DNA from: Granulicella sp.
GTDB taxonomy: Bacteria > Acidobacteriota > Terriglobia > Terriglobales > Acidobacteriaceae
Length of the DNA stretch: 64,000 bases
Assembly: GCA_027339965.1 (NCBI GenBank)
Contig: DAHWNL010000053.1
Span: 1-64,000, forward strand
Reading direction: 5' to 3'
Shown here: positions 1-64,000 of the stretch, one piece after another
Layout: each line of letters begins with the position of its first letter
Position numbering within the stretch: position 1 is the first letter of the stretch
Translations under genes and position numbers: made by a program
The notes under the pieces: generated by a model
The model's input: only the letters and a program-made list of their open reading frames with translations
Told to the model about the DNA's origin: nothing
The model's database searches: none

Positions 1-191
1 AGGATGGTTCGGCGCTGGATGACGTCGGCGCTCCTCCGGAGCGAGCAGCATTTCAACAAGATCATGGGCCATCGCGATCTCTGGGCCCTGGGAGCGATCC
101 TCAACCCCTCTGCGACCGCCAGCCAAAAGACGGCGTAGTAACATCAACCTATCCGCGGCCCGCAACTTTCAACTACGCGCGGGACATCCTC
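1..191 (+). mobile_element. 3' end of an IS256-family insertion sequence (transposase C-terminus 1-138, right end ~163-191)
   Basis: Frame 1 reads RMVRRWMTSALLRSEQHFNKIMGHRDLWAL...* (stop 136-138), resembling the IS256 C-terminal RW..ALL..E..F..I.G..DL pattern. It is followed by CAACTTTCAACTACGCGCGGGACATCCTC, an IS256-like terminal repeat. Confidence 0.7.
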
Positions 192-980
192 TGGCAGTTT
201 CTTTGGCCGCCTTGGGGCGCTGTTCTGTGCCGTTGTTTTCCTGGACATTCTCAGGCACCGATCTTGATGGTCGCCGTCTTCCGCAGCCACCCCTCGGCGT
301 GACGCTCATTCACTACCTTGGAGCCTGTTCGCTCACCGCTTATGCTCTCCGCTCGGCTCGGACGACTTTCATCCTTTGCCTTTGCCAAGGCGGCGAATCG
401 CGGGGAGGATCTGGTAGATGCGCCTGGGAGTGGCAGAATCCGCGCAGACGCGCTCGGAGAGGCTCACCATGGCGATCCTTGGCCCCCCGGGCGTGTTCTC
501 ATCCTGTGATGGTGATACAGATTTCGTATCACATTGTGTTTATTGCGGATAAATAGCCTATTTTTGGCTGTGTAGGAACTGTGCAGGCGAATTGTGGCGC
601 ATCTTCAAGTTGATAGTGCAACAAGGCTTTGAGTTGAACGATTCTTCACTGTTTGAAAGGCGTTGTACCAGCGCCTCTGACCTGCTTCGACCAGCCGCTT
701 TGCCATTCCGACTCGGTGAGTTTCGCATACCGTAATCCAGATAAGAACCAGAATAATCGCTCCGAAATGGATTGAGAAAACGCATCGGTTTCCAAGCCGC
801 TGAACCGTTCTCGAACCGGCCCCGGACGCAAGCCGGAGAGTCCGCAAACATACCTCGAACAACTTCGGATCGTGATCGGGTTGGGTTCGATTTCCGTTCG
901 ATGACGGGCTGGTGTATAGCCCGCCTTGCGCTTGGCCGCAAGGGATGGTGTCTGCCCCTCCAACCTTCCATGCGAGACTC

Positions 981-1289
981 CTAACGGGCTCTGAGAATGG
1001 CGGCCATCACGCGCGGATTGCGGCGGCCATGAAGAACGGCGACAACCCATAACGGCTTTTCAGCGGGCGCATACGCAATCAGGTATTCGCGTACCACAAG
1101 GAAGCGCAACGGCCGGGTAGTGAGGTCCAGGCGTCTGTGGCCCAGGGCGGGGAAAGAAGCCAGTTCACGAACAGCAGCCAAGATTTCCGCAATCACACGG
1201 TCGGCTGCATCAAGGTTATCGAGCGCGATGTATTCCCAAATCTCGTCAAGGTCTCGAAGGGCTTCCGGGTGAAAATCGTAACCCGTCAT
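981..1289 (-). CDS. ParE/RelE-family type II toxin
   Basis: 102 aa: FHPEALRDLDEIWEYIALDNLDAADRV...LASFPALGHRR...YLIAY...VVAVLHGRRN, the ParE pattern. Confidence 0.9.
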   Translation of the reverse strand: MTGYDFHPEALRDLDEIWEYIALDNLDAADRVIAEILAAVRELASFPALGHRRLDLTTRPLRFLVVREYLIAYAPAEKPLWVVAVLHGRRNPRVMAAILRAR

Positions 1290-1534
1290 TGGACGCGGCG
1301 GGCGGCGCTTTTTTGACGAAAATGGGCCTCCACCTCGTCGCCGGAGATAAGCTGCACCCTTCCGCTTTTCAGGTCGTCATAACGACTGTCGAGCATGACG
1401 CGCACCTGGGCGACTTCATCGAGGTATCCGGCCATCGCGTCCTCAACGAGGTCGTCAGCCCTGCGCCCGCTTTGCGTGGCAAGGGCGGTGAGCTTCTTTT
1501 CCGTTTCAGGAGTGAACTGCACTTCCATAGCCAT
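1286..1534 (-). CDS. Antitoxin (ParD/RHH-like) cognate to the ParE toxin
   Basis: Short gene overlapping the toxin start by 4 nt (ATGA); N-terminal RHH-like EVQFTPETEKKLTALATQSGR and C-terminal DDLKSGRVQLISGDEV. Confidence 0.8.
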   Translation of the reverse strand: MAMEVQFTPETEKKLTALATQSGRRADDLVEDAMAGYLDEVAQVRVMLDSRYDDLKSGRVQLISGDEVEAHFRQKSAARRVQ

Positions 1535-1597
1535 CAGCCTACGCCCAAGCCGGCTCCGGCTCAAGTCCTGAAAATTTCGGCGGTGCAGCGTGCTTGC

Positions 1598-1828
1598 TCA
1601 ACCCTTGCGTCCGAGGTGGCGCACGAACAGTTCCCGCGACAGCCGCTCGCCTTCTTCCGTCAGCACCACCGACTTGGCTTTGCTTTTCGGGTCAGAGATA
1701 TAGCCTCTGGTGTGCAGCCGGTCCAGCGCATCCCAGTCGTGCGACTTCCACGCACGGCCCTGGCCGGTCTGCGACAGCCACAACAGCGCCAGCACCATCT
1801 CGTCCACCTTGTCGCGGTCGTAGTCCAT
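1598..1828 (-). CDS. DUF6429-like small protein
   Basis: MDYDRDKVDEMVLALLWL...RAWKSHDWDALDRLH..GYISDPKSKAKSVVLTEEG matches the family signature as recalled. Confidence 0.75.
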   Translation of the reverse strand: MDYDRDKVDEMVLALLWLSQTGQGRAWKSHDWDALDRLHTRGYISDPKSKAKSVVLTEEGERLSRELFVRHLGRKG

Positions 1829-1878
1829 GACACCGGCTTCCTGCGCGGATATTACACCGGATCGCCGCCGTCGACCTA

Positions 1879-2707
1879 TGGCGTGTCATCAAACTGTGTA
1901 TATGCGTGAGTCTGTATCGCGTTTAAGTTGAAGTAGATGAGTACGCGGCGCTATGGATTGCGGGATGATCAGTGGGATCGGATCAAGGATTTGCTGCCCG
2001 GACGTGCGGGGAGCGAAGGTCGTCCGGCGCGGAATAACCGGTTGTTTGTGGAAGCCGTTCTGTACCGCTACCGGGCCGGGATCCCGTGGCGCGATCTTCC
2101 CGAGCGTTTCGGGGACTTCCGTGTGGTGCATACGCGTTTCAGCCGCTGGGCGCGTCGCGGCATCTGGCAGCAGGTGCTTGCCCATCTGGCCCAGGACGCG
2201 GATAACGAATACGCCATGATTGATTCGACCATCGTGCGCGCCCACCAGCACTCGGCTGGAGCGCGCAAAAAGTGGGCGAGCAAGCCCTCGGGCGCAGCCG
2301 CGGCGGTCTCGGCACGAAAATCCATGTAATGGTCGATGCGCTGGGTAATCCCACTGCACTGCACCTGACCGGCGGCCAATGCAGTGACGTGGAAGGCGCG
2401 GATGTGCTGCTGGAGCGGGTTGCGGCCAGAACCGTGATCGCCGACAAGGGCTACGACGCGGATACGCGCGTTTTCGACCGGCTGGAAAAAGCGGGGAAAA
2501 CTGCGGTAATCCCGCCGCGCACGCATCGCCGCGTGCCACGCGACTATGACCGCCATCTCTATAGATCTCGGCACCTGATTGAAAACTTCTTTGCTCACCT
2601 CAAGCAGTTCCGCGCCATCGCCACACGCTATGACAAAACTAAACAGAACTTCCTCGCCGCCGTCTACTTCGCCGCCGTGCTCATTTGGTTCGTTTGATGA
2701 CACTCCC
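1879..2707 (+). mobile_element. IS5-family element (IS427-like), apparently complete
   Basis: Terminal inverted repeats with a perfect 12-bp core GTGTCATCAAAC (1883-1894) / GTTTGATGACAC (2692-2703); TA on both flanks (1877-78, 2708-09). Confidence 0.9.
1937..2697 (+). CDS. IS5-family DDE transposase in two ORFs joined by a probable -1 frameshift
   Basis: orfA 1937-2329 (GIPWRDLPERFG, IDSTIVRAHQHSAG) and orfB 2272-2697 (GRSRGGLGTKIH, ADKGYD, RHLIENFF..LKQFR.IATRYDK) overlap in the -1 frame at AAAAAG 2267-2272. Confidence 0.88.
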
Positions 2708-3145
2708 TAGTCATGGGTAACATGAGAAAAAGACATTTTTCTCATAGCTGCAAAACAGCCGCAGCGAGGATGGCGGTCAAGGGCGGGCGTTCTTTGCCCG
2801 TCGCGTAGCGAGCGAAGCCCCTTGATGGTCACCGCAGCGGAGGCTACGTGGCCACAGCCGCGCCGGGATGCTAGTCCCAACCTCGATCTTTTGTTTTCAA
2901 TACGTTTACGCACGGCAACCCCGGAGTTGCCGCACAGGAGCCGCGAACCACGCATTTCTCAATTCGCTGCTTTCTTTTCAATAGGTTTACCTGCGTAAAC
3001 ACGTAAACGCCTGATTTTTGCCGATTATGTCGTGTATCTCATTGGCGCTGCTCACGTTCACCGCAGAGCAACCACAGGTTGCTCCACAGCAACCCGCCGG
3101 GGGTGAACCTATGAAAGCGCGACTTGCGCCTCATAGGAGAGCACC

Positions 3146-4189
3146 ATGCCAGCAGTGATCGGATGCGACGCCCCCAAGCAGTTCTCAGTCTTTGTGACCA
3201 TCGACAGCAAGGGCAAGACCTCGCCCGCTGTCCGGGTCGAGCATTACCGCCAGAAGTACATCGACTTTCTGCACACACTGCCGCCCGGCAGCGAGATCGC
3301 GCTTGAAGCCACTGGCCACTGGTACTGGATGGCGGATGAGATGGAGAAGGCCGGCCACCGTCCTCATCTGGCCAACCCGACAGAAGCCAAGAAGCGGATG
3401 GGCAAGACCAACAAGACCGACGCGCTCGACGCCAAAGGCCTCGCCATCCTGCTGCACAACGGGACGCTGCCGGAGAGCTGGATTCCGCCCGGCGAGCTGC
3501 GTGACCGCCGCGAGCTGCTGCGCACCCGCATGGCCTTGCGCGATCTGCGCTCGTCGCTCAAGCACCGCATCCATGCCTCCATCGACCGCTACGGCCTCCA
3601 GGCCACCGGCATCAGCGACCTATTCGGGGTCAAGGGCCGCGTCTACATCGACACGGTGCTCGATCGCCTCCCATGCGACACGGCGGCGATGATTCAGGTG
3701 CAGCTTACCTCCCTCGACCAACTCGAAGCACAGATCGAAGAGATTGAAGACCGCATCGCCGTCGCCCTCAAGCCCTCGCCAGAGGTGCGTTTGCTAAGAA
3801 CGATCCCCGGCGTAGGAGAGATCCTGGCACCACTCGTCTGGCTGGAGATCGGCGACATAGACCGCTTCCCCAGAGCTGAGAACCTGGCCGGTTATGCGGG
3901 GCTTGTACCCAGCATCTTTGCCAGCGGGGGACGCATCCGGCATGGAAGCACCTGCCGCAACATCAACCACTATCTCAAGTGGGGGTTCGTCGAAGCCGCC
4001 ACCTGCGCCATCCGGATCAAGGCCTATCGCGGCACCCATATCGAACGCCTTTATCAACGGCTTGCTCCCGCCAAAGGGCATGGACGAGCCATCGTCGCCG
4101 TCGCCCGACACCTCGCCGAAGCCAGCTATTGGGTGCTGCGCAAGGGCCAGCCCTACAAATCTCCAGGCCCCCGCACGGCGCAGGCATGA
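3146..4189 (+). CDS. IS110-family DEDD transposase/recombinase
   Basis: RuvC-like DEDD motifs (IGCD, LEATG, KTDALDA) and C-terminal TIPGVG...YAGLVPSIFASGG; GGAG SD upstream. Confidence 0.95.
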   Translation: MPAVIGCDAPKQFSVFVTIDSKGKTSPAVRVEHYRQKYIDFLHTLPPGSEIALEATGHWYWMADEMEKAGHRPHLANPTEAKKRMGKTNKTDALDAKGLAILLHNGTLPESWIPPGELRDRRELLRTRMALRDLRSSLKHRIHASIDRYGLQATGISDLFGVKGRVYIDTVLDRLPCDTAAMIQVQLTSLDQLEAQIEEIEDRIAVALKPSPEVRLLRTIPGVGEILAPLVWLEIGDIDRFPRAENLAGYAGLVPSIFASGGRIRHGSTCRNINHYLKWGFVEAATCAIRIKAYRGTHIERLYQRLAPAKGHGRAIVAVARHLAEASYWVLRKGQPYKSPGPRTAQA

Positions 4190-4470
4190 ACCGAGTTCGT
4201 CCAGTTCGGCTAAACGCGAGACACGTCTGACCAGCTACACAGGTCTCGGGGTGAATGCGGCAGCCGATTCAGCACAGGCTCATGCCGGAAGCCACGGCGA
4301 ATACATGGTTCACGACGAAACCATACAGCGAGCTGACCGAGGACGAAGGCCAACAACGACAGAAGGGAGAAGCAAGAAGACGATACCCCAACCAGCCGTG
4401 CCCACCACGGCCTCGCAAAACCGCGCGGCTAAGAGAAAAACAACAGAAAAAACAATTCCCTTGACAACAT
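4190..4470 (+). ncRNA. Putative bridge/seek RNA region of the IS1111-type element
   Basis: Stem TCGGCT(4206-11)/AGCCGA(4262-67) and inner stem GACC/GGTC enclose an internal loop. Its sides carry GACACGTC (4220-27) and GGGGTGA (4248-54), which match the two halves of the reconstructed target. Confidence 0.7.
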
Positions 4471-4597
4471 GCGCTTTCATATATGACGTGTCACCCTCCA
4501 TCCGCTGCCATAGGCAGCGCCCTTTTCAGAACTTCGGTGACGGCACATTTCTCGACTACCGAATGCCTCTAGCGACGGGCCGAATGAACCGTCGCAC

Positions 4598-4669
4598 ATG
4601 GAAACAGCCGCCCTGCTGGTCAGCATCGCCCAGCTCATCGTCGCCGTCATCGCACTCCGCCGCAAGTAG
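4598..4669 (+). CDS. 23-aa hydrophobic peptide, type I toxin-like
   Basis: METAALLVSIAQLIVAVIALRRK*: one TM helix with a basic tail; preceded by hairpin GCGACGG..CCGTCGC (4572-4595) and followed by hairpin CACAGGCC/GGCCTGTG (4702-4727). Confidence 0.5.
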   Translation: METAALLVSIAQLIVAVIALRRK

Positions 4670-4748
4670 CCAGGAGCATCAACCCGCCACCTCAGACGCA
4701 ACACAGGCCACCTCGCGGCGGCCTGTGGGACGGTTTCTAGGGCTACTC

Positions 4749-5111
4749 CTATGGACTGACTGCTAGGCCCGCCAAGTACCACGTGACAACAGCCAGCAGA
4801 CCGGCCCCCAGCAGGAGAAGCCGGGACAGACGCCTTCCGAAGAGCGCCAGAACTACAGCCAACACTCCCAAGCCGAGCATCCAGAACACAGGATAGAGGC
4901 GGTCAAGATCGACCGGCGTCGATCCGTGCGCAACTCGATAGGCGTGCAGCAAGAAGACGAGGAGCACCGCCGTGCTCACCGCGCATCCTGCTGCCCCGAG
5001 CAAGAACATCCACCTTCGCATGACGGTGAGGATTTGACCTTCTCCCCGGAAGCGCACGCCTGCCGCTACTAAAAGGACCAGGGATGCTATCGCCATCAGC
5101 ATTAGAAGCAT
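4749..5111 (-). CDS. Putative Rhs immunity protein (4 TM membrane protein)
   Basis: 120 aa hydrophobic ORF whose start overlaps the Rhs-CT stop, the canonical toxin-immunity position. Confidence 0.6.
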   Translation of the reverse strand: MLLMLMAIASLVLLVAAGVRFRGEGQILTVMRRWMFLLGAAGCAVSTAVLLVFLLHAYRVAHGSTPVDLDRLYPVFWMLGLGVLAVVLALFGRRLSRLLLLGAGLLAVVTWYLAGLAVSP

Positions 5112-6133
5112 GTTCCACCCGTCACAGCACAGTTCAGGTGGAGCGGGCCGGTTCCATTATCGATGTGGAAACGAGGAACCTCTGTGCCAGAACTGGGCAC
5201 CGGGAAGTGAGGAGAAGGTCCGTAGTCGAACAAGACCGGATGATCTCCTGTGCTATAGCGCATGTTGTGGTTGCCTTGATGATACGGGTTGAAATGGTCT
5301 TCGCCCGGATACGGCCATGGCCCATTACCTCCCGCCTTCATGCTGTTGAGCGTATCCATCATCCCCTGATGTCCACTGGGACCGTTGTAGGTAGCCTCGC
5401 CCGAATCGATGACGCCATATGCTATATCGTTGCTGTCGATATGGAACGTGAACTGATTCCAACCGGTCCCTTGTCCCTGGATGTCCGCAGCAGGAGTATT
5501 GGCTATGAATATCCCTTGGCCGGTTTGCTGGTTGGATGTTCCCGTACCGGTCGTGATCTGGACGCCACTTCCATTCACAACAGCCGTATTTCCGCTCCCT
5601 GCCTGGCTAAGCGAAGCACTCGTAACGACAGTTGCGCTGAACTTCCCATTTGAATCCGTTGTGCCGGACACAAGCTGCGAAACGTTGTTGCCATTAAAGT
5701 CTTTACCGATCACCTGAGAACCGCATGTAGCGGACTGCGTTTGGCACGACTGATAGAAGTGATGGCCGGTTGGATCAGTGCGCGAGAGCGGATTGTTTCC
5801 AACGTAGCTGTAAAGATTCAACGTCTGCGGGTCTTAAAGATGACCACCCACATCATCGGGACTCATAAAGCGTCCCATCGAACTCGCATAATAGCGTGGA
5901 CCGAAATCATCTAAGCCACTCTCGCTATCCCGTTCTTTGCCGGTATAAGGGGACTCGACGCGGTTCAAGAGCAAGCCTGCTCGCAAGCCTATTGCAACCG
6001 TAGAGTTAGCTTCATTGATACCCGGATTCAGTGCAGGATTTTTACTCGCGACCCCATGACGCGGTTTTTCGCTTAGCAGCACGTTTGCCGCTAGAAGACC
6101 GTCCGGGATGTGGGTGCCGGAAGAGATCTGCAT
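5102..6133 (-). pseudogene. Orphan Rhs core/C-terminal toxin with one in-frame TAA (5834-5836)
   Basis: YTGKERDSESGLDDFGPRYYASSMGRFMSPD..GGHL*DPQTLNLYSYVGNNPLSRTDPTG is the RHS-associated core ending in DPxG; the two listed ORFs are in the same frame. Confidence 0.9.
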
Positions 6134-6316
6134 GTTTGGCTCGATTGTACGGTTTTGAGGGGCACTTAGCCGAGGGCTTTAAGAGGTCGATTAGGCCGGG
6201 GATTCCGGCTCGATACGGGCCGCGATTCGGACCTCGATTCGCTGTGCTTTCCGCTGCGCATTTGCGGAGGTTTCAGCAGCGAAGAACGGCAGCTAAGAGA
6301 AGAACATTCCACCGGC

Positions 6317-6730
6317 TTAGAGCGAGACGATCTTGAGGCCGGGGATGAGCTGGAAGTGCTTCACGTTGAGCGTGGCTACATCAAAGCCGAGATGGAGGGC
6401 GGTGGCTCCGATGGCCAGGTCCTCAAAGGCGATGGCGATGCCCTGGGCGGCTTGTTCGCCTTCGATCTTTCCGGCAAGCTGCGCGATCTCAAGCGTAACC
6501 GGATGCACGACGATGTCCTGGAAGACGCCCTCGGCGAAGACGCGCCGACGCTCCCGGTCGGCGTCATTTCTGGCTCGGTAGATGCCGTGCGTCAGTTCGA
6601 CGACGCTCACCGTGGACAGCGCGATGTCGATCTCGCCATGCAAGGCGCGAACCCGGCGCAGGATGTCCTCGACGGACTCTCTACGGCGTTCGCTTGCGAT
6701 CAGGATGCCGGTGTCTAAGATCAGGCCCAC
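6317..6730 (-). CDS. vapC: VapC/PIN-domain toxin
   Basis: GTG start, MGLILDTGILI...VSVVEL..G...EDLAIGATAL...TLNVKHF..IPGL: PIN acidic residues present. Confidence 0.9.
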   Translation of the reverse strand: MGLILDTGILIASERRRESVEDILRRVRALHGEIDIALSTVSVVELTHGIYRARNDADRERRRVFAEGVFQDIVVHPVTLEIAQLAGKIEGEQAAQGIAIAFEDLAIGATALHLGFDVATLNVKHFQLIPGLKIVSL

Positions 6731-6734
6731 AGGA

Positions 6735-7025
6735 TCAGTCCCATGCGGAGGTGTCGCGCGGCTTGCGATTGCGGACGATCTCTTCCATGTCGGCGGCGAA
6801 CGCCTCATCCATGACCGGCTCATAGCCCAGCTCTTTCGAGCGGGCCTCGGCCAGCGCGATGGACTCGGAGATGGACCGGCGTGGCGGACCAGCAGCACGC
6901 AGCACGGCCACAGGCTGAACACCGGACTCGATGACGACCTCGGCCCCTGCCCGTACGCGGGCCATCAGCCCCGCGAAGTCGCGGGCCGCATCGGCTTCCG
7001 AGATGTGGATCACCGCCATATTCAC
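6735..7025 (-). CDS. Phd/YefM-like antitoxin
   Basis: IHISEADAARDFAGLMARVRAGAEVVIESGVQPVAVL is a Phd-type N-terminus; lies directly upstream of the PIN gene. Confidence 0.85.
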   Translation of the reverse strand: MNMAVIHISEADAARDFAGLMARVRAGAEVVIESGVQPVAVLRAAGPPRRSISESIALAEARSKELGYEPVMDEAFAADMEEIVRNRKPRDTSAWD

Positions 7026-7149
7026 GATGATACCTCCAGTTTTTCGCTTGGCTGCCGCCTTTCTCTAAAACTCTGTCCAGCAGTTTCTTCGCTCTGCGGG
7101 TCTTTTTTGCCGTGCAGGGACATATACGTCGGATGTATATCTGGCTCTC

Positions 7150-7557
7150 TTACCCGCCGTCGTCCTCATCCTCGGCCTCCAGAGCAGCGTGCAGGTCTTC
7201 CCGCTCGGCGGCGGAACGCTCCGCCGCTGTGGGCATGGCATGGGCCTCCGCCGCGTGCGTGGCCATCGTGTGGCGGAACAATTGACAGGCTCCGCTCTTG
7301 CCGAGCTGCGCCGCGTCGATCCGTTCCTTGACGGCATAGGTCAGATGATCGCGGCTGAACGGCTCGCCCCGGGGTCGTAAGGAACACCGTGAAGTCGTCC
7401 GGCTCGACGGCAAGCTATCGTAGAGCTTCAGCCGCACGATCTCCAGCCGCCGCATCCCGGTCGAGTACAGCATCTCCAGCAACGCGCGATCGCGCAAGCC
7501 GATCGGCTTCTCGATCTCGCACAGCACCGAAAAAGAGGGCCAGTTGAACTTTCGCAC
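7150..7557 (-). pseudogene. Tyrosine recombinase (XerC/D-like) remnant, 5'-truncated with two internal deletions
   Basis: GLRDRALLEMLYSTGMRRLEI..LKLYD (box I), out-of-frame LAVEPDDFTVFLT, and GACQLFRHTMAT (box II, HxxR degenerate); the GKG.K.R and LGH...T..Y segments are missing. Confidence 0.85.
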
Positions 7558-7667
7558 CCTCTTGGCCTAGAATGAGAGGAGCAGGCGAATTTGTTCTGCC
7601 GCTGAACGCTGCCGTCCGGCAAACGGTCGGCATCCGTGAACGCACCGGAGGGGTGGCGGAGGAAAGG

Positions 7668-7690
7668 AGTGGGCGAGAGCCCACTTTTTG
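7668..7690 (+). promoter_or_regulatory. rimP-leader hairpin / attenuator-like terminator
   Basis: AGTGGGC-GAGA-GCCCACT followed by a T-run, ~90 bp upstream of rimP. Confidence 0.7.
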
Positions 7691-7777
7691 TTTGCTTCAA
7701 ATTCTGCTCTGAAGACTCGCTTGGAAGGCAGACGGCAGGAGGGCCGGCCGTTTGAGCGGGCGCTTGCCGGAGGTGTT

Positions 7778-8395
7778 ATGGCCTTGCAGATGGAGACAAT
7801 TCGAGCAACGGCTGACCGCATTGCGGCTTCGCATCAGCTTGAGATTGTGGAGCTTGAGTTTACCGGAGGGTCCAAGCACCGGAGCCTGCGCGTCTTTGTG
7901 GAGAAGAACGAGGTGGCGCGTGCCCAAATGGCTGCCCAAATGGCCGAACAGATGGCCGAACCGATCTCCGAAAAGGGGAAAGGTGGTTCCGGCGCCGGGG
8001 TCTTCCCGCGAGTCCCGGTTGAAACGCTCTCCGGCATCTCCCATGAAGACTGCGCCAACTTTGCCCGCGACTTTGGGACCGTGCTGGACGTGGAGGATCT
8101 GATTCCAGGCGCCGAGTACACGCTGGAGGTCAGCTCGCCGGGACTGGAGCGCAAGCTGCTCAAGCCGGCGGATTATCAGCGCTTTCAAGGCAGTCTGGCC
8201 AAGGTGCAGACCTTTACCCCGGTGGCAAACAACCGCCACTTCACCGGCCGGCTGATCGCCTTTGATGGAGCCGCCTTTACCCTTGACCTCTCCGCCGCCA
8301 GGCAAAAGGGCAAGGCAGGCAAAGCGCCTTCTGTCCAGATGGTTGCTATCTCGCTGGAGAATGTGGAAAGGGCGCATCTAGTGGCGGAAGTATAG
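7778..8395 (+). CDS. rimP: Ribosome maturation factor RimP
   Basis: LEIVELEF, LRVFVEK, ISHEDC, LDVEDLIPG.EYTLEVSSPGLERKL; upstream of nusA; GGAGG SD. Confidence 0.95.
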   Translation: MALQMETIRATADRIAASHQLEIVELEFTGGSKHRSLRVFVEKNEVARAQMAAQMAEQMAEPISEKGKGGSGAGVFPRVPVETLSGISHEDCANFARDFGTVLDVEDLIPGAEYTLEVSSPGLERKLLKPADYQRFQGSLAKVQTFTPVANNRHFTGRLIAFDGAAFTLDLSAARQKGKAGKAPSVQMVAISLENVERAHLVAEV

Positions 8396-8547
8396 AAGTT
8401 TCAAGGGATGGTCAGCCGGGATTGGGAGAGAGAGACGGCTTCGAGGCCGGCGGGAGCCAGGGCAAGATTCGCGCTTCACAGGTTTGGATGGGCAGGACAA
8501 CATTGAACCGATCGGCAGTCAGCATCGCCGAAAAGAGAGTAAAGAAT

Positions 8548-10200
8548 ATGGCAAGTGCTCTGTATCAGTCGATTGAGAATTTGAGCCGGGAGAAGGGGAT
8601 TGACCCGGAGATTGTTGTCGGCGCCGTGGAAGATGCGATTGCGTTGGCGACGCGCAAATACTACAAGACCGTCGAGAGCATGCGCGGAGAGTTGGACCGC
8701 GAGAGCGGCGAGATTCGCGCCTACGTCTTCAAGACCGTCGTAGAGACGCCCGAGCAGGTGGAAGATCCTGACAACCAACTAACCCTTGAGCAGGCCCGCG
8801 AACTTGCGCCCGAGGTGGAAGTGGGCGCAGAGCTGCACTTTTACAAGGACACCACGCCATTGGGACGCATCGCCGCCCAGATGGCCAAGCAGGTGATCTT
8901 CCAGAAGGTTCGCGAGGCCGAGCGTGACACCGTGTTCAATGAGTATGCCCATCGCGCCGGCGAGATTCTTACAGCCACTGTCAAGCGGCTGGAGCCCATG
9001 GATGTGATCTTCGATCTGGGCAGGGCCGAGGCCCGGATGCCCAAGCGCGAGCAATCCCGGCTGGAGCAGTTTTCCGTGGGAGAGCGGGTGCGCGTGGTGC
9101 TGTTGCGGGTGGATCGCGCCGCCAAAGGACCGCAGGTGATCGTCTCGCGCGCAGCTCCCGGGCTGGTGCAGTCGCTCTTCCAGTCGGAGGTTCCGGAGAT
9201 CTATGACGGGACGGTCACGATCCGCGCCATTGCCCGCGAGGCTGGCGAGCGGACTAAAATCGCCGTGATGAGCCGGGATAAGGATGTGGATCCGGTGGGC
9301 GCCTGTGTTGGCATGAAGGGGATGCGCGTGCAATCGATCATCCGCGAGCTGCGCGGCGAGAAGATTGACATCATTGAGTACTCTGACGAGATCACGATCT
9401 TTGCGGAGAAGGCTCTGCAGCCGGCCAAGGTCTCCCGCGTCTCTGTGACGGATGTGGCGGAAAAGCAGCTTGAGGTCATCGTGGATGACACGCAGCTCTC
9501 CCTGGCCATCGGCAAGAAAGGCCAGAACGTTCGCCTGGCCGCGAAGCTGTTGGGATGGAAGATCGACATCAAGAGCGAAGAAGAGAAGCGCCAGGAGGTC
9601 GAGCAGCAGATGCAAGCCATGGGCGGTGGACCATCCACGCCCATCGAGCAGGTCACCGAGCTGGGTGAGGCGGTCATGGAGAAGCTGATTGCCGCCGGTA
9701 TCACCACCGTGGAGTCGCTGGCGGATATGACCGCCGAGGAGCTCAGCGAGATCCAGGGCATCGGGGAAAAGACGGTGGAGAAGATTGCGGTGGCCGTACG
9801 GCACTACTTTGGACAGTACGAGGAGGGAGAGGAGCGGCCGCCGGCCGTCATCCCGTCCGCAGCGGCTGCGGAGCCGGCCACGCTTTCCGGCGAAGAAGCG
9901 ATGGTCGCCGCCTTGGCATCCGGCCCGAAAGAGGATCCAATGCTATCCCACGTCAGTACGCCCGAACAGCTTCTGGCTCAGCAGGTTGGCGATGCAGGCT
10001 CGGCCCGTGAGGTCAGCGACTTTTCAACCGAGGATATTGCGGATGCCGAGAACCGGATCTCCGAAGTGGATGCCAATGACGCCGGAGATGCTCGCGAAGC
10101 GGATATTGAGATGAACAATGAGATCGTGGATCAACTCGTGGACCAGGCCCAAGAGGTCTCCGACGAGGGCCCCGATGAACCAGGGCATGCCCGGGAGTGA
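8548..10200 (+). CDS. nusA: Transcription factor NusA
   Basis: GRIAAQMAKQVI, AREAGERTKIAV, DPVGACVGMKG.RV, LSLAIGKKGQNVRLA; long acidic C-terminus. Confidence 0.98.
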   Translation: MASALYQSIENLSREKGIDPEIVVGAVEDAIALATRKYYKTVESMRGELDRESGEIRAYVFKTVVETPEQVEDPDNQLTLEQARELAPEVEVGAELHFYKDTTPLGRIAAQMAKQVIFQKVREAERDTVFNEYAHRAGEILTATVKRLEPMDVIFDLGRAEARMPKREQSRLEQFSVGERVRVVLLRVDRAAKGPQVIVSRAAPGLVQSLFQSEVPEIYDGTVTIRAIAREAGERTKIAVMSRDKDVDPVGACVGMKGMRVQSIIRELRGEKIDIIEYSDEITIFAEKALQPAKVSRVSVTDVAEKQLEVIVDDTQLSLAIGKKGQNVRLAAKLLGWKIDIKSEEEKRQEVEQQMQAMGGGPSTPIEQVTELGEAVMEKLIAAGITTVESLADMTAEELSEIQGIGEKTVEKIAVAVRHYFGQYEEGEERPPAVIPSAAAAEPATLSGEEAMVAALASGPKEDPMLSHVSTPEQLLAQQVGDAGSAREVSDFSTEDIADAENRISEVDANDAGDAREADIEMNNEIVDQLVDQAQEVSDEGPDEPGHARE

Positions 10201-10388
10201 AGCACCAACCAGACCAACGCGATGCTGACCGGCAAAGGCCGATCCGATGGCGTTGCCAAGAAGATGGAAATACCCGCCGGACGGCTGAAAACTTAACCGA
10301 TTCAAGGGATAATAACCTTGAACGAACTCCTACTTCGATTGAGGCTGATATGAACAGCTAAGTGCGCAGTGGAACCGAAAAGGGACGG

Positions 10389-13300
10389 ATGAGCAAAGTT
10401 CGCATCAACGATCTGGCACGTGAGTTAGAGGTCAAGAGCAAATCCATTCTGGATGCTCTGATCGCGGTTGGCGTTACCGAAAAGAAGACGCACTCGAGCT
10501 CCATTGAGGTGGATGAAGCCGACAAGGTGCGTGAGTACTTCAACAGCCACGGGGCCCGCTCGGCTCGGACCACGCAGCCTGAAGCACGATCTGCGTTCAA
10601 CCTCTCGCATATCTCCAAGCCGGGAGATGCGCTCAAGGCGATTCTGGAGCGCAAGCAGGCGGAACAGGCAGCCAGAATGGCGCCGCCGGCCCGGCCTGCG
10701 GTCACGGTGGCCAATCCGGCCGGCCGCCCTCCAGTGGTCGCCAAACCGGCCGCGGCGGCTCCCGCCGGCACGACTCCCACAGGCGCGCGGCCGGTTGTTT
10801 CCAGCCCCAAAATGGCCGCGCCCGCGGCACAGGCTCCAACCGCGCCTGTTTCTTCTGCGGCCTCTGCCGTCAGCACCGACGCGGCCAGTCCCGCCGCCAC
10901 GTCTGACGCTCCCGCGCCCAGGCGGATTGTTCCCATTCCGCGGCCGGCAACGCCCAACTTTGTGGTCCCTCCGGCGATTGCCAACCGGCCCGTGGCCGGG
11001 CCTGTGGTGGCAAAGCCGCCCGTGGCCACGCCGCCCGCTCCGGCAGTGGCTTCCGCGCCCCCGGCCGAGCCGGTCGTCGTCAAGCCTGCGCCTTCGGCGC
11101 CCCACTCTTCCGCAGCCGCTTCCGCCATGGAATCTGCTGAAGCGGAACCTGCGGCACCCTCGCAGGGAGCATCTGCTGCCGCGGCGGTGCCGGCACAGCG
11201 GCGTGTCGTGATGCCGCAAACGGGCCCACGGCCAACTTACAGTGCCCCGGCAACGCCGCCGGGAGCCATGCGTACACCCATCTTCCAGCGTCCGCGCCCC
11301 GGCGGCGGGCCAGGCGTGCGTCCGGCTGCGGCTCAGGGGGTGCGCCGGCCGATGCATCCGACGCGTTCATTCCCGGGCGGGCCCGGGAGTGGTTCGGCGG
11401 GTCCGGGGTACTCTCCACGTCCGGGATTTGGCGCGGGCCGCCCCGGGTTTGGCCCCCGCCAGGGAGTCTCTCCGGGAGGCTTGATGCCTGCCCCGAGTGA
11501 GGCTCCGGGACCCAGCCGTCCAGCGCGGGCTGGACAGCGCGGGCGCGGAGCGCCGCGCTATGAAAAGAATAAGGAGGTTGCGCTCAAGGGCTACAACGCT
11601 CCCCGTTTTGGAGCGCCGCAGATCCCGCAGGGCGAGGTGCCCATCACCAAGTCCATCACCGTCACGGAGGGGATTTCGGTCAAGGATCTGGCGGAAAAGT
11701 TGAGTGTGCGCGGTAAGGACCTGATCGCGACCCTGCTCATGAAAGGGGTCATGGTAACCGTCAACCAGTCGCTGGACGGCGAACTAGTCAAGGAGGTCTC
11801 TCGCCAGTTTGGCTCCGATGCTACGGTGATCTCCGTCGAAGAGCAACTGGAGAACGAGGCCATCGAAGGACTGCTAGAGGACACCGCGAACATGGTGGAG
11901 GTGGTGCGGGCTCCGGTGGTCACCATCATGGGCCATGTGGACCACGGCAAGACGTCGCTGCTGGACGCGATCCGCTCCACGGATGTGGCGGCGGGCGAGG
12001 CCGGCGGCATCACCCAGCATATCGGCGCTTACAAGGTAAAGATCAACGATCCCAACTCGCCGGCCTTTGGACGCGAGATCGTCTTCCTGGATACTCCGGG
12101 CCACGAGGCCTTCACCCGCATGCGCGCCCGGGGGGCCAAGATCACGGACATCGTGGTGGTGGTGGTGGCGGCCGATGACGGCGTGATGCCGCAGACCCTG
12201 GAGGCGATCGACCATGCCCGGGCGGCCAAGGTGCCGATGATTGTGGCGGTCAACAAAATTGACAAGCCTGAGGCTGATCCCAGCCGGGTGATGAACCAAC
12301 TCGCCGCGCGCGGCGTGCAGGCTACCTCCATGGGCGGCAACATCGAGTTTGTCCAGGTCTCGGCCAAAAAGAAGATTAATTTGGCCGGATTGGAAGAGAT
12401 GATCTGCCTGGTGGCCGATACCAATGAACAAAAGGCCACCCCGGAACGTCCGGCTGTAGGGACGGTCATTGAAGCCAAGCTGGATCGTGGACGCGGCGCG
12501 GTGGCGTCGATCCTGGTGCAGAACGGGACACTGCGCACCGGCGACAGTTACATCGTCGGCAATACCTTCGGCAAGGTGCGCGCCATGTTCAATGACCGCG
12601 GACAGGAGATCAAGGAGGCCGGGCCATCCACGCCGGTGGAGATCCTCGGCCTGGAGAACATCCCGGACGCCGGCGATACCTTCCTGGTAATGGCGGACCG
12701 CGACAAGGCCAAGGGCATTGCCCAGTACCGCAAGATGAAGGAGCGCGAGGCGCAACTCGCCAAGAGCTCGCGAGTCTCCCTGGAGGGCTTGGCCGAGCAG
12801 ATCAAGCAGGCCGGGATGAAGGACCTCAACCTGATCCTCAAGGGCGACGTGCAGGGCTCGGTGGAGGTGCTGGCCGACTCGCTGCAGCGGATGTCCACCG
12901 AGAAGGTTCGGGTGAAGGTGCTGCACTCCGGTGTGGGCGCCATCACGGAGTCGGATATTCTGCTGGCCTCGGCTTCCAACGCGGTGGTCATCGGCTTCAA
13001 TGTGCGGCCCGACCGCAAGGCGACCGAGGTGGCCGAGCGGGAGAATGTGGAGATCCGTTTGCACTCCATCATCTACGAGCTGCAGGACGAGATTACCAAG
13101 GCCATGTATGGCCTGCTGGAGCCGGTCTTCAAGGAGAACTACGTTGGCCGGGCTACGGTGCTGAACGTCTTCAAGATCACCAAGGTCGGCCAGATCGCCG
13201 GCTGCCAGGTAACCGACGGGCTCATCCGGCGGGACAACCAGGTGCGCGTGCTGCGCGAAGGCGAAGAGGTCTGGAAGGGCAAGATCACCTCGCTCAAGCG

Positions 13301-13523
13301 CTTCAAGGACGATGTCTCCGAGGTGCGGCAGGGCGTGGAGTGCGGTATCGACCTTGCCGGCTTTAAGGAGATCAAGGTCGGAGATGTGATCGAAGCCTTT
13401 ACCACCGAGAAGATGGCCGGCGAACTGGGCCGCAGCTCTGCTGAGATCAAGAAGGAGCGCGACCTGGCAGCCCTCAAGGATGCGCAGGATCCGGACAACA
13501 AGGCAGCTCAGATCGAGGCGTAG
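10389..13523 (+). CDS. infB: Translation initiation factor IF-2
   Basis: [49 protein letters not shown]. Confidence 0.99.
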
Positions 13524-13825
13524 TGGCTCGGCGGGAATCAAGTTGGGCTGATGGCGGCTTTTGTTTTGACGAGATCTGGAAGAGCAGTTTGTTGTGCGCT
13601 CGCCACGGGCTCCGCCAACCAAGGATCCGTGCGAGCCGGACGATTTGCTCTGGTTGCTGAAGAACGGGTCGCCTGCGGCTTGACCTTTGGGGGCCGTTTC
13701 GGCGATTCCGATTTCTGACGGATCAAGCCGGGGGGTAACAGCTTTTGTCCGTTCTTGAGCAAGAAGCCGGCAGGCTCTTGTTCATTGAGTCTCCCTCGCT
13801 TGCGGAGAGTGCGGAGGGCGGAAAG

Positions 13826-14971
13826 ATGAAAAAAGCAGTCGCAATGCTGTTGGGAGCGTGGAGCGCAGTGTGTCTGACGCAGGCGCAGCAGGGAAGCTGG
13901 ATGCCGGACCTGACGCGGCAACAAGACTACAACTGGCACTTGTCGTCGAGCTTTGAAAAGACGGGCGGCAACGCCGACTCTCTGGCGCTGAATCCTGGGC
14001 AGACCCTGACGGTGTTGGATACCGATGGGCCGGGGATGGTGTCGCACATCTGGTTCACCATTAACGATCGGGAACCTTACTACCTTAAGCGCATTGTGCT
14101 GCGCATGTACTGGGATGACGAGAAGGATCCGAGCGTAGAGACACCGATCGGCGATTTCTTCGGGCTGGGTCTCGGCATCTCTTATCCGTGGCAGTCGGAA
14201 GTGCTTTCCGTGGGCAACAGCGGCGCGCTGAATTGCTTCTTTCCGATGCCGTACCGGCATCACGCGCGCATCACTTTGACGAATGAGGGCAAGGAAGCCG
14301 CAAACAATCTTTACTGGAACATCGAATACCGGACTTACTCCCATGCGCTGCCTGCGGACACACTCTACTTCAACGCGGAGTACCGGCAGGCGCAGCCGAA
14401 TCATGGATGGACGAATTAATGGTACACAAACGGCGACCCTTTGGTGAATTATCACAGAAATCCAAACGGAACAGATAACTATGTATGGTTAGAGGCCAAT
14501 GGGCACGGCCAGTACGTGGGCGTGACGATGTCGGTCCTGCAAAACCAGGATGGCTGGTGGGGCGAAGGCGATCCGATGTTCTTCATCGATGGAGATAAGA
14601 CGCCTGTCATCGGCACCGGCTCAGAGGATTATTTTCTTGGCGCGTGGGATTTTGGCGGCAAGCCGTTCTCCTACTCGCTGTATGGAGCGCCTGTGGTGGG
14701 CAGGGAACTGGCCGGCAGCCGTTCGAGTGTTTACCGCTTTCATCTGGATTCGCCGATTCCGTTTAGGAAGCATTTCAAGGCGACGATCGAGCACGGGAAT
14801 GCGAATGACCGATCGGATAATTTTTACTCGGTCGCATACTGGTATCAGTCGGAGCCGCACCTGCCGTTGCCGCCACTGCCTTCGATGGATGACCGGATTC
14901 CAACTTTGCAGATTGTAGGCGGCCCCGGCAACGCGAAGGCCGGCAAGCCGTCGGGGCTGACACCGAAATGA
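13826..14971 (+). pseudogene. Secreted DUF2961/GH172-like glycoside hydrolase with one in-frame TAA (14417-14419)
   Basis: Signal peptide; GPGMVSHIWFT, LRMYWD..PSVETPIGDFFG, NCFFPMPY, WWGEGD, GTGSEDYF, YRFHLDSPI.F, IEHG; both halves are in the same frame across the TAA. Confidence 0.85.
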
Positions 14972-15216
14972 GGGGAATTGGGATCTTTTGGTCCCAACTG
15001 AACCACACAATCGATCCCTCGATCCGTCTCGCAATCTTTGGCGTGAAGAGGGTAGCCGTTCGTTTTGTCTGCCCACAAAGACTCAACGCGTTTCCATTCC
15101 TCTTTCAGAACCCGTGACACCGGCAACAGCACAGACCCGTTGCCCCCGGCCATCCATACTCACGTCGTCGTAAAGCAAAAGCATCTGCTCTTCCGTCCTC
15201 AGGACTTGGGCGCGGT

Positions 15217-16536
15217 TTACTTGCGCAGCCTGCCCGTGTAGACGCGGTCGTGCGTCAGATCCAGGGTGAGGCTGCCCACGTTGGAGATCATGTCGCGGCC
15301 CAGGCTGCCTTCAAACTCGTCGTCCAGGTTGTGCTGTGCGGCGGTGTAGACGGGAACACGCTGCAGATCGACAGTGTGGCCGGCCAGCCTCAGCTCCGCA
15401 TCGTCCAGCAGATCGACACTCTGGGTAGCTTCGCCTCCGGCGCCGGCGCTGCGGATGGTGGCTTGCGTGGGGTAGAGGAAGTCCGCGCGGAAGTCGCGGT
15501 AGTAGGGGAAATAGAACGTGGAGGAGTGGGCGCCGGAGTCAAACAGGAAGCTGCGATGAAGACCGTGGGTACCGCACGAGAACAGCACGTTGAGCTTCTC
15601 CATGTAAATGGGGGAAGAGCGGTTCCGGTGACGGGAAGCCTTGTCCGTCGAGGGTAGCAGGCTGCCGGCCTGGAAGCGGTGACGGGCGAAGCGAATGTCG
15701 CCCAGGGACTGGAAGACCGGATAGCCCAGGATCGCGGGGATCCGATAGCGCTTCTTTCTCCCGGCTTCAAAGGTGAGGTTGGCGTCGGGGAGGATCAGGA
15801 TTACCAGATTGTGCAGAGTGGCATGGCCGATCAATAGGGTATCGATGATGGCTGTGTGGAGCGGGTTCTCCGCTCCCGTGGCGCCCTCGGTCTGGGCGGC
15901 GCCGCGGCTCGGGGTAAGGCCGAGTTGGCGGGCGAAGGAGGCTGAAACAGTTGAGAAATTGGCGCCGGTGTCCAGAATCCAGGGCGCCGTCACGCCATGC
16001 ACGGTCAGATCGACGGTAATGTCATGCAGCGGATCAGAGTGGGTGTGGAGATCGACCTCTGGGACTCCCGGGGCCGAGTGGTCGAAGCTGATGGTCTGGG
16101 CAGGAGCATTCGCCAGGAGCTTCAGCGTAGCGCTGTCGTCCTGGTCATCTTTCAGCATCTCTGGAGGCAAGCCGTCGGCGGCTGTGCTCAGCAGACGGCT
16201 GTACAGTTCGCCGGCCTGGCCGTAGCGGAAGAGCTTCACGTTCACGTCGGCCAGCGAGCCCAGCACCAGCGCCCGCCGAGAGGCCGAGAGAGTGGCGTCG
16301 GAGAGCAGCGGGGTCAGCAGCCGAATCGCGTCCTCAAAGCGGCTGGTGCGGTCGGCCAGCACACCGGCAAAGAGATCGTGGATCTCTCCCGGTGGGGTCT
16401 GGAGCAGATCTGCCGCCAGATCATCGTAGCGCAACTGACTAGCGTCCTGGTCCAGACGGGTCGAGGCGGGGGATTGTGTGAGTGCGCGGGAGACAAACAG
16501 CAGCATACAAAACACAAGGGCGAGTAGACGGCGCAT
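15217..16536 (-). CDS. Secreted retropepsin-like aspartyl protease (two aspartyl domains)
   Basis: Signal peptide; ILDTGA...ILG and LFDSGA...SLG motifs. Confidence 0.8.
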   Translation of the reverse strand: MRRLLALVFCMLLFVSRALTQSPASTRLDQDASQLRYDDLAADLLQTPPGEIHDLFAGVLADRTSRFEDAIRLLTPLLSDATLSASRRALVLGSLADVNVKLFRYGQAGELYSRLLSTAADGLPPEMLKDDQDDSATLKLLANAPAQTISFDHSAPGVPEVDLHTHSDPLHDITVDLTVHGVTAPWILDTGANFSTVSASFARQLGLTPSRGAAQTEGATGAENPLHTAIIDTLLIGHATLHNLVILILPDANLTFEAGRKKRYRIPAILGYPVFQSLGDIRFARHRFQAGSLLPSTDKASRHRNRSSPIYMEKLNVLFSCGTHGLHRSFLFDSGAHSSTFYFPYYRDFRADFLYPTQATIRSAGAGGEATQSVDLLDDAELRLAGHTVDLQRVPVYTAAQHNLDDEFEGSLGRDMISNVGSLTLDLTHDRVYTGRLRK

Positions 16537-16611
16537 GCTGGGCACAGTGTACTCGCCCGTGTTGTGGTCTTTGGGCGCCTGGCGAATCTGGATGCCCGGT
16601 GAGCACCAAGC

Positions 16612-17598
16612 TCAGGCGCTTACCTTGGCTGTCCAGGGGCTGGCGCCCTCCAGCGCCCGGTTCACATTCTCGATGTTTTCCACTCCGGTGGTCTCCAGCC
16701 ACTTGCGGAAGGCGTCCGCGCCCTGCTTGGCATAGATGGGGATGCCGTCCTTCCAGGTAGCCCGGCCGCACAGTACGCCGTTGAAGGCCACGCCGGATTC
16801 GACGGCCAGTTCCAGGGTTTCGATGAAGACTGGGTTGGAGACGCCGGCGGAAAGGTAGATGAAGGGCAGTGTGGTGGTTGCGGCGGCGGCGCGGAAGTGG
16901 TCCAGAGCCTCGGCGCGGCTGTAAGCGGCCTGGCCCTTGCAGGCTTTGGTCCCTGAGACGAACTCCGTCACAATGGGAACTTCCACCTTGAGGACGTCGA
17001 CGCCGTAACGGGGCTTGGAGAACTCCTTCATCGCTCCGGCGACGATCGCCGGCTTCTTCCTTGCATACTCCACGGACTTTTCGTCGCCACCCTCGGCGTC
17101 GTAGCCGACGAACTCCAGGAAGAAGGGGATGTCGTGGGCGCGGCACTCGTCGCCGATGCGCTCAATCCAGGCATGCTTGATCTCATTGATGGCGGGCTTG
17201 TCAAAGGGAGTGTAATAGAGCAGGATCTTGATGCAGTCGGCACCGGCCTCGGCCAGACGGCGGACGCTCCACACATCCAGCAGGTCGGGAAGCCGTCCGG
17301 GAGTGTTGGCGTCGTAGCCGGTCTTCTCATAAGCCAGCAACAGACCCTTGCCGTTGCGGTGTTGCGCGGCGGGCAGGCCGTACTCGGGATCGAGCAGAAT
17401 GGCGGAGGCGTGATGGGTCAACACATCGGTGACCAGCGTCTTGAAGACCTCCAGGTCATTGCCGGTGGCCTCGGCGCCGCGTTCCTTGGCCAGGGACTTC
17501 TGCAGAGATCCGCGCTGATCCATAGCGGCGGCGGCAATGACGTTGCGCGCGTTGGAGACGGCCTTCAGGCCGGCCAGCTTTCCAGGTGTGATCTTCAT
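16612..17598 (-). CDS. lacD: Tagatose-1,6-bisphosphate aldolase
   Basis: AAAMDQRGSL, SAILLDPEYG, LLLAYEKTGYD, DVLKVEVP, PFIYLSAGV, GVLCGRATW. Confidence 0.92.
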   Translation of the reverse strand: MKITPGKLAGLKAVSNARNVIAAAAMDQRGSLQKSLAKERGAEATGNDLEVFKTLVTDVLTHHASAILLDPEYGLPAAQHRNGKGLLLAYEKTGYDANTPGRLPDLLDVWSVRRLAEAGADCIKILLYYTPFDKPAINEIKHAWIERIGDECRAHDIPFFLEFVGYDAEGGDEKSVEYARKKPAIVAGAMKEFSKPRYGVDVLKVEVPIVTEFVSGTKACKGQAAYSRAEALDHFRAAAATTTLPFIYLSAGVSNPVFIETLELAVESGVAFNGVLCGRATWKDGIPIYAKQGADAFRKWLETTGVENIENVNRALEGASPWTAKVSA

Positions 17599-17790
17599 GT
17601 TTCTCCTCATGCTGCGGAGTGCAGCAGAAAGTATCGCTGGGCGCACGCGGAGACCGATGCGCAACCAGACCATAGAGCGATTTCAACCGCAAATCGCCCG
17701 ATCAATATGATTGTACATACACCGGGCATCGCGGTGTGCTGCTGTGCGGAGATGCTGTCTGGCTCCCGGCCGCGCGCGGCCCGTGTGGCT

Positions 17791-18276
17791 CTACTTGCGC
17801 AGGTGATCGCGCAGGTCGCCGGCCAGCTTCACCAGGTTGCGCAGGCGGTGGGTCTGGGCCGGATTGGCCTCGCGCAGCGCCAGTTGCGCCTCCAGCAGGA
17901 GACCGGCCAGGGTCGCATTCAGTTCACTGCGTAGCTGTGAAAGGGCCGCCGTCTGGACTCTGGCAAACTCCTGCGAGCGCCGCGCGAGAGCGGCGCGGGC
18001 CTGACGAACGATACGCTCGGCGCTGGAGAGCGCCAGGTTGATCTCCAGCAGCGAGGCGCTGCCCGCATTCTGGTACATCTGCTCGATGGTTGTGGCATCG
18101 GAGGCCGCCATGCCTTCGTCGATCAGGATCAGGTCGAACTGCTTGCGCCGGACCGTGGTCAGCGCGGAGCGGCGATGGGGAAGGATGTGAACCTCTGCGC
18201 CCAGGCCCGTGCGCAGAGCCTCTGCGATTGGAATAGAAGCTTTCTCGGGAGCCATCAACAATAGATTGGGTAGCAT
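17791..18276 (-). CDS. Degenerate receiver-like protein with a His-less DHp-like tail
   Basis: FDLILIDE receiver-like strand; C-terminal LRSELNATLAGLLLEAQL resembles an H-box helix with Ser in place of His. Confidence 0.55.
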   Translation of the reverse strand: MLPNLLLMAPEKASIPIAEALRTGLGAEVHILPHRRSALTTVRRKQFDLILIDEGMAASDATTIEQMYQNAGSASLLEINLALSSAERIVRQARAALARRSQEFARVQTAALSQLRSELNATLAGLLLEAQLALREANPAQTHRLRNLVKLAGDLRDHLRK

Positions 18277-18546
18277 GCGGGGCGGGTGGTCTCCTTATTC
18301 GAAAGCCTTCCGTGGCGGAGGCTCCCGGATCTGCATTCCATCAACTTGTCAAACCGGCATCGGGCGCGGTGAGCTTTGTCTCTGTCCCCGCCGGGCAAGA
18401 AATCTTCCAAGGAATCTTCTTTGATCATCGCATCCGCAGGCTCTCAAGGTGGCTCTCAAGGTGCGGTTGGAATGCGCAAAGAGAGGTAGCCCAGGCCGCT
18501 GGGGCGCGGGCCGCCAGGCCCGCTCCGCGGGCGGAAGCCCCGAGGT

Positions 18547-20187
18547 TCAGGCGGACTCTTCTTCGAGGCCATACTCCTTGAGCTTGCGATAGAGGGTTGT
18601 CTTGCCGATGCCGAGCAGGCGCGCAGCCATCAACTTGTCTCCGTTGAGCTGGCTGATGGTATTCAGGATGGCCTGCTTTTCCATCTCAGCGATGGGCTGC
18701 ACGGCGGGCAGCTCCTCGGAGCCGGCCGCGCCGTCAACCCCTCGGGGGGACGGCTCCTTGCGATGTTGCCGGGCGTGGAGATGAAAGTCTCCCATCTGGG
18801 TGGGGAAGTCGGCGATGTGCAGCACAGGACCGCTGGAGAGCGAGCAGGCTCTCTCAATGGCCTGCTCCAGCTCCCGGACGTTGCCCGGCCAGTCGTACTC
18901 GGTCAGCAGGCGCAGCGCGTCATCGGCAAAGTGGTAACGGACGCCGTGCTCCGTCTTCATCCGCTCCAGGGTGTGCGCGGTCAGCAGTGGAATATCTCCG
19001 CGCCGCTCTCGCAGAGAGGGTACGCGGATGTTCACTACGTTCAAACGGAAGTAAAGATCCTTGCGGAAGCGGCCCGTCTCCACCAGGTGGGGCAGATCCC
19101 GGCTGCTGGAGGCCAGGATGCGAGCCGTCAACGGCGCTACGCCGGAGGTGACGGGGCCGGGACCGCTCCCTGGCCCGGCAGCGGAGCCGAACCCGGCTGC
19201 CGAAGGATCCGCCCCGATCGCGCGAACCTCCCGCTCCTGCAAGGCGCGCAGCAGCCGGCCCTGCAGGTCTAGGGGAAGATCCCCCACCTCATCCAGAAAG
19301 ACTGTGCTGCCCTCGATGCCAGCCAGCAACCCAATCTTGGAGCGAGTGGCCGTCGGCGTAGCTCCCTTGAGATAGCCGAAGAGTTCACCTTCAATCAATC
19401 CTGGAGCCAGTGATCCGCAGTCCACGGGGATGAAGGGCAGCTCGGCGTTGGCCCCGTTGGCATGAATCGAGCGGGCCACCAGCTCCTTCCCCGTGCCGGG
19501 CTCGCCAACGATCAACACCGGATGGGTGGTGCCGGCTACCTTGGAGAGAATGCGATAGAGCTTCTCCATGGGTGGGGAGTTGCCCACCAGATTTCCCCAT
19601 GCAGCGCCGGAGCGGAGCCGGTCGCGGAGCAGACGCGACTCGACATCGAAGGTGCGCCGCTGCGCCGCGCGCTGCAGCGTGTCTGAAAGCTCCTCCAGGG
19701 TGAAGGGCTTGGTCAGATAATCTCCAGCGCCGCTGCGCAGAGACTCCACCGCGGAGCCGACGGTGGCATAGGCGGTCATGATGATTACGATCGTCTGCGG
19801 ATGCTCGGCGCGAATGTCCTCCAGCAGAGCCAATCCTCCGCCCCCAGGCAGCTTGAGATCCAGCAGCAGGATGTCGATGGAGGAGTGAGCCAGGACCGTC
19901 CGCGCGGTGGAGACGGAGTCCGCTGTCTGGGTGGTAAAGCCCAGTCCGGCGGCGATCTCCGCGCAGGCGTTGCGCACCGGAGCATCATCGTCAACCACCA
20001 GGACACGCAGCGGAGGAAGGGGGAGAAGGTCGTTGGGCTGGCTCAGCAACGGCCGGAGTCCGGCCGGCGAAGCGGGGATGGTCGCGGCCTGCGAGGCGGC
20101 TTGCGCCATCCGTGGATCGATGGGCTGAGTCCCGCTGGAGGTAAGGCGCGTGCTGGAATCGCCAGGATGATGTTTGGATGGGAACAA
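18547..20187 (-). CDS. NtrC-family response regulator (REC-AAA+-Fis HTH), atypical
   Basis: VVDDD, LLDLKLP, LTKP; GEPGTGKE, FLDEV, WPGNVREL, LGIGKTTLYRKL; GAFTGA replaced by GATPTA. Start uncertain. Confidence 0.93.
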   Translation of the reverse strand: MFPSKHHPGDSSTRLTSSGTQPIDPRMAQAASQAATIPASPAGLRPLLSQPNDLLPLPPLRVLVVDDDAPVRNACAEIAAGLGFTTQTADSVSTARTVLAHSSIDILLLDLKLPGGGGLALLEDIRAEHPQTIVIIMTAYATVGSAVESLRSGAGDYLTKPFTLEELSDTLQRAAQRRTFDVESRLLRDRLRSGAAWGNLVGNSPPMEKLYRILSKVAGTTHPVLIVGEPGTGKELVARSIHANGANAELPFIPVDCGSLAPGLIEGELFGYLKGATPTATRSKIGLLAGIEGSTVFLDEVGDLPLDLQGRLLRALQEREVRAIGADPSAAGFGSAAGPGSGPGPVTSGVAPLTARILASSSRDLPHLVETGRFRKDLYFRLNVVNIRVPSLRERRGDIPLLTAHTLERMKTEHGVRYHFADDALRLLTEYDWPGNVRELEQAIERACSLSSGPVLHIADFPTQMGDFHLHARQHRKEPSPRGVDGAAGSEELPAVQPIAEMEKQAILNTISQLNGDKLMAARLLGIGKTTLYRKLKEYGLEEESA

Positions 20188-20211
20188 GATGCCATTTCCT
20201 TCTGGCCTGAT

Positions 20212-21360
20212 TCAGGCGGTCAATGTGGATGAGACGGAGATAAACTTCCCCGCGGGGCTCTCGACTTTGCCGGGCTGTGTCTTGGCGGGGGATCTCGGTA
20301 TCGGCCAGCATACGCAGATCAGCGTGCCGTAACCAGGACGGACACGGATGGAGAGTTGACCGCCGCTCTCGGCCACCAGTTGATGAACAATGCGATGACC
20401 AAGGCCGTGCCTGGCTCCGTACGGCAGCGGGGTGGGGCGAAGATAAGCGGCGATCATCTCCTCGCGCATTCCGGGGCCGGTGTCCTCCAGCTTCAACCGG
20501 GCGTGGCTGGCATCCGCTTCCAGGCGAATGTGAATCTGGCCAAGCCGCCGGGATGCGGTTGTGGAGGACGCCGCGCTCTGGCGGCGAATGGCTTCGCAAG
20601 CGTTGCGGAGCAGGTTGACCGTGATGCGCTCCAGAACCTCGGTGGAGAGATCCAACGCAGGAAGCGATTCGGAGCAGGTTACAGTCACCTTGGCCACGCC
20701 GGCCGCAAGATGTTCCAGGATCGGGGCAAGCTGGAACAGCACGAGCGCGTGGCTGGTGGCGGCGGAAGCCGGCTTTTTGAGCCGGGCGCCAGAAAAATCA
20801 GCCCTCGCCGTGGGCAGAGACCGTCCGTCTGGCCGCTCCGGCTCCGCTGCTTTACCGTTGAGCGGAGTCTGGAAGTTGACCAGCAGGCGCTGAATGAGCG
20901 TGGAGGCGCGGTCGGCAATGAGCCGGAGTTCGGTCGCGTAGTGCTCATGGCGTGGACCAAGCACCCCGGGAGCGCTGAGCAGGTCCGTGTAGAGCCTCAG
21001 AGCGGCCACCAGATTGCCGGCATCGTGAGCCAGCCCTGTCGTCTCCGCAAGGCCGGACGGCGCTGGATCCGCTGCGCAGGAGGAATGGGTTGAGAGATTT
21101 TCCTGCAACGGCTGGGATGGAACCCGTGCGGCTGGAATGCTCAGTGGACGAGCCTGCATGGTAGTCTCCAAAATGTCTGCCTGAACTAGGTTGGCAACTC
21201 TCTCCATCCGTTCCAAAACGGATCTTCTAGTTGCCGAAAAGCTGCCTTCCTTCGCCGTTATCGGCAAATTCATGTGCAAGATGAGGAATCTCTCCACAGA
21301 TTCCCAACTCGGGACACTGCATACGCTCAAGTTCGCCCACACTCCCAGTGGGGTATGCAA
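20212..21360 (-). CDS. Cytoplasmic histidine kinase
   Basis: H-box LAHDAGN, N-box NLLRNA, G1 EDTGPGM, G2 GLG; no TM segments. Start uncertain. Confidence 0.8.
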   Translation of the reverse strand: MHTPLGVWANLSVCSVPSWESVERFLILHMNLPITAKEGSFSATRRSVLERMERVANLVQADILETTMQARPLSIPAARVPSQPLQENLSTHSSCAADPAPSGLAETTGLAHDAGNLVAALRLYTDLLSAPGVLGPRHEHYATELRLIADRASTLIQRLLVNFQTPLNGKAAEPERPDGRSLPTARADFSGARLKKPASAATSHALVLFQLAPILEHLAAGVAKVTVTCSESLPALDLSTEVLERITVNLLRNACEAIRRQSAASSTTASRRLGQIHIRLEADASHARLKLEDTGPGMREEMIAAYLRPTPLPYGARHGLGHRIVHQLVAESGGQLSIRVRPGYGTLICVCWPIPRSPAKTQPGKVESPAGKFISVSSTLTA

Positions 21361-21479
21361 CGGGCTACCTTGAACTGGAGAACTCCACTCTCCTCCACGA
21401 TAGATATTAGACCCTTGCCATGCTCTTCAGTCGCGGCAACCTTCGCCGCTCTCGATTTCTCATCTCTATAATGATTGTT

Positions 21480-22238
21480 ATGAGCAAGATCGACGAGGTT
21501 GAGCTGTACCGCAGCGGTGGACGTAGGGCGTATCAGGCGCGGGAGGTAAAGCTGACGCCGGGCTTTGTGGCGACGGCCGAGGGGTCGGTCTTGATCGAAG
21601 TGGGATATACGAGAGTTCTTTGCAACGCGACGGTCGAGAGCGGAGTGCCGGGGTGGATGCGAAACTCGGGACGAGGATGGGTGACCGCGGAGTACGGGAT
21701 GCTTCCACGGGCAACCCTGACCCGTTCGCCGCGGGAGGCGGAGAGGGGCAAGATCGGTGGACGCACCCACGAGATTCAGCGTCTGATTGGGCGCAGTCTG
21801 CGCAGCGTAGTGGATATGAAGCTGCTCGGCGAGCGGACGATCATTCTGGACTGCGACGTGCTGCAGGCCGACGGGGGTACGCGCACGGCCGCGATTACCG
21901 GAGCCTGCACAGCGCTGGCGCTGGCGCTGAGCAAGCTGGTGGAGGCCGGCGCGCTAAAACAGTCGCCGCTACGGGAGATGGTGGCCGCGACCAGCGTGGG
22001 CATTGTGGATGGGCGGGTGCTCCTGGACCTGGCCTATGAAGAGGACTCGCGCGCGGAGGTGGATATGAACGTCGTCATGACCTCCGGCGGCGGCCTGGTG
22101 GAGACCCAGGCGACGGCGGAGAAGGGAACCTACTCGCGGGCCGAGCTCAACCAGATGCTGGACGTTGCCGAGGCCGGGATTCGCGATCTGCTGGCCGCGC
22201 AGACAGCGGTGCTGGTGTCCGCGCAGCGGGTCAACTGA
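21480..22238 (+). CDS. rph: Ribonuclease PH
   Basis: [60 protein letters not shown]. Confidence 0.98.
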
Positions 22239-22390
22239 GAGCGCGCGGGCGGCGAAGGCAGAGTTGGTTCGCTGCTCGCTTCGAGACTGTTTGCAAGCCG
22301 CGCCACAGGGCCAAGCGGGCTGAGGCGCCCTGTCTGGCATGGGTCCGCGGTGGAGCGGAGGCTCGCTATACTTGTGCAGGGGAGGTTGCC

Positions 22391-22672
22391 GTGGCGAATC
22401 CAGCGATCTGTCATCACTTTGAACATCTCAAGCCGGTGCAGAGCGCGCGCGCCGGCCACGCCCGGGGTTGCCAGGAGTGCCGCAGCGCGGGCGAGCCATG
22501 AGTACATCTCCGGGAGTGCCTGATCTGCGGATATGTAGGTTGTTGCGACGAATCGAAGAACCACCATGCAAAGCGGCATTTTTCCGCCACGCAGCACGCC
22601 GTCATGCGTTCCATAGAGCCGGGTGAAGCGTGGGGGTGGTGTTACGTTGATAAGGTAAAGGTGGAGTTTTAG
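22391..22672 (+). pseudogene. UBP-type zinc-finger protein with in-frame TGA at 22499-22501 (absent from the ORF track)
   Basis: GGAGG SD plus GTG; MANPAICHH...GCQEC..AGEP*VHLRECLICGYVGCCDESKNHHAKRHF..TQH.VMRSIEPGEAWGWCYVD. Confidence 0.85.
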
Positions 22673-22744
22673 CTCACCGCCGGCCGCAAGCGGTGTCAGG
22701 CGATTTGTTGTCATCCCAGTGCGGATCTTGAAGGAGGTAGTGCG

Positions 22745-22969
22745 ATGTCAGAGGGCGTAGTACACATCACGGTTCTGCCCAGTGGTCCCTTGCGGGTGCA
22801 AGGGCATATCTTGCTCACCGATGCCGACGGACGGGAGTGGGACCTGCGCGGCAAGCCGGCCATCAGCCTGTGCCGCTGCGGCATGAGCGAGAAGCGTCCG
22901 TTCTGCGATGGAGCCCACGGGCGCAACGGCTGGAAGTGCGAGGCGGCCCCGCCGGGCAATCTCACCTAG
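22745..22969 (+). CDS. CDGSH iron-sulfur domain protein
   Basis: GPLRVQG...LCRCGMSEKRPFCDGAH; AGGAGG SD. Confidence 0.92.
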   Translation: MSEGVVHITVLPSGPLRVQGHILLTDADGREWDLRGKPAISLCRCGMSEKRPFCDGAHGRNGWKCEAAPPGNLT

Positions 22970-23517
22970 CGCGCCGGCGGGTACTTGGACAGCTTTCTCT
23001 GCAAAGAACGGCGATGAATCCCGAGCTTGCGTGCAGCCTCCGAGATGTTCCCTCCGCTATCGGCGATCACGCGTTGCAGGTGCTCCCACTCCACACGGGC
23101 GAGGCTGGGAGCTTCAACCGGAGCTTTGGGTAGGGGAAAGTCCGGTGTCCGCAGTCTTTCATAGGTTGCCAGGATCTGGTCGGCATCGGCAGGTTTGCTC
23201 AGGTAGTAGTCGGCGCCGCGCCGCAGGGCGGTGATCGTGGTCGGAATGCTGCCGTAGCCGGTAAGGACCAGTATGGTCATCGAGGCATCGGTGGCGCGAA
23301 GACGCTCGACCAGATCCAGTCCGTCCATCCCTGGCATCCGCAGGTCCACCACAGCCAGATGCGGATGGATCTGCGCGGCCATGGCCAGCGCCGCTTCTCC
23401 GCTGCCGGCCGGATGGGCGTCCCAGGCGCGTTGCTTCAGCGCGCGGCACAAACGGGTGCGAAAGACCTCATCATCATCGACAATCAGAACTCGGGGAAGA
23501 GTTGCTGTATCAGGCAT
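22966..23517 (-). CDS. regA: RegA/PrrA-like response regulator
   Basis: REC domain plus SLARVEWEHLQRV...NISEAARKLGIHRRSLQRKL. Confidence 0.88.
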   Translation of the reverse strand: MPDTATLPRVLIVDDDEVFRTRLCRALKQRAWDAHPAGSGEAALAMAAQIHPHLAVVDLRMPGMDGLDLVERLRATDASMTILVLTGYGSIPTTITALRRGADYYLSKPADADQILATYERLRTPDFPLPKAPVEAPSLARVEWEHLQRVIADSGGNISEAARKLGIHRRSLQRKLSKYPPAR

Positions 23518-24871
23518 CAAGGGCAGCCTCCCGTTGGGCAATCCTTGCCGGCAGCGTGAGCGTGGCGGTGGTTCCGCGGCCCGGAGAAGAGTCGAAGCAG
23601 AGATCGCCGCCCAGGCGCTCGGCGAAAGAGCGAGCTAGAAAAGTTCCCAAGCCCATGCCTCGGCCGGGCTCCTTGGTGGTGAAAAAGGGTTCCGTGACCC
23701 GGCGCAGGACATCCTCCGGCATGCCGGTTCCGTTATCACAGACGGAGAGCGCGATGGTGGAGCCGCTGGAACAGGCTTTGAGGACGACCTCAACATCCTG
23801 CGGGCCGGAGTCGAGCGCATTGCTGACCAGAGCGGTCAGCGACTGGACCGTAGCCCGCACCGGGAGGAACAGCGCGGCGGAGACGGGAATGGCCTCCACC
23901 CGGATCTGCGAGCGCCGCGCGGCAGAGATCTCTTGTAGCGTCTGCTGCAGGAGATCACTGACTTCGATGGTTCGAGGCGACTCGCCGACGGGCTCTGCTC
24001 CGTCCGCGCTCATCCTTTGCAGGATGCGCTGACAGCGCTCAACCTGGGAGCGGATCAGATTCGCGTCTTCGCGCAACGCCTCGCCGGCCTGCAATGTGGA
24101 GGAGTAACGCTCCAGCTCGCGAGCGACCACCGCGATGGTTCCCAGCGGCGTGCCCAGTTCATGGGCGGCGCCCGCTGCCAGCGTCGCCAGCGAAGTCAAC
24201 CGCTGGTGCTTCGCAAGCCGCTCCTGCAACGCCCGTACCTCCTGTTCGCGGAGGCGAAGAGCATGGGTCACGCGGCTGGTAAAGAAGCTGATCAGGAAAA
24301 CCGCAATGACAAAGGCGAACCACATGCCCACTAGATGAGGAAGAAGTTCCTGTTCGGCAGAAGAGACATGCAGCCCGCGAAAAGGGAGCCGCAGAAAGAA
24401 GAGCAGTCCAAAGCAGAGGACCGAGAGGCCGCACAGCGCCCACGTCCAGCTCCTCTCCAGCACGACCGCGGCCAGCGTGATTTGAACCAGGTAGAGCAGG
24501 CTGAAGGGGTTCATCGGTCCGCCCGTCAGGGCGAGCACGAAGGTGAGGCAGAGAGTGTCCAGGGTGAAGATGGCTCCAAGCATCGCCCGGGGCGAACGCA
24601 CCGGGCTGCGCGAGGCGCGCTGGAGGGAGCAGTTGGTCATCAGAACGCAGACCAGCGGCAGCAACACCCACAGCGAGACGCTCCCGAGTCCCAGGCCCCA
24701 GGCCGCTCCGCCCAGCGTGGCGGCTGCCCAGGCAAGCATTCCATACCGCAGGCGAACCACCCAGGGCAAAGCCAGATTGGGAGCGTCGTCCTTGGCCAGG
24801 GCGGGATGGCCGCCGGCAACCTGCTGCGCCGAGGGATCTTCCGATGCAACCGCTGCCGCTGCCTCGTTCAT
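23510..24871 (-). CDS. regB: RegB/PrrB-like redox sensor kinase
   Basis: Multiple TMs with GGPMNPF (GGxxNPF), H-box AAHELGTPL, ERC cysteine, EPFFTTK..G.GMGLG. Confidence 0.88.
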   Translation of the reverse strand: MNEAAAAVASEDPSAQQVAGGHPALAKDDAPNLALPWVVRLRYGMLAWAAATLGGAAWGLGLGSVSLWVLLPLVCVLMTNCSLQRASRSPVRSPRAMLGAIFTLDTLCLTFVLALTGGPMNPFSLLYLVQITLAAVVLERSWTWALCGLSVLCFGLLFFLRLPFRGLHVSSAEQELLPHLVGMWFAFVIAVFLISFFTSRVTHALRLREQEVRALQERLAKHQRLTSLATLAAGAAHELGTPLGTIAVVARELERYSSTLQAGEALREDANLIRSQVERCQRILQRMSADGAEPVGESPRTIEVSDLLQQTLQEISAARRSQIRVEAIPVSAALFLPVRATVQSLTALVSNALDSGPQDVEVVLKACSSGSTIALSVCDNGTGMPEDVLRRVTEPFFTTKEPGRGMGLGTFLARSFAERLGGDLCFDSSPGRGTTATLTLPARIAQREAALDA

Positions 24872-25081
24872 GCTGCCTCTCATCATAAGACTCGGGCTGG
24901 CGGTCGACCCGGGTGCGACAATGTGCCGCAGCCCAGGTCGGCGTTGCAGGGCTCCCCTGCGGGATATGATGAGCGGTGCGCAGCCACTGATTCGAGCTCG
25001 GATGGCGGTCCCGATTGTGTTCCTGAGCCTCTGCACCGTTGCGCGAAGAAAGAGGCTCGCGAAGAAAGAGGTTTTTGATCC

Positions 25082-27394
25082 GTGCGAGGCTATGCATTCC
25101 TTGTGGCCTGTGTGCTGCTCACCGCGTCCCTGCCCGCATTCGCCACCATCTTCGGATCGGTGCGCGGCGTGGTCCACGATCCCCAGCACCGCCCGATTCG
25201 CGGGGCGCGCGTGACGCTGAACGCGAAAGACTCCAGCTTCACGCAATCGCAGGACTCTAACAGGAATGGCGAGTTTCTCTTTACTTCCGTGCCGATTGGG
25301 AATTATACGGTCACGGCATCGTACAAGGGTTTTCAGAAGGCGAGCGAGGACGTGATCGTCGAGTCCGATACGCGTCCGGCGCTGCATCTTCAACTGGCTA
25401 TGGAAGGCGCCAAGGAGCTTGTCACGGTTTACGAGACTCCGGGGCAGGTGACGACGGACAGCGCCACTCCGACCACCCTGCTGAGCCGGAGAACGATTCA
25501 GCAGACTCCGGGCGCCAACCTCACCAACGACATGGAGATGATCACCGACTACGTTCCCGCTACCTATGTCACCCACGACATGCTGCATATGCTGGGCGGC
25601 CATCAGTTTGAATGGCTGATCGACGGCGTCCCCATTCCCAACACCAACATTGCCACCAATCTCGGACCCCAGATCTACCCACGGGACATCGATTACCTGG
25701 AGGCGTTCAGCGGCAGCTTCGACGCTGACTATGGAGACCGTACCTATGGGATGTTCAACGTGGAGCCGCGCACCGGCTTTGAGTACAACCGCGACTGCGA
25801 TCTGGACATTACGGCGGGGAACTTCTATCAGACGGACAATCAACTGAGCTGCGGATCTCACAGCGAAACGTCAGCCTACTATATCAGCCTGAACGGCAAT
25901 CGTAGCGCCTATGGGCTCCAGACCCCGATCGCGCAGGACGTGAATGACGCGGCCAATGGCTTTGGAGGCTTTGCCACATTCATCTTCAACGCCGACGCCC
26001 GGAACCAGTTTCGGCTCATCGCCTCGCTGATGCGGGACTATTATCAGATCCCGATTGATCCCAATCCCAACTCCTCCGGCAACCGGATTCTGGAATCCTC
26101 AGGGGAGTCTCCGAGCTATGGTCTGCACGACGCTGAAGTCGAGCCGGATGGTTACGCGCTTCTCTCCTGGGTTCATACCTTCGGTCCCAAGACCATCCTC
26201 ACCATCTCCCCGTTCTATCACTACAACGGCGCAGATTATCACGGCGGCGCGCACGATACTCCGGTGCGCTCCACCATTCAGCAGAACGCCGACTATGCGG
26301 GGGCGCAGACGGACTTCACGCGAACCTTCTGGAAAAACCAGCTTCAGGCCGGCTTCTACGGTTTTTATCAGCAGCAATACAACTACTTCGATAACGTGTT
26401 CGCGCGCCCCACGGCCGGCACGCCCAACGTTCCCGCCTCTTCCATCAAAGTGAATGGAGGGTTGGTCGAGGAATGGGTGAACGATACCTTCAAAGTGACA
26501 CCGTGGTTCACGTTGATTCTTGGGCTGCGTTCGTCGCAGTTCGATTCGACCATCCAGGAGCAAGCCAATGATCCACGGTTCGGAGCGGCCCTGCAGGTCC
26601 CGCATCTGAAGTGGGTGTTCAGCGGATTCTATGGCTACTACTACCAGGCGCCGCCGCTGTCCACTGCGACGGGGGCTCTGCTGGGGCTCGCGACCAGCCA
26701 GGACTTCGGCTTTGCGCCGTTGCATGGCGAGCGGGATATTCAATGGCAGTACGGCGTCACGATTCCTTACCGCAACTGGACGCTGTGGATCAATAACTAT
26801 GAGACCAGAGCAGAAAACTGGCTGGACCACAACAACGTTGGGGAATCCAACGTCTTCTGGCCCATTACCTGGTCTTACGCCCTGATTCAGGGCTGGCAGC
26901 TCACCCTGCGCTCTCCGAATGTGCTGCATCACGGGCAGTTCCACCTGGCCTATGCCAACCAGATCGCGCGCTCCACCTCGCCGATCACCGGCGGACTGAT
27001 CTGCCCACCTGCCGATGGGACGGCTTGTCCGCTGGACATCCCGCCCGGGCTCTTCCCTGTTGACCACGACCAGAGGAACACTTTGAACTTCGGCTTTAAC
27101 GGCATCCTGCCCTGGAATGCTTACGCATCCACGAACATTTACTATGGCTCGGGTTTCACCAATGGTTTGTATGGAGCGCCCGATGCGCAGTATCCGGGTC
27201 CGTATTTACCCAGTCACACCACGTTCGATCTCTCCGCCGGCAAGCGTTTTGCGGGAAGGTACACCATCTCCGCGACCATGCTGAACGTGACCGATCTACG
27301 CGTCCAGTTGGATAACAGCTTGACCTTTGGGGGATTTCACTGGAACCAGCCGCGCCAGATCTATGGCGAGGTTCGTTATCGGTTCACGTTTTAG
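25082..27394 (+). CDS. TonB-dependent receptor with N-terminal carboxypeptidase-regulatory-like domain
   Basis: Signal peptide, GSVRGVVHDP...GARVTL, plug-like LIDGVPI, beta-strand-rich body ending YRFTF. Confidence 0.9.
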   Translation: MRGYAFLVACVLLTASLPAFATIFGSVRGVVHDPQHRPIRGARVTLNAKDSSFTQSQDSNRNGEFLFTSVPIGNYTVTASYKGFQKASEDVIVESDTRPALHLQLAMEGAKELVTVYETPGQVTTDSATPTTLLSRRTIQQTPGANLTNDMEMITDYVPATYVTHDMLHMLGGHQFEWLIDGVPIPNTNIATNLGPQIYPRDIDYLEAFSGSFDADYGDRTYGMFNVEPRTGFEYNRDCDLDITAGNFYQTDNQLSCGSHSETSAYYISLNGNRSAYGLQTPIAQDVNDAANGFGGFATFIFNADARNQFRLIASLMRDYYQIPIDPNPNSSGNRILESSGESPSYGLHDAEVEPDGYALLSWVHTFGPKTILTISPFYHYNGADYHGGAHDTPVRSTIQQNADYAGAQTDFTRTFWKNQLQAGFYGFYQQQYNYFDNVFARPTAGTPNVPASSIKVNGGLVEEWVNDTFKVTPWFTLILGLRSSQFDSTIQEQANDPRFGAALQVPHLKWVFSGFYGYYYQAPPLSTATGALLGLATSQDFGFAPLHGERDIQWQYGVTIPYRNWTLWINNYETRAENWLDHNNVGESNVFWPITWSYALIQGWQLTLRSPNVLHHGQFHLAYANQIARSTSPITGGLICPPADGTACPLDIPPGLFPVDHDQRNTLNFGFNGILPWNAYASTNIYYGSGFTNGLYGAPDAQYPGPYLPSHTTFDLSAGKRFAGRYTISATMLNVTDLRVQLDNSLTFGGFHWNQPRQIYGEVRYRFTF

Positions 27395-27952
27395 TGGATC
27401 ACCCACCCTGCGCGGGGTGGGGCGCAGCGGTACATCCCGCAAGCTGCGGAGAGCGCGCCACGCGGGCTCCAGATGCCCCCATCTCCCAAGAGACGGCTCC
27501 AACAGATCATTCCGTGGCCTGCCCGCGCAGCGCGGCGGCGAACGTCTGCCTCGGTGAGAGGCCAGGGCTGAGATCGTCGCCGGGCGCTGGGCTTCAGCGA
27601 CAAAGACAATTCCCTCCTCCGTCACGGATAGATTCAGTTCCTAGAGTTGGTGGATTTGGGTATCAAGCTTTCGATGGAATCCGACGATATAAGAGATGGT
27701 CCGGGGAAAGAGGCCGAAACAAGATCAACTTCAGCGGGAGCCGCAATGGCAGCCAAGGTGGCGACCACGGTGTCTGCCGGGGACCGGCGAGTTCGATTTT
27801 TGCCCCTCTGGGATGCTTTCCGAAGCCCCAAGGACAATTCCAACCTCTACGGCAGCAGGGGAGATGCACCGGGCAGTTGTTGCGTTCGGCTGCGTAGGGG
27901 CGGAGGAGCGGAAGTGAGGGAACGCGGCAGCGTCTCTCCGCGGGAGAATGCG

Positions 27953-28414
27953 ATGGAGAAGCAAGATGACAATCGGATGGGAGGAGGCCAGCCGGAAGAG
28001 CGGCCGGCAAAGGATGTGGCCCGGCTTTACGCATGGGTGAACGCTGACCATGGAGCCTATCAGGACTTTTCTCGCCTCCGGCAACGGCGCTTCAAAAACG
28101 GGCCGGCGGCGGCTCAGGTGCGGGCGAGCGTTCAGGGCAAGTTCTTCCCCGGCGCGTTCTCGTCTGAGAGTTGTCCGCCTGTCTCGGCGTCTCGGGGCTC
28201 TGAGGTCTCGCGAGCCGTCCTTGATCTTTCTGCCGAGCGCAAGCGAGGGCCAATCTCGCCTGCGGAGACCGGCTCTGCGGCTACAGGGACGAGCGCCAAT
28301 CTCAGCGATCCTCCAACGCAGCCGAGTTCGGGCGTCTCGGGGCTCGATGGCCCCGGAGCGCGCCGGCACATCCCTTGTTATAACCCGTCGCCCGATGAGA
28401 CCCGATGCCAGTGA
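27953..28414 (+). pseudogene. Probable remnant of the bcsR/bcsQ-type leader gene of the cellulose operon
   Basis: DVARLYAWVNADHGAYQDFS resembles the BcsR/BcsP-like N-terminal motif; no MinD/ParA ATPase domain follows. Confidence 0.45.
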
Positions 28415-28513
28415 CAATAAGGCGCTCCTCCGGCCTGAAGGGGGCGGCTAAAGCCTCGCTCTCCACCAAGCCTTGACTCATTGCAAATACCACGGCGATT
28501 GCAGGCAGACCGA

Positions 28514-31500
28514 ATGAAGCAGATCGTAAAAATCTGGAGGAAGCTGGGCGTTTCTTCCGGTCTCTCGGCAAGACTCTTTCGCTTTGCGTTCTACGCTTTC
28601 CTGCTCTTTTTCGCCTTTGAGTTCATCACCATCGACTTTCAGTGGCCGGTGCAACTGGTTCTGGGCGCTTTGACCATCGTGATCGCTTATGTGCTGCATC
28701 GGGTCTCGACCTCTGAAGCGGCGACCATGGTCCTGATGGCGGCGTCAATGCTGGCTACAGCTCGATATGCCTACTGGCGCTATCTCAGCGTGCTACGCGC
28801 CCTGCTGGACATCAATAGCCATTTGACCGGGCTGGATTTCTTCTTCATCCTGGTGCTGCTCTCGGCGGAGACCTACGCCTGGATCATCCTCTATCTCGGC
28901 TTCGTGCAGTCCATCCGCCCGTTGCGCCGCCTTCCGGTTCCTCTGCCCGGAGACGTTGAGCAGTGGCCGCATGTGGACGTTCTGATTCCCACCTACAACG
29001 AGCCGTTGTCCGTAGTCCGGTCAACGGCATTCGCCGCGCAGAACATCGACTACCCACCGGACAAGCTGCATGTTTATGTCCTCGACGACGGCCGGCGCGA
29101 TCACTTTGAAGAGTTCTGTGCCGAGGCGGGGGTCGGCTACCTGAGGCGCAACGACAACCGGCACGCCAAGGCCGGCAATATCAATCAGGCCTTGCGAAGC
29201 GTCGCCTCGCCCTATGTGGCCATCTTCGACTGCGATCATGTTCCTACCCGAAGTTTTCTGCAGATCACTCTGGGATGGCTACTCAAGGATCAGCGCCTGG
29301 GCATGCTGCAGACGCCGCACTTCTTCTATTCGCCCGACCCCTTTGAGAGAAATCTGGATCACTTCAAGGAGGTTCCCAACGAAGGCGAGCTGTTTTATGG
29401 AGTTCTGCAGGATGGCAATGACCTGTGGAACGCGACGTTCTTCTGCGGATCCTGCGCCATTCTGCGCCGCTCCGCGCTGGATGAGATCGGCGGTGTCGCC
29501 ACGGAGACGGTTACGGAAGACGCGCACACCTCTCTGCGCTTGCAGATGCGCGGATGGAAGACGGCCTACATCAACATACCCCAGGCCGCCGGCCTGGCCA
29601 CGGAGACTCTCGCCAGCCATATCGGGCAGCGCATTCGCTGGGCTCGAGGCATGACCCAGATTCTGCGTTTGGACTGCCCGCTCTTTGTAAAGGGGCTCGC
29701 CTGGCCACAGCGTCTCTGCTACTTCAACTCCATGATCCACTTCCTCTACGCTGGTCCGCGCCTCATTTTTTTGACTGCGCCGCTGGTGTACATGCTCTTG
29801 GGGCACACCTGCATTCCCGGCTTCTGGGGAGCGATTCTGGCCTATGCGCTGCCCCACATCTTCCTCTCCAGCGTGACGAACCTCCGCATTCAGGGCCGGC
29901 ATCGCTTTTCGTTCTGGAATGAAGTCTATGAGACCATCCTGGCGCCCTACATTCTGGCCCCGACCTTGCTGGCACTGGTGAACCCAAAGTTGGGCAAGTT
30001 TCGGGTCACTGCCAAAGGCCGCATCCTGGAAGAGAGCCACTTTGACTTCGATGTTGCGCGGCCCTACGTGATCTTGATTCTGCTGAACCTCATCGCTCTG
30101 GCGAGTATCCCGCTCCACGTGCTCTATGGAGCGGCGGTTGAACCCAGCAACGTGGTGATGAACGCACTCTGGATTCTGTTCAACACAGTTCTTCTGGGCA
30201 CGGCCGCCAGCGTGGCCATGGAACGCAGGCAGTTACGCAAGGATGTTCGCCTGGAGATGTGTCTTCCGGTAGAAGTGCGTGTTCCGGGAAGGCGGACCGT
30301 CTTTGGCAAATCGATGGACATGTCTCTGGGCGGCGCCTCGCTGCGCCTTGATCGGCCCCTCGATCTGCCCCTCGATCTGGCACCCGGCGCGCAGATCGAG
30401 GTGTTGTATCCGCTGCGCGATCAGCAGGCCGTCTTCAAGGCGACGGTGATCGACGCGGACGCCCTGACGGTGCGCATCCAGTACCACCGGCTGTCGCTGG
30501 AGGAAGAAGAGCAGCTTACGCTGGTGCTCTTCTCCGGCGCGGACACCTGGTTGAATCGCATGGAGGGCCGCCAGTCTGATCGGCCCATGCAAAGCCTGGG
30601 ACAGCTCGTGAAGCTTTCGATTCGCGGCGTAGGCTTCGCTTTGAAGTCGCTGGCGCGGAGCAGGAAGCGGGATCGGGCTTTTGAGCGCGCACCCGTCACC
30701 ACAGCCTTCCTCCTGGCCTTGCTGGCGCTTTGGCTTCCAGTCAGGATGGAGGCTGCCGTAACCGCCATCGGCCCGGTGTTGTCTTCTTTCCCGGCGTCAA
30801 CCTCGGCCGGCAACGGCACCTTCCATCGCAAACTCTCCTTCCAGGAGCTGACCCCACGTGGCGCGCTCGTGTTCAACGCTCCGCAGTCGGCAGAAAGCGT
30901 TACGCTGGTTCTGCCCTCCGATGAGGTGGTTCAGCGAGGCGCATTGCACCTGCACTACTCCTTCTCACCCTATCTCATCGCCCGACGAAGCAGGTTGACG
31001 ATTTTGTTGAACGGAACGCTCGTGGCGGTCTTGCCCGCGCCCACCGGCGCTGTGATGGGAAGGCCGGTCACCGCGGATCTCTCCGTACCGGCCAATCTCT
31101 TCCTGCGCAGGAACACGCTCCAGTTCCAGCTTGAGGGAGACGAGGCCGGCCCGTGCGCAACCGCTGAGAGCCTGCCCTGGGCGCGCATCGATGCCGGCTC
31201 CAGCGTGGAGATCGCCGGAGACCTGCTCCCTTTGGCGGACGAGCTTGCGCCCTTGCCCCGGCCCTTCTACGAGAGGGACATTAGCGGGCATGCAGCCGCG
31301 ATTCCATTTGTCTTTCTTGAAGATCCTGACCGCCAGACGCTGACGGCCGCAGGGGTGGTGGCCTCCTGGTTTGGAGTTCGTGCCGGATCGCAGCGGCTCG
31401 AACTGCCCGTTTCCGTGGGTCCGCATCTGCCCCGAGGCAATGTGATTCTCTTTGCAGACGATCCCGGGGCCCTGCCGTCGAGCCTGGGGCTGAAGCTGGA

Positions 31501-32989
31501 GGGCCCGATGATCGCCGAGCGGGCCAATCCGGACGACCCTTACGGCAAGGTGCTGGTCCTGGCCGGCGCAAACGGTGCAGAGCTTCTCACGGCGGCCCGC
31601 GCTCTGGCCTGGCAGCGTGGCTTCAGAGAAGCCGACGCCACGTTCACTCCTAAGGCGCTGCTTCCGCCCAGACGCAACGCAGACGATGCTCCGCTCTGGC
31701 AGAGCACCACGCAGAGCTTGCCGCTTTGGATTCCCTCCGGCCCTCCGGCGAACTCGAATGACGGAGCGGACCCTCTATCCATCCACTTTCGTCTGCCTCC
31801 GGATCTTTACTACGGCGGCCGTACCTTCGTGAGACTGCACCTTGACTACAGCTATAGCCCGTTGCGGTCCACCGCAGGGTCGGTGCTGCGCATCAAGCTC
31901 AACGGCGTGACAGCGGGCGATCTGCCTTTGCCCCCAGGCAAGGGCGCGAGCCTGCAGGTCTCCAGAGTGATTCGCATACCAGTTGCGCATCTGCAGCCGT
32001 TCGCCAATCGAATCCGATTCAGCTTTCTCCCCCGGATGGCCGCGCCGGCCGGTTGTGACCTTCCTCGCCCGGTTGACTTGAACGGCGCGATTCGTAGCAG
32101 CTCTTTTCTGGATCTGCGGCAGTTTCGTCATTGGACGAGTCTTCCAAATCTGGGATTGTTCTCTGCCGCCGGCTTTCCGTTTACGCGCTACGCTGATCTT
32201 GCCCAGACCACGGTTATCTTGCCGCGGCGCCCCTCTTCTGGCGAGATCGGCGTCTACCTCATGCTGCTCGAATCCTTCGGCCGCGAGACTGGCTATCCGG
32301 CTTTGCGCGTCAGCACTGGCTATCCGGCTTTGCGCGTCAGCATAGGAGAGCCAGGGAACAGGGGAGCATCCGATGAGCTGGTGATTGGGACGGCCCGCGA
32401 CCAGCCGGACTTTGCGCTGTTGGATGCCCGTCTGCCGGTTGGGCTCAGGGGTCCCGATCTTTCGCTCGCCGTGCAGAAGAGTCCTCTCTCCGCCGGTGAG
32501 AAGTTGTGGTGGCAGTTGGCGAAGATGAGTCCGCGCTGGAGGCGCGGCCTGGAAGGGTTCTTGAGCAAAAGACAGGGAAAAGATGGAGGCGGTCATCCAC
32601 TGGCAGCCGCTCTCGATCGCTCTCCCGAGGCAGTGATTCAGGAGACGCAGTCGCCCTGGGGGGAGGATCGCACGGTGGTGAGCATTCTGTTGCGCGATGA
32701 CGCCGGAGCTTCGGCCCTGGTAGATGCCTTTGGCCATGCCGCAGAACCGAATGCCCTGACGGGTTCGGTCAGCGTGCTGCGCGATGGCCGGTTCGCGTCC
32801 TACAGCACGGAGAACGAAAGCTACAACGTGGGCCAACTGGCCTGGTGGGAGAGAGTTCGTTACCGGCTTCGGCAGTTTCCGTGGCTCATCGTGCTGCTCA
32901 ACTTTGTTCTGGGGCTGTTGCTGGTGCCCTGGATGCAGGCCAGACTGGATCGACGTCAGAAGATGCGGCTTGAGGCGGGGGGTCTATGA
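28514..32989 (+). CDS. bcsAB: Fused cellulose synthase BcsA-BcsB
   Basis: PTYNE, DDG, HAKAGN, FDCD, QTPH, FFCGS, TED, QRIRW; PilZ RxxxR and DMSLGG; then a BcsB periplasmic region (LPNL.LF..AGFPFTR.ADL) with a C-terminal TM. Confidence 0.95.
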   Translation: MKQIVKIWRKLGVSSGLSARLFRFAFYAFLLFFAFEFITIDFQWPVQLVLGALTIVIAYVLHRVSTSEAATMVLMAASMLATARYAYWRYLSVLRALLDINSHLTGLDFFFILVLLSAETYAWIILYLGFVQSIRPLRRLPVPLPGDVEQWPHVDVLIPTYNEPLSVVRSTAFAAQNIDYPPDKLHVYVLDDGRRDHFEEFCAEAGVGYLRRNDNRHAKAGNINQALRSVASPYVAIFDCDHVPTRSFLQITLGWLLKDQRLGMLQTPHFFYSPDPFERNLDHFKEVPNEGELFYGVLQDGNDLWNATFFCGSCAILRRSALDEIGGVATETVTEDAHTSLRLQMRGWKTAYINIPQAAGLATETLASHIGQRIRWARGMTQILRLDCPLFVKGLAWPQRLCYFNSMIHFLYAGPRLIFLTAPLVYMLLGHTCIPGFWGAILAYALPHIFLSSVTNLRIQGRHRFSFWNEVYETILAPYILAPTLLALVNPKLGKFRVTAKGRILEESHFDFDVARPYVILILLNLIALASIPLHVLYGAAVEPSNVVMNALWILFNTVLLGTAASVAMERRQLRKDVRLEMCLPVEVRVPGRRTVFGKSMDMSLGGASLRLDRPLDLPLDLAPGAQIEVLYPLRDQQAVFKATVIDADALTVRIQYHRLSLEEEEQLTLVLFSGADTWLNRMEGRQSDRPMQSLGQLVKLSIRGVGFALKSLARSRKRDRAFERAPVTTAFLLALLALWLPVRMEAAVTAIGPVLSSFPASTSAGNGTFHRKLSFQELTPRGALVFNAPQSAESVTLVLPSDEVVQRGALHLHYSFSPYLIARRSRLTILLNGTLVAVLPAPTGAVMGRPVTADLSVPANLFLRRNTLQFQLEGDEAGPCATAESLPWARIDAGSSVEIAGDLLPLADELAPLPRPFYERDISGHAAAIPFVFLEDPDRQTLTAAGVVASWFGVRAGSQRLELPVSVGPHLPRGNVILFADDPGALPSSLGLKLEGPMIAERANPDDPYGKVLVLAGANGAELLTAARALAWQRGFREADATFTPKALLPPRRNADDAPLWQSTTQSLPLWIPSGPPANSNDGADPLSIHFRLPPDLYYGGRTFVRLHLDYSYSPLRSTAGSVLRIKLNGVTAGDLPLPPGKGASLQVSRVIRIPVAHLQPFANRIRFSFLPRMAAPAGCDLPRPVDLNGAIRSSSFLDLRQFRHWTSLPNLGLFSAAGFPFTRYADLAQTTVILPRRPSSGEIGVYLMLLESFGRETGYPALRVSTGYPALRVSIGEPGNRGASDELVIGTARDQPDFALLDARLPVGLRGPDLSLAVQKSPLSAGEKLWWQLAKMSPRWRRGLEGFLSKRQGKDGGGHPLAAALDRSPEAVIQETQSPWGEDRTVVSILLRDDAGASALVDAFGHAAEPNALTGSVSVLRDGRFASYSTENESYNVGQLAWWERVRYRLRQFPWLIVLLNFVLGLLLVPWMQARLDRRQKMRLEAGGL

Positions 32990-34128
32990 GATGGAGATTG
33001 GGTGTATGGCTGCTGGCCATGGTTCTGCAGCCGGTGGTAGGGGCGCAGATTCGCAATGCGTGGCCTCTGTGGTGGAGCTATCAAAGGCATTTTCTGAGTC
33101 CGCAGGGCCGCGTGATTGATTTTTCACGCCACTCGATGACGACCTCGGAAGGCCAGGGTTACGCGCTGTTTTTCTCTCTGGTGGCAGACGACGCCCGGGA
33201 GTTTGAGCGCATCCGGGTGTGGACGCAAGACAATCTGGCCAGCGGGAATCTGGCGAAGAATCTGCCCGCCTGGAGTTGGGGGCAGGATGCGCACGGAGTG
33301 TGGCGGGTTCTGGATCAGAACTCCGCTTCGGACGCCGATCTCTGGATCGCGTACAGCCTGCTGGAAGCGGGAAGGCTCTGGCATCATCCGGCCTACACGC
33401 AGACCGGCAAAGCGCTTCTGGCGCAGATCGCTCGCCGGGAGGTAGCGCAGGCGCCAGGATTGGGCCCCGTGCTGATGCCTGGACCGTCGCAGCTCTTCTC
33501 CGGCCCTGGCCGCTGGATTCTCAATGAGAGCTACGCTCCGCTTCCCTTGCTCCTGGCTTCGGCGCAGGCCGATCCCGCCGGGCCTTGGAGAGCGATGGCT
33601 GCGAATCTGCCGGTGTGGCTCCAACAGGCCAGCCCGTCTGGATTTGCGATGAACTGGGTGGAGTGGTCCAACGGAAGATTCACGGCGATTGCGAGTCCGG
33701 GACCGGCCGGGGCGGGAGCCGGCTGCGGAAGCTATGACGCGATTCGCGTCTACCTGTGGGCGGGCATGACGAATCCGAAGACGCCGGGTGCCGGGAAGAT
33801 CCTCTCCCTCTTTGCCCCAATGGCGCGTTTGTTGGCCCAAGGACAACCGCCTCCGGAGGTGGTCAGCCCAACGGGAGCGGTACTGAGCGGGACCTCTCCG
33901 GTTGGATTCGCAGCCGCACTGGAGCCTTTCTTGCAGAGCTCCGGAGAGAAGGCGGCAGCGACCGTTGAGCAGCAGAGAGTGAATGCGCAGTTCGATCACG
34001 CCACGGGACTGCTGGGAGCCAATCCGCGTTACTACGACCAAAATCTGGCGCTCTTCGCGCAGGGATGGCGGCAACGGCGCTTTCGCTTCAGCGCGGATGG
34101 GAGATTGCAGGTTCCGTGGGGACGCTAG
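32986..34128 (+). CDS. bcsZ: GH8 endoglucanase BcsZ
   Basis: TTSEGQGYALF, LPAWSWG, DQNSASDADLWIAY, SYDAIRVYLW, YYDQNL.LF. Confidence 0.95.
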   Translation: MRWRLGVWLLAMVLQPVVGAQIRNAWPLWWSYQRHFLSPQGRVIDFSRHSMTTSEGQGYALFFSLVADDAREFERIRVWTQDNLASGNLAKNLPAWSWGQDAHGVWRVLDQNSASDADLWIAYSLLEAGRLWHHPAYTQTGKALLAQIARREVAQAPGLGPVLMPGPSQLFSGPGRWILNESYAPLPLLLASAQADPAGPWRAMAANLPVWLQQASPSGFAMNWVEWSNGRFTAIASPGPAGAGAGCGSYDAIRVYLWAGMTNPKTPGAGKILSLFAPMARLLAQGQPPPEVVSPTGAVLSGTSPVGFAAALEPFLQSSGEKAAATVEQQRVNAQFDHATGLLGANPRYYDQNLALFAQGWRQRRFRFSADGRLQVPWGR

Positions 34129-37100
34129 AGCGTTTTCAGTGCCGGTGTAACGCGACGTCTCGGCCGCCATGGGCGTTTTCCCCAATAAAAACGCCACTGC
34201 ACGCCCTCTCCGGTGTACCCAGCAACACTGAAAGTGCCATAGAGCCATCGTCGCGTTACGGGGAGGCAACGCCCGAATGCCGGTGGGCGGTTTGCTCACG
34301 GGAAGCGCCGCCAGGAGCCTGTTGCCGAGCGATCGTTTCCGGTAGACCGCGCCGCGGCCAGGTCCTGCACCGGACGCTGTTTCTGTCCGCTTTTCTTCTT
34401 GGCGTTGGGTGTGTCTTCGCAGCGGCGCAGTCAACCTCACCGGCGGAGACGGCGCTGCTGGCCAGGGCGCAGGCATTTGCCGCTCGTAGCCAGTTTGACC
34501 TGGCTGTTCAGGCATGGAAGCAGGCGCTGGCCTCGGATCCAGAGAATCAGCAGGCGCTGGCGGGGATCGCTCGCGCGGAGATGCAACTGGGCCGCCGTCA
34601 GGAGGCGGAAGCGTATCTGGACAGACTGCGTCAGCTTGGCGGAGATGCGAAGACGGTTCATCAGATTGAGTCCATGCCTGTGGCGCAATCCCCCAGGCAG
34701 CGTCTGGAAGCGGCGCGCCGGCTTGCAGCAGCGGGACGCTACGCTGATGCCATGGCGATCTACCGTTCGTTGTATGGAGCGACGCCCCCGGACGGCGATC
34801 TTGCGCTGGCCTATTACGACACCGAGGCGGCGCTTCCGGCTGAACGCGGCCGTGCTCTGGCGGGTCTGCGCAGCCTGACGCAGCGCTTTCCGGCCGACCC
34901 GCGCTACGCCGTCACGCTCGGCAGTGCCCTCACCTACGACGCGGCGACCAGGTCCGAGGGCGTCGCCATCCTGCAGAGATATTCGGACATCGCCGCTGCC
35001 AGGAGCGCGCTGGCGCAGGCGCAGGCTTGGCAGAAAGTGGCGGCAGCGGCCGCAACCAAGCCGCGGAGCGCAGCGAACTCCGCCATAGCGGCAGCCTACC
35101 GCGCGCTTCGTCGCGGGGATCTGATCCGGGCGCGGGAGCGCTTTGAAAGCCTGCTGAACAAGAGACCTTCTGATCCGCGAGCGCTGAGCGGCATGGGCTA
35201 CGTAGAGATGAAGCAAGGTGATTTCGCGGCTGCTGAACATTGGCTGGAACGTGCCCAAACCGCGGGAGCAACGGGATTGAACAACACCATAACCCTGGCG
35301 CGCTTCTGGCAGTTGATGGCCCGGGGCACAGAGGAGCTGAACTCCGGAAAGACCGGGGCGGCGCTGAGAGATCTCCGCGCCGCGGCAGCGATGGAACCGG
35401 ACAACCCGGACGCGCTCGAGGCCGTGGCTGGAGCTTTACGGCAGGCTGGAGAGAATCGCGAGGCCGCAACCGTCTATGCCGGCCTGGTTCGCCAGGCTCC
35501 GGACCGGCTCGCAGCCTGGCGGGGCTTGTTCCTCACCCAATCCGTAGACGGCGCCGCGCAAGCGGCTCTTGCTACGTGGAATCGCATGCCGCTGGCACAG
35601 CGGGGCCGGCTGGAGGGTGCCCCCGAGTGCCTGCGCGCGCTGGCCACGGACGACCTTGCTCTCGGCCGCAGGGATGACTATCGACAGGTTGTGGATCGCG
35701 CCCTTGGTCTTTGCTCTCTCCAACGCGTCGCAGACATGCCCATTGCAGCACCCAGCCAATGTGCCGATCTGCTGCAGAATCTGCATCAGGACAGTGCTGC
35801 GGCCGCCGTTCTTCAACAGATGATTGCAGCCAAGCCGAACGATGCTCCGGCCTGGCTCACTCTGATCTCTTTACAGCATCAGCTCCTGCGTAACGACGCA
35901 GCTTTGGCCACGGCAGGAAGCCTGCCGCAGCCGGTGCTGGCGCAACTCAGCCGCGATCCAAACTTTCTTTCGCTCATGGGCTCCATCGCTGCGTCGCGCG
36001 GGCAGTGGATGCTGGCCCGCGGCTGGCTCCAGAGAGCGATTGCAGCATCAACGGTTCCTTCGCCCGCCGTCGAACTCCAGCTTGCGGATGTGGATCTTGC
36101 CCTGGGAAGGACGCAAGACGCCGCCGCCATCGATCGAAAGGCCATCGCGGAGCACCCCAATGACGCCTCCGCCTGGCTCGGCCTGCTGAAGGCTCTGCAT
36201 CAGGCAGGCCAGGAGCAGGAGGCCCTGCGCGAGCTGGCGGCCATGCCCGATCCGGTTCGCGCCCAGCTTGAGTCAGAACCGGAGTTTGTGCGCGCCAAGG
36301 CCGCGATTCAGGCCGCAACCGGTCATTTAGACCAGGCCGTAGCCACCAGCGAGCACCTGGCTGCCGTGTACGCATCCCAGGGAGTGGCGGAGCCCGTCGG
36401 TCCGCTGCTGCAATCTGGTTGGATCTATCTCAACGCCGGCGACACCCGGCAGCTTGACAGCACAATGGATCAGGTCCTTCAAAGGTCTCAGCTTAGCGGA
36501 GAACAGCGTCTTGAAATTGACCACCTTCTCTCCGTCTGGAGCTTGCGCCGGGCCTTCGCTTTGGCCACGGCAGGGTCTTTGCGTCTCGCCATGGCGCTGC
36601 TGGAAGCTGACAGGCGCGTCTCCCCGGGCGAGCCCGGCGTTCAGGAGTCTCTGGCCGGGCTCTATCTTCAGGCCGGAGAGGCAGGGCGCGCCTTGGCGAT
36701 GTTCCAGTCGTTGAATCCCTCCTCCGCCAGCCCATCGCAGTTTCAGGTCGCCATTGGCGCCGCTATGGCTGCGGGGAACAAGAAGCAGGCTGCCGTCTGG
36801 CTGCGGAGCGCTCTCCGCAGGTTTCCCAATCAGGCCAAGGTGCTCAAGATCGCCGGTGACCATGAACAGTCCAGCGGACGCTCAGGGCAGGCAGAGCGCT
36901 ACTACCGCCGGGCACTGATGGCCAGCGACACGCCGGCGCCGGTGCAGGACGCTGCTCCCGCAGAAGTGAAAGACGGCGAGACATCGGGGCGACAGCCGCA
37001 ACCGGCAGATCTGCGACCGGGACCGATGCGTGAGGTAAAACTTCTTTTGCAGCTACTGGAGAAGGACGACGTCATGAATGCCCAAGCCGCGGCGTCACGG

Positions 37101-38342
37101 GCCGCAGCGCGTCCTGCTAAGCCGTCCGGCGGCCCTTCAGCCACGCTCTCGCAGCCACCCGAGACTTTGCGTGAACAGATCCGCGGACAACTGAAGGCGA
37201 TCCAAAGCCAGTTCAGTCCGTGGATCGGAGCCACCGCGGATGGCGACGATCGCAGCGGTCAGCCGGGTTATAGTCAACTCTTTGCCTATTGGGCGCAGAG
37301 CGAAGAGTCCGCCGAGCTGGGCACGCTGGCGCGGCTCACGCTGATCGCCGGACCCATCCGGCTGGACTCCGGCAGGGCGACCGGCGCGACGACGCTGCGC
37401 CTGGGAACGCTGCCGGCCAATGTGACGCCTGTTCCGCAGTTGGCTTCGGGCGTGGCTGGTGAACTGCAACTGCGAGCAGATGCCTTTGCCGCTTCCTTCG
37501 GAACCACTCCGCGGGGATTTCCTGTCGTCAACTGGACGGGCGGGGTTCTTGTGCAGCCGGCCTCGGCCCACTTTACCGTCACGCTCTCGCGCCGCTCCGT
37601 TCAGGACTCCGAACTGTCCTACGCCGGCCTGCACGACCAAGGTAGCCTGGGGTCCGTCAGCCAGGGAAGCATCTGGGGCGGAGTCATCGCCAACAGCGGA
37701 GAGCTCCAGATCGCATCCAGCGGCGCGCGCGCTGGATGGTATCTGCAGGGAGGATTCCAGTACATCACCGGGCATCACGTGCCGATCAACCGGCGCGCCG
37801 ATGGCGACGTAGGAGCCTACTGGACGGCGTGGAGCAGACCCGCGTCCGGCAGCCTCACCGTCGGCATGAACTTCTTCGGGATGCACTATGCGGAGAACCA
37901 GTACGACTTCACCTACGGGCAGGGCGGGTACTTCAGTCCGCAGGCCTTCGCCATCGCAGGAGTTCCGGTCAACTTGACCGGCCGATCCCGGCGGCATTGG
38001 CGCTACAAGCTCAGCGGCAGCCTGGGCCTGCAGGGATACTATCAGGCAACTGCGCCCTACTTCCCGCTGGATCCGGCTCTCCAGATCTCGCAGGGCAATC
38101 TCTACTACCCGGCGTCGACGACCATTGGCGCGAACTACAATTTTGACGGTGAGATCTCCTACGTCGCTCACCATCACTGGTTTCTGGGCACCTACGCCGA
38201 CTTCAACAACACGCGCGAATATGCTGAGTCGAAGGCCGGCTTCTCTCTGCGTTATGTCTTGGCTGCACAGGATGCCGCTTCCCCATCCGCTTCTACGGGG
38301 CTGTTTCCCAGCGCGGGGTACCGGCCGCTCCGCGTTCCATAG
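34116..38342 (+). CDS. bcsC: Cellulose export protein BcsC (TPR plus C-terminal beta-barrel); start uncertain
   Basis: Signal-like VLHRTLFLSAFLLGVGCVFAAAQ at ~34362, TPR repeats, RSVQDSELSYAG, FTYGQGGYFSPQ. Confidence 0.9.
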   Translation: MGTLERFQCRCNATSRPPWAFSPIKTPLHALSGVPSNTESAIEPSSRYGEATPECRWAVCSREAPPGACCRAIVSGRPRRGQVLHRTLFLSAFLLGVGCVFAAAQSTSPAETALLARAQAFAARSQFDLAVQAWKQALASDPENQQALAGIARAEMQLGRRQEAEAYLDRLRQLGGDAKTVHQIESMPVAQSPRQRLEAARRLAAAGRYADAMAIYRSLYGATPPDGDLALAYYDTEAALPAERGRALAGLRSLTQRFPADPRYAVTLGSALTYDAATRSEGVAILQRYSDIAAARSALAQAQAWQKVAAAAATKPRSAANSAIAAAYRALRRGDLIRARERFESLLNKRPSDPRALSGMGYVEMKQGDFAAAEHWLERAQTAGATGLNNTITLARFWQLMARGTEELNSGKTGAALRDLRAAAAMEPDNPDALEAVAGALRQAGENREAATVYAGLVRQAPDRLAAWRGLFLTQSVDGAAQAALATWNRMPLAQRGRLEGAPECLRALATDDLALGRRDDYRQVVDRALGLCSLQRVADMPIAAPSQCADLLQNLHQDSAAAAVLQQMIAAKPNDAPAWLTLISLQHQLLRNDAALATAGSLPQPVLAQLSRDPNFLSLMGSIAASRGQWMLARGWLQRAIAASTVPSPAVELQLADVDLALGRTQDAAAIDRKAIAEHPNDASAWLGLLKALHQAGQEQEALRELAAMPDPVRAQLESEPEFVRAKAAIQAATGHLDQAVATSEHLAAVYASQGVAEPVGPLLQSGWIYLNAGDTRQLDSTMDQVLQRSQLSGEQRLEIDHLLSVWSLRRAFALATAGSLRLAMALLEADRRVSPGEPGVQESLAGLYLQAGEAGRALAMFQSLNPSSASPSQFQVAIGAAMAAGNKKQAAVWLRSALRRFPNQAKVLKIAGDHEQSSGRSGQAERYYRRALMASDTPAPVQDAAPAEVKDGETSGRQPQPADLRPGPMREVKLLLQLLEKDDVMNAQAAASRAAARPAKPSGGPSATLSQPPETLREQIRGQLKAIQSQFSPWIGATADGDDRSGQPGYSQLFAYWAQSEESAELGTLARLTLIAGPIRLDSGRATGATTLRLGTLPANVTPVPQLASGVAGELQLRADAFAASFGTTPRGFPVVNWTGGVLVQPASAHFTVTLSRRSVQDSELSYAGLHDQGSLGSVSQGSIWGGVIANSGELQIASSGARAGWYLQGGFQYITGHHVPINRRADGDVGAYWTAWSRPASGSLTVGMNFFGMHYAENQYDFTYGQGGYFSPQAFAIAGVPVNLTGRSRRHWRYKLSGSLGLQGYYQATAPYFPLDPALQISQGNLYYPASTTIGANYNFDGEISYVAHHHWFLGTYADFNNTREYAESKAGFSLRYVLAAQDAASPSASTGLFPSAGYRPLRVP
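34126..34242. repeat. MITE-like palindromic repeat, copy 1
   Basis: TAGAGCGTTTTCAGTG...CACTGAAAGTGCCATAG imperfect terminal IR, internal GGCGTTTT..AAAACGCC hairpin; homologous to 52721-52836. Confidence 0.8.
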
Positions 38343-38663
38343 ACCCTGAAGACGGATTCTTGTACGTGGGATTTGCCTGAGCGCGGGGTGAAGACTTCTC
38401 TTTGAACAAGAAGCTCGTCCATCTTCAGCCCTGCTGACACGGGCCGAAAGACGGCCCGAGCCACAAACGGTGAAGAGGGAGGAAACGCGAGACTCTTTTC
38501 AGGGTCTCTTGAACCCTTGAACCGATTTCTTGACATAGCTAAAGACAACCCTGTACAAGGCCTCTATCGCCGGCAAGGTGCAATCGCCGGGCGGCAGGAG
38601 ACCCATGCTTGCAGGTCCGCGAGGTCCATGCGACGGCCGTCAACGGCGCGGACGGGAGAATTC

Positions 38664-40430
38664 ATGAGTGGTTTGAGATTACTTTTGAAGGTATCGAAGG
38701 CCGCTCTGCCCTGCGTCTTTGGCATCCAGAGAACTTTTCCACTCTCTGCCCACGGTTCGGCTTTCCCAGCGGAAAAAGAGGGTCCACGCCGCTGCTCCGC
38801 GCTCTGGCTTGCTACGTTGCTGCTCACGAGCCTGCTCTCTTCAGCCTGCGCAGCCCAAAGACAGCCCGGTCTGGCTCCGCTTCCGCCCATGGGTTGGAAT
38901 GACTGGGCCCACTACCAGTGCGGTTTTACCGAGCAAACCATTCTAGATAACGCCCGGGCGCTGGTGCGCACCGGCCTGGCGGCTCGGGGTTATCGCACGG
39001 TCACCATCGACGACTGCTGGATGTTGAAGTCGCGCGACAGCCGCGGCAATCTTCAGCCTGATCCGCGGCGCTTCCCTCACGGCATGAAGCCTGTGGCCAA
39101 GGCGGTTCATGCGCTTGGACTGAAGTTCGGGATCTATGAGGATGCGGGCTCCCAGACCTGCGGCGGCTTTGCCGGCAGCGGCGTCCCGCAAGGTGGAGGA
39201 CAAGATCACTTCCTGCAGGATGCCAGGCTGTTCGCCTCCTGGGGTGTTGATTATCTCAAGCTCGATGGCTGCAACGTCTATGCCGCCCCGGGGGACAGTC
39301 AGGATACCGCCTACCGCGCTGCGTATCGCGCCCAGAGCGCGGCTCTGTTTGAGACGGAGCGGCCCGTGATCTTCTCCGAATCCGCTCCCGCATACTTTCA
39401 GGGAACGGCGGATTGGTATGACGTCTTAAGCTGGGTGCGATCCTACGGCCAGTTGTGGCGCGAGGGTTCCGATATTGCCACCTTCGACGCCAAGGCTCCG
39501 GATGCGCCGCGCTTCCATAGCGTGCTCTGGAACTATGCCTACAACCTGCCGCTGGGCCGTTTCCAGTCCCCCGGCAACTGGAACGATGCGGACTTCATCA
39601 TCGGCGGCGATGGCGGCATGACGCTGGCGGAGACTCGCAGCCAGTTGGCGCTCTGGTCCATGATGTCGGCGCCGCTCATCCTGAGCTCCGATCTGAGCAG
39701 GTTGAGCCCCGCAGCCATCTCTGTTCTGGGCAACCGCGCGGTGTTGAGCGTCGATCAGGATCCGCTGGGACGGACGGCGACGCTGCTGCGCCGTACGCCG
39801 TCTTCCGATCTTCTGCTGAAAGAGCTTGCGGCAGGCCGCTACGCTGTAGCTGTGCTCAACCGCACAGACCATCCGCTGCGTGTCGAACTCCATGCCGCCG
39901 ATCTGGGCTTCGCGCAGACGGGCTGCCGATTCTCCTCGGTTGACCTTTGGAGCGGCGCACCGCAGAAAGGCGCATTCACCTTGCAGGCCAATGTTGCAGC
40001 GCACGATACGGCCATCTGGAAGATACGCCCAGTCTTGGCCTGTGGCGCGCCTGCCCGCATGGGCGTGGTGACACGGCTGGCCTCCGGAGGCCACCGTGAT
40101 CCGGAGAGCTATGTGTTCTGCCTGGCGGCGTCCGGAAAGGTGGAAGCCTGCTCCGATTCCCCGGCGCAGCGCTGGACGGTGACCCCTGCCGGTTCCCTTG
40201 AATCCTTGGGAGGGTGCCTGACGGCGGCGAACGGCAAGCTGCTCATGCAGCCCTGCGTCTCCTCCGACGCGCAGCGCTGGAAGTATACCTTGACGGGTAA
40301 TCTGATCAATCGCGGCGATCGCCTGTGCCTTACAGGCCGCTCGGCCCAGGGGCTGACGCTGGAGATGTGCGGTCACCATCTGCTTGAGAGCCAGATCTGG
40401 TCTTTGCCCAACGATCCCTCCCATCGCTGA
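38664..40430 (+). CDS. GH27 alpha-galactosidase-like enzyme with C-terminal ricin-B lectin
   Basis: PPMGWNDW, IDDCW, GLKFGIY, WGVDYLKLDGC, WNDADF; QRW/QIW ricin repeats. Start uncertain. Confidence 0.9.
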   Translation: MSGLRLLLKVSKAALPCVFGIQRTFPLSAHGSAFPAEKEGPRRCSALWLATLLLTSLLSSACAAQRQPGLAPLPPMGWNDWAHYQCGFTEQTILDNARALVRTGLAARGYRTVTIDDCWMLKSRDSRGNLQPDPRRFPHGMKPVAKAVHALGLKFGIYEDAGSQTCGGFAGSGVPQGGGQDHFLQDARLFASWGVDYLKLDGCNVYAAPGDSQDTAYRAAYRAQSAALFETERPVIFSESAPAYFQGTADWYDVLSWVRSYGQLWREGSDIATFDAKAPDAPRFHSVLWNYAYNLPLGRFQSPGNWNDADFIIGGDGGMTLAETRSQLALWSMMSAPLILSSDLSRLSPAAISVLGNRAVLSVDQDPLGRTATLLRRTPSSDLLLKELAAGRYAVAVLNRTDHPLRVELHAADLGFAQTGCRFSSVDLWSGAPQKGAFTLQANVAAHDTAIWKIRPVLACGAPARMGVVTRLASGGHRDPESYVFCLAASGKVEACSDSPAQRWTVTPAGSLESLGGCLTAANGKLLMQPCVSSDAQRWKYTLTGNLINRGDRLCLTGRSAQGLTLEMCGHHLLESQIWSLPNDPSHR

Positions 40431-40873
40431 AAGCCGGGCGCAGGAAGGATGGAAGTCTGGGGAGACGCTTGCACGGAAACGCTCTATACCGACGTCCATC
40501 CCCGTACATGGAACTTCGGGAGCGCAGCCGCAGGCTGGCCACGACCGGCAGGACCGCAGAAGGCAGGACAGCAGAGGGATGAAGTGCCACTATAGTTCTT
40601 GTGCAGGTGCATTCCGTGGCCTCGACCTTCATGGGCGTTTTCCTCAAGGAGAATGCCGCTGCAAACCCGCTTCGGAGGATTCATCAACACGGAAAAAGCT
40701 ATGGCAGGGCTGCTCGCTCGATTGCGGAACGATCCAGATCTCCAGGAAGTGGGCCTCTCTCGCCTGGATCGGCTCAGGCTGGATCGGCTCAGGAAAGATC
40801 AGCGTGGGGAACGGACCCGTCTTGAAGGTGCGCGGCCCGCGGACTTCAGCCAGAGAATGTCCGCGGCAGGCCG

Positions 40874-41236
40874 TTATCGCCTCCAGAGGGTAATGATCAA
40901 GCCTCCGGTCACGATGAGGCTGCCTCCCACCAGAACGGGCAGGCTGGGTGACTGACCGAAGCGCAGTTTGGCCACCACCTGCGCCAGGACGAAGAACAAC
41001 GCCACATAAGCTCCCAGCAGCTCGCCGAAGTTCCAGGGTGGAAGGTTGACGAACAGCCCATAGAGCCCCAGCACCAACGCACCCGCCGCGAACCAGCCTG
41101 CCCGGTGCGCGCCGGAGGAGCGGTAGAGTCCGGACTGGAAGAAGGAGTCTCCCAGCACCTCCAGCGCCGCGGCCAACAGCAGCACCACCAGGCTACCCCA
41201 CGGCGACGCCACCATCCCCTTCAACAGATGCTTCAC
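40874..41236 (-). CDS. Small 4-TM SMR/DMT-like membrane protein
   Basis: LLLAAALEVLGD (TM1 Glu), FGELLGAYVALFF, four hydrophobic helices. Confidence 0.7.
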   Translation of the reverse strand: MKHLLKGMVASPWGSLVVLLLAAALEVLGDSFFQSGLYRSSGAHRAGWFAAGALVLGLYGLFVNLPPWNFGELLGAYVALFFVLAQVVAKLRFGQSPSLPVLVGGSLIVTGGLIITLWRR

Positions 41237-41437
41237 AGTCTGCTCCTCCCTCGCGGAGTCCCCGGCAAGGACCGCTTGCGTGCCGTCTGATCGGCTGCAC
41301 CCACTGGCTTGGTATCTTTGGATTCTACAAGGATTGGCTGAAGCTGGAGACGCCGATGCCGGAAAATGGACACAGGAGGGTAAACTGAAACATCTGCTCC
41401 GCCAATCTTTCCTACCCACGGATAGGGGAACTCGTCC

Positions 41438-41617
41438 TTGAGCTTGTTTGGCTATCTCCTGATGCTTTCCGGCTGGCTGCTGACGCTGGCCTCTCTGTTC
41501 CTGCTGGCAGGGGTGGGCCAGCGCCTGCTCTTTGTTGCTGCCGGCCTGGCGGTGGAGCTGCTTGGCCTGGGCCTGCTTACTTATCGTTACCGCGCGCTGC
41601 AAAGGGAGGCGCGATGA
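41438..41617 (+). CDS. 59-aa two-TM membrane protein coupled to the Amt-like gene (below ORF-track cutoff)
   Basis: TTG start, MSLFGYLLMLSGWLLTLASLFLLAGVGQRLLFVAAGLAVELLGLGLLTYRYRALQREAR*; stop overlaps the next ATG (ATGA). Confidence 0.65.
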   Translation: MSLFGYLLMLSGWLLTLASLFLLAGVGQRLLFVAAGLAVELLGLGLLTYRYRALQREAR

Positions 41618-42891
41618 GCGTGAATCTTTGCCTGATGAGCCTGCTTCTGATTCCCTTTGCGGCCGCGGGCCTGGCGCTGATCCAGCAGGGCCTGGGGCGC
41701 AGCCGCAGCGCCGCCCATTCCATGCTCTGCTCGCTGTGCGCGTCGGCCACCGCGGCGATCGTCTTTGTGTTGGTTGGATCGGCATGGATGGGCTTTGCGG
41801 GAGGCGCGGCGCACCGGCTGCATCTGGCGGGCAGGACGATCGACTGGCTGGGCGCGGAGCCCTTCTTCGCCGCCGGCATCGGCTCCAGCCTGCTGGCCGG
41901 CCCCTACCGTGCGCTGGTGCTGGCCTACGGGATCTTCGCCGCCGGCCTGGCCGCCCTGATTCCCATCAACTCCGGCAGCGACCGCTGGCGGCTGTCTGCG
42001 GTGGCAGCGGCCAGCGCGCTGCTGGCGGCCGGCATCTTCCCGCTGTTTGGGCACTGGGTGTGGGGCGGCGGATGGCTGGCGCAGCTGGTGCCGCTGTTTG
42101 GCCTCCCTGGCTTTTCGGATCTGGGCGGCGCCGCCGGGATTCAGGTTCTGGGCGGCCTGGGTGCACTTTCGGTGGCCTGGATCGTAGGCCCGCGCCAGGG
42201 CAAGTACAGCGAAGGAGTGGCCGCGGCTATCCCCGGACACAACATCGTCCAGGTGCTGTTCGGCTGCATGCTGGCGCTCATCGGCTGGATCGGGTTGGAG
42301 TCCGCCACCTCGCTGCTGTTCTACGGCGCGGGGGTTGGCCAGATCGCCCTCACTCTGGTCAATGCCATGCTGGCCGCATCCTCCGGCTGCCTGGCCGCGA
42401 TGCTGACCACCCGCCTGCGCTACCGCAAGCCCGATGCCTCCCTAAGCGCCAACGGCTGGATCGCGGGACTGGTAGCGGGCTCGGCCGGTTGCGCCCGACT
42501 CACCTGCGCCGAAACCATCCTGATCGCGCTGGTCGCCGGGACTCTGGTGACCTTCCTGGTGGAGACCCTGGAGCTGCGCCTGCTGATCGACGATCCGGGC
42601 GGCGCGATCTCCGTGCATCTGGGGGCTGGTCTGTGGGGCATGCTGGCCTGCAGCCTCTTCGCTTCCGGCCGCGCCGGCTGGGTAGCGTTGCTCCTGGCGC
42701 AACTGATCGGAGCGGCGACGTTGCTGGGCGCAATCTTTCCGCTGATCCACATCTCCCACCGCCTGCTCAACCGCCTGATTCCCTTCCGAGTGGATGCGGA
42801 CGGCGACTGGCAGGGCATGGACATTCGCGAGCTGGGCGCGGGAGCTTACCCGGAGTTTGTCTTGCACGCCGACGAGTTTACGCCGCGGTAG
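41614..42891 (+). CDS. Ammonium transporter (Amt/Mep/Rh) family protein, non-canonical
   Basis: HWVWGGGWL, DLGG, VGPR.GKY, PGHN, NG.IAGLV, DDPGGAISVH, FRV...GMD..E.G..AY. Confidence 0.88.
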   Translation: MSVNLCLMSLLLIPFAAAGLALIQQGLGRSRSAAHSMLCSLCASATAAIVFVLVGSAWMGFAGGAAHRLHLAGRTIDWLGAEPFFAAGIGSSLLAGPYRALVLAYGIFAAGLAALIPINSGSDRWRLSAVAAASALLAAGIFPLFGHWVWGGGWLAQLVPLFGLPGFSDLGGAAGIQVLGGLGALSVAWIVGPRQGKYSEGVAAAIPGHNIVQVLFGCMLALIGWIGLESATSLLFYGAGVGQIALTLVNAMLAASSGCLAAMLTTRLRYRKPDASLSANGWIAGLVAGSAGCARLTCAETILIALVAGTLVTFLVETLELRLLIDDPGGAISVHLGAGLWGMLACSLFASGRAGWVALLLAQLIGAATLLGAIFPLIHISHRLLNRLIPFRVDADGDWQGMDIRELGAGAYPEFVLHADEFTPR

Positions 42892-42901
42892 AGGCTACAG
42901 A

Positions 42902-42930
42902 CCCACATCTCGAAAAGCCCGAGATGTGGG
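42902..42930. repeat. REP-like palindrome / bidirectional terminator between convergent genes
   Basis: Perfect 11-bp arms CCCACATCTCG / CGAGATGTGGG. Confidence 0.6.
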
Positions 42931-42993
42931 GACCCCGATCTTACCGAGCAACGTCCTTGCCTATTCCAGCCACAAACGGACCGACGGCAGACG

Positions 42994-43974
42994 CTAGGGA
43001 TGCCGCGATACCAGCAGTAACAGGGCAAAGAGGAGCAGCGGAATCAGCGCCAGTCCGGCGTAGACCAGCAGGCGGCGGCGCTGCGGAGACCGGCGCTTCT
43101 GCCACTGCTCGGCATCCGGGCGGGCAGCCACGCCGACCTGGTCCTGATGCAAGAGGTCATGGGCCATCTCGCGGGCGCTGGCATAGCGGTTTTTGGGCTC
43201 ACGCTCCAGGGCGCGGTAGACGATCTCCTGCAGTTGCGGCGAGATGGAGGCATCGCGCTCGCGGGGCGGAACGGGTTGATTCAACAGCCGGTCATTCATC
43301 ACAGTCAGGGGATTGGGGCCGGTGAAGGGCGTCGCGCCGGTGAGCATCTCATACAGCATCACGCCCAGGGCATAGACATCGCTGCGCGCGTCTCCGCGCT
43401 TGCCGCGCACCTGCTCGGGTGAGATGTAGTCCGGCGTTCCCAGACTCTGGGAGAAGTGCGCGAAGGTGAGCCGCCGCGCCCCTTGGCTGCCGGCGATACC
43501 GAAGTCGATCAGGTGAATGGCGTCGCTCGAGTCCACCATGATGTTCTCGGGTTTGAGATCGCGATGCACCACGCCATTGGCGTGGACGTGTTCCAGAGCC
43601 TGGCAGATCCCCACGGTGAGCTTGACGGCGCGCTCCACGGGCAACTTCCGCTCCTCATTCAGGATCTGGCGCAACAGCCGGCCCTCCAGCCACTCCATCA
43701 CCATGTACACCTGGGATCTGTCCGGATTGGGGAAGACCTTCATCACCCCGGGGTGATCCAGGCGCATGCCGATCTCCTCCTCCCGGCGGAAGCGATCGAA
43801 GAGGGCCGGGTCGCTCTCCACCTCGGCATGGGGCACCTTGATGGCCACCTGTTGGCCGTTACGGGAATCGCTGGCCCGGAAGACGGTGGCCATGCCGCTG
43901 GTGGCGACGATCTCCTCGAGTTGATAGACGTCGAGCCGGTCCCCTGGATGCAGGGTAAGGTTGGGAGCAAACAT
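42994..43974 (-). CDS. Hanks-type Ser/Thr protein kinase with C-terminal TM anchor
   Basis: VAIK, HRDLKPEN, DFG, GTPDYISPE, SDVYALG. Confidence 0.96.
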   Translation of the reverse strand: MFAPNLTLHPGDRLDVYQLEEIVATSGMATVFRASDSRNGQQVAIKVPHAEVESDPALFDRFRREEEIGMRLDHPGVMKVFPNPDRSQVYMVMEWLEGRLLRQILNEERKLPVERAVKLTVGICQALEHVHANGVVHRDLKPENIMVDSSDAIHLIDFGIAGSQGARRLTFAHFSQSLGTPDYISPEQVRGKRGDARSDVYALGVMLYEMLTGATPFTGPNPLTVMNDRLLNQPVPPRERDASISPQLQEIVYRALEREPKNRYASAREMAHDLLHQDQVGVAARPDAEQWQKRRSPQRRRLLVYAGLALIPLLLFALLLLVSRHP

Positions 43975-44778
43975 TTAGAGCAACCTGTAGGGACGGCCGC
44001 GGTAGAGTCCCATCCTCTCTACGGACTTGATGCGGATCAACTGCACACTGATGTTGTCGGGCCCGCCGGCCTCATTGGCCGCCTGGATCAGGGCCTGGGC
44101 CGCCGCCTCCAGGCGGCTGTGTTGCAGGATGGTCTCCAAAATGGACTTGTCCGGCACGGAGCCATGCAAACCGTCGGTGCATAGCAGAAGAATGTCTCCC
44201 GGCAGAACATTCACGGTCATGGTGTCGGCGGCGACAAATAACTCACTGCCCAGAGAGCGGGTGAGCAGATGCCGACCGTCGTTGCTGGCGGCCTCCTCCT
44301 TGGAGAGAATTCCCAACCGCACCTGCTCCTCGGCCATCGTGTGGTCGCGGGTCAACTGGGTTCCATTGCCGTTGCGAAACAGATAGCAGCGAGAGTCGCC
44401 CACGTGGGAGACCACGGCTGAGTCAAAGCGCAGCGCACAGGCGACAAAGGTGGTGCCCATCCCTTGGCCCGCGGCGTCCCGGGCAGCGCTTCCGGCGTCA
44501 TAGACGGCCGCATTGGCCTCCTGCACCAGGCGCGGCAGAAGCGAGACGTGCATCACGCCCCGGGGCATCTTGCGAAAACCTTCCAGCGCGGTCTGGACAG
44601 CCAGGCGCGAGGCCACCTCGCCGTACTCATGGCCGCCCATGCCGTCAGCGATGGCGAAGAACCAGCCCTGGGAGTGGACCTGGGCCGGACCCATCGGCAG
44701 AACGTGGCCCAGGGAGTCTTCGTTGTTGCTCCGAACTCTTCCCTGATCAGATAACTCGGCGAACTCAAGATCAAGCAT
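43975..44778 (-). CDS. PP2C-family Ser/Thr phosphatase
   Basis: GRVRSNNED, ADGMGG, GMGTT, HVGDSR, LCTDGL, GGPDNIS. Confidence 0.96.
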   Translation of the reverse strand: MLDLEFAELSDQGRVRSNNEDSLGHVLPMGPAQVHSQGWFFAIADGMGGHEYGEVASRLAVQTALEGFRKMPRGVMHVSLLPRLVQEANAAVYDAGSAARDAAGQGMGTTFVACALRFDSAVVSHVGDSRCYLFRNGNGTQLTRDHTMAEEQVRLGILSKEEAASNDGRHLLTRSLGSELFVAADTMTVNVLPGDILLLCTDGLHGSVPDKSILETILQHSRLEAAAQALIQAANEAGGPDNISVQLIRIKSVERMGLYRGRPYRLL

Positions 44779-45128
44779 GGGGACCGACCTGCGCTTTGAA
44801 ATCTAGAAAACCTGTTGTCCACAACTCATCTGCAAAACTTGCCGCCCAAAACGATTGCCTAAAACCTGCTGCTCAAAAACTGCCCCCGGGCTCCCGCGAC
44901 CACTCACCGCTCGCCCAACCGGGATTCGATCCCCCCGGAAGCATGGCATTGCCGCCCTTCCTTCCGCTTGCTCTATGCGCTCTGGCCTGGCCATGTCTTC
45001 GCGGTCGGACGATCAAGCTCTTGCCGCGCATTCGCATTCGGACAGCCGGATGGAGAGAAGCAGTCAGGATGGAGCTGGGGGAAGGCTGGCGCATTGCACT
45101 CAGTCTACGCTGAAAGCGCCGAGCTGGG

Positions 45129-45460
45129 GTGGACGCCGCCGGGCAGAACGACGGGAATATCTCGGGGGTGGTCAATGGGATGGACTCGACCGGCGGGCGG
45201 AATCAGAGCTACAGTTATGATGCTTTGAACCGGGTAGTGCAAGGGGGTGATGCGGCGCACTGGGGCGAGAGCTACACGTACGACAACTGGGGTAATCTGC
45301 CAGCCAAGACGGTGACGCTGGGTTCCGGGCGCCAGTTCTCGGTGACGGCGTATGCGAACAACCAGCTCTTGAACCTGAGCTACCATGCAGCACGAGATGT
45401 GGTGACGGACCAGTTGGGCGATCAGTTCACCTACGATGGGGAGGGGTGGATGCTGACTGG
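45129..45460 (+). pseudogene. Internal Rhs/YD-repeat fragment
   Basis: GNISGV...NQSYSYDALNRV...SYTYDNWGNL...NNQL...FTYDGEG. Confidence 0.75.
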
Positions 45461-45757
45461 CTCTGGCCACGCGGTATCAGCAAAGAGAGCTTGCATGTGA
45501 ATGCCTGGCTCAAAGAAGTTGCTCCCAGCGCCGCTCTGCGACAGTGGTTTCAGCATGACCCAGCGAAATGGGATGAGATTCGCAAGAGGTACTTCCGTGA
45601 GTTGGAACAGCATCCTCAGGCTTGGGAATCACTCCTCGAACGGGCGCGGAGCAGCCGGGTGACTCTTGTCTTCAGCGCACGAGATACAGAGCACAACAAT
45701 GCGGTGGCGCTCAAAGAGTTTCTCGATAGGAGATGCAAGGTGAAGAGCAAAAGCTGA
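45461..45757 (+). pseudogene. 5'-truncated DUF488-family gene
   Basis: LWPRGISKE...WLKEVAPS..LRQWF.HDP.KW...Y..EL...VTLVFSARD.EHNNAVALK; the usual N-terminal ~20 aa are missing. Confidence 0.8.
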
Positions 45758-45916
45758 TCGCTCAGGAGGATTCTGCAGGAATATCGGTTCGGCTCAACTT
45801 GGGGTTGGAGAACAGAACGGGTCTGTGCTGAAGGCTCAAAGCGATGGAGTTGCCGGCGCTACGTTCCTCACCGAGCTTGTTGCTGAACCTGGCATGGCAT
45901 CTTTGCCCGTCCGTTC

Positions 45917-46345
45917 TCATTCAGGCGGCCTTTGCGTGGCCGGAGGACCCGGTGTGCCCCATCTTATGATCCACTCGTCCAACAGCGCGGCCAAACCAAT
46001 CGCCAGCCAGTACGCTGCAATATTCTTGAGCGAAAAATATCTCCCCAGCAAGATGCGGCCGGCCAGTGTGTTGCGGAAGGCGTCAGTTGCCACTGTATGC
46101 CAGAGCCGGCTGAACTCCAGGATTGCCGCCCCTGCTGCCGCTGCGGCTCCCACGGCCGTGATGCTTCGTTGCGGCATCCACACGGCGACGAACCAGTACA
46201 AGGCCATCGCCCACAGCGCGGAACCTCCGTATTTGTAGACGAAAGCGGAGAGCCTCAGCGGGGCCATGCGTACCGCAAGTCCCAGCGGAATGGTTAACAG
46301 CAGGATCAGCCCATAAGCGCTTCGGCGGCTCGGCAGTTTCATCAT
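45917..46345 (-). CDS. DUF2809-like membrane protein
   Basis: YGGSALWA, LEFSRLWH...DAFRNTLAGRILLG..FS..I.AY. Confidence 0.75.
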   Translation of the reverse strand: MMKLPSRRSAYGLILLLTIPLGLAVRMAPLRLSAFVYKYGGSALWAMALYWFVAVWMPQRSITAVGAAAAAGAAILEFSRLWHTVATDAFRNTLAGRILLGRYFSLKNIAAYWLAIGLAALLDEWIIRWGTPGPPATQRPPE

Positions 46346-46493
46346 CGGCGCTCTTTCCTTTCAGAGGCGATCGCTCCAATCGGTTGCAGGCCACGGCGGC
46401 GCGCCTGGCGGACCCACTCCCGCCTTCGCTGCTTTGGTCACTTCATCTTTCAGGGGCTAAACTGAATCAATAAGGCCATCCACAGGAGGATGA

Positions 46494-47543
46494 TTGCACA
46501 TGAGATCGTTTGGCTACGCCGCGCAGAGCAAAACCTCGCCTCTTGCTCCCTTTCATTTTGACCGCCGTGAGCCGGGGCCCGATGACGTGGTGGTAGCCAT
46601 CGACTACTGTGGCATCTGCCACTCGGACATCCACCAGGTCCGCAACGAGTGGGGTGAGTCGATGTATCCCATGGTTCCAGGCCATGAGATTGTCGGCCGG
46701 GTTTCCGCGGTCGGATCCCGGGTTACACGTTTCAAGCCGGGCGATCTGGCCGGCGTCGGCGTTACCGTGCAGACTTGCATGGTCTGCGAAAACTGCAAAG
46801 CCGGCGCTGAACCCTACTGCACCAAAGGAATGGTGGGGACGTACAACGCCAAGACCTATGCCGGCGAGGTGACCTACGGGGGCTACTCAGACTTTATTGC
46901 TGCGCCCCAACACTACGTGTACACTCTCTCGCCGAAGCTGGATCTGGCCGCTATGGCTCCGCTGCTCTGCGCCGGCATCACGACCTACTCTCCTTTGCGC
47001 CACTGGAAGGTGGGTCCCAACAAGAAGGTTGGAGTGGTTGGGCTGGGAGGCCTGGGCCACATGGGGCTCAAGTTCGCCCACGCCATGGGCGCTCACGTCG
47101 TACAGTTCACCACCTCGGAGAGCAAGGCAGCCGATGCGCGGCGGCTCGGAGCGGATGAAGTGGTGCTGAGCAAGGACGGCTCGGCGATGGCCCGGCACGC
47201 CGGCAGCTTGGACTTCATCCTGGATTGTGTTTCTGCAACCCATGACCTGAACGCGTACCTGAACCTTCTGCGCCTGGATGGAACGCTCTGTCTCGTAGGT
47301 TTGCCCCAACATCCGCAGGCTGTTGCGCCGTTTTCTCTGGTGGCCAACCGCCATTCTCTCTCCGGGTCAATGATTGGCGGTATGAAAGAGACGCAGGAGA
47401 TGCTGGACTTCTGCGCCGAGAAGCAGATTGTCGCAGACATTGAACTGATCGGTTACGAGCGCCTGGCAGAGGCTTATGAGCGTGTGATCCAAGGAGATGT
47501 AAAGTACCGTTTTGTGCTGGACGGCAAGACCCTGAAGAAATAA
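46494..47543 (+). CDS. Zn-dependent NADP alcohol dehydrogenase (CAD/YahK family)
   Basis: CGICHSD, PGHEIVG, CxxCxxC, PLLCAGITTYSPL, GLGGLGH, GDVKYRFV. Confidence 0.95.
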   Translation: MHMRSFGYAAQSKTSPLAPFHFDRREPGPDDVVVAIDYCGICHSDIHQVRNEWGESMYPMVPGHEIVGRVSAVGSRVTRFKPGDLAGVGVTVQTCMVCENCKAGAEPYCTKGMVGTYNAKTYAGEVTYGGYSDFIAAPQHYVYTLSPKLDLAAMAPLLCAGITTYSPLRHWKVGPNKKVGVVGLGGLGHMGLKFAHAMGAHVVQFTTSESKAADARRLGADEVVLSKDGSAMARHAGSLDFILDCVSATHDLNAYLNLLRLDGTLCLVGLPQHPQAVAPFSLVANRHSLSGSMIGGMKETQEMLDFCAEKQIVADIELIGYERLAEAYERVIQGDVKYRFVLDGKTLKK

Positions 47544-47558
47544 GGACCGCGGTCCGGG

Positions 47559-47819
47559 TTACCTCAGCCAGATGCGCAGCTCCTCTTCCGGTTGGATGTA
47601 CCCCTTCCTCCGGAACCACTCCCGCATGGCGGCGCGCAGTTGTTCCATGGGCACGCGGTTGCCGATCTCCAGCACCCCATCGTCCACCGGCAGGGTGTCG
47701 TCAAAGACGGCGTCGTTGGTGAAGTTGCGCATGGCGAAGTTGTCCAGCCACTGGATGGGGCAAGGCTTCAGGTCGCCTGCCGCACGTCCATGCTCCACCC
47801 GCACGCTGCGCTCGAACAT
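47559..47819 (-). CDS. Hypothetical protein (86 aa)
   Basis: ATG with GAGGG SD just after the lactonase gene; protein-like composition. Confidence 0.65.
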   Translation of the reverse strand: MFERSVRVEHGRAAGDLKPCPIQWLDNFAMRNFTNDAVFDDTLPVDDGVLEIGNRVPMEQLRAAMREWFRRKGYIQPEEELRIWLR

Positions 47820-47835
47820 CTGGCCCTCTTGCGAT

Positions 47836-49011
47836 CTAGACGAACTGAAGAAACATGGGATGCTCGACGACGAAGGCTCGCGAGGCGTCTGACAGTCGCC
47901 CCGTGCTCGGATCGTGGGTGAAGACCGTAACGGTGGATGTGCCCTGATTGGCGCACAGCAACCACCGCCGTGACGGGTCAAAGGCGAAGTGCCGGGTGAG
48001 GCCGCCACCGGTAAAAACGCGTTGGGTTTCGCTCAGCAGACCGGTGGAAGCATTCACCCTGTACACCACCAGGGAGTTCTCGCCGCGCGTATTGGCATAG
48101 ACAAACCGGCCGTCCGGGCTGACCGAGATCTCGCACGCGATACTTTCCGGCAGCGCGGCTTGTGAAGCCAGGGTGGAGACGACGCTCCCTTGCCGCAGCG
48201 CCGGCGCCGGCAGGCCGTTGCTTACGTTCCAGTCATACAGGTCGATGGTGCAATCCAGCTCATGCAGGCAGTAAAGCCACAAGCCATTGGGATGAAAGGC
48301 GACATGCCGCGGGCCGGAGCCCGCGCGGGTGGCCACGCGCGTAGGAGCCTCGACCGGCTGCGCCGCGCCGGGATGGATGGGGAAGATCTCCATAGCGTCC
48401 TCGCCCAGGTTGCAGACCAGCACAAAGCGGTTGTCCGGTGAGAGAGTGGCCGAGTGCAGATGCGCTGCATCCTGGCGGTGCGGCTTTGGTCCGGCGACGC
48501 CGCAGGCAGGATTCTTGTCGCAGGCAAAGAAGGCGGCGTTGCGGATGGCGCCGTCAGGATTCAGGTTGAATGCGGCAAAGCTGCCTCCGCCGTAGTTGGC
48601 CACAAAGGCGGTCTGCCCGGTCGCGTCCACGGAGACAAAGCAGGGTCCGTTTCCATCACTGCTCACCCGGGACAAGGGAGTCAACGCTGCGGTCTCGGGG
48701 TCCAAATGGAAGCTGGACAAGGCGCCATCCCCAACGGGCACTTCATTCACGGCGTACAGGATCGGATAGCGGGGGTGCATGGCCAGATACGTGGGATGAT
48801 CCGTGGCCGCTACCGCCTGAATCTCGCTCAGATCCCCGCGCTCGGCATTCCATCTGGCTCGAAAGATCCCCTTGGGGGTGTCGGTACCCAGAAGAAGCCA
48901 CCGTGGATCTGAAGGATTTGAGCCCTCCAGAGATCCGGCGACCGCGCGCAGGGCAAAGGGAAGTGGCGGAAAGGAGCGGAGAATCTGCCGTCGCGTGGGC
49001 CGGGATTGCAT
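47836..49011 (-). CDS. Lactonase / 6-phosphogluconolactonase-family beta-propeller with Tat-like signal
   Basis: TRRQIL; LYAVNE, VANYGGG, RQDAAHLH, GSGPRH.AFHP, SPDGRFVYANTRG. Confidence 0.9.
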   Translation of the reverse strand: MQSRPTRRQILRSFPPLPFALRAVAGSLEGSNPSDPRWLLLGTDTPKGIFRARWNAERGDLSEIQAVAATDHPTYLAMHPRYPILYAVNEVPVGDGALSSFHLDPETAALTPLSRVSSDGNGPCFVSVDATGQTAFVANYGGGSFAAFNLNPDGAIRNAAFFACDKNPACGVAGPKPHRQDAAHLHSATLSPDNRFVLVCNLGEDAMEIFPIHPGAAQPVEAPTRVATRAGSGPRHVAFHPNGLWLYCLHELDCTIDLYDWNVSNGLPAPALRQGSVVSTLASQAALPESIACEISVSPDGRFVYANTRGENSLVVYRVNASTGLLSETQRVFTGGGLTRHFAFDPSRRWLLCANQGTSTVTVFTHDPSTGRLSDASRAFVVEHPMFLQFV

Positions 49012-49067
49012 GCTGTCTGCGCCTCCTGGGACTCTCACCGGAGTTCCAAGCTGCCTGGGAACCTGGT

Positions 49068-49514
49068 CTAACGTGTCCCGGCAAACTGGTGTGGCGGGTC
49101 GGGCAACTTGGAGCCAAACACCTCGGAACGGGAATCCGGGCCGATGACAGGCAGAGAGGGAAGATTGGCGGTGTGGCCGGCCTCTTCCACCACGGCGGCA
49201 ACCTGCTGCAGGACCTCATCCACGCTCATGGCGTACATCTCGCGGCCATTGTCATAGCCGCTCTCGATGGCCTGCTTGAGAAACCGGCCCGCGGCCTGCG
49301 CGGCCAGGTAGTCGGTGATCACCTTGCCATTGCGCCGCTTCTGCTCCACCCAGGCATGGTTGGGCATGGCGATCCACACTGGCCTTCCGTTCACCGCGAA
49401 GCGGACATCGGTGGCATCCGCATGGCGAGTCGCAATGGCCACCACCGTGCCCTTCCAGACACAGTGCAGCTTCTCTGAGGTCCAACGGTCGGTCGCTACA
49501 AAGTCTTCGTACAT
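49068..49514 (-). CDS. Hypothetical protein
   Basis: MYEDF...VVAIATRHADATD...GYDNGRE; codirectional with the lactonase gene. Confidence 0.7.
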   Translation of the reverse strand: MYEDFVATDRWTSEKLHCVWKGTVVAIATRHADATDVRFAVNGRPVWIAMPNHAWVEQKRRNGKVITDYLAAQAAGRFLKQAIESGYDNGREMYAMSVDEVLQQVAAVVEEAGHTANLPSLPVIGPDSRSEVFGSKLPDPPHQFAGTR

Positions 49515-49785
49515 GGCTCTTTCAGAGTAGTCGCTGGGTCTTGGGAGAGGCAAGCCAGAGGCCCGGAGTTCGCCGCCGCGGGCTGGAATGCCGTGCTGAA
49601 AGAAGGCCACAGGGCTGGTTTTCGCTTTTGTTTTATAATCAGCAACACCCCGCCCGGTGGCCAACGTCGAAAACGCTCTCGCAGAAGGCTCTCCCCTGCG
49701 CTTTCCCTTCTCGTCAGTCGATGGGTGCGTCCCCCGGCTTGATCTTTAGCCTTGATTTCGCACTAATCTTTCGGAGGAATCTCCC

Positions 49786-50976
49786 TTGCGCAGACCTTTG
49801 CTGCCGTGCCTGTTGCTCTCTCCATTCCTGCTGGCGCCTTTGGCTGTGGCCCAGACTCCGGCCAAGCCCACGGCAAAACCCAAAGCCGGGAACCCCCACG
49901 ATGTTCTGATCTTTGCCAACGGGGACCGCCTGACCGGCAAGTTGGAGAGCGTGACGGCCGGTAACGTCATCTTTGATAGCGATATGGCCGGCAAAGTCAC
50001 GATCTCCGTCGATAAGATCAAGGAGCTGCGCTCAGGAGCGCAGTTCGCTCTTCTCCGCAAAGGAGTCATCGTCGGCAAGCAGCCGGTTCCGGAGGGGTCG
50101 GTCGAGGTAGCGGGCGGCAATCTCCAGTTGACCCCGGCGCAGGGCCAGCCTCCGGAGGTTGTCCCGGCCAGTCAGGTGAACTATCTGATTGATCGCGCCT
50201 CTTTTGACAAGACGATCAGCCAGCCCCCCGGCTTCTTCGGCGGATGGACTGGCACCCTTACGGGCGGCGCGAGTGTGGAGCGCTCCACGACCAGTGGAAC
50301 CACCTTTAACGCCAGCGCAGCCCTGGTCCGCGCCGTTCCCGCCGTTCCTTGGATGGCTCCGAAAAACCGCACCATTGTGAATATCAATGAGAGTTACGGC
50401 AGTCTGTCCACCCCGATCATTCCGCCCACGGTCCCACCTTCTCCGCTCAGCGTGGTGGTCACCAGCATCTTTCATGCAGGGCTGGAGCGGGATGAGTACC
50501 GCTCTGCCCGGCTCTTTGTTCTGGGGCATGCCTCCTTTGATCACAACTTCGGCCAAGGGCTGGAACTTCAGCAGGTGTACGGCGCAGGTTTTGGTTATAC
50601 GGCGTTCAAAAACGCCAAGCAGGAGCTCGATCTCAAGGTGGATCTGCAGTACGAAAAGCAACAGTATTTTTCTTCCGTCACCAACGGGATCGTCACGACG
50701 ACGCCTCCTGTGAATCTCTTTGGATCCACGTTATTTGAGGGCTATACCCGCCACATGCCGCATCAGGTGCTGTTTACCGAGACCGCCAGCGTCCTGCCCG
50801 GATGGAACATCTTAAGTGATTACTCGGCGAACCTGACCGCGGCGCTCACCGTACCGGTGTACAAGCGGCTGAGCGCAACGGTCTCTGTGGATGACGCCTT
50901 CCTCAACGATCCAGCGCAGTATTACAAAAAGAACTCCTTCCAGTTCATCAGCGGCGTGACCTACGTGCTGCCGTAG
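49786..50976 (+). CDS. DUF481-like outer-membrane beta-barrel protein
   Basis: Signal peptide, DVLIFANGDRLTG, GQGLELQQVYGAG.G, C-terminal KKNSFQF..GVTY. Confidence 0.75.
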   Translation: MRRPLLPCLLLSPFLLAPLAVAQTPAKPTAKPKAGNPHDVLIFANGDRLTGKLESVTAGNVIFDSDMAGKVTISVDKIKELRSGAQFALLRKGVIVGKQPVPEGSVEVAGGNLQLTPAQGQPPEVVPASQVNYLIDRASFDKTISQPPGFFGGWTGTLTGGASVERSTTSGTTFNASAALVRAVPAVPWMAPKNRTIVNINESYGSLSTPIIPPTVPPSPLSVVVTSIFHAGLERDEYRSARLFVLGHASFDHNFGQGLELQQVYGAGFGYTAFKNAKQELDLKVDLQYEKQQYFSSVTNGIVTTTPPVNLFGSTLFEGYTRHMPHQVLFTETASVLPGWNILSDYSANLTAALTVPVYKRLSATVSVDDAFLNDPAQYYKKNSFQFISGVTYVLP

Positions 50977-51259
50977 GCTCTGCCGCCGGGGCGCCGGGAA
51001 GCCGGGGAGCGGAAAGTGGATCCTCCGGTGAAAGTCTCCCGGATCGGCCGATGAAGAGCACTCCCTTTCCCCCCTTCCAACGGTCCGGGATGTTCTAATG
51101 GCATGTAGGTGCAAACAGTCTGCGATGTTCTAATAGGAAGGATGCATGCCATCCCGGTTGGCGGAGATCGCCCTCCCTGTCCCGGCTGGCAGATTGCGCC
51201 TGTTGGGCGCCGTGAAGAGAACCGGGACCCAGGAAGAGATCTTCAGGAGTTTAGAGTCG

Positions 51260-52000
51260 ATGTTTGATGTGCGGAGATGGAAAGTAAGGTTGGTTCTCTC
51301 AAGTTTGGCGACTTGTCTGCTGGCTGGGGCGCTTGTGCCGGCGACAGCCCAGACTCAAAACCAGAAGAAAAAGAAGAAGAGACAGGAAAACCAGAGTCTT
51401 CATGAGACGAACGCGACTCGGCTTGCGCGTATTCGCCAGAATACGGAGCAGACGTACTCGTATCGTTATGAGATCATCGGCGGGGGCGGCTTGCTTCGCT
51501 TCCGCAGCGGCGAGTACCTGCAGCGGAACAATGAAATTACCTGGGCTTCGGCCTTCAACTACTATCTGAACCGCAAACTCGCTCTTGTGGGAGACGCGCG
51601 CGGCTCATTTGGCAACGCGCGCGCCTATACCGGCATCACCAATCCCTATGGCGTCTATCGGCCCCAGATCAATGAGTACATGTTCATGGGTGGGGTCAGC
51701 TACCGCTTTTACGCCAAAGAGAAGTACGCGGTGAGCTTTCAGGCGCTCGGCGGCGATGTCTGGGGTGTCTTCAGCGGCGGCAGCAAGGGCATTCCCTCCA
51801 CGCTGATCGGCCTCTGGCGCAGCGACCAGCGCCCAGTGTTCTCCGGCGGCGTCAGCCTGGACTATAACCTGACTCCAAATTGGGCGGTGCGGTTAACTCC
51901 CACCTGGATTGGAACCAACTTCATCGGCCCCACAGGTGCCGGCATTCAGAGCAATCTTGGTTTTAATATCGGCGTTCTGTATCGTTTCGGTCATCGCTGA
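51260..52000 (+). CDS. Small outer-membrane beta-barrel-like protein
   Basis: Signal peptide, amphipathic strands, C-terminal FNIGVLYRF. Start uncertain. Confidence 0.65.
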   Translation: MFDVRRWKVRLVLSSLATCLLAGALVPATAQTQNQKKKKKRQENQSLHETNATRLARIRQNTEQTYSYRYEIIGGGGLLRFRSGEYLQRNNEITWASAFNYYLNRKLALVGDARGSFGNARAYTGITNPYGVYRPQINEYMFMGGVSYRFYAKEKYAVSFQALGGDVWGVFSGGSKGIPSTLIGLWRSDQRPVFSGGVSLDYNLTPNWAVRLTPTWIGTNFIGPTGAGIQSNLGFNIGVLYRFGHR

Positions 52001-52204
52001 AGCTCGTCGGTTGGTGGACGCTGAAACCAGCCGCCGCTGAGACGATGCGGGTGACATCGGTTCTCTGTCCGCGTCACTCTTCGGAGCATGGAAGACCGTT
52101 CCGAGGCGCTCAGAGCCTGGAGCGCTGGCCGTGCCGACGCTCTCCGCGAGGGGCTTGGCGGGCCGTGCCGCTGTCTGAAGCGGGGCTGGAGGTAAAATAG
52201 CCTC

Positions 52205-52513
52205 ATGTCCAAGGGTTGGGAATCCAAGGGAACCGAGGAGCAGCAAGCGGAGGCGGAACGCAAAGCCGAGGCAAATTCAGCTGGTTCTTCTGGCGCTGCC
52301 TCTTCCATCTCGAACGCGAAGTCAGAGAGTGGAAACGCTGAGTCGGCGCACGCCGAGGAGGAGCGCCGACGCCGCATGCAATCTCTGGAACTCCAGCGTG
52401 AGCGGGTCTTGTCGGAGCGCACCTCAAATGCTCACCGCCGCAGCGCTCTGGAGTTGGCTCTGGCTACGATCGAGCGTGAGTTGGAACAACTCGGTTGGTC
52501 CATCAAGATCTGA
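52205..52513 (+). CDS. Hypothetical coiled-coil protein
   Basis: GGAGG SD; MSKGWESKG..EQQ...LELQRERVL...RRSALELAL. Confidence 0.65.
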   Translation: MSKGWESKGTEEQQAEAERKAEANSAGSSGAASSISNAKSESGNAESAHAEEERRRRMQSLELQRERVLSERTSNAHRRSALELALATIERELEQLGWSIKI

Positions 52514-52720
52514 CCCGGCAGAGTCGTCTCTGGGCATGGGCTCGGTTTTGCGCCGCCGGCGGTACAGCGGGCTCTGGGGGAGATGCTCGTGGATTCCGCG
52601 CTCCGGAGAGGATCCGCCCAGCATTGCGTGAGGAGTGGTCCCGCGCCGGCCGGACTCTTCTAAGCGCCTTTTGGGCCGCGGCTTCCCGCCGGGCGCAGCG
52701 GGTTGAAGGTGAGCAGACCC

Positions 52721-52836
52721 TAAAGCGTTTTCAGTGCTGGTGTACCGCGACGCCTCGACCTCTACGGGCGCTTTCCCAATGAAAACGCCACTGCACGCCC
52801 CGTCTGGTGTGCCCAGCAACACTGAAATTGCTATCG
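52721..52836. repeat. MITE-like palindromic repeat, copy 2
   Basis: TAAAGCGTTTTCAGTG...CACTGAAATTGCTAT; colinear with 34126-34242. Confidence 0.8.
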
Positions 52837-52965
52837 AAGAGCGATCCGGAACGGCTGTATCGCTTTTCCGTACGAGTCAGGCCCCGACAGGGCTGGGTGT
52901 GGGCTTTCCTTTAGCGGAAACGGCCAAAAATCTGCGGCATCGGGATACGCCGGCATGCAAACGCT

Positions 52966-53253
52966 TCAGCGGTCTTCGTCGTTGCCCGCGTTCTTCTCCT
53001 TCAGCTTGCTGGCGATGTTGGACCAGACGGCATCGCTGGGGTCCCCTACCGGCTCGAAGAGGCTCTTGGCCTGCGCGGCGATGGTCTCCAGGTCGCGCAC
53101 CAGGGCGGCGCAGTTGGGATATTGCCGGAAGAAGTTGGCGAAGCGGAGGTCCGAGCTGATGGAGCCGCCGCTGGCTTCAAAGAGTTCCGGAAGGTACTCT
53201 TCAAATTCAGCCGGGGTCATCGTGTCGAGGTTGATTGAGGCGAGGTCCTTCAT
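52966..53253 (-). CDS. Putative soluble anti-sigma factor (degenerate zf-HC2-like)
   Basis: ATGA overlap with the ECF sigma stop; MTPAEFEEYL...YPNCAALVRDL...PSDAVW..I. Confidence 0.6.
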   Translation of the reverse strand: MKDLASINLDTMTPAEFEEYLPELFEASGGSISSDLRFANFFRQYPNCAALVRDLETIAAQAKSLFEPVGDPSDAVWSNIASKLKEKNAGNDEDR

Positions 53254-53921
53254 CGCGATGTCTCCATCAGCCGGTTCTCAGGCTGCAAGTTTTGAGGTTC
53301 ACGCAGCAATTCGCGAAGCCGCAGACGGGCTTTGTGGAGTTGCGACTTGCTGTTGCCCGTGGAGCACTCCAGCATGGCGGCGATTTCGTTGTGCTCAAAG
53401 CCTTCCACATCATGGAGCACAAAGACCATACGGTACCCGGGCGGGAGCATGGCGACGGCCCGCTCCAGGGTCACCCGATCCACGGAGCCGGAGAGCTGGG
53501 TATCGCGGGCGCCGAAGTCGCGCTTGGGTGCATCCTCCTCGGATGGGTTGATCGTCTCCTCCAGCGAAACCAGTTGCAGTCCCTTCTTGCGCAGATGCAT
53601 CAGCACCAGATTGACGGTAAGGCGGTGCAACCAGGTGGAAAAGGCGCTTTCGCCGCGGAAACTGTCCAGCTTCCGGAAGAGGTGGAGGAATGCTTCTTGC
53701 GTCATGTCCTCCGCCTCAGAGACGTTGCCCAACATGCGCAGGCAAAGGGTATAAACACGCCGTTTGTGGAGAGCGTAGAGTCGCGCAAAGGCATCGGGGT
53801 CGCCTTTCTTGGCGCGCTCAATGGCGTCGGCTTCGCCGGCGATAGGCGCATTCCGCTTGAACGAGCCGGGTGTTGATTCCGTTGGCATTCTCAGTTGGCC
53901 TTGAAGTTCCTGAAGTTCCAT
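53250..53921 (-). CDS. ECF RNA polymerase sigma factor
   Basis: AEDMTQEAF, FRGESAFSTWLHRL, LPPGYRMVFVL.DVEG..H.EIA, KSQLHKAR. Confidence 0.96.
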   Translation of the reverse strand: MELQELQGQLRMPTESTPGSFKRNAPIAGEADAIERAKKGDPDAFARLYALHKRRVYTLCLRMLGNVSEAEDMTQEAFLHLFRKLDSFRGESAFSTWLHRLTVNLVLMHLRKKGLQLVSLEETINPSEEDAPKRDFGARDTQLSGSVDRVTLERAVAMLPPGYRMVFVLHDVEGFEHNEIAAMLECSTGNSKSQLHKARLRLRELLREPQNLQPENRLMETSR

Positions 53922-54029
53922 AGATTAGGTTCTGTCCGCTCCGGGGCGGGCTACGGCCCGGGGATGGAACGGCGCAGAGGTGCTTCTTTCACTGTAACTC
54001 CCCACGCTGGTTTCCGGGGCTGGAAGCTG

Positions 54030-54056
54030 GACGAACCATTCGCTTTCCAGGTTGTC
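54030..54056 (-). promoter_or_regulatory. Possible ECF-type autoregulatory promoter
   Basis: Minus strand AAC-N17-CGTC about 110-130 bp upstream of the sigma start. Confidence 0.35.
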
Positions 54057-54104
54057 TCCGCCTTCTGCACGGAACATCTCAGCTTTCCGGCTCAGCTTCC
54101 CAGC

Positions 54105-55271
54105 TCAGCTTCCCAGGAAACGGGCATACAGTGAGCGAGCCAGCCCGACATCGGTGGTGCCCTGCACCAGAGCCCGGCCGTCGGGGAAGACGGTCAAGGT
54201 GTAGGTGCCGTAACCAAAGCGCAGAAGCAGTCCATTGGCTTGAGGGTTCCGAACCTCTTCCAGGCGCTCCAGCCGGCTCTTCAGCCTGGCCAGGTCGAGG
54301 GGATGTTGATGCTGATGGATCTGCACCGAGTTGCGTCCACATAGGGTGATGTGAGGCCGCTGTTCGCCGGCGAGGGCGCGAAAGTTGCGCTGGTCACATA
54401 CTTCGCAACCCGGGCGGGGGATGCCCGTGGAGATCTCCGAGCGAGCCATGGTTCCCTGCACGTTGGGAGCCCACAGATCAAAGGAGACCAGGGAGCGGCG
54501 CATCAGATGCGGCTGATGGGTGAGATACTTCAGGGCCTCGGTCACCTGGATGGAAGCAGCCAGATTCACGGCCGTCGACAAGATTCCCGCGGTATCGCAG
54601 GTCTCCAGGTTGCCTGAGGGCGCCGAAGGGAAGATGCAGGCCAGACACGCCGTAGGAGCGGCAGCCTGCTCTGCGGGTTGGCTGCGAGCAGCGTACTCTT
54701 CGGCCTCGCCCGGCTGAGCCCGACCGGCCGGCTTGGGCAGAATGTTCATGCCGGCCGCATAAGCACCGACGGCGGCGGCGTAGATCCAGGGGCGCTCGTC
54801 CCGGACGCAGAGGTCGTTGATCAGGTAACGAGTCTCAAAGTTGTCGGTGCAGTCCAGCACCAGATCCGCTGCCAGAAGTTGGGAGGCATTCTGGGGGACC
54901 AGGTCCGCGATATGCGCCGTCACCTGGATGCTGGAGTTGATACGGGCCAGATGGCGGCGGCCGGCCTCAGCCTTGGGCAGCGCCGCCTGAGCATCTTCTT
55001 CGTCGAAGAGTGTCTGGCGCTGCAGATTGGACGGCTCCACAAAGTCCCGATCGATGAGAGTAAGATGCCCTACGCCGGCTCTGGCGAGCAGGCCGGCGGT
55101 GGCGGCTCCCGTGGCCCCGACGCCCACGATCGCCACATGCGCGCGGCCCAAAAGCTGCTGGCCTGCTTCTCCAACCCCGTGGAAGAGGATCTGGCGGGAG
55201 TAGCGTTCGCGATCGCCGATGGCGGCATCCGGTTCGGGACGCGCTGTGTCCCCCGCCGTCTTCGATTCCAT
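54105..55271 (-). CDS. ThiF/MoeB-family adenylyltransferase
   Basis: RYSRQ, GVGATG, DRDFVE.SNLQRQ, DCTDN, CLAC, C.VC, LCGRNSVQI. Confidence 0.92.
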   Translation of the reverse strand: MESKTAGDTARPEPDAAIGDRERYSRQILFHGVGEAGQQLLGRAHVAIVGVGATGAATAGLLARAGVGHLTLIDRDFVEPSNLQRQTLFDEEDAQAALPKAEAGRRHLARINSSIQVTAHIADLVPQNASQLLAADLVLDCTDNFETRYLINDLCVRDERPWIYAAAVGAYAAGMNILPKPAGRAQPGEAEEYAARSQPAEQAAAPTACLACIFPSAPSGNLETCDTAGILSTAVNLAASIQVTEALKYLTHQPHLMRRSLVSFDLWAPNVQGTMARSEISTGIPRPGCEVCDQRNFRALAGEQRPHITLCGRNSVQIHQHQHPLDLARLKSRLERLEEVRNPQANGLLLRFGYGTYTLTVFPDGRALVQGTTDVGLARSLYARFLGS

Positions 55272-55660
55272 GGCCGCATTTGCGCCGGGATCCGAACTTG
55301 CGTTCAGGGTCACTTCGAGCCGGCCGAGAGCGGAAAAGGACGCGGACATATCTGGAGTATACGGTTGCGAGAGGATCTGCGAGGGGACCTGCGACGGCTC
55401 CCGGAAATGCCCCTGCGGCGTCATTCTGAGCCAGATGGCAACGGTAAAATGGAGGGATATCGGGCTTTGGAAAGAGTAGAGCCTTCGCTGTTTTGGGGTG
55501 CCGGCCGCCTCAAGAAGGAGCATCGCAGAGGATTGGGCGGCGGAATTCGATTTTGAGGGTTGAGAGGAAGGCGGCGTTGGCGCGGAGCGAGTGGTTGAGC
55601 GAGCGCGAGAGGAAGCCACGCCCGACGCGCCTGCTGGAGGTCGGAAGCCTGCGGGGATCT

Positions 55661-58600
55661 GTGCGCATAGCCGACTGCTGGTGGATCAGATGCGCGCTCC
55701 TGGCGCTGGCGCTGGCATCAGCGGTGGGAGTGGCCGGCGCTGCGACGGCCTCAAATCCCGCCCCTGCTGCGCAAAGCGTGCAGAATGCATTGCCGGCGCT
55801 CCACCAAAGCCTCTGGTCCAAGGCCGGAGCCAGGGTGACTGCGGTCAAGTTTCTCGGCGTGACCTTTCCCCCCGGTGATGAGATCTTCGCTCAGCTTCAA
55901 CAAAAGGCTGGCCAACCGCTGGATCCTGGCAAGGTGCGAGCCGACGAACGCCGGCTCTTTGCCACGGGGATGTATGTGGATCTTGCCGTCGACCTGATGG
56001 TTTCTGGAACGGGAGTCACCCTGGTGTATGCCGGTCAGCCGCGCTACTTTGTGGGGCGCGTGACCATTGCGGGGGTGAACAGCAGCCGGCTGACATCGCT
56101 GCTGGAGTTCGCGACCCGTCTGGATCCGGGAGCGCCATTTTCTGATGGGGCTCTGGCGATTGCGGCGGAGGCAGTGAAGGAGGCTTTGGCTGAGAATGGC
56201 TTCTTTGTCCCGGTGGTCACCATGCGGACCAGCGTAGACCCCGTTGCGGACCAAGTGAACGTTACCTTTACGGTGATTATAGGACCGCAGGCACACATCG
56301 GTTCTGTGACTGTGGACGGTCCGGACCCTGGGCTGGATATCGCCACCTTCCGCCGCAAGGGGCACATGAACTGCGGCCGGTTCGCAACCCTGTGGGATGA
56401 CGCCCTCCACCGGAGGTGCATCTTGAGCGTGACGCGTGAAACCGTGAGCAACGCGCTCTCCGGAGTTCGCTCCTTCTACCAGAATGAGAACCGCCTGGAA
56501 GGAACCATCAGCCTCCAGCGCTCCGTCTATGGATCGTCCACCCGTCAGGTGGGCTATAGCTTTTACGCCAATCAGGGGCCGAAGGTCGAGGTATCCGTTG
56601 CCGGCGTGAAGCTCTCCCGCTCGCGAATCAAGCTGCTGGTGCCCGTCTATGAAGAAGGAGCCGTGGATCATGATCTGCTCAATGAAGGCCTGTACAACAT
56701 CAAGGATTATCTGCAGCAGAAAGGCTACTTCAATGTAACGGCCAAGGTGCAGTTGCTGACCGGCGGAAATGGAGATGTGAAGGTGCTCTATACCGTGCAG
56801 ACCGGCCGCAAGCATAAGGTGACCTCCGTCAACATCCGCGGTGACAAATACTTTGACAGCAAAACCCTGAAGGCGCTGCTGCGGGTTAAACAGGCCAACG
56901 CCTACCAGCGCAGCGGGCAGTACAGCGCGCAACTGGTGGCCGAGGATGTCAGCTCCATTGAGGCTCTCTATCAGGCCAACGGATTCAGCCAGGTGAAAGT
57001 CACGCCGACGGTGAAGACGATTGATGCGGGACCGGGAGGCAAGCCGTTGAAGGTGTCTCAACTCAAGGTGCTGTTCACCGTAGACGAGGGGCCGCAGGAG
57101 AAGTTCGGCAACGTCGAGTTGACCGGAGTGGAGGGCCGATTCCGACTGGCCATTCTGGGGATGTTGAGCGCCAGAACCGGCCAGCCTTTCTCGCTCACCG
57201 CGCTATCGAACGATCGCGATGCCATCCTGAGTTACTATCTGGCGCACGGCTACGACCATGCGCGGGTGCAAATTTCAGATCGCACGGAGAAGTCCAATCC
57301 GTTGCGCACGGATGTAACGCTCCAGGTCACCCAGGGGCAGCAGGTCACCGTGCGCCACGTTCTGCTCTCCGGCGTCGTACATACCCGGCTCAAGGATGTG
57401 CAGAGTCAGATCCAGGTGCATGCAGGCGACCCTCTGGATCAGGCGGCGTTGCTGCAGACCCAACGCAACCTCTACAACATGGCTGTATTCAGTGAGGTCA
57501 ATGCGGTGGTGCAGAATCCCAAGGGTGATTCGCCGGAGAAGGATGTGCTGGTGCAGGTTACGGAGGCCAAACGCTGGGACGTGACCTACGGTTTTGGTTT
57601 CGAGGCGCAGACAGGTACGCCAGGGGTGGTGACGGGTCTGCCCAAAGGTTCCACCACCGCAGCCCAGAACGGCAAGGCGGGGATCAGTCCGCGGGTATCG
57701 CTGGATGTGGCCAGGATCAACCTGCGCGGCACAGAGGATTCGCTCACCTTGCACTCCGACTACGGTCTTCTGGAAGAGATCGCTTCGCTGACCTACAACG
57801 TGCCGGAGTTCTTGGGCAAACCGAGTCTGACGGCATCCATCTCGGGGGGGTACGCCAATATTCAGGACATTACTACCTTTGCCTCTTCCACGCTGCAGGG
57901 CGATCTGCGTCTCACCCAGAAGGTGAAACGCGCCGACACCTTGATCTATGACTTCGAGTACCGGCGCGTGTCGGTGAATCCAAACTCACTGGAGATCACC
58001 CCAAACTTGATTCCATTGCTCTCCGAACCGGTGATTGTGGGAGGACCCCAGTTGACCTGGATCCATGACACACGCGATCCGGGTCCGCTGAATGCAACCA
58101 AAGGTCACTTCTTCTCCCTGCAGGAGATTCTGGCAACCTCAAAGTTCGGATCTCAGACCAACTTCAACTCGCTGGATGGCAGCGAGTCCTCCTATTACAG
58201 GCTGGGCAAAGGGTATGTGTTTGCGCGCAATACGCGCATCGCATTTGAGGAGTCCTGGGGGCCGAACCCGAATGCAAATAACGCGGGGCAGCAGATTGGT
58301 GTGGTATCCACCGCATGCGCCGGAGTCCTGCTCAGAACCAACCCGACCTGCGATGCAGTGCCCCTGCCGGAGCGATTGTACGTGGGCGGAACAGACTCCC
58401 ACCGCGGATTTGGCCTGAACGACGGTGGTCCGCGCGACTTTACAACCGGGTATCCGGTGGGTGGGTCGGGCGCGGTGGTGAATAACTTCGAGCTTCGCAT
58501 GCCGCCTTCCACCTTGCCGCTGGTGGGTGACAGCATCTCTTTTGTGCTCTTTCATGACATGGGCAATGCCTTTGAGTACCCCGGCGAAATGTTCAAAAGC

Positions 58601-58894
58601 ATCGAACGCTTTCATCAGCCGGATAAGGCTGCGTGCAGAGATCTGGCCGGGCCGCTGGCTGCGGCCGGCGGCGTGGCCTCCAATGCCGTGGGCAGTTGCA
58701 ACTTCAACTACTACTCGCACGCACTGGGCGTGGGCGTGCGCTACGGAACGCCCGTCGGACCTATCCGGCTGGACTTCAGCTATAACCTGAATCCGCCGAT
58801 CTATCCTGTCTTTGACGACTTCACCGGCGTCCCGCCGTACGTTGGCGAGGCGAGCCACTTCAACTTCTTCTTCAGCATCGGGCAGGCCTTCTAG
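55661..58894 (+). CDS. Omp85-family (TamA/BamA-like) protein with multiple POTRA domains
   Basis: Signal peptide, POTRA repeats, GG.DSHRGF, G.GVRYGTPVGPIRLD, FFFSIGQAF. Start uncertain. Confidence 0.92.
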   Translation: MRIADCWWIRCALLALALASAVGVAGAATASNPAPAAQSVQNALPALHQSLWSKAGARVTAVKFLGVTFPPGDEIFAQLQQKAGQPLDPGKVRADERRLFATGMYVDLAVDLMVSGTGVTLVYAGQPRYFVGRVTIAGVNSSRLTSLLEFATRLDPGAPFSDGALAIAAEAVKEALAENGFFVPVVTMRTSVDPVADQVNVTFTVIIGPQAHIGSVTVDGPDPGLDIATFRRKGHMNCGRFATLWDDALHRRCILSVTRETVSNALSGVRSFYQNENRLEGTISLQRSVYGSSTRQVGYSFYANQGPKVEVSVAGVKLSRSRIKLLVPVYEEGAVDHDLLNEGLYNIKDYLQQKGYFNVTAKVQLLTGGNGDVKVLYTVQTGRKHKVTSVNIRGDKYFDSKTLKALLRVKQANAYQRSGQYSAQLVAEDVSSIEALYQANGFSQVKVTPTVKTIDAGPGGKPLKVSQLKVLFTVDEGPQEKFGNVELTGVEGRFRLAILGMLSARTGQPFSLTALSNDRDAILSYYLAHGYDHARVQISDRTEKSNPLRTDVTLQVTQGQQVTVRHVLLSGVVHTRLKDVQSQIQVHAGDPLDQAALLQTQRNLYNMAVFSEVNAVVQNPKGDSPEKDVLVQVTEAKRWDVTYGFGFEAQTGTPGVVTGLPKGSTTAAQNGKAGISPRVSLDVARINLRGTEDSLTLHSDYGLLEEIASLTYNVPEFLGKPSLTASISGGYANIQDITTFASSTLQGDLRLTQKVKRADTLIYDFEYRRVSVNPNSLEITPNLIPLLSEPVIVGGPQLTWIHDTRDPGPLNATKGHFFSLQEILATSKFGSQTNFNSLDGSESSYYRLGKGYVFARNTRIAFEESWGPNPNANNAGQQIGVVSTACAGVLLRTNPTCDAVPLPERLYVGGTDSHRGFGLNDGGPRDFTTGYPVGGSGAVVNNFELRMPPSTLPLVGDSISFVLFHDMGNAFEYPGEMFKSIERFHQPDKAACRDLAGPLAAAGGVASNAVGSCNFNYYSHALGVGVRYGTPVGPIRLDFSYNLNPPIYPVFDDFTGVPPYVGEASHFNFFFSIGQAF

Positions 58895-58897
58895 ACG

Positions 58898-59776
58898 ATG
58901 ATGCGGCTGTTACGCCAACTCGAAGACGCGTGGAGCAGCAGAGGCAGCGCCTGGCTCAGGCCGTCTCTGCTGCTGGGCGCGGTCCTGGCGTGCGCTCCGG
59001 CGGCGGGCCGAGCGCTTGCGCAGAGCGCGCCTTCCCGGCTGCCGCCGGCCTCGAAGCCCTCTGTGGCCCAGTCGCAGTCGCCGCCCACGCAGATTCTGCT
59101 TCCCCGGCTGCCGCAGATGCCGCCAGTGGAGGGAGTGGAGGTGGATCGAGTGGTGGCCATTGTGAACGGCGACCTGATTCTGGATAGCGATGTGGACCTG
59201 GAGCGCAGGTTTGCAGCCCTGTTGCCCTACGGAGAGGCGAGCGGCCCCTACAATCGCGATGCCGCCATCGAGCGCCTGATCAATCGGGATCTCATCCTCC
59301 AGCAGATGCGGTTGCAGCAAGGAGATGAGATTACTCGGAAGGCTGCGGCCGAGGATCTGGCAGACCTGCGCAACTCCATTCCGGTCTGCAAAAAATATCG
59401 CTGCGAAACCAAGGATGGCTGGGAGAGATTTCTGGCCACGGAGGGTTTCACCCCGGAGAGTCTCCTCCGCCTGTGGCGTCGGCGGATGGAGGTTCTGGCC
59501 TTTATCGAGTTACGTTTCCGGACAGGCGTTACGATCTCGCCGGCGCAGATTGCGCAGTACTACCGGAGGACGCTGCTGCCCCAGTACGCTGCGCTGCGCG
59601 TAACGCCGCCGCCCCTGAACCAGATCTCCAGCCGCATCCAGCAGGTGCTGCTGGAGCAACAGATCTCCGGGCTGCTGGATGACTGGCTGAAGAGTCTGCG
59701 GGCTCAGGGCAATGTGGTTGTGCTGGATCACCGCGGCCCCAGCCCGGCGAACCTGCCCGCAGAGGAGGCGCGATGA
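58898..59776 (+). CDS. SurA N-terminal-like periplasmic chaperone
   Basis: VDRVVAIVNGDLIL.SD, IERLINRDLILQ, W LKSLR; no parvulin domain. Confidence 0.75.
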   Translation: MMRLLRQLEDAWSSRGSAWLRPSLLLGAVLACAPAAGRALAQSAPSRLPPASKPSVAQSQSPPTQILLPRLPQMPPVEGVEVDRVVAIVNGDLILDSDVDLERRFAALLPYGEASGPYNRDAAIERLINRDLILQQMRLQQGDEITRKAAAEDLADLRNSIPVCKKYRCETKDGWERFLATEGFTPESLLRLWRRRMEVLAFIELRFRTGVTISPAQIAQYYRRTLLPQYAALRVTPPPLNQISSRIQQVLLEQQISGLLDDWLKSLRAQGNVVVLDHRGPSPANLPAEEAR

Positions 59777-62700
59777 GCGGAGAAGATCCTCGCAAGCCCC
59801 CGCCAACCGGGCCTTCAGCGCCTGCTTCCGCTGCTGATCAGCCCGCAGCGGGCAAGCGCGCTCTGCTACGCGTCTTTGCAAGAAGCGCAGCCTCGCTGGC
59901 CGCTTTCGTAACCGCGCTGCTCATCGCCGCCACGTGGTATACCGGAACGGCGGACTTTCAAGGCCGCCTGCGCAATGAGGTCGTCCGTACGCTCCAGAGC
60001 GCGACGGGGGGACGCGTTGAAGTCGGGCAGATCCGCTTCAGCCTCTGGGGCCTGGCCACCGAGGCCGACGGCCTGGTGATTCATGGAACTGAGGGACCGG
60101 GGCAGATGCCGTACCTTGCGGCGTCCAGGATCATCCTGCGCGCGCACTTCAACATGGTGCTGACGCACATTCGCGGGCTGGGGGCGCAGTCACGGATCAG
60201 CCTTCGCTATCTGCGTATCGAGCAGCCGCGCTTCCATCTGATCGTGTATCCGGATGGACATACCAATGCGCCGGCGCCAATTCATCCTCATCCGCTTCGG
60301 CAGCCGCTCACCGACACGCTGCTGAACCTCCAGGCCCGCCAGGTGGAACTGGTGGATGGCACGGCCATGCTGAATGATCGCGTTCTCCCATTCAACCTGG
60401 AGGCCAGGGACGTGAATGCCCGGATCGCCTTCCTGCGCCGCACGGATCGGTATGGAGCCGTCATCGATCTCAACGATCTGCGCACCCCCATGGCATCCCG
60501 GCCCGAGGTCCCGTCAAGGTTGCATCTGTCGGCGGAGATGGGGCGCGACATCGTGACCATCTCCGACCTTGAACTCTGGAGCGGTTCAGAATCCGGCGGC
60601 GCAGCGGAGCCAGGCGCGAAGTTGGACGCTGGTGGAAGTGTGGCCACACATCTCTCGGCTCGACTGGAGCTGCGCCATTTTGCGCGTCCTCTGTGGAAGG
60701 GAGCCGTCTGGGGTAGCCTTGGCGTAAATCAGTTGCGCGACCTGGCCGATGTGGATGGGCTCGGCGGCGGAACGTTGGATGTGAACCTGCATGGGCAGAA
60801 CTGCGTTTCCGCCGTGACGGCGCCAAACAGGGAGCATCTTCCGCATCTTTGGTCACTGCACGGCGGCAAACATGGTGGCAAGAGCGCAACCGCGGCTCAG
60901 GTAGCCAGCGCATGTACCCAGAGCTTCGCTCTGGCCGGCGCGGTGATCATGCATCAGGTGGGATACCGGGACGAGTATGTGCGCCTGCACGGCATCGACG
61001 GCAGTGCGCAGATTCGCATCACGCCGCAGGCTCTGCAATTCACCCAGGTGAGCGCCTTTCTGCCTGCCGGAGGAGCGGCCCGGGGTGACTTGACGATCGA
61101 TCACTGGTTGGGGGGCAATGCCCTGGCGGACCGCTCCCACGCCATGCTCACGGCGACAGTGGATCAGATTCCTCTGCGCACCGTGATGGACATCGTCGCC
61201 CCGGAGGGCTACGGAGATCTTGGATTCGATACTTCGATCACCGGGCCGGCGACGGTCGAGTGGGGTGGTTCGCGCCTGGCCAACATCTCTGAAACCGTGC
61301 AGGTACAGGCGGACCTGAAGTTTGCCCCCGTGGGCCTCCGGCGCAGCGGCATTGCGTCCAACGTTCCTGTCAGCGGTGAGGTGATAGGGCATTACGATGG
61401 GCAGTCGGAGGTGGTCAGGCTCAAGCGCTTGGCGGTGCAGACTCGTTCCAGCACACTGCTGTCCAGCGGTGTGCTGGGCGTCAACGCCGGCGATCCACTG
61501 ACGAATCTGCAGACCAACTTTCACACCCATGATCTGGGTGAGTTCGATCAGTTGCTGCGCACCCTGAGTTTTGAAGCCAATGGCAGAAGCGGAGCGCAGG
61601 CCATCCCTTTGACGCTGCATGGAGACGCAAACTTTACCGGGACCGTCAGCGGCAAGGTCAGCAACCTGGACGTTCGGGGCCATGCCGCCGCTGGCAGTCT
61701 GGTGCTGCGGCTGGGAGACATGAGCGGAGGCATGGCGGACGTTCTCATCGACTCCGTAACTGGCAGTGGAGAGTTTTCGCCGAACGGGGGGCTGACGCTG
61801 GCTGCTTCGACGATTCGGAGGGGAGACGCGGTGCTGAACGTGTCGGGCTCCTTCAAGCCGCAACGCATTCTCCTGCATGGCGAGCCGAGCTATGCGTGGA
61901 ATCAGAATTTGGCGGTGGACACCACGGTCAAGCTGGCCAACGGTCAGGCTGCCGACCTGCTGCAGATTGCAGGCGAGCAGAAAAAGATCCCGGTAACCGG
62001 TACGGTGAACCTGGACCTGAACGCAACCGGGACCATGAAGGACATCATCGGCGGGGGATCTGTCACGCTCGCCCATGGCGTGGCCTACGGAGAGAGCTAT
62101 CAGAAGATTGCGGTGCGAATCGCCGCGGAAGGGCAACAGGTAACGCTGACCCAGGTGTCGCTGCAGGCGCACGGGCTTTCCATCCAGGGCAGCGCCGGAT
62201 ACAACCTGGGGAGCAGACAGCTTCGCGGCCAGGTGAGTGGCAGCAACCTGTTGCTCGCAAAGTTGGACACATTTCGCCGAATCGAGCCAGGCCTTGATGG
62301 CCGGCTCTCCTTCACGGCGATTGCCAATGGAACCTTCCAGCGCCCGGATCTGCATGCCCGGATCACGCTGGCCGGCATCTCCATGCAGGGAAGGCGTCTG
62401 GGCGCGCTGAAGGTGAAGGCCGACAGCTCCGGTTCGGATCTGCGCTATGAGATGCAGTCCTCTTTGGCAGGAGCCCAGTTGCAGGCCGCCGGGCAGACCT
62501 CTCTGCTGGCGGACTACCAGACACAGGCCAGACTCACCATGAGTGGCCTGGATCTTGCGAATGTGATTGCGCTGCTGGCGCCGGGATCCATCAAGGGCAG
62601 CTCAGCGATCGATGGAGCGATCAGCCTCTCCGGGCCGGCGGGGCATCCCATCTCCATGCGCGGAAGTGCGGAGTTCGATCACGTTGACTTCAAGCTGCAA

Positions 62701-64000
62701 GGGGTCGAACTGCGCGCGGCGCAGCCTCTGCGAGCCAGCCTGAGCGATGGCGTCGTGCGGTTGGACCAGGTCCATATTACGGGCCAGGATACCGATCTGA
62801 ACGCCTCCGGCACAGCAGTGGTCTTCGGAGATCCGAACCCGCAGGGCGGCAGGTTGAACCTGACTGCCGGCGGCAGCGTCAGCATGGCTCTGGCAGAGAC
62901 CTTTGATCCGGATCTGACCAGTTCCGGACGGGTCACCTTCAAGGCGGTGGCCGGGGGACGGTTGAAGAAGCCAACCCTGGCTGGCGATGTGGCCTTCCGC
63001 AATGTGAACCTCTCCTTGGAGGGGGTCGCCAACGGATTGAGCAGCCTGAATGGAACCGTCGTTTTCACTCAGGACCGTTTGGACGTGAAGAACCTAACTG
63101 CGATGACCGGTGGCGGCCTGCTGAAGATCGGAGGGGGGATTAACTATCAGAAGGGCGTCTTTCTCAATCTGAGCGCCACTGGGGAGGTGGTGCGTGTGCG
63201 TTACGACGGATTGAGCGCCACGGCCAATGCCCTCTTCCGGCTGCAAGGCACACCGCAGTCCATGCTGCTCTCCGGCGACGTGACCATGACCCGCTTTGGA
63301 GTGGGCCAGGACATAGACGTCGCCGCATTCTCCTCCGTCGGAGGCGTGCAAGCGCCGCCGGACCCGAACTCCCCGGCAAACAAGATTCGGCTTGATATCC
63401 ATGTCACCAGCTCGCAGCAGCTTGAGTTCCAGAACTCCTTTGCCGAACTGGCCGGGAGCGTGAATCTTACCGTGCGCGGATCGCTGGAATCTCCCAGTGT
63501 GCTGGGCAGCATCCAGATTACGGAGGGCAGCGCCAATTATCTTGGAACCAAGTATGAGCTGGAGCGGGGGCTCATCGACTTCACCAACCCGGTGCGGATC
63601 GACCCCACCATTGACCTGGATGCGACCGCGCGCATCGAGAGTTATGACATTACGGTGGGCGTCCATGGAACCATCAACAACCTGAAGCCCACCTATCGCT
63701 CTGAGCCGCCTCTGACGGAAGCCGATATCTTCAACCTGCTGGCGCTGGGGCGGACCCAGGAGGAGGCGCAGCTCAATCAGGAGCAGGTGGGGACGGGTAC
63801 GGCAACCAACGCGACCTCCAACGCGCTGCTGGGCGGGGCTCTGAATGCTACCGTGCAGAGCCGGGTGGGCAAGCTCTTTGGCGCAGGTTCAGTAAAGATC
63901 GATCCGGCCTTTATCGGCACCCTGGGCAACTCGTCCGCACGGATCACGGTTACCGAGCCTCTCTCCCCTCAGGTGACCGTGGTCTTCGCCACCAATGTGA
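59773..64000 (+). CDS. tamB: TamB/AsmA-like translocation and assembly module protein (runs off the window end)
   Basis: GGAGG SD plus ATG overlapping the previous stop; N-terminal TM, TGGRVE, beta-taenia repeats, C-terminal DUF490-like G.IDF.NP..IDP..DL.A...YRSEPPL...DI..LL; no stop seen before 64000. Confidence 0.9.
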   Translation, partial: MSGEDPRKPPPTGPSAPASAADQPAAGKRALLRVFARSAASLAAFVTALLIAATWYTGTADFQGRLRNEVVRTLQSATGGRVEVGQIRFSLWGLATEADGLVIHGTEGPGQMPYLAASRIILRAHFNMVLTHIRGLGAQSRISLRYLRIEQPRFHLIVYPDGHTNAPAPIHPHPLRQPLTDTLLNLQARQVELVDGTAMLNDRVLPFNLEARDVNARIAFLRRTDRYGAVIDLNDLRTPMASRPEVPSRLHLSAEMGRDIVTISDLELWSGSESGGAAEPGAKLDAGGSVATHLSARLELRHFARPLWKGAVWGSLGVNQLRDLADVDGLGGGTLDVNLHGQNCVSAVTAPNREHLPHLWSLHGGKHGGKSATAAQVASACTQSFALAGAVIMHQVGYRDEYVRLHGIDGSAQIRITPQALQFTQVSAFLPAGGAARGDLTIDHWLGGNALADRSHAMLTATVDQIPLRTVMDIVAPEGYGDLGFDTSITGPATVEWGGSRLANISETVQVQADLKFAPVGLRRSGIASNVPVSGEVIGHYDGQSEVVRLKRLAVQTRSSTLLSSGVLGVNAGDPLTNLQTNFHTHDLGEFDQLLRTLSFEANGRSGAQAIPLTLHGDANFTGTVSGKVSNLDVRGHAAAGSLVLRLGDMSGGMADVLIDSVTGSGEFSPNGGLTLAASTIRRGDAVLNVSGSFKPQRILLHGEPSYAWNQNLAVDTTVKLANGQAADLLQIAGEQKKIPVTGTVNLDLNATGTMKDIIGGGSVTLAHGVAYGESYQKIAVRIAAEGQQVTLTQVSLQAHGLSIQGSAGYNLGSRQLRGQVSGSNLLLAKLDTFRRIEPGLDGRLSFTAIANGTFQRPDLHARITLAGISMQGRRLGALKVKADSSGSDLRYEMQSSLAGAQLQAAGQTSLLADYQTQARLTMSGLDLANVIALLAPGSIKGSSAIDGAISLSGPAGHPISMRGSAEFDHVDFKLQGVELRAAQPLRASLSDGVVRLDQVHITGQDTDLNASGTAVVFGDPNPQGGRLNLTAGGSVSMALAETFDPDLTSSGRVTFKAVAGGRLKKPTLAGDVAFRNVNLSLEGVANGLSSLNGTVVFTQDRLDVKNLTAMTGGGLLKIGGGINYQKGVFLNLSATGEVVRVRYDGLSATANALFRLQGTPQSMLLSGDVTMTRFGVGQDIDVAAFSSVGGVQAPPDPNSPANKIRLDIHVTSSQQLEFQNSFAELAGSVNLTVRGSLESPSVLGSIQITEGSANYLGTKYELERGLIDFTNPVRIDPTIDLDATARIESYDITVGVHGTINNLKPTYRSEPPLTEADIFNLLALGRTQEEAQLNQEQVGTGTATNATSNALLGGALNATVQSRVGKLFGAGSVKIDPAFIGTLGNSSARITVTEPLSPQVTVVFATNV

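Follow-up and report, generated by a model that had tools for sequence, protein, structure and literature searches.

An IS1111-group insertion element from Granulicella whose guide RNA is probably aimed at the nick region of MOBF origins of transfer

Seek or bridge RNAs in the right ends of IS1111 elements are established (PMC11187229; PMC11208160), and such an RNA has been predicted in 93% of IS1111s (PMC11208160). IS1111 ends have a 7-bp left and a 3-bp right extension outside sub-terminal repeats, a layout seen in ISEc11, ISKpn4, ISPst6 and ISPa11, where the 3' non-coding region holds a top-strand guide lying 5' of the bottom-strand guide and where natural reprogramming among relatives has been described (PMC11187229). 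In IS621, an IS110 element that has a DEDD plus serine recombinase, the bridge RNA has one loop for the target and another for the donor, and its left and right guides overlap at a short core (PMC11208160). IS110/IS1111 elements are known to target other mobile elements, as exemplified by the IS1111-attC group and by ISEc21, which sits at the catalytic codons of IS3 (PMC11187229; PMC11208160). What is hit is a conserved functional site of the other element, and this holds more widely. IS4321 and IS5075 aim at the terminal repeats of Tn21, and the unrelated IS1202 group at dif/pdif sites.

The other known system that matters here is the MOBF origin of transfer (oriT) of F and R388, in which nine bases separate a hairpin from the nick (PMC3074121; PMC4176350; PMC3264647). 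In F, the hairpin is followed by GTGGGGTGT and then GGTGC (oligonucleotide table of PMC3074121), and R388 needs the proximal hairpin arm plus the nine bases up to the nick, bases 12-25 being essential (PMC4176350). In both plasmids, the oriT belongs to a cassette with a T4CP and a TrwC-family relaxase. The order in R388 is oriT-accessory-T4CP-relaxase.

The element described here lies in a 64,000-nucleotide stretch of a Granulicella sp. contig (hereafter the window), and the reading that we hold to be highly probable is that of an IS1111-group insertion sequence with flank-matching, covarying 3' guides, the likely target of which is the nick region of a MOBF oriT that insertion is predicted to break. 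Like the attC group, ISEc21, IS4321/IS5075 and the IS1202 group, it would thus hit a conserved functional site of another mobile element, but this site is a predicted relaxase nick region, and it is approached by two lineages on opposite strands.

On every structural feature that could be tested, window positions 3104-4483 are an IS1111-group insertion element (Table 1). The original prediction had placed an element at 3101..4496; there is one, and its span is now corrected to 1380 bp by the 7-bp/3-bp extension rule, the first T being uncertain by one base. The sub-terminal inverted repeats are perfect over 10 bp and conserved among homologues, and there is no target duplication at the ends, the left TGA being present in 72/73 cases and right positions 1-3 being variable. 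The recombinase combines a DEDD RuvC-like domain with a PF02371 domain bearing the conserved serine, which is what defines the IS110 family; it scores 219 bits against NF033542 (cut-off 140), matches PF01548 and PF02371 as well, and is matched by structure PDB 8wt6 (E 3e-16). As far as its reading frame is concerned, the earlier description of this protein as intact was right, since the frame is open with all catalytic residues. Non-coding DNA amounts to 294 nt 3' of the gene and 42 nt 5' of it, which fits the IS1111 layout. In pairwise comparison, the transposase aligns over its full length with that of ISEc11 at 26.5% identity (E 3e-13), the match to ISEc21 (E 0.035) not being significant. 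Compared with the ISEc11 group (PMC11187229), the protein is distant, the repeats are 10 bp long instead of the usual 11-13, the target is MOBF oriT-like where that group uses attC, REP or a short linear site, and the element has a donor-reading loop that can be placed by covariation. In contrast to IS621 (PMC11208160), the RNA is 3' of the gene, its guides come in the opposite order, and the core, CT in IS621, is no longer than TG.

Table 1. Features of the element and of its landing site, in window positions.
Feature	Position	Strand	Basis or remark
Left target part: palindromic boxes GCAACC (3068-3073) / GGTTGC (3077-3082) and CAGCAACCC box	3068..3095	+	56/73 occupied left flanks, also empty sites
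Short hairpin CCC-GCC-GGG and left target half GGGG (3100-3103)	3093..3103	+	Matches conserved CCCT-N3-AGGG of the 27-site profile
Left terminal extension TGAACCT, 7 bp; right half of donor junction	3104..3110	+	TGA starts 72/73 left junctions
Left sub-terminal inverted repeat ATGAAAGCGC	3111..3120	+	Pairs with 4471-4480
IS110-family DEDD recombinase, 347 aa, open frame; D8, E54, D92, D95 and serine S260 in GL-P----SG	3146..4189	+	NF033542, PF01548, PF02371
Predicted bridge/seek RNA core, closing stem 4196-4201 / 4314-4319	4196..4319	+	Covarying fold
Right target guide GACACGTC, complementary to top strand 4485-4492; 4228 mismatches target T	4220..4227	+	Flank covariation
Left target guide GGGGTGA, same as top strand 3100-3106	4248..4254	+	Flank covariation
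Probable right donor guide AGGCTCAT, 7/8 to donor junction; only TCAT firmly conserved	4276..4283	+	Weak covariation
Left donor guide ATACATG, 6/7 to the copy's donor end, mismatch at 4482	4301..4307	+	Covariation
TTGACA, candidate -35 box of circle-junction promoter; good -10 not evident in this copy	4461..4466	+	
Right sub-terminal inverted repeat GCGCTTTCAT (4471-4480) and 3-bp right extension (4481-4483)	4471..4483	+	
Right target half TGACGTGTC; predicted MOBF nick 4491/4492, by analogy with F	4484..4492	+	Conservation 0.65 bits right after the 9-mer
Hairpin 3' of predicted nick, CGCTGCC-ATA-GGCAGCG	4503..4519	+	67/86 occupied right flanks, also empty sites

The central claim made for this DNA at the outset, that two segments of the 3' RNA match the two halves of the target, is supported by covariation among homologues. 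All of the motifs concerned are where they had been placed, including GACACGTC at 4220-4227, GGGGTGA at 4248-4254 and GACGTGTC from 4485, as are TGAACC at 3104-3109 and 4187-4192 and GGTTCA at 4307-4312; when the 281-nt non-coding region was resampled 100,000 times (first-order, a post hoc test), 7 of the resampled sequences contained both guide words. Homologues were sampled from 55 genome loci (labelled mostly Acidobacteria), the best 80 of 294 metagenome loci and further loci, and a search of 251 genomes around G305 yielded no further relatives. Each distinct guide was represented once; the 5' guide, as its reverse complement, was compared with the right flank (three registers being allowed, for observed and shuffled pairings alike), and loci without a parsed loop or flank were dropped. 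The right guide agreed with its flank at 112 of 144 positions over 18 guide classes (shuffled mean 63.4, maximum 92), 6 of these classes coming from a single clade and two classes (L033, L216) matching at just 4/8, and the left guide at 31 of 36 over nine classes (shuffled mean 12.4, maximum 28); neither score was reached in 20,000 shuffles. Among 86 non-redundant right flanks of the window's clade, 58 match exactly, 13 with one mismatch, 12 with two and 3 with three or more, and GGGG ends 63/73 left flanks. Guides that read G at target position 3 are found at G sites in 7/19 cases versus 4/67, although these rows are not independent. The order of the guides, top-strand before bottom-strand, is that of the IS1111 group, and the left guide, being identical to the top strand, therefore pairs with the bottom strand. 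As regards the suggestion that the element may be reprogrammable, homologues do show natural reprogramming, and the reconstructed empty target does occur uninterrupted in other genomes. A separate set of loci (L211-L225, relatives of L034 at 52-54% identity) has palindromic targets with a 6-bp spacer, CCGATAA-N6-TTATCGG, and a right guide that differs almost from copy to copy, with four versions within one genome; this guide follows the spacer in L212, L213, L220 and L225, and poorly in L219 and L224. These targets resemble dif/Xer-type sites.

Folded as a single sequence, the 3' non-coding region is not exceptional (z 0.68 for 4170-4490, -1.18 for 4194-4322), and Rfam returned one chance match and no family for the RNA at 4196-4319. 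Support for a fold comes from an alignment of 31 homologues (the window plus 30 of 40 candidates, picked for diversity), in which a five-helix model leaves 90.7% of cells paired, with compensatory changes in 15 of 23 pairs, against 32-39% paired in a control with the partners slid. RNAalifold unaided gave four of these helices, and the inner stem was added as originally proposed (GACC 4229-4232 / GGTC 4242-4245); this stem has compensatory changes in 4/4 pairs and is 76% paired, and the outer stem proposed with it (TCGGCT 4206-4211 / AGCCGA 4262-4267) has them in 6/6. An invariant stem, CGCG 4215-4218 / TGCG 4256-4259, had been overlooked, as had the closing stem and the sub-terminal repeats. 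In order, the target loop consists of this invariant stem, the right guide, a variable hairpin and the left guide, and a second unit at 4276-4307 has the same layout (4276-4283, hairpin, 4301-4307).

Two details of the original prediction had to be revised. The first is a GA core shared by the two guides, since the third base of the right junction varies (A 72, G 11, T 2, C 1; n=86). Because 72/73 left junctions are TGA while this base varies, its A is assigned to the element end, and more distant members have targets TGG or TGC with a left guide still ending in TGA. At the 86 non-redundant right junctions, position 1 is T in 77, A in 8 and G in 1, and position 2 is G in 85 and A in 1, so that no more than TG can be a shared core. 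A one-base G core was ruled out, as right position 2 also tracks the target (L129, L211). The eight junctions that start with A (L009, L010, L011, L069, L078, L080, L083, L088) belong to one clade, and in all of them this A pairs perfectly with the right guide; the elements in L009 and L076 are identical and differ at right position 1, and no A-first site was found among 26 oriT-like empty sites, all of which have T. The second detail is GGTTCA (4307-4312) as a donor guide, which is now disfavoured: it matches 6/6 in just 1/71 rows, and at least 4/6 donor matches are reached in 46/71 rows versus 62/71 for 4276-4283, the median being 4 for both. The left donor guide at 4301-4307 matches the donor left half 7/7 in 63 of 91 rows, 6/7 in 27 and 5/7 in one, and when classes are shuffled (four donor types plus the window's) the observed 25/30, against a mean of 18.4, is reached by 70 of 20,000. 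The right donor guide is probably at 4276-4283, on account of symmetry with the target loop and a near-invariant TCAT; it matches 7/7 in L034, but covaries weakly.

What the guides are aimed at emerges from the sites that are free of the element. A search of 151 genomes of the family with the target pattern found 27 uninterrupted sites in 19 genomes and none with a reversed control; 26 of these look genuine and one is a chance match. Among the 16 for which wider regions were available (97/224 frames scanned), the site is accompanied by complete TrwB and TrwC genes in two and by a broken pair in one; L193 and L204 are loci with TrwB and TrwC (PF10412, PF08751), and NikA-like Pfam matches of 22 and 24 bits stayed under the 27-bit cut-off. 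Anchoring on the RHH gene, which gave 55 matches in 27/151 genomes, 30 loci were taken and the gene was re-located in 27 (3 not located): in 27/27, the motif lies some 80-240 bp upstream on the opposite strand, with 21 exact to the degenerate motif, five with one mismatch and one with two, for chance rates per 700 nt of 0.0015 (up to one mismatch) and 0.025 (up to two), and a T4CP gene is nearby at 23/27. It was once this search had placed the motif that a LexA-like operator, a type I toxin promoter and the end of a XerC element were dropped as candidate targets. The motif is also found, with one mismatch, upstream of the RHH-T4CP-MobF cassette in 4/4 Acidobacteria MOBF plasmids (pACIX903, pACIX904, pACIX905 and pACPOL1, the Acidobacteria ones among eight MOBF matches), and a TrwC-anchored sample of the phylum (8/9 places) has it exact in three loci, with two mismatches in one and absent from four.

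Homologous sites are thus positioned as a MOBF oriT, with accessory gene, T4CP and TrwC-family relaxase adjoining, and their profile has the same parts as F and R388: a hairpin, CCCT-N3-AGGG, then nine bases ending in GTGT, then C, after which conservation collapses. L268 bears the F 9-mer exactly, and in L196 and L193 the predicted leading side holds ArdC and SSB genes. The Acidobacteria motif departs from the F and R388 oriT in that its hairpin is shorter (3-4 bp), another conserved hairpin follows on the 3' side of the predicted nick, and orphan copies are numerous. Taken together, and by analogy with F, we infer that the target would be a MOBF oriT with its nick at window 4491/4492; the palindromic boxes at 3068-3095 are likely sites for an RHH accessory protein. 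The RHH gene is kept in 14 of 58 occupied left flanks, one of them marginal, and 44/58 have none within 900 bp. RHH-anchored sites are mostly of a GGAG variant (G 22/27, A 23/27), two mismatches away from the window's guide, and sites of this type make up 5/86 of those occupied, which suggests that the element mostly strikes a subtype together with orphan origins.

The window's own site fits the latter description. Its genome, which is 98.86% complete, has no TrwC, T4CP or RHH match, and the exact empty target is absent from it (0 copies; 3 with one mismatch, 57 with up to two), two target matches within the window being at chance level. The site is presumably an orphan oriT in a decayed island, which extends over 981-7557, next to rimP, and holds a ParE pair, a DUF6429 gene, an IS5-type element, an Rhs C-terminus with a likely immunity gene, a PIN-domain pair and an integrase remnant. 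A short hydrophobic frame at 4599-4670 (some 23 codons, no Pfam match) could, as a guess, encode a small membrane toxin, and a GC-rich repeat at 2710-2870, with many loose ends in metagenome contigs, is similar to a segment inserted within the right end of L009-L011. Orphan oriT-like sites (L166-L192 and window 4749-6133) are often found beside Rhs-type toxin/immunity cassettes, with one cluster of eight loci, and such islands might be mobilised in trans. Where an empty oriT-like site has its core G changed to C (L145:6946-6960, G000 C12), homology ends right past GTGTC and the sequence continues within a reversed Rhs gene, a break of the kind that nick-site recombination would give; a degenerate oriT-like site (L146:7057-7165, G000 C28) lies upstream of an unrelated gene.

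A second lineage of the element (65% identity, other repeats; L027/L130/L158, L116 and L135) has guides directed to the other strand of the same oriT; its insertions, at three distinct sites, lie 2 nt past the predicted nick on the 3' side, 10 bp further on. In L116 this leaves the whole hairpin, the nine bases and the predicted nick intact, and one locus has both lineages in the same oriT, 10-11 bp apart.

From established IS1111 biology, the element would excise as a circle and its RNA would bind the recombinase; the 5' guide would pair with the top strand, the 3' guide would pair with the bottom one, and the second loop (4276-4283, hairpin, 4301-4307) would read the donor junction. A promoter search of the linear element found none, and no circle or empty-site joint was seen in contigs of 4 of 22 runs, a type of contig that cannot show absence; in L216, the element's own left-end sequence directly follows the right end, a circle-type junction in a tandem copy. 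Insertion, GGGG^TGACGTGTC, would fall between bases 1 and 2 of the nine that follow the oriT hairpin, with the predicted nick 8 nt farther 3', moving the hairpin arm and the RHH boxes 1.38 kb away from the nick; with the proximal arm removed, transfer would, by analogy with R388, be abolished. The element's likely gain would be a conserved, multi-copy, dispensable landing pad that is resupplied by incoming conjugative elements, and such a resupplied safe pad is the most economical reading. A strong anti-transfer role is weakened because most RHH-anchored origins are of the seldom-occupied GGAG variant.

It is quite possible, though we lean against it, that the family is as described and that the window's copy is a dormant relic. 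In favour of this are one intact copy alongside one paralogue in the same genome (contig C60) that is 82.7% identical and frameshifted, with identical target guides and with flanks that differ from the window's yet carry the same target, as well as the donor-guide mismatch at 4482, the unclear junction -10 and the missing exact empty target; set against this, the frame is open, no catalytic residue is missing, and both the 10-bp repeats and the target guides are perfect, and low copy number could also follow from the lack of free perfect targets in the genome. We consider it unlikely that the nick is usable at the right junction, so that the element rides along with conjugative transfer instead of blocking it. 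The right junction does keep 8/9 bases and the predicted nick, R388 bases 27-32 are free (PMC4176350), an R388 14+3 oriT still recombines (PMC3264647), and in L116 nothing of the hairpin, nine bases and nick is lost; but in the window's lineage the proximal hairpin arm is removed, and R388 bases 12-25 are essential (PMC4176350). Such a ride fits the opposite-strand lineage best; with its insertion 3' of the predicted nick, this lineage would be first into the recipient. In G901, trwC is frameshifted in both occupied cassettes, and in an empty one too. Finally, that the guides are real and the target is some other conserved element upstream of a mobilisation operon (operator, promoter or replication signal) is very improbable, for although 4/8 TrwC-anchored loci lack the motif and 15/27 pattern matches have no RHH within 900 bp, the hairpin and nine bases ending in GTGT are on the strand and side expected of MOBF, conservation drops sharply after them, L268 has the exact F 9-mer, and the C12 site breaks just past GTGTC, into the middle of an Rhs gene.

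As for what is new, that the guide loop of an IS1111 element can be read is already known, and the new part is the class of target, which appears unreported. In the open-licence literature, no IS110/IS1111 element aimed at an oriT was found; oriT is mentioned only as a plasmid part in the available portion of one preprint (10.64898/2026.03.19.712850), and the 3 of 15 'oriT' matches inspected in the supplements of PMC11208160 were all fragments of other words.

With the guide mechanism itself being established, one more readable IS1111 RNA has modest value. An IS1111 clade whose target guides and left donor guide have been mapped by natural covariation is, on the other hand, a good scaffold for reprogramming tests, and the analysis predicts an oriT and a nick for Acidobacteria MOBF plasmids, which is useful in a phylum where genetic tools are few. 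If the target of these elements is indeed the MOBF nick site, they would be natural RNA-guided recombinases aimed at the start of conjugative transfer, which raises the question of whether they block or exploit it. The boldest answer, which we regard as distinctly unlikely, is that the clade parasitises oriT in two ways – one lineage splitting the nick region and switching transfer off until excision, the other inserting past the nick and being delivered first – and that guide and oriT variants chase each other in an RNA-guided conflict over horizontal transfer.
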